Virus record (IMG/VR): IMGVR_UViG_3300044675_001822
Span: 1 to 25,370 of that record
Source of the DNA: a virus
Taxonomy: Duplodnaviria > Caudoviricetes
DNA length: 25,370 nt
Direction: 5' to 3' (one strand)
In this document: one piece after another, positions 1 through 25,370 of the stretch
Layout of the letters: each line of letters opens with the position of its first letter
Numbering within the stretch: the first letter of the stretch is position 1
Position numbers and translations under genes: made by a program
The notes under the pieces: generated by a model
Seen by the model: the letters and a program-made list of their open reading frames with translations, nothing else
Database searches by the model: none
Told to the model about the DNA's origin: nothing

Positions 1-315
1 GACTTCTTGCCAGACAATGGCAATGGTGGAGTTATCGTATCAAAAGACGGTACCGACATCTGCGCTGGATATCTTTACTTTACCAATTCTAAAGCAGTAT
101 GGGTAGAGTTTGTGGTGTCTAATATTAACTACAAGGACAAGGATAGGAAGCAAGCTATTATGTTCTTAGTTGACACATTGACTGAATATGCGAAACTAAA
201 CGGAGCGAAGTACGCTTATGTTTCTTTGAAGAGCCAGCCACTGATCAATAAGTTTATTGAGTGTGGCTTTCAACAGGGCAGCGTTGGTTGTACGGAACTC
301 ATAAAAACATTATAA
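1..315 (+). CDS. GNAT-like (acetyltransferase-fold) protein, 5'-truncated; sits ahead of the internal virion genes
   Basis: Frame is open from base 1 (DFLPDNG...). GNAT-like pattern: AGYLY strand, 'WVEFVVSNINYKDKDRKQAI' motif-A-like segment, 'LINKFIECGF' motif-B-like end. Stop is 1 nt before the next ATG. Confidence 0.65.
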   Translation, partial: DFLPDNGNGGVIVSKDGTDICAGYLYFTNSKAVWVEFVVSNINYKDKDRKQAIMFLVDTLTEYAKLNGAKYAYVSLKSQPLINKFIECGFQQGSVGCTELIKTL

Positions 316-316
316 A

Positions 317-1054
317 ATGCCGGCAGTAACATCAATCATAGCAGCAGCAGGAGCCGCAGCAAGCGCTGGACAGGCAGTTGCAGCAAACCAAAGAAGAAAG
401 AAAGACGAGACAGCAGCTAAAGAGGCTGCATCGCGTCTTCGTGGTTTAACAGAGACCGACTACTCAGCTGGCCTTCAAGTCCCAACAATGGGGTACAACT
501 TGGCACAGCAGGGTATTCAGCAACAAGCAGCTTCTGGACTACAGGCCTTGCAAGAGACTGGTGCCGCTGGCGTTCTCGGTGGTGTACCATCACTAGTACA
601 GGCTGGAAATCAGGCCAACCAAGAACTATCCGCAGATCTTCAGCAAGCAGAATACAACAGAGACTTGTACCGTTCACAGAACAGACAGGGCATTGAAGGT
701 CGAAGAGTGGAAAGGGATTTTGACATAGGCGCAAGCGAATTACAGGGAGCTCAAATGTCTGCACTTCAAAACAAGCAAATGGTAAACGAGGGAGTCTCTG
801 GTGCGTTCTCTGGACTAACTTCAATGGGAGAGTCTATCGCTACAAACCAAGCGCTATACAAGACAATACCAAAGACAGGCGTTACAATGAACGATGCATT
901 AGCCCCGTTCCAACAGCCATTGAATGCGGAGATGTTGGGTGGTCAAAAGGTTAAAGGTGCGCCACGAGGAACGATGCAGTACGGTAATTCTTCATACGCT
1001 CCTGGCTATAGCCCATTTGGACAAGTTTCAAGTTTAACAATCCCACGTAAATAA
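317..1054 (+). CDS. Probable internal virion/ejection protein (Ala/Gly/Gln-rich)
   Basis: 245 aa; small-residue hydrophobic N-terminus (SIIAAAGAAASAGQAVAA) followed by Gln/Ala-rich helical segments; first of three tightly packed genes of increasing size, as in podovirus-type ejection modules. Confidence 0.65.
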   Translation: MPAVTSIIAAAGAAASAGQAVAANQRRKKDETAAKEAASRLRGLTETDYSAGLQVPTMGYNLAQQGIQQQAASGLQALQETGAAGVLGGVPSLVQAGNQANQELSADLQQAEYNRDLYRSQNRQGIEGRRVERDFDIGASELQGAQMSALQNKQMVNEGVSGAFSGLTSMGESIATNQALYKTIPKTGVTMNDALAPFQQPLNAEMLGGQKVKGAPRGTMQYGNSSYAPGYSPFGQVSSLTIPRK

Positions 1055-1055
1055 G

Positions 1056-2426
1056 ATGCCAGAATATATAGGTTATCAAGGAAGGGCCAAGGGGGTCGAT
1101 TGGGCTGGAATAGCTGACAAGGCTATTACTGGATACAATACGATACAAAAAGATCGTGACGAACAGCGTGCTTCTCTCGAGAAGTCTGCTGACGATTTAG
1201 TTGCTGCCTCAAAATTGTACAAGCCTGGTCAGTCAAATGTATTTAACGAAAAGATTTTAGAGGGTGCCGACAGGGCCAGAACATATACACTAGATCTTAA
1301 GAAGGAATTGATGGCCGGAAGGATTACACCTACCGAATACAAGTCTCGTGTTGGAAAGATGTCTGGTGACTGGAAGGTAGTGGGTGACTTTGCTAAGTCT
1401 TACAACGATATTTTAGCCAAGAACACAGAGTACTTAAACGATCCAAAGGCGTCAGCTCTTGGTGCGTACTTGTTGGAAAAGCAGGCAAGTGTGTCAGACT
1501 TGTCTGGCAAGAACTTCGTAGTAGACCAGGGTGGAAGTATAGTTTTGTCTGACCCAAATTCTGGGATGGTAATTGACTTTATGTCTATGCTTAACCCAGA
1601 GAATCAAACACCACCAAAGCTTGACGTCATTACCGAGGTCGAGAAATTCACTAAGGGACTTGGAGAAACGTCTAAGTACGTGAATGGGCTATGGACAACA
1701 TCTCCAATCCTAAAGACCGACAATGAGTATCAAAAAGCAAAGGCCAACTTTACAAAGTCTATGCTACAGAATCCAAGAGGTGCCGCAAGCATCTTGTCTG
1801 ACTATGTTGGTGGATACGATTTCTACGAGACCGAGCAGCAGAAGAAAGATATTGAAGCTGCAGGAGGAAAGGCCATTCAATTGGTGCTAGGCACAAATGG
1901 CATTGCCACTCCAAAGCTAACAGCAGACCAAGAGAAGGAGGCAAGAGCCGTCTTGGATAGATTGGTTGACTCTCGTGTTGACGTCAAAAAAGACAAACCA
2001 GAGACTATTAGACCAGCTACGCCAGAAAAGCCAGACGAAGGAATCTTGAAGGTTAACAACAGAAGACAGTCAGTTGAAGATATATTCGCAGATCCAGTTG
2101 GTCAATCAGCTCAGTTGTTAGACCAAGAATATAAGCCGGGACAAACAGTTGTTGATGTACAAAAGGTTGTCCCAGAAGGCATGACAAAAGACAAAAAGCC
2201 ATTGCCTCCAGGGATAAGAATAACTAGGAGGAAAACATCTATCGATAAAGATGGAAAAGTTACAGAAAGCTTTGTGTCTGATGATTTTTTTAATGACGCA
2301 GCAAAGCGTGCTATTAATGACGTGTTGAATGTTGAAGAAAATATACCATATTTGAAGGTGTATCCAACAAGAGAGCGAGTTGAAAAAGCAAGAAATACAA
2401 CAATATCAGGAGGAACAGTTAGATAA
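1056..2426 (+). CDS. Probable internal virion/ejection protein
   Basis: 456 aa, no Cys or His; N-terminal 'VDWAGIAD' then charged coiled-coil-like region; 1-nt and 6-nt spacing to neighbours. Function inferred from position only. Confidence 0.55.
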   Translation: MPEYIGYQGRAKGVDWAGIADKAITGYNTIQKDRDEQRASLEKSADDLVAASKLYKPGQSNVFNEKILEGADRARTYTLDLKKELMAGRITPTEYKSRVGKMSGDWKVVGDFAKSYNDILAKNTEYLNDPKASALGAYLLEKQASVSDLSGKNFVVDQGGSIVLSDPNSGMVIDFMSMLNPENQTPPKLDVITEVEKFTKGLGETSKYVNGLWTTSPILKTDNEYQKAKANFTKSMLQNPRGAASILSDYVGGYDFYETEQQKKDIEAAGGKAIQLVLGTNGIATPKLTADQEKEARAVLDRLVDSRVDVKKDKPETIRPATPEKPDEGILKVNNRRQSVEDIFADPVGQSAQLLDQEYKPGQTVVDVQKVVPEGMTKDKKPLPPGIRITRRKTSIDKDGKVTESFVSDDFFNDAAKRAINDVLNVEENIPYLKVYPTRERVEKARNTTISGGTVR

Positions 2427-2432
2427 TAAAAT

Positions 2433-5400
2433 ATGACCGATTTAAAGCAATCATTAAGAGATTTTGTTGCAACAGCAAATAGTGGAAAGTACGCTGATGA
2501 GAATGTATTAATATCTAAATTCCCAGAATTAAAGGGGTACGACATTGGAGTGTTAAAGGATTTTGTTGCTACCTCTAATAGTGGGAAGTATCAAACAGAG
2601 GACGAGTTGTTTTCCAAGTTCCCCGAGTTTGCAGTAAAAAAAAAAGAATTGGTTTCTCCTTCTCAACAAAAAGCTCAACCTACTTCATTGGCTACTGGTG
2701 GGGCGATGGAAGGTGGGCCTTCGGAATCTTCTGTTCCTCTTTGGCTTCAAAATCAAGAACAGCCTAAACCAAAGGTAGCAGAGGAAACTTTGCCATTTAT
2801 GCCGGCCAAGCCTAAGCCCATGTCATTGGGTTCGGCAAGGGTTCCAGAAAAGGGGCCAATATTTGGCGTAGAGAATCCAGAGTTCAAGGAGCCAGAAAAG
2901 ATAGACAAGACATTGGCTAGGCTTCAGACCTCTTTGGTGGACACGGATGAGGAGCAGGCTACTGAAAAATTAAAGTATCTATTTGGTGATCTAGGCTTTA
3001 CATTTGATCAAGCCGGCGTTGGATATGATGCCATCACTGTAACGTCTCCAACCGGAAAGCAATTAGACTTGAGTTGGGATACGTTTACAAAGGGAGGTGA
3101 CGAAGCGGTATTGACCGAGCTGAAGGATTTCATATCAAAAGAAAGCAAGGCTCCGTCGAATGTCGACAGGCTACAAAAATATTACGACGATTCAAACAAG
3201 AAGTTCGTAGACCAAAGGGAGATAAACGAAACAATCGCTACTCTATCTAAAAAGTCTGACGACATTAATGGATTCATAAAAAGTTACAGCGTAAAAAGAG
3301 ATGTTCTTGAAAAAGAAAGTCAGTTATTGTCTGAAACACCAGAGAATCTTAGGGATGCAAACTGGGAGTCTAGGTACAATAATTTCTTAGAAAATGCGGA
3401 CAAACTTGAAGAGGAAAGACTTTCTGTTGTCGAATACCAAAACAACTTTGAAGTTAACAAGGCCGACATTAACAACGCTGTTGGCAAGTACATGCAGACA
3501 GAAGAGAAGATGGGATGGTGGGGTGGTCTTTTACTAAATGAATACCTAGGAGGAAAGGGTGGAGTAGTTTCATCTGCGACAGGTCTTTTTATAGATGGCA
3601 TTGTAAATATGATGCCAACCGAGTCATTGACTGGGGACTATCCAGCCAGATTTGTAGACGCTGCTAAAAAGCTTGGATACAAGGCTGAGGATTATAAGAA
3701 ATTAAAAACATCCTTATCTGAAGACCAAATTGAAGAAATCAACGACAAGGTAGACGACGAGTTAAAGAAGCAACTAAAGTATCAGTACGGTACACTAGAA
3801 ACAGCTCGCGAGGCAAGTGTTAAAACATTTGGATCAGACGAGGTTACAAAGCAATACGAAGAAAAGTTTAAGGAAGGCTTCTTAGGAGGCGCTATTGCCG
3901 GGCTTGCCGGTTCATTGCCTTCAATGCTAGGTCCTGCACCCGCTAGGGTTATCAGTATGTACTCAAGCATAACAGACAGCGTTAACGAGGAGATGGAGAA
4001 AGATCCTGAGCTAAGCAAGATATCTGAAACAGAGAAGAGCTTAGTTTCAGTTCCTATTGGTATTGTAAGTGCTATACTTGAAGAGTTTGGTTTGAGAAAC
4101 GTTGTGGCAAATAAGGGTGTTCTTAATAAGTTAGTGATGAGAATGCTTGGTAAGGTTGGACCAAAAACAACTTCAAGGACATTTGCAGAACTTGTTAGAA
4201 ACGATGTAGAAAGCATGGTTGCAAGAGGATTGCTAACAGTTGGTGGTGGTGCTTTGGCTGAGTTTGAAACAGGTGCACTTCAAGAGGCTTCTGAACAGAC
4301 CATCAAGGCAATATACAACGAAGTAAAGGGAAAAGATGTATTTAAGAATATAGCTCAAACACCATATGAATTTGTTGGGGACATGCTTTACGCAGGTGCT
4401 CAAGAGGCCGTGGGTGGTTTTGTTTTGGGGTCAATACCAGCCGTATCTGCTGCTTACAGAAAGCAGGGCTTTGAGGGCATGTCAGATGTTGACTTTGAAA
4501 AGTTCGAGAGAATAGCAAATGATGACAAGATAGAGTCAGCCTTTGTCACTTCATTAAAAACACAGGTCAATTCTGGAGAAATATCTGTTGCTGAGGCAAA
4601 AGAAACACTGAATGACTATAGAAAGTCGAGAGGCTTGTATAAACAATTGCCAGAGAGCTTGAATACAGAAAACAAGAAGAAGGCAATGAACTTGTTAAGA
4701 GAAAGACAGGGGATTGAACAAGAGATAAGTGGAAAAGACGAGGCTTTAATTAAAACACAAAAAAGTAGGATCCAAGAAATAAATGGATTACTAGAAAATA
4801 TATCTAAACCAGAAAACAATGCCGTTCAAGAGCAAACAACAAGTGAAGTACCTGTACAGTCAGGAACCGGAAGTGGCGAAAAAGTTCAGAAAGGACAGCC
4901 CAAAGCAGAACCTGAAGTCGTTACCGAAGAAGGTGCAGCCAAAGAAGAAGAAGTAAAGCAATACGTTGCAGACCTAGAAGAAACTAAACAGTCTAATCCA
5001 GAACAGTACTGGTCTGTTGACTCTGTAACAGAAGAAGCAGCTAAAGAAGGTACCGTAATCACAGATGAAGATGGGGGGATTGTGGTTTCTAAAGATGGCG
5101 ACATCAAGGGGTTATTCAAAAGGGCTACGTCAAAGGCTAAGGGAGTTGCTCAGAAGTTGCTTCAGAAAGCTGTTGAGGCTGGTGGTGTTAAGTTAGACAA
5201 CTTCGATAACTATCTTACTCCAGTTTACGAAAAGGCTGGTTTTAGAGTTGTATCTAGACTCCCTTTCAATGAGGAGTACGCTCCAGAAGGATGGAACAAA
5301 GAGAAGCACGGAACACCGGATGTCGTAGCAATGGTATACGATCCACAGAATAAACTAGATATTCAAGAACAGAAGTTCGAAGACTACGATGAGGCTATGG

Positions 5401-8400
5401 CATATCGCGATCAACTCGTGGAGCAATCGAAGTCTGAGTATCCAATGCAAAGCAACTTCGACCAGGCCTTGGCTAATTCAGCTCAAGCGCTTAACGTAGT
5501 AGCACCGGGATTAAAGGTGATAGTGGGGGAGAACATTGACGATGTACAGAACCAAATCGTAGAGGCACTAGCGCCATTAGTTGGCGAGAGACAGGCCGTA
5601 AAGGCAGCTGAAGAATTTGCCAAAGGCACCAAGGGTCAGACGATCTTTGTTGACGGCAAGCCGTTCGCTGTGGTATTTGACAAGACTACCGCAGATAGCC
5701 GCACCGCGGGACACGAGGCATGGGAGGTTATGCTGAACGATGCGTTCGGCAACGACCAAGCCAAGTTCAAGGAGTTTACAGCAGGCATCGACTCTCAACT
5801 AAGGGCTCAAGGATTTGGCGATATCGCTGATGCTTTGGACGCATTCGCTAGCCAGAAGGGCTACGAAGCCGTAAAATACTCGGAGTATATGGCTGAGCTT
5901 GGAGGTATGTTGGTAGAAGCTGGTTTCGGAAAGGGACCACTAACGGCTCAACAGAAGACATTACTACAGAAGATCGGTGACATCATCAACAAGTTTGCTG
6001 AGCTATTCACCGGCAAGAAGCAGTTCTTGGATCAGGCTACTCCAGAGGATATCCTTGGTTTCATGGTGACTATCTCTGAAAAGGTTGCTAAGGGTGAGGA
6101 CGTGTCAAGCTTCTTTAGAAAAGGAGAAAAGGCAAAGTCAACCGAAGGCGTGACATCTAGAAAGCAGGCAGAGAAAATATTCACAGGAGAAGAAAAGGTA
6201 CCTACATTTAAGAGCTTACCAGAGATAGCCAATTGGCTCGAGGGTTGGTCTAAGAAGAATAAAATATTTGCAAAAGATATAAAGGATGTATCTGATCAAG
6301 AATTTGTAAAGAAGCTTGAGTCTCATACATTAAAAGAGCTAGCGGCTTGGGATGGTGTTCGTGGTCAGGATTATGTAAGCTTTTATGTTGGAGACATCGT
6401 AGATCGCCTTAATCCTAAATTGCAAAAATTCGCAGAGGCTAGATACGGAAGGATGTTGACACCAGGTGAGGTAACTCTTTACCACGCTGTCAGCGGATTC
6501 GCATCTCCACAGGCAGATCCTATGTTTGACTCTAGCAAGGGTCTTGAGATATTCGACAAGTACATGAATGGTGGAAAGCCAGATGTAAATAAACTATCTG
6601 GTTATGCTGACAAGCAAGCTACTATATATGAATTAAACGACAAAGGAAAGAAAGTAGATACAGGTAAATTAAAGTTTGACAAAGAGGGAAATCCTATTTA
6701 CTCTCAAGTCTCAATGCACTACGCTGTACCTTCTTTGAATAAAATGAAGGCCATGATATCTCATTTTGAAGGAGATGTTGAAAAGGCTATGGAATGGATG
6801 ACATCTATCCACTCTTACGAAGAGATATCCGAAGTAATGGGTACTCCATTAAAAGGGGCCAAGGCTCTTACTCCTCACGAAAACTTGAGCAAGGAAGACG
6901 GTGGATTTGGTATCTTTGGATTTACTGGTGCCAAGTTGGGATCTTATATCCTTAACAGGGTCGGAGAGTACTCTACGGTTACCAAGGACATGTGGTATGC
7001 CAGAACAATGGCAAGACTAGTTGGCGAGCCATTGACAAAAGATGGCAAGGCCATGACAGACCCATGGGCAGCTGGCACTGTTGCTGGTGTGAAGAAAAGA
7101 AAACTTGCAGATCAGGCTTGGGAATCAGTTGCTAAGAAATTAAATATTAGCCCGTCTGACGTTCAAGAAAGAATGTGGGACTTCGAGAAAAGACTTTATG
7201 AAAAAATGGGTGCCATAGAGAAAGCATCTTATGCCTCAGAAGGATTCATGAAGACAGCAAAGAAGCTTGAGCCAGGACTTGACCTAGATACCAAGGTTGT
7301 GGAGTCACGCTCACAGAAAGCTTTTGATGAGTCTATAAAGAAAGAAGAAGCAAGTATAAAGCTGAAGTTTGACAAGAACGGTCAATTGTTGGCTCCAAAT
7401 GGTAAGCCAAGCAATCTCAATGAGGACTTGTCCAGATACACTAGAACAACTGTATTTAAAAACTGGTTTGGTGATTGGGAGAAAGATCCAAAGAACGCTA
7501 GTAAGGTTGTTGACGAAAATGGAGAGCCATTGGTTGTTTATCATGGAAGCCCTTACGGAGGCATTAAAACTTTCGATAGAAAAGAGTCTGCAAAAGTATC
7601 TTCTGGTTTAAAAGAGTTTGGAACGTACTTCACAACAAACAGGAATGTTGCTAACATCTATGCTTCTGAAGGAAAGATCAGCCAAGAAAAAATAAACGAG
7701 ATAGACGGGCAAATAAATAAGCTTCAAGAGGCACAAGACAATACTAGGAACAGTAGCGATTACTATAACTTTGAAAAAGAAATAGAAGCTCTTAAAAAGA
7801 ACAAGTCTCCAAAAGTATACGCTGCGTTTTTGAACTTGAAAAGTATAAAAGACTTCAACGCAGAGCAAAAGTCTTTCCCAGAAGCATGGAGAAATCTGAA
7901 AGTTGATGCTGGATATAAGACAGCTACAGACAGAGATGCCATGGACTTCTTGAGAGAGGGCAAGTTTGGTGTTAAAAAGGTTGATGGAATCAAGGCCTCT
8001 AACATAGTTGACATTGTTTCTCAAGGCAAAAAAGATGGCGACTTTGTTGGAGACGTGTATCTTGCTTTTGACTCCGCTCCAGACGCAATAAGAGTGGTAG
8101 AAACTCCAACTGTAACGTCACGCTCACAGAAGTCTGTTCCACCGGTGGTAGACGAGGTTCTTACCGATGACGGTAAGGGGAACTACCTTTTTGTTCACTA
8201 CTCTGATGAGAATAGAGACGTGATCAAGCCAATGTCAGGATCTAAGAGCAACTTCACAAGCCGTGAAGAGGTATCTGCGATATCGTCTGTTGGTGGTGTT
8301 GCAATGTACTACACAAAGTCCGGCCAGAAAGAGAGCGGTGTTGGGAATGTCCCACACACAGTTCTAGTTCCAAAGGACAAGGTATACTTCTACGGAAGCA

Positions 8401-11400
8401 CAGAAAAAGGAAAAGTATCTCACGATCCAGAAGGATTCGAGGAAGAGGCAAGACGCAGGTTCCAAGAATACAAGAACCGTGGAAACGAGGACAGGCCAAC
8501 AAAGTATGCGTTTGACGCAAACAACTCTGCAGCTTGGGTGACCAAGGTGGCCGCAGAGAACGGATACGATATGCTTGTTACCAACTGGGGAGGGCCAAAG
8601 AGCTACCGTGCACAGACAACCAAGGCATTAAAGCCAGAGGCTGAGTACACTGGTTTCAAGAAGCCAGAGCCCGTGGTATTTGAGGTGGGTGATGAGATTT
8701 TTGTAAGTGGAAACTACGCAAACATAACTGAAGTAAACGGAAGCATTGTAAGATATTCTGGAACAAACCAGTACGGCAACGCTGTGAGTGGAGTGTTTGA
8801 CTTGAACAGGAACAGCAATGCCATCATGATCGAGAAGGCTAAGCCGGTAGTCACCACGCGTGCACAAAGGGTAGATGTTAATGTCATCCCTGGATACGAG
8901 AGGTTTCTTGGTGTTATTGAGGGCATGATTGACAAGGGTATCAAAAGTGGTACGTCTTACAACAAAATTACCGCAAACGTAATTGAATACATACAAAGAG
9001 ACTCTGCTGTTTATGAAAGGGCAGACGATTCTCAGCGTGAGCAGATCATCCGCGACTTCAAGAAGATCAGAGGAGAGAAGTTTAAAGTAGCTCCGTCTGT
9101 GGCTAAAATACTAGGCCAGATCGAGGACATCAAAAAGGTAACAGTAAAAGAGAGCACAGCGCTGAAGGATCAGATCAAGTTGGAGGCCAAGGCAGCCAAG
9201 GACTCTGCAGCCTTTGTAAAGCAGCTCCGCATGGACATATCTGGTAGGTTGAAGTCTATGGTTGGCCGTGGTATGATGTCTGCTAGACAGGCAACTGCTA
9301 TTATCTCTCGCTACGACAAGATGAACATCTTGAACCCTGTGATGCGTGACCGTTTTGTTGACTACATGTCTAGGGTATTCCAAAGCGCCGAGTACATGGA
9401 CAAGATCAAGGAAGCGTCAAAGCTTAGAGCATCTATCAAGAAGGCCATGAAGTCACCAGCAAACCAAGCAGAGATTGCAAAGCTTGCTAAGGACTTTGGA
9501 GACATCGATCCGTCTCGTGTAGAAAATATTGACGACTATATCAATAACGCAACACAGATGCTAAACGCAGTGGCCAGAAAGACTGGAGACCCATTGATGC
9601 GTAGCCTTGTTAACGCTGCTGACATGGCATCTTATATTGAGACAGAAATCAAGTCACAGACAGAGCAGATCAAAAACGAGCTACTCGATAAGTATAAAGA
9701 ATTGGTCGATGCTGGCGTATTGTCAAGTGACATGACCATCAACGAAATCAAGAAGGTAATAGCCGCTATCGAGGAGAATGATAACGAGTCTGTAGCCAAG
9801 GAAGAGAAGGCGAAGGCCGCTGTCAAGGAAATGATGGCCGAGGTATCTCCATTGATTGTGCAGATCGTTAAGACCGGAGAGGATCCGTTTACAGGTGAGC
9901 CTATCGCACTTACGCAGGACGAGAAGAAGTCATTGATTGCATTGACCAAGATGGACACCGACAATCTTTCATTGTCAGAGGCATTGCAGGTGCTTGAGTA
10001 TGCCAACAACTTTGTTGCAAATGGCATCACCTCTGGTATCGATGGAATGGTAAGCCTTTACCAAGGTGGACTGAATGCCGGAGAGTTAGTTGATGATGGA
10101 ATCAAGTCTATCCCACTAAGCAAGTACTTCTCTGGGCTAGTTGGAAGAGTATGGGGCGAAGGATTCGCAACACTTCCAATGCTTAACAAGTTGTTATGGG
10201 GTAACACAAGGCGTGCTATAATGGTCTCTGAGAAGGCCGGAATCAATGGGGTGTCCAATGGTAAGGCCAAGGCCTTGAAGATGGTTGACAATGCTGTTAA
10301 ACAGTACGTAAAGCTATTCTCGAAGACCAAGGACTTCTTAGCAAGTGAGAATGTTGTCGAGCGTGGTGTATTTGCATTCATGTCTAGAAACGTGGTCGGC
10401 GATGAATTCCAGGCGCAAGACGAGTTTAATAGGCGCAAATCACTCATTAAGGAAACAATCCAGGCGCTATCTGACGTAGACAACAACACTGAATCAGAAA
10501 TCAAGAAGGGTGAAGTCATCCAAAAGGTGTACGACAAGGTCTTGAAAGATGCCAAGAATATTAATGACGTCAAGAAAAACGTAAGTCAGATCAACCAAGA
10601 TGCCGTAAACTGGTGGATAAACAAGTGGTCTGAGAACTTCGACCGTATCGACGAGGTATCTAGAAACGTGTACAACACACAGCTGTCTAGGGACATTGAC
10701 TTTACACCCGATAGGTTCCAACTAAAGGAGGCACCAACAGCTGTAGAGGAAGACTTTGAGTCTGGTTTCTTTGGAAACTTTGAGTACGTTGACACGTCTA
10801 AGTCTGGATCACTGAGAAAAAATAACCGTATTTCTAATCTTCCAAAGGACAAGAATGGTATTAAAACCCGTATAGTCAACCTTGACTTTGACGTGAATAA
10901 CGTTAACGCATTCACGAATGCAATGGTAGACGTAGAGACCGCTAGCTCTGTGATGCAGATGAAGGGTTTTGTGACATCTAAAAACTTCTCAAAGCTTTTC
11001 TCAAACAAGGAAGACAAGAATCTTTACAAGAAAAGACTGATCAAGTACGTAAATCGTGCCAAGGGTGGATCTTATGTAGACCAGAACGAGCTATCAAAGA
11101 TAAATAGAACAATTAATACCATTGCATCATTTGGTGTTGCCAAGGCATTGTTTAGTGTGTCACAGCCATTTAAGCAGTTCTTCCCTCCAATGATAAATAC
11201 TTTTGTTCAGACAGGTAGGTTTGACTTAAACAAGTTGCTGTACATGGGCGGAATGGGCTTTATCGACAGTTCTGGTTATCCTATTGCTAACCGTGGTGTT
11301 GCATCTCAGGGTGAACTTAAGTCTATCAACAGACAGTTGGTAGAGGCTGAGAAGAACTTAGCCATGCGTGGACTAGATGGTGTTGCGGAGTTTAGCAACA

Positions 11401-12374
11401 AGACTCTTGAAATTACACTTAAGAATCCGGACATTTTTGCTGCACGTGCCTCTTGGATTTCTTTTTACTTGAGCAAGTTGAAGAAGCAGGGTGTAAATAT
11501 CTCTGGAATAGATTTCAATACTCACGAGCTAAATAAAGATGCGGCTGACTACGCACAGGCGATGGTCGACTCTCAGCAGAACATCAGTGACACCGACATG
11601 CAGGGAGAGATCTTCGCTAGCAAGCAGCCAGCTACCGTGTTCTTGAGACGTGCTATCCTTCCGTTGATGACATTTACCTTGAACCAAAAGACTCGTATAT
11701 GGTCTGATGTAAGAACCCTTTCAAATGACGTGTCGTCAAAAGATGACAAGGTAGAGGCGGCCAAGTCTTTGTCTGGAGCATTGATCGAGTTAGTAGCGTT
11801 CCAGGGAATAGTACTTGCGTTCAAGGAGCTTTACAATGTAGTAGCAGCTGCCATCATGGGTGAAGATGAGGACGAAGAGGAAAAGAAGATTAGAAAGATG
11901 AGACAGTCTCAATCCACTGCTCAGGCATTCATGAAGGACTTCTTCTTGCCACCGATCCCGGGAATGGACATATTGGCTAGCAAGGGTGTCAATTACCTTC
12001 TCGACGAGACAGGCCTATCTGACGAGCTGCCATACAAGTGGTATGGTATCGAGGACGAGGAGCAGAAGTTTAGACTGTACGACAAGATGAACCAAGGTTA
12101 CTTGGACATGCTTGGAACGCAGGGTATTGCGGCAGAGAAGGCTCTTGAACTAATCGAATACTATGACGCTGCTATCGATGGTGAGTTCACCAAAGAGTAC
12201 AACGGCAATAAAGTAAAAAAGGCCCTCATGGAAGAGGACCTTGATATAGCTAGAATGAATGCTGTTATTATGACTGCTTATTATGGAGGAATATTGCCAT
12301 CAGACATGGCCAATATCGTCAACATAATGAACAAGAAGATTCAGAAGAGAGCAGAGCAGGTAGACGAGGACTAG
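2433..12374 (+). CDS. Giant (3313 aa) multidomain polyvalent protein, probable virion-packaged ejection protein carrying enzymatic cassettes
   Basis: Uninterrupted 9.9-kb ORF with A-rich start context (TAATAAAATATG). Gly/Ala-rich hydrophobic helices in the N-terminal region, central enzyme-like domains (listed separately), long helical C-terminal region. Confidence 0.85.
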   Translation: MTDLKQSLRDFVATANSGKYADENVLISKFPELKGYDIGVLKDFVATSNSGKYQTEDELFSKFPEFAVKKKELVSPSQQKAQPTSLATGGAMEGGPSESSVPLWLQNQEQPKPKVAEETLPFMPAKPKPMSLGSARVPEKGPIFGVENPEFKEPEKIDKTLARLQTSLVDTDEEQATEKLKYLFGDLGFTFDQAGVGYDAITVTSPTGKQLDLSWDTFTKGGDEAVLTELKDFISKESKAPSNVDRLQKYYDDSNKKFVDQREINETIATLSKKSDDINGFIKSYSVKRDVLEKESQLLSETPENLRDANWESRYNNFLENADKLEEERLSVVEYQNNFEVNKADINNAVGKYMQTEEKMGWWGGLLLNEYLGGKGGVVSSATGLFIDGIVNMMPTESLTGDYPARFVDAAKKLGYKAEDYKKLKTSLSEDQIEEINDKVDDELKKQLKYQYGTLETAREASVKTFGSDEVTKQYEEKFKEGFLGGAIAGLAGSLPSMLGPAPARVISMYSSITDSVNEEMEKDPELSKISETEKSLVSVPIGIVSAILEEFGLRNVVANKGVLNKLVMRMLGKVGPKTTSRTFAELVRNDVESMVARGLLTVGGGALAEFETGALQEASEQTIKAIYNEVKGKDVFKNIAQTPYEFVGDMLYAGAQEAVGGFVLGSIPAVSAAYRKQGFEGMSDVDFEKFERIANDDKIESAFVTSLKTQVNSGEISVAEAKETLNDYRKSRGLYKQLPESLNTENKKKAMNLLRERQGIEQEISGKDEALIKTQKSRIQEINGLLENISKPENNAVQEQTTSEVPVQSGTGSGEKVQKGQPKAEPEVVTEEGAAKEEEVKQYVADLEETKQSNPEQYWSVDSVTEEAAKEGTVITDEDGGIVVSKDGDIKGLFKRATSKAKGVAQKLLQKAVEAGGVKLDNFDNYLTPVYEKAGFRVVSRLPFNEEYAPEGWNKEKHGTPDVVAMVYDPQNKLDIQEQKFEDYDEAMAYRDQLVEQSKSEYPMQSNFDQALANSAQALNVVAPGLKVIVGENIDDVQNQIVEALAPLVGERQAVKAAEEFAKGTKGQTIFVDGKPFAVVFDKTTADSRTAGHEAWEVMLNDAFGNDQAKFKEFTAGIDSQLRAQGFGDIADALDAFASQKGYEAVKYSEYMAELGGMLVEAGFGKGPLTAQQKTLLQKIGDIINKFAELFTGKKQFLDQATPEDILGFMVTISEKVAKGEDVSSFFRKGEKAKSTEGVTSRKQAEKIFTGEEKVPTFKSLPEIANWLEGWSKKNKIFAKDIKDVSDQEFVKKLESHTLKELAAWDGVRGQDYVSFYVGDIVDRLNPKLQKFAEARYGRMLTPGEVTLYHAVSGFASPQADPMFDSSKGLEIFDKYMNGGKPDVNKLSGYADKQATIYELNDKGKKVDTGKLKFDKEGNPIYSQVSMHYAVPSLNKMKAMISHFEGDVEKAMEWMTSIHSYEEISEVMGTPLKGAKALTPHENLSKEDGGFGIFGFTGAKLGSYILNRVGEYSTVTKDMWYARTMARLVGEPLTKDGKAMTDPWAAGTVAGVKKRKLADQAWESVAKKLNISPSDVQERMWDFEKRLYEKMGAIEKASYASEGFMKTAKKLEPGLDLDTKVVESRSQKAFDESIKKEEASIKLKFDKNGQLLAPNGKPSNLNEDLSRYTRTTVFKNWFGDWEKDPKNASKVVDENGEPLVVYHGSPYGGIKTFDRKESAKVSSGLKEFGTYFTTNRNVANIYASEGKISQEKINEIDGQINKLQEAQDNTRNSSDYYNFEKEIEALKKNKSPKVYAAFLNLKSIKDFNAEQKSFPEAWRNLKVDAGYKTATDRDAMDFLREGKFGVKKVDGIKASNIVDIVSQGKKDGDFVGDVYLAFDSAPDAIRVVETPTVTSRSQKSVPPVVDEVLTDDGKGNYLFVHYSDENRDVIKPMSGSKSNFTSREEVSAISSVGGVAMYYTKSGQKESGVGNVPHTVLVPKDKVYFYGSTEKGKVSHDPEGFEEEARRRFQEYKNRGNEDRPTKYAFDANNSAAWVTKVAAENGYDMLVTNWGGPKSYRAQTTKALKPEAEYTGFKKPEPVVFEVGDEIFVSGNYANITEVNGSIVRYSGTNQYGNAVSGVFDLNRNSNAIMIEKAKPVVTTRAQRVDVNVIPGYERFLGVIEGMIDKGIKSGTSYNKITANVIEYIQRDSAVYERADDSQREQIIRDFKKIRGEKFKVAPSVAKILGQIEDIKKVTVKESTALKDQIKLEAKAAKDSAAFVKQLRMDISGRLKSMVGRGMMSARQATAIISRYDKMNILNPVMRDRFVDYMSRVFQSAEYMDKIKEASKLRASIKKAMKSPANQAEIAKLAKDFGDIDPSRVENIDDYINNATQMLNAVARKTGDPLMRSLVNAADMASYIETEIKSQTEQIKNELLDKYKELVDAGVLSSDMTINEIKKVIAAIEENDNESVAKEEKAKAAVKEMMAEVSPLIVQIVKTGEDPFTGEPIALTQDEKKSLIALTKMDTDNLSLSEALQVLEYANNFVANGITSGIDGMVSLYQGGLNAGELVDDGIKSIPLSKYFSGLVGRVWGEGFATLPMLNKLLWGNTRRAIMVSEKAGINGVSNGKAKALKMVDNAVKQYVKLFSKTKDFLASENVVERGVFAFMSRNVVGDEFQAQDEFNRRKSLIKETIQALSDVDNNTESEIKKGEVIQKVYDKVLKDAKNINDVKKNVSQINQDAVNWWINKWSENFDRIDEVSRNVYNTQLSRDIDFTPDRFQLKEAPTAVEEDFESGFFGNFEYVDTSKSGSLRKNNRISNLPKDKNGIKTRIVNLDFDVNNVNAFTNAMVDVETASSVMQMKGFVTSKNFSKLFSNKEDKNLYKKRLIKYVNRAKGGSYVDQNELSKINRTINTIASFGVAKALFSVSQPFKQFFPPMINTFVQTGRFDLNKLLYMGGMGFIDSSGYPIANRGVASQGELKSINRQLVEAEKNLAMRGLDGVAEFSNKTLEITLKNPDIFAARASWISFYLSKLKKQGVNISGIDFNTHELNKDAADYAQAMVDSQQNISDTDMQGEIFASKQPATVFLRRAILPLMTFTLNQKTRIWSDVRTLSNDVSSKDDKVEAAKSLSGALIELVAFQGIVLAFKELYNVVAAAIMGEDEDEEEKKIRKMRQSQSTAQAFMKDFFLPPIPGMDILASKGVNYLLDETGLSDELPYKWYGIEDEEQKFRLYDKMNQGYLDMLGTQGIAAEKALELIEYYDAAIDGEFTKEYNGNKVKKALMEEDLDIARMNAVIMTAYYGGILPSDMANIVNIMNKKIQKRAEQVDED
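2454..2630 (+). repeat. Tandem duplication of a 33-aa unit at the N-terminus of the giant protein
   Basis: LRDFVATANSGKYADENVLISKFPEL vs LKDFVATSNSGKYQTEDELFSKFPEF: 18/26 identical, period 99 nt. Confidence 0.9.
2636..2645 (+). other. A10 homopolymer, candidate transcriptional-slippage/frameshift site
   Basis: GTA AAA AAA AAA GAA (VKKKE) immediately after the tandem repeat. The run is seen directly; slippage is inferred. Confidence 0.5.
4819..4956 (+). CDS. Nested 45-aa basic protein overprinted in the +1 frame of the giant gene (MPFKSKQQVKYLYSQEPEVAKKFRKDSPKQNLKSLPKKVQPKKKK)
   Basis: ATG 4819-4821 to TAA 4954-4956 with A-rich upstream context (CTAAACCAGAAAACA-ATG, A at -3). It spans a low-complexity linker of the host ORF and resembles small phage proteins I recall beginning MPFKSxxQxxY. 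Confidence 0.7.
   Translation: MPFKSKQQVKYLYSQEPEVAKKFRKDSPKQNLKSLPKKVQPKKKK
5000..5350 (+). other. GNAT acetyltransferase-like domain within the giant protein (approximate bounds)
   Basis: DGDIKGLFK...AKGVAQKLLQKAVEAGG (acetyl-CoA-binding motif-A-like), LDNFD, LTPVYEKAGFRVV (motif B, YxxxGF). Confidence 0.75.
5460..6100 (+). other. Zincin-like metallopeptidase domain with altered motif (HEAWE instead of HExxH); approximate bounds
   Basis: Beta strands (KGQTIF, FAVVFD), then TAGHEAWEVML (His codon at 5712) and downstream SEYMAE helix, which is the zincin layout. Confidence 0.55.
6170..7260 (+). other. HhH DNA-glycosylase-like domain within the giant protein (approximate bounds)
   Basis: FY...ASPQ..., GAKLGSYILN (HhH-like GxK), VTKDMWYARTMARLVG (Asp followed by R, as in the HhH-GPD catalytic segment), SDVQERMWDFEK terminal helix. 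Confidence 0.55.
7304..8131 (+). repeat. 15-bp exact in-frame direct repeat GTCACGCTCACAGAA (7304-7318, 8117-8131) flanking the ART cassette
   Basis: Both copies encode SRSQK in the frame of the giant gene. Confidence 0.85.
7380..8100 (+). other. ADP-ribosyltransferase-like domain (ART-PolyVal type) within the giant protein
   Basis: LLAPNGKPSNL...FKNWFGDWE...SKVVDENGEPLVVYHGS...GTYFT...ANIYA...VYAAFLNLK...DGI...YLAF: the H-Y-x ART pattern typical of polyvalent proteins. Confidence 0.8.
8170..8640 (+). other. Second, divergent ART-like domain within the giant protein
   Basis: LFVHYS (strand-1 His), AMYYT (aromatic strand), ESGVG, VPKDKVY, AAENGYD: same motif order as H-Y-x ARTs but with little similarity to the first copy. 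Confidence 0.45.
8676..8820 (+). other. Small SH3/KOW-like beta-barrel domain
   Basis: FEVGDEIFVSGNYANITEVNGSIVRY pattern. Confidence 0.5.
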
Positions 12375-13483
12375 AATAAGTGAGTGATTCTAGCGACCTG
12401 ACCGTGCTCGGGGTGGTGGAGGAAGCCTTCCACCGCCTTGGGGGAGCCGGTGTAACCATTTCTGTGGTGCCAGCTATCTGTTCCAGACGGTGATCGAAGA
12501 CTCTCCACGGTGACACCGATGTAGTCCTTGGACGTCTTGTGGTGTACGTGGTGTGTATACACATAGCGATGCTTGGTCTGTGACCATGACAGCGGTGACT
12601 CTTGAGCCATAAGCAATGGCAAGTCCTGTGCCTTGGCACCATCTCCATGTGTAGATCCAATCATATTGGTCCCGTACGTGTAATACTTTCTGTGTGCTAT
12701 AGAGCAGTCGAAGGTAATGTTTTCGCACTTTGAGAACCATGACTGAATCGTGTCGGCCAAAAAGAATCCATTTGTGTAGTCGTGGTTAGACGGGTTGAAG
12801 CAGAAGTGCACGTCAGCAACCGTTACCAGCATCTCGAGTATCTCAATGTAAAGCTGCTTGGCGATCAAGAAGTTGTCGTACCACATGCCATCGGTGTCCT
12901 GGAACGTACCAGACGTAGTGGTCCTCCTTGGCGTGTCGATGTGCAGGATATCGTTTCCAGCAATAAATAATATCTTATCAATATTGAATCCAGCGGTCTT
13001 GTCTAGGATTCCCTTGACGCCCTCTCTGACTCTTTGGACAGCGATCTGGTTATTGTAATCCTCGCCGGTCTCGAAAGAGCTAGCGAGCTTTCCAATGTGA
13101 ATGTCTGCCGGATCGATCACCAGTAGGTGCCCGTCCTTGCTATGGCTTCTGTGGATGTGCTGATACAAGGGTGCGTAAGACTTCATCTGATCGATGATAT
13201 CGTCTCTGATCTCCTCGTAAGATGGGGCAGAGTCTCCCTTTACGTTCATAGAGAAGTTCTTTCCCTTGTGCCAGTAATACTTTACCTTGTCAACGGGAAC
13301 TCCTATTACGTTACACTCTTCAACCAAGGCTCTGTGCTTGGTGATCTGTCTGCATACTTCTTTTCTCACTGTCTCTTCAGACATTGGCAGATTGTACTTG
13401 TCCTTTAGGGACTTAGCAATCTGGGTCTTATTGAGTTTGCCTTCGGCAAAAAGCTCAACAGCCTCTTGTTTATATGATTTCAT
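12371..13483 (-). CDS. Calcineurin-like metallophosphoesterase with N-terminal HTH-like domain
   Basis: Motifs DIHIG, GNDILH, SNHD, HGD, HHVHH in canonical order; N-terminal 'NKTQIAKSLK...SEETVRK' is HTH-like. Confidence 0.85.
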   Translation of the reverse strand: MKSYKQEAVELFAEGKLNKTQIAKSLKDKYNLPMSEETVRKEVCRQITKHRALVEECNVIGVPVDKVKYYWHKGKNFSMNVKGDSAPSYEEIRDDIIDQMKSYAPLYQHIHRSHSKDGHLLVIDPADIHIGKLASSFETGEDYNNQIAVQRVREGVKGILDKTAGFNIDKILFIAGNDILHIDTPRRTTTSGTFQDTDGMWYDNFLIAKQLYIEILEMLVTVADVHFCFNPSNHDYTNGFFLADTIQSWFSKCENITFDCSIAHRKYYTYGTNMIGSTHGDGAKAQDLPLLMAQESPLSWSQTKHRYVYTHHVHHKTSKDYIGVTVESLRSPSGTDSWHHRNGYTGSPKAVEGFLHHPEHGQVARITHLF

Positions 13484-13655
13484 TTGTGTGGGTCGCTTGA
13501 ATATCCTTTAACAAAGGTATCATAGCCTCAACGATCTTCTTCACTTCCTTGTTTTCCTGGTCCATCATGGCCTCGTAGAGGTCTGTAGACAGGCTGTTCA
13601 ACTCATCCATAACCGAGTTGACGTAGTTAGATATGTTCTTGTGTTCTGGTTTCAT
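13470..13655 (-). CDS. Small helical hypothetical protein (61 aa, MKPEHKN...)
   Basis: ATG at 13655 with A-rich context (TTTAAATACC-ATG) preferred over TTG at 13688; overlaps the next gene by 14 nt. Confidence 0.7.
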   Translation of the reverse strand: MKPEHKNISNYVNSVMDELNSLSTDLYEAMMDQENKEVKKIVEAMIPLLKDIQATHTNEII

Positions 13656-13721
13656 GGTATTTAAAACAATGGGGCCGGAAAATTCCAAACCCCAATGTTA
13701 CCCAACGAGATATGAACAAGG

Positions 13722-13729
13722 CAAAGATA
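13722..13729 (-). promoter_or_regulatory. Bacteroidota sigma-A -7 element TATCTTTG
   Basis: Matches TAnnTTTG; intergenic, upstream of the 61-aa/phosphoesterase pair. No well-spaced -33 element seen. Confidence 0.65.
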
Positions 13730-13828
13730 ATCAGACTATACCCTGAGTTATTAACAAATTGTACGCAAACATTTGCCACTATTTCTATTTACTGGCAATT
13801 GTGAGTAATTCTGCCGCATTATAGTTCG

Positions 13829-13933
13829 TAGCCAAGGAGGGATTTGAACCCTCAGTTCCTAAGTCTATGGATTTCACATATTTCGGAGGCCCGTCTCTGG
13901 GGTAGCTCCGCTTCGGATATACGAAACTTGGCT
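13829..13933 (-). ncRNA. tRNA-like structured RNA with canonical acceptor stem and T-arm but non-canonical interior
   Basis: AGCCAAG/CTTGGCT acceptor stem plus A; T-arm GAGGG-TTCAAAT-CCCTC; three interior hairpins; 105 nt; no encoded CCA. Confidence 0.65.
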
Positions 13934-13935
13934 AT

Positions 13936-13983
13936 GAAAAAGCCCCACGAGCAGATCTTACGGTATGCAGGCGGGGACTTTCG
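13936..13983 (-). terminator. Terminator-like long hairpin with U-tail between a promoter and the tRNA-like element
   Basis: Minus strand: AAAGTCCCCGC-CTGCATACCGTAAGATCTGCTC-GTGGGGCTTTTT. Confidence 0.45.
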
Positions 13984-14016
13984 GTCTAAGGATTCTATCC
14001 AGAGAGTGGTTCGATG

Positions 14017-14046
14017 CAAATATATGCACAAAGTAGCGAAAAGCAA
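14017..14046 (-). promoter_or_regulatory. Bacteroidota sigma-A promoter (TTG-19 nt-TATATTTG)
   Basis: -7 element at 14024-14017, TTG at 14046-14044; no credible CDS directly downstream, only structured RNA. Confidence 0.65.
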
Positions 14047-14068
14047 TACCTTGTGCAAAATCCTTATT

Positions 14069-14148
14069 TGCTATTTTTGTGACTTTTAACCATTATATTG
14101 TGCAATTTGTGCTATTTTTGGCACATTTAACCATTATAATGTGCAATT
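14069..14148. repeat. Tandem 39-bp direct repeat (14069-14107, 14110-14148)
   Basis: TGCTATTTTTGtgACtTTTAACCATTATAtTGTGCAATT vs TGCTATTTTTGgcACaTTTAACCATTATAaTGTGCAATT; 35/39 identical. Confidence 0.9.
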
Positions 14149-14303
14149 ATTGTACAATAATGTCCTTTAAGACACCCAAAACTATGTCAAAATGAGCTTT
14201 ATATGACCACTTGTTCCGCCAAAACTCGAGTTTTTGTCAAATAATGGCGGGTTATACGGACAATAACCGAGTAATGTCCAGTTTATTTACATAAAAACTG
14301 GAC
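14121..14303. repeat. Cluster of distinct short palindromes/inverted repeats
   Basis: GCACATT/AATGTGC 14121-14144; ATTATTGTACAATAAT 14146-14161; AAAACTCGAGTTTT 14221-14234; CCGCCA/TGGCGG 14216-14250; GGTTAT/ATAACC 14250-14268; GTCCAGTTT/AAACTGGAC 14276-14303. Confidence 0.8.
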
Positions 14304-16159
14304 TATGAAACCTCGCAGGCCCCGCCAGCGCAAGCAGCTTGGTCCATTAGGTTCGTCTTGTCGCTAATCTCTACAATCTTTGCGACATCCAAAGCGTTAA
14401 GATTTGTAACGAGTTGATCGTACTTCTCCTTTGTAATGGTCTCGAATGGAGTCTGAACGTAAGTACCAAGGTCCTCCGGCAAGAAAGACAGTCCGTTGAA
14501 GAACTGCTTGTTCTCCCATAACCACTCTCCAACTGCTGGCCACTCGGTCTGACCCATGGTCACAGTAGCGCTCACGTTGTGTGTATTGTCTCCACGCACG
14601 TGTCCAGGTGTGATCCAGAACTTGTGGAAGTACTTGACACGCTCTAAGAACTCAATAGCGTTCTCATCATTCCTAGTGATGGCACCAACCGGTGCAGACT
14701 GAGGAACAGACACGACAGCTTGCTGCTGTGGCTTGAACACGTCGTCCTCCAACATTTCAGGGTGGTAGATCGACAGGTACGTGTACATCGCCTCATTCTT
14801 TCCAATACGCATCCTGCGGACGTAATACTCGTCGTGCCATGCATGGATACCAGACGAAGTCCCCAAGACCAAGGAAGAGGTCCCAGATGGCTTCACGCAT
14901 GTGATACGAGCTGCCGGATTGATTCCGATCATCTCAGACACAGAGATATTTGCGTATATCGCTTGGTTAACGGCCAGCTGAAGGTTCATCTTCATCACCG
15001 GACCGCTAGCGATACCAGTCATCCCGATTCCCAATAATGCCTCACGCTCCGTAGTCTCTTTCCAGATCGGACGCAGGTAATGGAAGTCAGTGTAAGATGC
15101 CTGCATGGTTCCAATAACAGATGCCCAGTACACGCGATCGTTCAAGTCGTCCTGGTCCTTGATGTCAGAGGCGTTCACCTCTACCAAGTTACAGAACTGG
15201 AATGGGTTCAAAGCAATCTCAGCGCAGGGGTTGGTGCCCATGGTCTCGTTGTCGCTGAAGTAAAATCCGGGCTCTCCAGAATTGCTCAGCTCAATTTTTT
15301 TCCATAGACCAAGGAACTCCTCCTTAGATACACTATCACGCTTTAGGATGGCAGAGTTATTTGCACGTGCACGCTGCGGGTTTAGTTCCCACCAGTTGCC
15401 GAACTTAGACGTGAGCATCTCCTCGTCGTCAAGATCAAACAATGAAATCATCGCGCTGCGTCTGATACCGCCGCTTAATACCGCATCTGCGATAAAGCAC
15501 ATGATGTCGTGACACTCTACAGATGTAAGCCTTTCTCCGTCAGACTTGCGGTCCAATACTGACTGGATGTGCATCAAGCAGATCTTCAATGGCTCCGGTC
15601 CCGGGGCAACACCACCAGACGTGATAAGCCTTTCTCCCTTTGGCCTGATCGCACGGAAGTCGAAGCTAGGCACTGTGGCGCTAAGGCCCAAGTAACCCTT
15701 GATCAAAACTTTTACAGCGTCTGCCCAACCCTCGATAGAGTCACCGACCAAGTACCTTCGGGTCTTGGTTCCCTTTGCGATGGCCGGCAACTTCTCAATG
15801 TTGAATGACTGCACCGAGTATCCAACGCCAGTCCCGCAAAGAAGCAAGAACATGGTCTCAGAGAACGCACGGTAATCGTCAACCGACAGGTAAGAGCAGT
15901 TGAACAAACGGCTGTTGTTTACCTCGATTGGTCTTCCTCCAAACTGAAGCGAGCGCATAGACGGGAGGATCTTCTTGGCATATACCAACTCATAAGCTCT
16001 CTCGATCAAGGCGGTAATCTGAGGAAACTTTCTCAAGTGCATTTCCTTGTTGCGTGTAACAAGTTCGGTCCACGTCTCTCTTCTGTTCAACTCAGGTACG
16101 AAGCGGGCATACTTAGACCATACTACTAAATCCGACAAAATCTCTTTCTCTAGTTCCAT
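14303..16159 (-). CDS. nrdJ: Class II (adenosylcobalamin-dependent) ribonucleotide reductase, monomeric type
   Basis: FNC, GTGVG, GGIRRSA, TNPCAEI (radical Cys), FCNLVE, TCVKPSGT, C-terminal ACAGGACE redox pair; 618 aa, no ATP cone, no nrdB small subunit in the window. Confidence 0.9.
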   Translation of the reverse strand: MELEKEILSDLVVWSKYARFVPELNRRETWTELVTRNKEMHLRKFPQITALIERAYELVYAKKILPSMRSLQFGGRPIEVNNSRLFNCSYLSVDDYRAFSETMFLLLCGTGVGYSVQSFNIEKLPAIAKGTKTRRYLVGDSIEGWADAVKVLIKGYLGLSATVPSFDFRAIRPKGERLITSGGVAPGPEPLKICLMHIQSVLDRKSDGERLTSVECHDIMCFIADAVLSGGIRRSAMISLFDLDDEEMLTSKFGNWWELNPQRARANNSAILKRDSVSKEEFLGLWKKIELSNSGEPGFYFSDNETMGTNPCAEIALNPFQFCNLVEVNASDIKDQDDLNDRVYWASVIGTMQASYTDFHYLRPIWKETTEREALLGIGMTGIASGPVMKMNLQLAVNQAIYANISVSEMIGINPAARITCVKPSGTSSLVLGTSSGIHAWHDEYYVRRMRIGKNEAMYTYLSIYHPEMLEDDVFKPQQQAVVSVPQSAPVGAITRNDENAIEFLERVKYFHKFWITPGHVRGDNTHNVSATVTMGQTEWPAVGEWLWENKQFFNGLSFLPEDLGTYVQTPFETITKEKYDQLVTNLNALDVAKIVEISDKTNLMDQAACAGGACEVS

Positions 16160-16162
16160 ACC

Positions 16163-16561
16163 TTAAAACGCTTTACCATGCTTGTAACCACGCATTGAGT
16201 TGTACTTCATTTTCATTTCTATGTGTTTTTCAAGGTCCACACCAAGACCACCGCATAGGTCGAACAAACGGATAGCTACGTCTGCAATTTCATCTTCAAA
16301 AGACGACTTAACGCCTTGCTCAAACGATGTCTTCCAATTGATTGCTTTGAACAAAAACTCCTCGTCTGTCCTGTCTAATTCAAGGTCGTGAGACAATGAC
16401 TCTACAACATCTTGATCAGCGTAGTCATCTTTTCTTAAGGCTTCAAGGGCCTCTGCCAATTCTGAAACAATGAGCATCAATAACTCAGACTTGTTTCTTT
16501 CTCCTTCCCAAAAGCCTTTGCTCTTGGCCATTTCATGTGCTTGTGATATTAGGTTTTTCAT
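16163..16561 (-). CDS. MazG-like all-alpha NTP pyrophosphohydrolase
   Basis: LIVSELAEALEALRK ... EDEIADVAIRLFDL ... KMKYN: ExxE...ExxD metal-binding pattern. Confidence 0.85.
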   Translation of the reverse strand: MKNLISQAHEMAKSKGFWEGERNKSELLMLIVSELAEALEALRKDDYADQDVVESLSHDLELDRTDEEFLFKAINWKTSFEQGVKSSFEDEIADVAIRLFDLCGGLGVDLEKHIEMKMKYNSMRGYKHGKAF

Positions 16562-16818
16562 AATAGTTCTTTAAATTTTTCAATTGAGTCGCAGACTAAG
16601 GCCTCGACTCCTATCTCTTTTAATTCTTTAATCCGATACTCTTGCAGTGGCCGGGCCTTACCTCCCTCTCTCTTGACCTCAACAAAGACAGTTCTCCCTT
16701 CCCGATACATGTACAGATCGGGGATCCCTGGTTTATTAGTGCTCAAAAGTTTTAGGACGTACCACCCGTTTTCCTCGGCAAGCTTGATCATCTTTGATTG
16801 CAGCTTAGATTCTAACAT
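16558..16818 (-). CDS. VRR-NUC domain nuclease
   Basis: ESKLQ, GIPDL, FVEVK, RPLQ motifs in 86 aa. Confidence 0.9.
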   Translation of the reverse strand: MLESKLQSKMIKLAEENGWYVLKLLSTNKPGIPDLYMYREGRTVFVEVKREGGKARPLQEYRIKELKEIGVEALVCDSIEKFKELL

Positions 16819-16825
16819 GGGACTA

Positions 16826-16855
16826 CAAAGATAACAAATCTAAGCAAAAAGACAA
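16826..16855 (-). promoter_or_regulatory. Bacteroidota sigma-A promoter (TTG-19 nt-TATCTTTG), 7 nt before the VRR-NUC ATG
   Basis: TATCTTTG-TAGTCCC-ATG; TTG at 16855-16853. Confidence 0.65.
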
Positions 16856-17349
16856 GCATTAATATTGTTTTTTAAAACTCCATTAAGCTTCATACTTGCC
16901 TGTGAAATTGAAATTTTTCTAACACTTGCAAAATCACCGATGGATTCGTAAACAGTATTTGAAATTAAACACAAAACTTTTTTCTTCAATTTGGCTCTAG
17001 TCTTTTCAATAGATTCCATCGTTGGAGTATTTTTGTTGTAGAAAACAGATGTTACATGATGAAGTGCGTTTTCCTTTGGTGTAACCCACTCTAGATTTGT
17101 GTAGTTGTTATTTTCCCTATTGTGGTCTATGTGGTTTACGTGTGGCTTTATTAGCGGATTATCGCAAAATGCCTCGGCGACAAGCCTGTGTATATAAAAC
17201 ATTTTTGCAACTCCATTTTTATTTAAAGATACAATCATATACCTTTCTGACTTTACATTTTTTAAATACTTTTTTCTTTTCAAACCATACACTAAGCCAT
17301 CGTCTGATATTGTGTATAATCCTTCGTAACCTTTGATTTCTTTTTCCAT
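16840..17349 (-). mobile_element. Free-standing NUMOD4-HNH homing endonuclease gene
   Basis: IKGYEGLYTISDDG (NUMOD4), HRLVAEAF, VNHIDHNRENNNYTNLEWVT (HNH); visibly more AT-rich than neighbours; splits the usual helicase/VRR-NUC pair. Confidence 0.9.
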
Positions 17350-18596
17350 TATTTTATCATCTTTTTAAAGTGTGAAATAGTAAAGTTCTTTTTTCCTTGA
17401 ACAACCTTATAAATTTTCTCCTCGATACCACCCTCAGCAAAGACCCAGTACACGTTATTCTCTAGCCTGTCCATCGTAGTTAGGCGATCCCGGCTCTGCC
17501 AATAAGACGTGGCCGAGAAGTCAATGTTGTAGTAGACCAAGTAGTCGGCCTGCATCAAAGAGATTCCCTCACGCCCCGTAACAATTTGTATAGCAAAGTT
17601 GTTACACTCACCTGCATGAAATTTTCCTAAATCGGTGGTCATATCTTCTTGAAAGACAGACAACAAGCTTTCTAGCTCTGCCTGGAACTTGTAGAATACC
17701 GCTATGCGTTTTCCTGCAAAGTGCTCCTTGATAAACTCAGACTTGGTGTTGTCAAAGACTAGCCTGTTCCCTGACTCTAGGATGACAGTTCCGCTGTAGA
17801 TCTGGTGCAGCTTCTGCATCAGCTTTACCGGCGTGTCCGCAAGTATCACGTCGCTCTTGCCCTCGAAGACCAGGTCCTTCTTCAGCTTGTCTGCGATCTT
17901 GTAGGTGGTCTCGCTCATCTTGACCATGAGGACGTGCTCGTTTACCTTGGATGTAAATCCGGCCTCGTCCTGCGTGTAGCTGATCATGTAAGGCTGTACC
18001 GCCGGCATGATGCTCTCCTTGATGCCGTTCGAGTAGTCGTGGACCCTGAATCCGTTGATCATCCGCTCCCAGATCTTCACGTAGATGTGAGCCCACTTGT
18101 AGAAGGTCGGCTCGCAGAACGGAGACCTTGACCCGAGTACCCACATCTGATGGTACATCTGTGAGTATGACTCCGGTGACGGCGTTCCAGAAAGGAAGAT
18201 GACATATGGATTGTGCTTGTGCACCAGGTCCCGTGCCACCTTGGCCCTGTTGCTTGGCTTGGGAAATGCTCCCATGCTGTGAGCCTCGTCGAACACAATG
18301 GCGTCTATCTTTTCAATGTCGACCTTGTGCAGGCTCTCGTAGTTGATAAACGTGCAATTATAGCTAGGGGCCAGAGCCTTGTAGTCCTTCTGGATTCCGG
18401 ATATCGCCTTCTTCTTGGTGACAAATACCATTTCGTTGACGTCACCAACATGGTCAAGAGCAGACAAGGCCGTCAAGGTCTTGCCTGTTCTAACTTCCAT
18501 GGAAAGATATGCAAAACGAGGGGCTCCCCCCAATAATTTGCAAGTTTTTTCCACTATAGCCTGCTGATATGGTCTTAATGTGATATTTTTTTCCAT
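17349..18596 (-). CDS. Superfamily 2 (SNF2-like) helicase
   Basis: LRPYQ, TGKT (I), DEAH (II), LSGTP (III), GREGISL (V), YWQSRDR (VI). Confidence 0.9.
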   Translation of the reverse strand: MEKNITLRPYQQAIVEKTCKLLGGAPRFAYLSMEVRTGKTLTALSALDHVGDVNEMVFVTKKKAISGIQKDYKALAPSYNCTFINYESLHKVDIEKIDAIVFDEAHSMGAFPKPSNRAKVARDLVHKHNPYVIFLSGTPSPESYSQMYHQMWVLGSRSPFCEPTFYKWAHIYVKIWERMINGFRVHDYSNGIKESIMPAVQPYMISYTQDEAGFTSKVNEHVLMVKMSETTYKIADKLKKDLVFEGKSDVILADTPVKLMQKLHQIYSGTVILESGNRLVFDNTKSEFIKEHFAGKRIAVFYKFQAELESLLSVFQEDMTTDLGKFHAGECNNFAIQIVTGREGISLMQADYLVYYNIDFSATSYWQSRDRLTTMDRLENNVYWVFAEGGIEEKIYKVVQGKKNFTISHFKKMIK

Positions 18597-21010
18597 TAGA
18601 ATTCAAATTCAGATTGCTCCGGCTCCTTCTTTACAAACTTGATCCATCGTCCAGAACCATCACGTCCCTGCTCTACGGTCTCTCCGGTGTAGAACATACC
18701 GAACGACTCAAGCCACTTGTAGAACTTGTTCAACGATATCGATGTCTTTCCTCTCTGACCAAAGTCAGGGTTGTCCAACACGAAGTCCTTGTACACGTCC
18801 TCCTTGTAGATCTTAGAGTTTGTTCTGAGGTACCTGTTCTCGCTGTCTGTCATCCACTCCCAGAAGCTGTGGTCCGTCTCTGCGATAAACTTACGTGTCT
18901 TCAGGTTCTTGAAGTCAGACTTGATGAATCCAAAGCACAGGTAGTTCTTTAGGTTGTTGACCATGTAGTTGTCAAACTTACACCAGTCGTCATCATTCCA
19001 GTCCTCGAACAGCAACCGGCCAAACTCTACGTGTGGCGTGAAGTCCTTGTTGTAGTACTGCTTGAACTCCAGCTCCCACTTGCGTCTCTCGAATGAGTTA
19101 CCCTTTCCCTTGATTGCGTAGTTGGTCGTGATAACAACCTTCGGCGACTTGTGGAACGGGATCTTGATGGCGTCCTTGTTCTTCTTCTCAAGAGTGATAC
19201 CCTCGGTAACGATAGAGAATAACCTCTCGAAGTCAAAGTTCCTTCTCACGTCATCGAACACGATGATCTGTGTATCGGTTGACACGGTCTGGTAAGCGAA
19301 GCTCCTCTCGAAGTTGAAACTCTTTCCATCGATCACCGATGACTTCTTCATCCTAGAGATGGCGTTCATGAATAGCCCCTTACCGGTTCCACCCTCTGGG
19401 TTGTCGGTGATGACCTCGTCATTGATGATAACCGCGGGGCAGTACCCGTGGTTCTTGTAGCTGTGCAGCAAGAAACCAACTGTACTCTCTACCGATCTGA
19501 CACGGTCCCTCTCTCCTCCAGATATGTTTGAGATGAATGTCTTGAAGTCGCAGTCATGCGAGTCGCATATCTCAAAGTCCCTGTCAATTACCTGGTCCTT
19601 CCACACGTAACCACCAAGGTCGATGTAGTCGATCATAACGATCTCGTTGCAGTTGGCCTTGACGGCGCAGTTCCTGTAGTACAGGTATGCATCGTCCTTG
19701 TCGTCCTCTACAAAGTACACGTCGACAGGAGACAGCAGAGACAGGAAGTCTTCCTTGAAGTATCTGGTCTTGTCTGCAAAGTGGTTGTAGATGGACAGGT
19801 CCTCCATCTTGAATAGATACTCTAGAACAAAGTCCTTGATCTCATCTTCAGATGCATTAGAAATAAGGTTATTCGTAACCTTAACAAAAATATAATTTTT
19901 TGTGCCCTCCGGCGAATACTTAAAGTAACCATTGTCTTCTAGAAATTCTTTTAATAAATAATGTACAACACTGACCGCACCCTTCGATGACTTGGTCCAA
20001 AACTCTTTGCTTGATGAGTCCTCCTCTATCTTTACCATTACGGCGTCAGATACACCGTCACTCAGCCCGGAATCTCTAAGCTGTTGACGGATCTCCTTTT
20101 TTGGCACGCCCTTCTTGATCTGCCTTCTCACGCTGTCGATCGCGTCCCGGTCCTCGAAGAACTTGGTATTGAAGTTCTGCTCCTTGCGGTAAGCGCTGTC
20201 GATTGTGGTCTTGATCTCAGATAATGGGAAGTCATCGTGTGCAAACTCTCCGAGCACGTAGCTCGCTAGCTCCTTGTTGACACCAAAGTCATTGAATGCG
20301 GCAGCTAGGATGTACACGTTGGCGTTTCTCTCGCCTACCACGATCCCGTACTGTCGCTCCCACCAAAGGCGTAGCCTGCGTACAATTTCGTTCTGGTCCG
20401 TAAGAGTGATGGTGCGCTCGTTGTCGGGCCTCTTGATCTGCTCGAACTCTTCCTCCGATACCTTGTCCCACTCCTTTGACTCTGGGTTATGGAATATCAA
20501 TGGGTCGTAAGACTCGTAACAGACACGGGAGATGTTCTTCGATGTCTTGTCAAACTGCTCGCAGTTGTAGTACTTCTCGAGTGACTTGAAGTATGACTTG
20601 TGCTTGTCCTCGTCTGCCGGTATCTTGACCAGCAACTTGAGCCCATCGCCAGATGGCGATATGAACACTGACAGGGTGTACTTGTCCTTGGTGAACTCCT
20701 CCTTCTTGGCAAGCATGTCTGCCTTCTTTGAGAAGCCATCGAAGTCGAGGCAGATCACGCCAGAGTGAGAGACCAGTGCAGAGTCTTCCCTGCGTGTGAA
20801 CTCACCAGAGAAGCAGATAGCCGGTAGCTCCTTCTTTATCTGGTTTCGTTTCTCCTTGTCCTTCTCCTCTCTGATCCGCTTGACGATGTCCTTGGACTTG
20901 CCCTCCTTGATCCTGTGAATGATGTAGTCGACCGACCTGTAGAATGGCGCCGACGTGTCCTTGATGCTCTTGAATATTGTTATGTTTCCCATTGGATTTG
21001 ATTTGTTCAT
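18596..21010 (-). CDS. Primase-helicase: BT4734/VirE-N-type primase domain, PriCT-like domain, P-loop helicase
   Basis: KKELP, CLDFD, FISPSGDGLK, SRVCYESYDP; GERNA (PriCT-like); GGTGKG (Walker A), IIVFDD (Walker B). Start placed at ATG 21010 (ATGA overlap with the upstream stop); 20992 is an alternative. Confidence 0.85.
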   Translation of the reverse strand: MNKSNPMGNITIFKSIKDTSAPFYRSVDYIIHRIKEGKSKDIVKRIREEKDKEKRNQIKKELPAICFSGEFTRREDSALVSHSGVICLDFDGFSKKADMLAKKEEFTKDKYTLSVFISPSGDGLKLLVKIPADEDKHKSYFKSLEKYYNCEQFDKTSKNISRVCYESYDPLIFHNPESKEWDKVSEEEFEQIKRPDNERTITLTDQNEIVRRLRLWWERQYGIVVGERNANVYILAAAFNDFGVNKELASYVLGEFAHDDFPLSEIKTTIDSAYRKEQNFNTKFFEDRDAIDSVRRQIKKGVPKKEIRQQLRDSGLSDGVSDAVMVKIEEDSSSKEFWTKSSKGAVSVVHYLLKEFLEDNGYFKYSPEGTKNYIFVKVTNNLISNASEDEIKDFVLEYLFKMEDLSIYNHFADKTRYFKEDFLSLLSPVDVYFVEDDKDDAYLYYRNCAVKANCNEIVMIDYIDLGGYVWKDQVIDRDFEICDSHDCDFKTFISNISGGERDRVRSVESTVGFLLHSYKNHGYCPAVIINDEVITDNPEGGTGKGLFMNAISRMKKSSVIDGKSFNFERSFAYQTVSTDTQIIVFDDVRRNFDFERLFSIVTEGITLEKKNKDAIKIPFHKSPKVVITTNYAIKGKGNSFERRKWELEFKQYYNKDFTPHVEFGRLLFEDWNDDDWCKFDNYMVNNLKNYLCFGFIKSDFKNLKTRKFIAETDHSFWEWMTDSENRYLRTNSKIYKEDVYKDFVLDNPDFGQRGKTSISLNKFYKWLESFGMFYTGETVEQGRDGSGRWIKFVKKEPEQSEFEF

Positions 21011-21210
21011 TTGTATGCGGAACCATTTATCATGTCTTGCAACACGTCCATGATGTCCTGCTGTGTCTGGCCCCAGTACATAGTGCACTTGCCATCTATG
21101 ATCGGGGACTCGGTAAAGTATGACTGATACTCATCCGCCGGGTCCGTGAACCTGTGGCATGTCTCCTTCATGGGACATCCCTCTCCCCTGCATTTAGTTA
21201 TGTCGCTCAT
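21007..21210 (-). CDS. Small Cys-rich hypothetical protein
   Basis: MSDITKC-x4-CP-x4-CHRF...YQSYF...C; ATGA-coupled on both sides. Confidence 0.75.
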   Translation of the reverse strand: MSDITKCRGEGCPMKETCHRFTDPADEYQSYFTESPIIDGKCTMYWGQTQQDIMDVLQDMINGSAYK

Positions 21211-21572
21211 AAATTATCGATCTCTTGTCTTACTCTGTGAAGGTACTCATACATTTCGTCGGCTTGCTTTCCAGTGAACGTGAATGCCACGCCGAGCATG
21301 CTCTGAATTTCTTTGGTTGCGAACAGCTTTGCGGTAGGCCACTCAATACGTGAGTCGTCGCTAATCTTAAAGCTCCTGTTCTTCATGTAATACTCGACCA
21401 TCTCCTTGGCCTTGATTTTTGCTTCTATCATAAATTTAATTGCTTCTTGTATTGTGTCAAACTCTCTTACCCTCTCCATGTTCACGTAAACTCTTATTTT
21501 CCTCTTGTCATTTACTGTCGCTCTTACGATTTGAGTGTTCGAAGGTATGGTTTTTGTGTCGATTTTTTGCAT
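21207..21572 (-). CDS. Hypothetical protein (start uncertain)
   Basis: Start at ATG 21572 preferred, because the extension to 21644 just reads through the iteron repeats; stop overlaps the next ATG. Confidence 0.6.
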   Translation of the reverse strand: MQKIDTKTIPSNTQIVRATVNDKRKIRVYVNMERVREFDTIQEAIKFMIEAKIKAKEMVEYYMKNRSFKISDDSRIEWPTAKLFATKEIQSMLGVAFTFTGKQADEMYEYLHRVRQEIDNL

Positions 21573-21790
21573 TTTGTGTCGATTTTTTGGGGTTTGTGTC
21601 GACTTAGTGTCGATTTTAAAATGAACCGACACAACCAAACTCATTGAATTTCTTCTACTTAGCTATTTTGTGTCGATTTTTACTATACTTATTAGTAATT
21701 TAAAAAAAATATATATAGAATACAATTTTATATATATAGAGTAGGGGACCTAAAAACCGACACAACGACACATGGGGCAGTCCCATGTGC
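21551..21790. other. Candidate iteron-type replication origin
   Basis: Eight (T)GTGTCG copies: direct at 21555, 21575, 21595, 21607, 21669; inverted at 21627, 21758, 21766. They flank an AT-rich tract with TATATATA runs (about 21676-21740); hairpin CACATGGG/CCCATGTG at 21769-21789. Confidence 0.7.
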
Positions 21791-21805
21791 CTGTGCCTTG
21801 GTTTC

Positions 21806-22096
21806 TTAGAACGGTAACTCTTCGGATGGTGCGCCTGCCTTCTTGGGCTCATTAGAGGACTTCTCAGCCACTTTAATGCTTCCGTCGGTCCAAACTACCT
21901 TTCCTCCTCCGATGTAGGCCTTAGAAGCCTTCGCTTCGCGTTCCTCTTTTGTCTGCGACTCGTAGATGGAAGCGTTCTTGCCCCACTGGTTCGTTGCATC
22001 GTCTACAGAGATGGTTACGTCAAGGTACTTTCCGTCCTTGATTTTGCTTTTCGTGATCTTGCTCACGTCGATTGATAAACTGATTAATGTACTCAT
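21806..22096 (-). CDS. Probable single-stranded DNA-binding protein
   Basis: 96 aa, beta-rich, C-terminal acidic EELPF tail; directly downstream of the annealase and exonuclease genes. Confidence 0.65.
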   Translation of the reverse strand: MSTLISLSIDVSKITKSKIKDGKYLDVTISVDDATNQWGKNASIYESQTKEEREAKASKAYIGGGKVVWTDGSIKVAEKSSNEPKKAGAPSEELPF

Positions 22097-22827
22097 AGTG
22101 TTTCTTTTGTGTAATACTGTGTGATGTCCTCCGTTTTATTTGGCCCGAAGAACTTGCGCCATACTTCTACTGCTCTTTGCACTTTCTCTTTTCCTCTGTC
22201 CAAGAACTCGTCAGAGCAATCGAATAGTCCTGTCTTGTTGGTTCCCTTTTCTACAGCGATAAAGATAACCGGCTTTCCGAAGATCTGGTTGTAGATGTAG
22301 GCCTGCGAGTCATAGTTATACTTCCTTGCAGAATACTTGAACTCCTCGATGTTTGATGTGGTCTTTAGGTCGATGACAAACTCAGATGAGATGATGTCAG
22401 CCTTCCCCTTCCAGATCTCGCCCATTACATTGGATATACCCGGCTGCTCGTACATATTGCCGTCCTCGTAGATCATGTCGAAGAAGTCCATACGGCCCTT
22501 GACAGACTCGACCATCGAGTCCAGCTCCTCTACCTCCTTAGAGAGAAGTATGATGTCTACACCCTGTGCCTCGCACATCTCTTTGTACTTGTTGGTATTT
22601 CGAGACGTCACGTCGCAGATCAGGAAGTCTACCATCTTCTGTGGCTCCAGCATTGCGGTGTGGAAGTAAGAACCCTGTACCATCGGTACAGTCTTCTCCT
22701 TGTCCTTGCCGTACGATGACGGGTCCTTTAGAAGTGTGCCGATGTCTGAGTTGGACAGGAACTTCTTACCGAATTGCCCGTAATACTCAGAGTCGCTGTT
22801 CAGTCTTGTTAGGATTTCTTGGGTCAC
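22093..22827 (-). CDS. PD-(D/E)xK exonuclease, RecE/ExoVIII-like
   Basis: LSNS, GSYFHTAMLEP, KGKADI, IDLKTT, YNYDSQAYIY. Confidence 0.85.
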   Translation of the reverse strand: MTQEILTRLNSDSEYYGQFGKKFLSNSDIGTLLKDPSSYGKDKEKTVPMVQGSYFHTAMLEPQKMVDFLICDVTSRNTNKYKEMCEAQGVDIILLSKEVEELDSMVESVKGRMDFFDMIYEDGNMYEQPGISNVMGEIWKGKADIISSEFVIDLKTTSNIEEFKYSARKYNYDSQAYIYNQIFGKPVIFIAVEKGTNKTGLFDCSDEFLDRGKEKVQRAVEVWRKFFGPNKTEDITQYYTKETL

Positions 22828-23408
22828 GATGCAACCTCCTTGTTAACCTCTGTCCTGATCACGTCCGTGATGTTGTACTTCTTGGACAACTGCTCAAGGA
22901 TAAACTTCGATCCCTTCTTCTTGTTGGCGTTGACATAGTTCATCACCCTTACCCAGTTCTCATCGCCCAACTCTAGTTCGATGATGATACCCTCTGCACT
23001 TGGTGTGGCTTTGGCCGCCTTCTCCTCGTCTGGCATGTCCTCTCCGGCGTAGACGTAAAGACCTAGTCCGTGTAGTCCGATCGCCTTAGTGGTAGACCTT
23101 TGGATCGCCTTGTTCACGTCAAATGATGTGACCCTCTCGATTGGAAGGGAAGCATTCTTGGCGTCCATAATCGGTAGGTAATCGATGTGCTCCTGCCCGT
23201 CGATGGTGATACCAACCTTGACCCATGCCGTCTTTCCGTCTGTGTGGTAGTTGTTACCGGTCTCAGACTCGTACACCTTTCGTGTCATGTCTGGGCAGAT
23301 CTTCATTGTCTCTTGCCATGCGTAGGCCCAAGACAGGTAACTTTGATTGCCCTTCTTCTCCGTCATCTTGTTGACGTTGATTGCATTTAATTCTTTAAAC
23401 TTGCTCAT
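22824..23408 (-). CDS. Sak-like (DUF1071-type) single-strand annealing protein
   Basis: EKKGNQSYLSWAYAW, YLPIMD, DVNKAIQRSTTKAIGLHGLGLYVYAGEDMP. Confidence 0.85.
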   Translation of the reverse strand: MSKFKELNAINVNKMTEKKGNQSYLSWAYAWQETMKICPDMTRKVYESETGNNYHTDGKTAWVKVGITIDGQEHIDYLPIMDAKNASLPIERVTSFDVNKAIQRSTTKAIGLHGLGLYVYAGEDMPDEEKAAKATPSAEGIIIELELGDENWVRVMNYVNANKKKGSKFILEQLSKKYNITDVIRTEVNKEVAS

Positions 23409-23616
23409 ATGTTTCTATTAATTTATTTAAGTACCATTGGGCCTTCTTGAGGTCCTCTATTTTATTCTTATCTTCATACCGCCAGATGTACTTCTGTATG
23501 TTACCCTTAAGGTATCCACAGAACTGGTCTTTGCTCATTGATGCCTCTATCGCTTGGATGCACTCGATACCCGATTGGTTATAGTGTGCAGGCTTCTCTA
23601 CGTTGTCAAAACTCAT
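23395..23616 (-). CDS. DUF3310 family protein (T7 gp1.7-like putative nucleotide kinase)
   Basis: VEKPAHY, IECI, GNIQKYIWRY, EDLKKAQWYL; start at ATG 23616. Confidence 0.85.
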   Translation of the reverse strand: MSFDNVEKPAHYNQSGIECIQAIEASMSKDQFCGYLKGNIQKYIWRYEDKNKIEDLKKAQWYLNKLIETYEQV

Positions 23617-23619
23617 ATG

Positions 23620-23650
23620 CAAATTTAACCATTAGTTGTCTGATTTCCAA
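23620..23650 (-). promoter_or_regulatory. Bacteroidota sigma-A promoter (TTG-20 nt-TAAATTTG), 3 nt before the DUF3310 ATG
   Basis: TAAATTTG-CAT-ATG; TTG at 23650-23648. Confidence 0.6.
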
Positions 23651-23931
23651 GGACTTTCTGATAATTTTAATCCCCAGTTCAGTGAAATCATTGACATCTG
23701 AACCTCGGCAGACTTGGCGTAAAGCCTCATGTACTTCATCAGATAGGCCTTCCCCCACTTGCGCCATTCAGCGTCCTGATCTGGGGTCATGGTCCACTCT
23801 TGGAACCAGTTGTCTTTCCTGTCAACGATGTCATTAAATGTCACATCGTGTCCGGCAATCTCAAACATCTTGTTGATCAGTGTCTCAAGTGCGATCTGCC
23901 ATTTTTCTTCATTACTTAATCTTTTCACCAT
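23632..23931 (-). CDS. Hypothetical Trp-rich protein
   Basis: 99-aa ATG ORF, co-oriented, fills the operon gap. Confidence 0.75.
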   Translation of the reverse strand: MVKRLSNEEKWQIALETLINKMFEIAGHDVTFNDIVDRKDNWFQEWTMTPDQDAEWRKWGKAYLMKYMRLYAKSAEVQMSMISLNWGLKLSESPWKSDN

Positions 23932-24061
23932 AGTCTTGTATTTTTTCTATTAGTTGATTCATCTTTACATTTATAAATACTATTATCTCCTCGCATACTA
24001 TCAGCGGTAGGCTCATCGAACCTAGCCCGAGTACCATTATGATCACGAACCCCTTTCTCAT
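23912..24061 (-). CDS. 49-aa hydrophobic (membrane) protein not in the ORF track
   Basis: MRKGFVIIMVLGLGSMSLPLIVCEEIIVFINVKMNQLIEKIQDYGEKIK; ATGA overlap with the GH73 stop, 20-nt overlap with the next gene. Confidence 0.65.
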   Translation of the reverse strand: MRKGFVIIMVLGLGSMSLPLIVCEEIIVFINVKMNQLIEKIQDYGEKIK

Positions 24062-24561
24062 TTCATTTCTTTTAGTTTGTTTACATACGATGGGTCACTT
24101 GCGTAAGATCCGTTGATGTTCTTCAAGTAACGGCCCTGTATGTGAGCGTAGCACTTGACGTTGTCCTTGTAGGTGTTGTACTTGGCGTAGGCTCCGTACT
24201 GGCCTGCCACGTGCTTGCACCTGTGGAACACAATACCGAACAGGTTCTTGGCCTCACGTCCAACCTTGGACTTGCCTAGGCCTGACTCGATCGTTGCCTG
24301 TGCAACCGCTACGTTTGGTAGTAGAACTCCGCTGGCAACCAACTCAGCGGTCAGACCGCTATCGGTCAGTGCCATGTCATTGCTCTCTTCGTTCACTATC
24401 ACGGAGTGGTACACGTGTCGTATCTTTTCCGGCAGGTTGGCCATGTACACAAAGCCAAGCCCCATCCCCAAGTTCAGCAGAACGCTTGCAAGCATGACTC
24501 TCTTCCAGTCGTACCTGAAGCATGTGGTCATGTCGTCGTTAATTACCAGTCTCCTTTTCAT
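24058..24561 (-). CDS. GH73 glucosaminidase-like peptidoglycan hydrolase with N-terminal transmembrane segment
   Basis: AQATIESG (catalytic Glu), NLFGI, YASDPSY; TM segment VMLASVLLNLGMGLGFVYMA. Start at 24561 or 24531, not 24654. Confidence 0.85.
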   Translation of the reverse strand: MKRRLVINDDMTTCFRYDWKRVMLASVLLNLGMGLGFVYMANLPEKIRHVYHSVIVNEESNDMALTDSGLTAELVASGVLLPNVAVAQATIESGLGKSKVGREAKNLFGIVFHRCKHVAGQYGAYAKYNTYKDNVKCYAHIQGRYLKNINGSYASDPSYVNKLKEMK

Positions 24562-24802
24562 ACTTATAGTTAAAATAGTCCGTACCAGATACGATCCAAG
24601 GCTCATACAGCCCGTCAGTGCACGCTTGAACAATACATTTCTTTTCATCCGCAAGGGATTGCAATAACTGTTCCTTAAGGCTGACAGCCTCCTGCAGTGC
24701 TCCCATGTGGAAGTTTGAGTCGTTACTGAGTGTCTGTGCCTGCGAGTGGAATGAGATCCTGCTCTCCACCTGCTGTAATAATTTTTGAATAGGGGTTTTC
24801 AT
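24539..24802 (-). CDS. Hypothetical protein
   Basis: 87-aa ATG ORF (MKTPIQKLL...) with A-rich start context, overlapping neighbours. Confidence 0.65.
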   Translation of the reverse strand: MKTPIQKLLQQVESRISFHSQAQTLSNDSNFHMGALQEAVSLKEQLLQSLADEKKCIVQACTDGLYEPWIVSGTDYFNYKYEKETGN

Positions 24803-25154
24803 ATGTCTTCTTTAATATGTTAGTTCTCTGTTCTTGATACTTTGTCGGATCTTGGCCGGCAGATAGTCTGTTCTGAATGATCCTGTTCAACGCCTCGATC
24901 TGGTATTTGTATGTCTGTAGTTCTACAAACTTGGTTCCCATGATCCATCCATCGGCCTCGAAGACCGCGTACTCTGAGTCCTTCAACTTCTTGTAGAAGT
25001 CTCCGCCCAGCCTAGTGTTCTTGATGATGATCTTTCCGTTATTAAATCTCTCTATCTTGCATCCGTTCTGGATCGTGAATAGTGAGTCGTTGCCGATGAA
25101 GAAGGAATTATCCTTGTGTCTCAGCGCTTCGTTCCAAATGTCTTGTAGTGTCAT
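24723..25154 (-). CDS. Hypothetical protein
   Basis: 143-aa ATG ORF, A-rich start context (AAACTAATCA-ATG), co-oriented. Confidence 0.7.
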   Translation of the reverse strand: MTLQDIWNEALRHKDNSFFIGNDSLFTIQNGCKIERFNNGKIIIKNTRLGGDFYKKLKDSEYAVFEADGWIMGTKFVELQTYKYQIEALNRIIQNRLSAGQDPTKYQEQRTNILKKTYENPYSKIITAGGEQDLIPLAGTDTQ

Positions 25155-25370
25155 TGATTAGTTTGTTTTCTCTTTTATAAAATAATGGGTTAGTGATCCA
25201 ACTTTCTGCCACGTTTAGTCCGTGTATCACAGTAGAGTGGTCTCTCCCACCTAGTATTCGGCCGATCTCCTTTAAGTTTAGTTTCATGTCGTATCTAACT
25301 AGATACATAAATAAAAACCTAGCAGCGACATACTCTTCTCTCCTGATTGGTGTGTTAAACACATCAAAGT
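25108..25370 (-). CDS. DnaA domain IV (C-terminal HTH)-like protein, 5'-truncated
   Basis: RREEYVAARFLFMYL...LKEIGRILGGRDHSTVIHG is the DnaA signature; frame is open to the window edge. Confidence 0.85.
   Translation of the reverse strand, partial: FDVFNTPIRREEYVAARFLFMYLVRYDMKLNLKEIGRILGGRDHSTVIHGLNVAESWITNPLFYKRENKLINDTTRHLERSAETQG

Follow-up and report, generated by a model that had tools for sequence, protein, structure and literature searches.

The locus raises the question of whether a 45-codon open reading frame lying out of frame inside a giant phage gene is a gene in its own right and, if so, how it came to lie there and what its product does. The window analysed here is a 25,370-nt stretch of DNA, positions 1 to 25,370 of the IMG/VR record IMGVR_UViG_3300044675_001822 (Caudoviricetes), a linear 25-kb virus record that is about 40% complete. 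Its structural operon lies on the + strand and its replication genes on the - strand, and the gene order agrees with that of Elemovirus of Flavobacterium. The window DNA is present in lake metagenomes; no RNA dataset was found among the listed sources holding it. The operon contains three genes (1-315; 317-1054, 'virion structural protein', PHROG 13764; and 1056-2426; all +) upstream of a giant gene (2433-12374, +) of 3313 aa. The giant is likely a virion ejection or polyvalent protein, judging from its size, its position at the end of the structural operon, its domain content, and a 245-aa block common with the giant 'structural protein' of Elemovirus. Its conserved N-terminal domain (residues about 497-782; 3921-4778, +), which served as the bait for fetching relatives independently of the nested ORF, is followed by an acidic linker (residues 796-841; 4818-4955, +) and by a domain matching PHROG 2563 (residues 839-967; 4947-5333, +), for which weak PDB rows (E 0.22-0.81) suggest an acetyltransferase-like reading. 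An ART-PolyVal domain (PF18760, residues 1694-1767; 7512-7733, +; E 1.6e-10) lies further downstream.

The nested ORF (4819-4956, +) is in the +1 frame relative to the giant ORF. Its translation gave exactly the 45 aa, followed by a TAA stop, that a preliminary description of this DNA had reported, and it covers the low-complexity linker with which it had been said to coincide. The peptide is basic (15 K+R, 3 D+E; net charge +12), and the linker residues read across it in the host frame are acidic (4 K+R, 10 D+E). An in-frame TAG (4792-4794, +) closes the +1 frame 8 codons upstream of the nested ATG, so the ORF has its own start. It lies wholly within another gene, on the same strand and with its own start and stop, which is the layout of an embedded gene. 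Gene callers had been expected to miss it, and indeed only the host gene is annotated over the copy in MW202828.1 and in the 14 listed of 68 Elemovirus records. The giant contains four ATG-led +1 ORFs of at least 45 aa, and the open frame by itself is unremarkable.

The homology search proposed in the preliminary description returned relatives of the nested peptide (26 of 29 candidates at E<=0.01), and 42 cluster representatives matched it at E<=0.001. The free-standing small phage proteins with the same motif, which had been mentioned there, exist. Alignment A1 has 27 members, of which 23 matched PHROG 1375 (function unknown) at E<=1 (best 1.5e-6), and the matching members are 49-79% identical to the window's peptide. 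The window's own peptide, a 45-aa biased query of low power, matched no PHROG family at E<=0.01 or E<=1. No Pfam or NCBIfam family matched the nested peptide, and a Pfam scan of 73 members gave weak scattered rows, the best being DUF1391 in four of them. From these sequence matches, the nested gene is best filed as a putative PHROG 1375-like gene in an unusual arrangement; the assignment runs via close homologues, and the library gives for PHROG 1375 neither a function nor anything on nesting. About 7300 IMG/VR stretches (an estimate from 6 of 64 parts) carry one of the family motifs. The family occurs in phages of Bacteroidota, cyanobacteria, and others with a conserved core, and Met1, Gln8, and Pro17 are invariant across 73 diverse aligned copies. 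In prokaryote genomes, one confirmed locus was obtained from one narrow pattern. A Streptomyces phage gene beside a holin gene gave a weak match (E 0.1) and was not counted as a member. In scattered giants, among them those of cultured elemo phages, the usual type gives way to a subtype bearing two conserved cysteines (L081, L180, L183, L186, L187, L192, L196, L223, L231, and L247).

Among the 80 best of 377 confirmed IMG/VR loci, 30 copies lay in +1 within giant ORFs, 19 were nested close to the beginning of a gene of 378-430 aa, and 31 were free-standing (26 plainly and 5 with short overlaps). The gene of 378-430 aa is likely a scaffold gene because it lies between the portal gene and PHROG 13704; the label is positional, with the addition of a 0.80 Atlas lead, and the 'capsid protein' label of the gene next to it is likewise positional, no PDB match having been found for that gene. 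The median net charge of the peptide is +11 to +13 in the free, giant-nested, and scaffold-nested classes alike. Unannotated free-standing copies were found in the cyanophages P-RSP2 and S-CBS2. The N-terminal domain of the window's giant was matched by 14 of 32 giant hosts and not by the remaining 18, so the nested gene is carried by several kinds of giant. In the cultured phage elemoF (MT497071.1), the nested copy lies at giant codon about 1220, with its ATG at position 52379 of the record. Nested copies were present in 68 Elemovirus records, from phages on Flavobacterium sp. BAL314, and because these phages are cultured, translation and function are directly testable. In one genome (G018:C1:48955-49092; L248, L250), a free-standing copy starts one base past the stop of a 2837-aa giant, possibly an intermediate state.

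Relatives were also fetched through host-frame domains that do not overlap the nested ORF. The ORF was carried, always in +1, by 58 of 80 giant loci, and an ATG-led copy, again always in +1, by 34 of 80 scaffold-like loci, both shares leaning high because the alignments that seeded the searches came mostly (A4, 4 of 5 rows) or wholly (A3) from carriers. The giant count was identical with a broader profile, and one of the misses (L179) ends before the site; two more scaffold-like loci held a remnant without ATG. The preliminary description had made its proposal depend on conservation of the ORF in related giants, and the 58 loci provide it.

Selection was compared between frames by pN/pS over codons 2-24, with pairs binned by flank identity and pairs with an insertion before Pro17 excluded; the values are uncorrected for multiple hits, and the pairs are related rather than independent. 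In giants (bins of 213, 54, and 22 pairs, the last being the closest), the small frame gave 0.21, 0.18, and 0.11 in the overlap, the host frame 1.35, 1.28, and 5.98 in the same codons, and the flanking host domain 0.41, 0.23, and 0.14. The frame-specific check called for at the outset thus found the small frame constrained (0.11-0.21) and the host frame not (1.28-5.98). In the closest giant pairs, differences at the three host codon positions were 0.085/0.044/0.264 in the flank versus 0.14/0.036/0.018 in the overlap, the most variable position being the third of the host codon in the flank and the third of the small gene's codon in the overlap. Scaffold-nested copies pointed in the same direction more weakly (small frame 0.51, 0.36, and 0.30 versus host frame 1.05, 1.17, and 0.66), so the host frame is not free there. 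Free-standing copies had a small-frame pN/pS of 0.16, as in the giant-nested ones. Contigs of four lake runs pile up over 4811-4951; among the variants listed within this interval, 7 of 8 fall at the small frame's third position and none of 8 at the host's third, and 22 of the 29 outside it fall at the host's third position. The codon of Phe3 is TTT in 1 of 121 nested ORFs versus 13 of 33 free ones; TTT before AAR would create TAA in the host frame, which is kept open by this codon choice. Free-standing copies have stops in the host-equivalent frame. Homology, frame-specific selection, and conservation in giants fetched through the host frame go beyond what chance yields, and ORF 4819-4956 is almost certainly a real protein-coding gene. 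With regard to its stop codon, TGA was found in 0 of 120 nested ORFs having a stop and in 16 of 33 free ORFs.

A relative of the window's giant (L220) shares both the N-terminal domain and the one after the linker but has no nested ORF, and its linker is 41 residues shorter; the linker is therefore mostly the nested gene. Together with the selection by frame, this largely upholds the earlier proposal that the linker sequence is a by-product of a conserved nested gene. The term 'overprinted', used in the same proposal, fits badly, as it is the small frame that has the wider distribution and the host frame that is free of constraint. De novo overprinted viral genes are similar in their same-strand internal overlap and disordered partner, as described in the accessible part of PMC8227390. 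By the criterion given there, according to which the frame of widest distribution is ancestral, the small gene is the older one and the linker the new reading, in contrast to a de novo overprint. A young and narrowly distributed nested frame, as expected of such an overprint, was not observed, the gene being free in 31 of the 80 best viral loci and in two cyanophages, and L220 lacking the linker. The small frame is very probably older than the linker, and an older gene parked in linkers is likely, rather than a de novo overprint. From a peptide tree of 43 columns, the direction or number of nestings was not recoverable, and a single origin per host gene was not rejected (p-AU 0.49 and 0.84).

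The likely initiation region of the nested gene (4799-4818, +) has A at -13, -12, -6, and -3, no Shine-Dalgarno sequence, and a folding energy of -2.8 kcal/mol for -30..+20. Adenines at -3, -6, -12, and -13 and weak structure favour initiation in Flavobacterium, according to the part of PMC6847099 that was available. These positions hold A in 70, 67, 76, and 71% (-3/-6/-12/-13) of 66 giant-nested contexts versus 36-43% of 6205 other +1 ATGs, and in 80, 75, 92, and 78% of 40 scaffold-nested contexts; median start folding was -1.75 kcal/mol in giant-nested copies versus -6.4 kcal/mol at other +1 ATGs. On a matrix built from real starts, the median scores were -0.2 for nested starts, -6.5 for the background, and 6.1 for real genes, and the 95th percentile of the background was exceeded by 38% of giant-nested, 5% of scaffold-nested, and 84% of real starts. 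Since nested starts lie above the background but below real genes on this matrix, the gene may be only modestly expressed, or its start context may be limited by the host frame. The good A-rich Bacteroidota start claimed in the preliminary description stands as to all four adenines and weak folding, but the window's start ranks at only the 91st percentile among the other +1 ATGs, short of what real starts typically reach. A purine-rich Shine-Dalgarno-like run precedes the nested ATG in 6 of 14 loci picked by eye (L011, L013, L035, L041, L050, and L053); the neighbouring genes of these six loci have such runs only in part. The nested gene is assumed to be read from the late operon mRNA. The search for an internal sigma-70-like promoter gave 2 sites versus 1.4 by chance, and a Bacteroidota -7 pattern gave 33 matches, none of them between 3182 and 6520. 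Six of these 33 fall within 13484-14302, where some 800 bases separating the exonuclease gene from the reductase gene contain no long ORF.

AlphaFold2 run on the family alignment gave a confident small fold (pLDDT 90.2, pTM 0.60), predicted to comprise a helix at residues 6-15, a kink at Pro17, a second helix at 17-26, and then a loop with an LP motif and a basic, Lys-rich tail. Fold searches gave no useful match (Foldseek against PDB, 1 row at E 6.4; VIA-align, best Z 2.1), short helical models searching poorly, and BFVD returned uncharacterised or unnamed phage proteins only, none at E<=0.001. The missing fold matches do not demonstrate a new fold. The ESM Atlas gave unnamed clusters at 0.94-0.96 and DUF3008 at 0.86, the latter as a lead only. 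A PDB sequence search with alignment A5 gave 18 rows, and its top three alignments were rejected as summed 4-5 bit matches to designed propeller repeats.

Taken as a whole, the locus may well, at about an even chance, be explained as a conserved 45-codon gene in the +1 frame of the giant's linker. It is likely to have been an older late gene, originally free-standing, that was inserted as an in-frame cassette; it is probably translated from an internal start of its own and would encode a small, basic, head-internal DNA-binding protein. Ribosomes would initiate internally, at the nested ATG of the late mRNA, Bacteroidota permitting a start without Shine-Dalgarno. The -1 reading of a Lys-rich, A-rich gene would yield a Glu/Gln-rich disordered linker, which the host protein would tolerate if Phe3 is TTC and no TAA arises. 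Recombination would add, drop, and swap the cassette between relatives, the two-helix module would retain the protein within the prohead, and packaged DNA would be neutralised by the Lys-rich tail, the protein being non-essential like the T4 internal proteins. The role of a non-essential head-internal protein binding DNA via its basic tail has, taken by itself, a probability slightly under one half; the preliminary description had named a basic DNA-binding core protein as one possible product. Both host genes sit in the structural operon. Of the 31 free loci, 23 were scanned, with 1-5 hand-picked neighbouring genes each; a terminase, portal, capsid, or tail gene was among them in 15 loci, and no structural gene in the other 8.

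Most carriers have one copy of the gene, which is dispensable and distributed patchily over the host trees. Among the carrier records, 37 of 38 have a single match, and the remaining one has a weak second match (E 0.003). When the giant lacks the gene near its N-terminal domain, 21 of 22 records have no copy anywhere; compensation elsewhere in the genome, seen in 1 of 22 only, was accordingly rejected as an explanation, and 7 of 8 near-complete genomes with such a giant have no copy at all. The presence of the gene changes 7 times on the giant tree, 5 of these changes being required by strong branches, and 15 times on the scaffold tree, gain and loss being indistinguishable in these counts. 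Unlike subtypes in the sister giants L222 and L231 point to swapping between relatives.

A different role would be that of a head-targeting tag, in which the two-helix module binds the scaffold or capsid interior and brings fused cargo in, as does the T4 capsid targeting sequence, the stand-alone form being tag plus short basic cargo. The family module was found in 125 longer proteins and is N-terminal in 121 of them, with unrelated partners: 85 form one family, and the others have lysozyme, InPase, ligase, DnaJ-like, or ferritin-like domains. The InPase and lysozyme partners match virion-protein families, and an N-terminal match to PHROG 1375 was obtained in 6 of 30 fusion proteins. A short GG-ending motif, possibly a protease site, follows helix 2 in 91 of the 121 (1.4 expected in shuffles). 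In the largest fusion family, the module ends after helix 2 without the basic tail, a form equally compatible with a tag and with a DNA binder. Tags of T4 are N-terminal, are cleaved, and carry diverse proteins into the head, as reported in the available part of PMC9026906. However, the 85 proteins of one family make up most of the fusions, and the N-terminal position is also explained by stop loss in a free-standing gene. The module moreover occurs in phages with very different head genes (P-RSP2, S-CBS2, and Elemovirus), for which a DNA ligand is simpler than a capsid partner, and the tag role is considered rather unlikely. In the cluster of 85 proteins (P0082-P0189), the two-helix module is directly followed by the GG-ending motif, which may recur 1-3 times, and these are possibly processed head polyproteins.

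The gene could also encode a late or injected regulator or counter-defence peptide acting on the host by binding ribosomes, RNA polymerase, or a defence protein. Its patchy, dispensable, and swapped distribution is that of accessory conflict genes, the giant bears an ART-PolyVal domain, and T4 IPI, described in the consulted part of PMC9026906 as a head protein inhibiting a restriction enzyme, is a precedent. Counter-defence genes change fast, however, and the core of this family is under strong purifying selection across phages of Bacteroidota, cyanobacteria, and others; a host-acting role, which would itself be compatible with head packaging, is of similarly low probability.

The preliminary description had proposed, as its second possibility, a chaperone co-expressed with the ejection protein. 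In this reading the product would be a dedicated partner of the giant, nested within it to match expression, by the logic of Rz/Rz1. In most giants of the window's group, the gene does directly follow the conserved N-terminal domain, and a basic protein within an acidic host would suit such a pairing. Yet the gene is not tied to the giant: it occurs alone, in the unrelated scaffold-like gene, and in giants with non-matching N-terminal parts (18 of 32), and since 7 of 8 near-complete genomes with a gene-free giant have no copy (21 of 22 such records overall), a dedicated chaperone is argued against and is very improbable.

Half of a programmed frameshift, leading the giant into +1 (a short giant with a basic tail) or the small ORF into the giant frame (the module fused to effector domains), is very improbable. 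The window's ORF has one X_XXY_YYZ heptamer (codon 27), N-terminal fusions occur elsewhere, and one database protein (P0029) ends in the MPFKS peptide. Such heptamers are, however, not enriched (10 of 77 giant-nested and 1 of 44 scaffold-nested versus 9 of 33 free ORFs), which makes this reading unlikely; the +1 frame is closed a median of 5 codons before the ATG, and Met1 is invariant in the 73 aligned copies. P0029 (1075 aa) is of the giant type with the MPFKS peptide in frame at its end, and may reflect a natural frameshift or an assembly error.

That no protein is made, the stretch being kept for a host-frame motif or a DNA/RNA element with the +1 ORF as its shadow, can be dismissed almost entirely: acidic linkers do readily give Lys-rich open +1 frames, such as the four in the window's giant, but this reading is largely refuted by the variation at the small frame's synonymous positions and by the stops of free-standing copies in the host-equivalent frame, and the confident fold from the alignment also speaks against it.

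Textbook examples of embedded phage genes are a few pairs with products that cooperate or have arisen de novo. In phiX174, the genes E and B are read out of frame within others, E within a scaffold gene, and J is a small basic protein binding DNA inside the capsid; J is essential and not nested, and the phage has ssDNA. No homology to J was found in sequence or fold searches, in which short helical models perform poorly. A comparable arrangement is lambda Rz1 in Rz, which is likewise wholly embedded in +1 and missed by gene callers, and spanin genes also occur overlapped or separated (PMC6139136, accessible part). The halves of a spanin form one complex and always travel together, and in the same part of that source no spanin family mixes embedded with separated members; the PHROG 1375-like family mixes both, and its nested gene has two unrelated hosts, is dispensable, and is swapped. 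Two-component spanins combine a Cys-bearing lipoprotein signal in the embedded gene with a membrane anchor in the host; the nested peptide is without Cys or a hydrophobic stretch, and its host is a 3313-aa multidomain protein, unlike a spanin. The T4 proteins IPI-III and the capsid targeting sequence, as presented in the part of PMC9026906 at hand, are similarly small, non-essential, and head-linked, with an N-terminal module common to unlike proteins. No sequence or fold link between them and the nested protein was found, and the T4 tag has 10 residues versus about 27-40 in the MPFKS module. No description of the nested gene was found in the literature searched, from which subscription journals were mostly absent; the part of PMC7077304 at our disposal does not mention elemo phages.

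The gene is an old and widespread one for which unrelated host genes serve as addresses and whose sequence provides their linkers. Its free copies, the copy right after a giant's stop, and the copies nested in giants and in scaffold-like genes form a natural series for how overlaps arise, and 'low-complexity linkers' of giant virion proteins can hide genes missed by annotation. We tentatively suggest, as a possibility somewhat more doubtful than not, that acidic linkers of head-internal proteins are parking lots for small basic late genes, in which at least four unrelated families (MPFKS, NKKKY-type, FSRR-ending, and the type of L215/L216) in +1 generate the linker as a side effect and, as recombination cassettes, are acquired, lost, and exchanged, a reverse overprinting, and that the MPFKS module is a general head-loading tag of aquatic phages.

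The 80 scaffold-like loci comprised 32 with the MPFKS family only, 16 with the NKKKY family only, 2 with both, 4 with a third type, and 26 with none. The NKKKY family comprises basic ORFs of 36-48 aa, each lying in +1 within the acidic N-terminus of the scaffold-like gene, with pN/pS of 0.33 in its own frame versus 1.46 in the host frame (23 sequences) and weak matches to PHROG 6310/2701/18092 (small unknown PHROGs). Its loci were L126, L129, L133, L134, L136-L138, L140, L142, L145, L146, L148, L150, L155, L156, and L163 (e.g., L137:1369-1488), and L115, L118, L028, L031, L033, L066, and L068 were grouped as having the NKKKY motif in +1 together with the MPFKS gene. Further basic +1 ORFs occupy the same place in scaffold-like genes (L119:1756-1884, L122:1744-1881, L160/L161:1744-1884, and L116:1690-1881); four end in FSRR, one is Cys-rich, and a PHROG scan of two of them gave no match. 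The fourth type is a 44-aa basic +1 ORF with an A-rich start, located in the acidic linker of giants without the MPFKS gene (L215:5394-5525 and L216:5394-5525).

Follow-up and report, generated by a model that had tools for sequence, protein, structure and literature searches.

A four-residue tag is the point of in-frame cassette exchange in a giant phage protein and a likely cut site for the protein's own zincin-like domain

The window, that is the whole stretch of 25,370 nucleotides that was analysed, carries a trio of genes on its plus strand, the last of which encodes a giant polyvalent protein, and a pair of recombination genes on its minus strand. The features are the following.

317..1054, plus strand: first small gene of the trio, a virion structural protein (phrog_13764, E 4.6e-08)
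1056..2426, plus strand: middle gene of the trio (456 aa), without a family match
2433..12374, plus strand: giant polyvalent protein, 3313 aa, last of the trio, at the presumed ejection-protein position
4818..5450, plus strand: upstream variable slot, a conserved NAVQ linker and then a GNAT-like cassette
5451..6134, plus strand: zincin-like MPTase domain, with HEAWE (HExxE) at 5712-5726 and the conserved E145 and E149 of the domain
6150..6167, plus strand: tag 1, VTSRKQ; homology to relatives ends at 6119-6170
6168..7298, plus strand: cassette C1, DUF7178-like (a lead); most relatives have other cassettes there, or none
7299..7319, plus strand: tag 2, VESRSQK, with the first copy of a 15-nt repeat (7304-7318)
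7319..8131, plus strand: 813-bp indel unit, cassette C2 (ART-PolyVal) plus one tag
8112..8132, plus strand: tag 3, VTSRSQK, with the second copy of the repeat (8117-8131)
8133..8849, plus strand: cassette C3, the commonest one, with leads to an ART-like domain and a small beta-barrel
8850..8870, plus strand: tag 4, VTTRAQR, ahead of the scaffold
8871..12371, plus strand: C-terminal scaffold, which occurs also in giants without an MPTase of this type and without tags
22093..22827, minus strand: PD-(D/E)xK exonuclease (exonuclease VIII-like; PF12684, phrog_412), adjoining the next gene
22824..23408, minus strand: Sak single-strand annealing protein (PF06378, E 7.4e-36), candidate agent of the swaps

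The giant protein combines domains of the polyvalent type, i.e. ART-PolyVal, GNAT-like, zincin-like and DUF7178-like ones, and its upstream slot matches phrog_2563 (E 1.3e-10) and, weakly, GNAT. The gene order in the complete relative G002 supports the ejection-protein position of the gene. From this position, and from the annotation of an Elemovirus homologue as a structural protein, we consider it likely that the giant protein is ejected into the host.

The earlier note had labelled the domain ahead of the cassettes a zincin, for which there are weak fold matches, but the motif of the window is HExxE and lacks the second zinc His. In the predicted model three strands precede the HE helix, and its best structural match is weak (Z 5.2, rmsd 4.5, 151 residues aligned; another has Z 4.4). 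In 44 sequences the His and Glu of the motif never vary, nor does E145, and E149 is at least 90% conserved; E145 and E149 belong to a later helix (143-156) that matches the third-ligand Glu expected of a zincin-like MPTase. Pfam recognises SprT-like weakly in 8 of these 44 and MPTase-PolyVal in 2. The domain family comprises 1112 clusters at 50% identity, and HExxH is present in 137 of 146 family representatives, with a loss of the HExxE type, to which the clade of the window belongs, in the other 9. As for the cassettes, C2 had been called an ART domain, and it matches Pfam ART-PolyVal (PF18760) at about 7512-7733 with 42.3 bits against a cut-off of 31.2, over profile positions 1-66 of 140. 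C1, glycosylase-like in the earlier note, has an atlas value of 0.98 to clusters with 33-76% DUF7178, a recognition below threshold and so a lead, and gave no Pfam, PHROG or PDB sequence match (the PDB search with alignment A5), and hence none to a solved HhH-GPD glycosylase. The ART-like lead for C3 has an atlas value of 0.85; its model is poor (pLDDT 56) and found no Foldseek match at E<=0.001, and the SH3/KOW-like rows were at E>0.1.

The motif V-x-[ST]-R-x-Q occurs, as had been noted, in exactly four copies in the giant ORF (aa 1240, 1623, 1894 and 2140; nt 6150, 7299, 8112 and 8850), and nowhere else in the window in a scan of all six frames. In 5000 shuffles of the protein its mean count was 0.044 and its maximum 2, a significance that is overstated because the pattern was picked after the sequence was seen, and the fair test is the held-out relatives. 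The 15-mer shared by tags 2 and 3 is real and, as the earlier note itself said, unremarkable alone; an unrelated 15-mer is repeated in the same gene at 9312/12078, and we therefore dropped the repeat by itself as evidence. The C2 cassette is richer in A and lower in GC3 than the segment to its right (A 0.369 vs 0.317, p=0.03; GC3 0.369 vs 0.524, p=4e-4) but not than the one to its left (GC3 0.369 vs 0.379, p=0.8). The linker was also said to mark every cassette boundary; this holds for each joint downstream of the zincin and is too strong for the protein as a whole, since the upstream GNAT slot is swapped among relatives without the tag, through duplications of other linkers.

The proposal that the linker is a joint for in-frame gain and loss of cassettes is borne out by the relatives, in which cassette content varies and the breakpoints of replacements and indels map to the motif. 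The 24 close giants fall into 16 cassette arrays, and contig L134 lacks precisely the 813-bp unit. Crossovers lie -14 to +13 nt from the Arg codon of the tag. At the protein level, 59 of 221 homology ends lie no more than 5 aa from a tag, against a null mean of 10.9. In held-out relatives the preset tag stands ahead of the scaffold in 83/83 proteins (0/4050 random windows) and after the zincin in 74/92 (34/4350), the relatives in all these counts not being independent samples. The 83 held-out arrays form 23 distinct strings, and splitting them at the tag gives whole cassettes with only two double-cassette fragments; two of the arrays have one joint where Q is changed to K. In distant clades the strict pattern is found at 9/35 homology starts (null mean 1.9, max 7), and the loose [RK]xQ at homology ends is not clearly above the null (9/35, max 10; 12/41, max 13). 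Assembled contigs of 8 of the 24 lake runs, aligned to the locus, contained no joint bypassing the 813-bp unit, which is no evidence of absence because coverage had gaps and rare variants are lost in assembled contigs.

Judged by its codons, what is conserved in the tag is the peptide and not a DNA site. Codon identity between tags within a protein is near chance (216/447 vs 185.8 expected; 6/16 vs 6.1 for the tags of the window), also at the terminal joint, and 45 of 180 Ser/Arg pairs use disjoint codon boxes. It is very improbable that the motif is purely a joint for DNA recombination, site-specific or by homogenised micro-homology, with the peptide as a by-product: codons would hardly be near chance, with Ser and Arg switching codon boxes, and the upstream slot manages its swaps without any tag. 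Such a joint would suit the 15-nt identity that flanks C2 in the window and in L003 and cassette G in L002, the codons TCA and CAG that are invariant at 18/18 C3 starts (background 2/17 six-fold and 12/58 two-fold columns), and the tag copies of L128, which do share codons (41/62 vs 23.9). Shufflons, integrons and the cassette replacement of polymorphic toxins all exchange coding cassettes at short repeated sites. The cassettes of the window differ in that they sit inside a single ORF, in frame and in tandem, and have no conserved DNA site and no site-specific recombinase match. A site-specific system of the shufflon or integron type was rejected, as there is no conserved DNA site at all joints and no dedicated tyrosine or serine recombinase, with no match to PF00589, PF07508 or PF00239 in five complete relatives. 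The annealase and exonuclease that had been read from the window are both matched by family profiles, and Sak is found in 4 of the 5 complete relatives.

The position of the tag follows the zincin. For the same families of cassettes, the tag is present in 57/61 rows downstream of the zincin, in 0/27 upstream of it and in 0/1 without it; scaffold relatives without this zincin also lack the tag. Tag density per 1000 aa is 3.65 in the arrays, 0.62 upstream and 0.25 in the scaffold. The tags of one protein tend to share a flavour (130/299 pairs, shuffled mean 83.5, max 120), which could stem from clade history, and the flavour varies by clade (TRAR, PRQQ, VKKQ, SKAQ). Blind enrichment behind the zincin in the 146 representatives ranked SKS, RSQ, SK.S and SK.Q on top, and blind discovery in single proteins placed the tag word among the top three in 11 of 39 (12 flagged, one false). 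The strict tag is present in 55 of the 146 distant representatives, many carry [ST]-[RK]-[SA]-S in its place, and 50 have no word of the wider pattern. We dropped the idea that Q is invariant in the wider family, since Ser, Ala or Arg is found at that position; words that resemble the tag also occur inside cassettes, among them a YRAQ that is invariant. Among the 43 ORFs of G002 the strict tag with K is in the giant only.

As the tag is the exact swap point and is found only downstream of the zincin, it likely marks where the zincin cuts. The reading we prefer, with a probability of roughly 0.6, is that the giant protein carries a row of enzyme cassettes swapped at the tag [ST]-[RK]-[SAK]-Q, which is likely a cut site for its own upstream zincin. 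Indirect support for cleavage at the tag comes from its position relative to the zincin, its conservation at the peptide level and its shared flavour within each protein. The giant protein would be ejected into the host, and the zincin would cut at the tags, whereby each enzyme and the scaffold would be freed. With a cut behind every Q, the expected pieces of the whole protein would be about 137, 43, 30, 27 and 131 kDa. The tag codons may supply 10-25 nt of in-frame micro-homology for the Sak annealase and the exonuclease of the phage, and selection on the tag would then maintain it in both roles, as release signal and as swap point. Autoproteolytic release of domains by MPTases has been proposed earlier (PMC5512222). 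Against cleavage, the same paper describes N4 vRNAP, a protein with an MPTase, as packaged unprocessed, and in a published model it remains linked after ejection (PMC13434306); ArdC did not need its protease site in the assay tested (PMC7213743).

These precedents would suit a tag that is read without being cut, as a strand for docking or spacing to which the scaffold or a non-catalytic zincin binds. It would set the order of cassettes during packing, threading or refolding, and the codons would still serve recombination. The HExxE of the window's clade would suit this reading and the alternating V-x-[ST] pattern that precedes the tag would suit a strand, and all peptide-level evidence fits it equally well. 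We nevertheless find it rather unlikely, with the full HExxH retained in 137 of the 146 family members, the Glu conserved even in the motif of the window's clade, and a tag at the scaffold joint but none upstream, which fits the release of cargo. That some other protease, of the host or an unrecognised one of the phage, cuts the tag while the zincin has a different substrate is quite improbable, even if an HExxE zincin may be impaired and a motif with a basic residue could suit a host enzyme. The tag tracks the zincin and is missing from scaffold relatives without it, it is confined in G002 to the giant, none of 38 ORFs of that genome was assigned to a protease family, and the S78 protease profile PF04586 had no match in the five complete relatives.

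The closest described proteins are the polyvalent proteins of Iyer et al. 2017 (PMC5512222), which are likewise giant and multidomain, with MPTase, ART-PolyVal and GNAT-like domains and a variable content. In the parts of that paper compared here no recurring inter-domain tag is named and no tag-precise exchange is reported, and HExxE is absent from the variants described in its section 8. The coliphage N4 vRNAP gp50 (PMC13434306), a third ejection protein of about 3500 aa arranged as beads on a string, also has an HExxH domain, which a large helical C-terminal part follows; the protein of the window differs in having no RNA polymerase, and the account of gp50, as far as compared, has it staying in one piece and reports no swappable tagged array. 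The phi24B gp47 (bioRxiv 10.64898/2026.04.10.717836) is a polyvalent protein with a metallopeptidase, detected in virions and proposed as an ejection protein, but its authors suggest that the peptidase degrades peptidoglycan, and the parts of the preprint considered describe no junction tags. A direct search of cultured phages with the MPTase and scaffold of the window gave no match; through a fold match and distant relatives the link leads to Elemovirus, phages of Flavobacterium sp. BAL314. In their protein QMP87591.1 the MPTase is homologous (HEIFH), there are cassettes of the D-like and C3-like kinds, and the same three joints have the tags SRFQ, TRQQK and VRMQK, near residues 1683, 2079 and 2302; unlike the window it is from cultured phages, has the canonical HExxH and is annotated simply as a structural protein. 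The five isolates checked have one architecture and differ by 28-37 residues. A literature search, with subscription journals mostly outside its scope, found no description of such a tag.

Polyvalent proteins have been known since 2017, and the MPTase is their commonest domain. The finding bears on two questions, what the MPTase has as substrate and how polyvalent mosaics are shuffled in frame, as the tag is a residue-level candidate substrate and at the same time a base-level swap point. Natural controls exist in cassettes that are tagged downstream and untagged upstream, and the cultured Elemovirus on Flavobacterium, with the same layout, makes the idea testable. The tags also divide giants of otherwise unknown content cleanly into candidate enzymes, with anti-host or anti-defence roles, that can then be studied. 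In its widest form, at somewhat less than even odds, our hypothesis is that Bacteroidota-type phages of a widespread family (>1100 clusters at 50% identity) have a self-processing effector magazine, where the zincin of the ejected protein reads a lineage-specific tag of four residues that incoming cassettes must adopt, the codons are the handle for recombination, and the clade of the window uses an HExxE metal site. If this is true, one short sequence would be both a cleavage code and a cloning site.

The window, a virus record of 25.4 kb, holds an open reading frame for a giant protein of 3313 aa, preceded by two smaller genes, the first of which encodes a virion structural protein. The earlier note had placed a short peptide tag, V-x-[ST]-R-x-Q, at four joints of this protein, from a zincin-like metallopeptidase (the zincin) over three cassettes, C1, C2 and C3, to a C-terminal scaffold. 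All four copies are present with no further one in the six frames of the window, and after shuffling of the protein a mean of 0.044 copies was found, although the pattern was picked post hoc. A blind search within each protein ranked SR.Q first in the window, and only 11 of 39 proteins were flagged overall. The shared 15-mer also exists, but is not special by itself.

Features of the window (coordinates on the strand presented)
2433-12374, giant gene
4818-4870, NAVQEQTTSEVPVQ linker, opening a variable slot upstream of the zincin
5712-5726, HExxE of the zincin, in place of HExxH
6150, about 7299, about 8112 and 8850, tags 1 to 4
7304-7318 and 8117-8131, the shared 15-mer
7319-8131, 813-bp unit (C2 and one tag)
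8604-8615, YRAQ, inside C3
14069-14148, near-perfect repeat (2 x 39 nt), intergenic
21539-21681, near-perfect repeat (4 x 17 nt), over the start of a small ORF

C2 is an ART-PolyVal domain. For C1, labelled glycosylase-like in the earlier note, a label that would go with HhH-GPD motifs, our lead is DUF7178, which three other cassettes occupying the same slot match, one above the cut-off; for C3 the lead is an ART-like domain plus a small beta-barrel. The YRAQ word is invariant and belongs to the final strand predicted for the ART-like part; it is tag-like, but not a breakpoint. C2 had been thought to differ in composition from its flanks, and its GC3 (0.37) is indeed below that of C3, but C1 (0.38) and the N-terminus (0.37) are as low, so that composition does not single out C2; the zincin, C3 and the scaffold have 0.52-0.54.

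The cassettes are swapped at the tag. From viral and metagenome contigs we collected 130 zincin-bearing ORFs, 68 after removal of duplicates, two having been put back since their likeness to others had been in the flank only. The 24 close giants have 16 different arrays built from 12 cassette types. Some of the tagged cassettes in L096, L098, L108 and L117 are long leucine-rich-repeat-like arrays. In L134, 96%, 94% and 96% identical to the window in zincin, C1 and scaffold, the 45 bases ahead of tag 2 are the same as in the window and are followed by a single 15-mer and then C3, exactly 813 bp being missing, while L135 has all three cassettes; the same indel of C2 separates L003 from L004 behind another left cassette, and in L005 C3 directly follows the zincin. 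The motif thus is an in-frame cassette joint, as had been proposed. In 15 pairs with the left cassette in common, the shared DNA stops at +11 (10 pairs), +13 (1) or 0 (4), counted from the Arg codon; in 126 pairs with the right one in common, it starts between -14 and +9. An unbiased BLAST tally, from which neither edge artefacts nor drift ends were removed, placed 59 of the 221 ends of homology no more than 5 aa from a tag, where the null had a mean of 10.9 and a maximum of 27. From about 9450 the scaffold of L005 is 37% identical to that of the window, though its zincin is 90% and its C3 84% identical, and judging by these identities the scaffold itself appears to have been exchanged just behind the last tag. 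Contigs from 8 of 24 runs gave no joint skipping the 813-bp unit, with patchy cover and in assemblies that drop rare variants.

With the pattern set beforehand, 92 unseen proteins among 120 from databases carried the tag ahead of the scaffold in 83/83 cases (random windows 0/4050) and behind the zincin in 74/92 (34/4350); 17 of the 18 misses are variants by eye, e.g. RNQ and VRQ. Splitting these arrays at the tag (N allowed) gave 23 strings with no fragment much longer than a known cassette, and only two double-cassette fragments, both joined by KSKSKK.

The tag follows the zincin. Among nine cassette families it is found in 57/61 rows downstream of the zincin, 0/27 upstream and 0/1 in a zincin-less giant, in a count where the pattern came from flavours already seen, the rows are related and one upstream row is truncated. 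A C3 homologue stands behind VKKQ downstream in L132/L133 and is untagged upstream in L084-L088. Of 31 scaffold relatives, the 6 in which this zincin is present all show the tag at -61/-62, and a truncated close relative shows it at -4; 4 of the other 24 have loose matches at scattered offsets. Per 1000 aa, tags number 3.65 in arrays, 0.62 upstream of the zincin and 0.25 in scaffolds. Flavours are clade-specific and recur within a protein (TRAR in L109, PR[QM]Q in L128, SKAQ in L096, VKKQ in L133), and when tag cores of the same protein were compared in 65 representatives, 130 of 299 pairs were alike (shuffled mean 83.5, maximum 120). The zincin family comprises 1112 clusters at 50% identity. 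For 146 of the best 150 representatives, SKS, RSQ, SK.S and SK.Q were top-ranked by blind enrichment behind the zincin; 55 have the strict tag and 96 a wider pattern (background 31%), and many of the 50 lacking the latter read [ST]-[RK]-[SA]-S.

HExxH is present in 137 of these 146, and the clade of the window has HEAWE; across 44 sequences the His and Glu of the motif, as well as E145, do not vary. The predicted model (pLDDT 78) has three strands followed by the HE helix, and its top structural matches are zincins with weak Z (5.2 and 4.4). HExxE is conserved across the whole clade (30 tree rows), possibly an altered metal site or a pseudo-protease; a literature search on its activity found nothing relevant.

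The upstream slot also swaps among relatives, and its tandem cassettes have duplicated linkers at their flanks and no tag; the tag is therefore not required for recombination. In L016, L096 and L101 the duplicated linkers are acidic, e.g. EEGKVEE twice, and are a recombination footprint without the tag. The NAVQEQTTSEVPVQ linker is kept in giants with and without the zincin, matches contigs of many other phages, and is possibly a second anchor or signal. One upstream cassette (L007 7383-8000, and the Elemovirus giant) resembles DUF3293 / S-adenosylmethionine lyase, plausibly anti-restriction cargo.

Our preferred explanation, to which we give a probability of about 0.6, is that the zincin acts on the downstream tags, cutting them inside the head or once the protein has been ejected, which would release C1, C2, C3 and scaffold of about 43, 30, 27 and 131 kDa, and that selection on the tag would provide in-frame micro-homology at each joint. 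Cleavage at the tag is likely, but several points count against it: the N4 vRNAP is packaged unprocessed (PMC5512222) and stays linked in a model (PMC13434306), and the protease site of ArdC was dispensable in the assay used (PMC7213743); tag-like words also occur inside cassettes, and the two KSKSKK joints have lost the Q. An uncut docking tag is the least improbable of the rivals, though we find it doubtful. That a foreign protease cuts the tag is unlikely, given how the tag tracks the zincin. A joint that matters as DNA only is slightly less likely still.

The tag is kept as a peptide and not as DNA. When tag copies were compared within 25 hand-picked proteins, codon pairs for the same residue were identical 216 times out of 447, where the codon use of each gene predicts 185.8; most of the excess comes from L128 (41/62 against 23.9), and the window has 6/16 against 6.1, its Arg codons being AGA, CGC, CGC and CGT; 45 of 180 Ser/Arg pairs use disjoint codon boxes. 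At the C3 starts TCA and CAG are invariant (18/18), above background, but not so at the terminal joint. We read such local DNA identity as the trace left by recent crossovers. A search of five complete relatives for a tyrosine or serine recombinase found none; Sak is present in four of them and, together with an exonuclease, in the window, in line with the annealase and exonuclease named in the earlier note, and presumably carries out the swaps.

Both polyvalent proteins and the notion that their MPTases cleave the protein they belong to have been published (PMC5512222), and phi24B gp47 is a polyvalent protein detected in virions. In the literature searched, neither a tag at the junctions nor an exchange precise to such a tag was described, though the supplementary alignments of PMC5512222 might show the tag. 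The complete relative G002 encodes GroES and GroEL (L163 2839-3393 and 18564-20000), possibly of relevance to folding of the giant protein. Elemovirus, cultured phages with 68 records, has the layout of the window, with HEIFH and the tags SRFQ, TRQQK and VRMQK at equivalent joints; the host of the window is from this likeness probably one of the Bacteroidota, and since the same tagged layout exists in cultured phages, the claim is testable.
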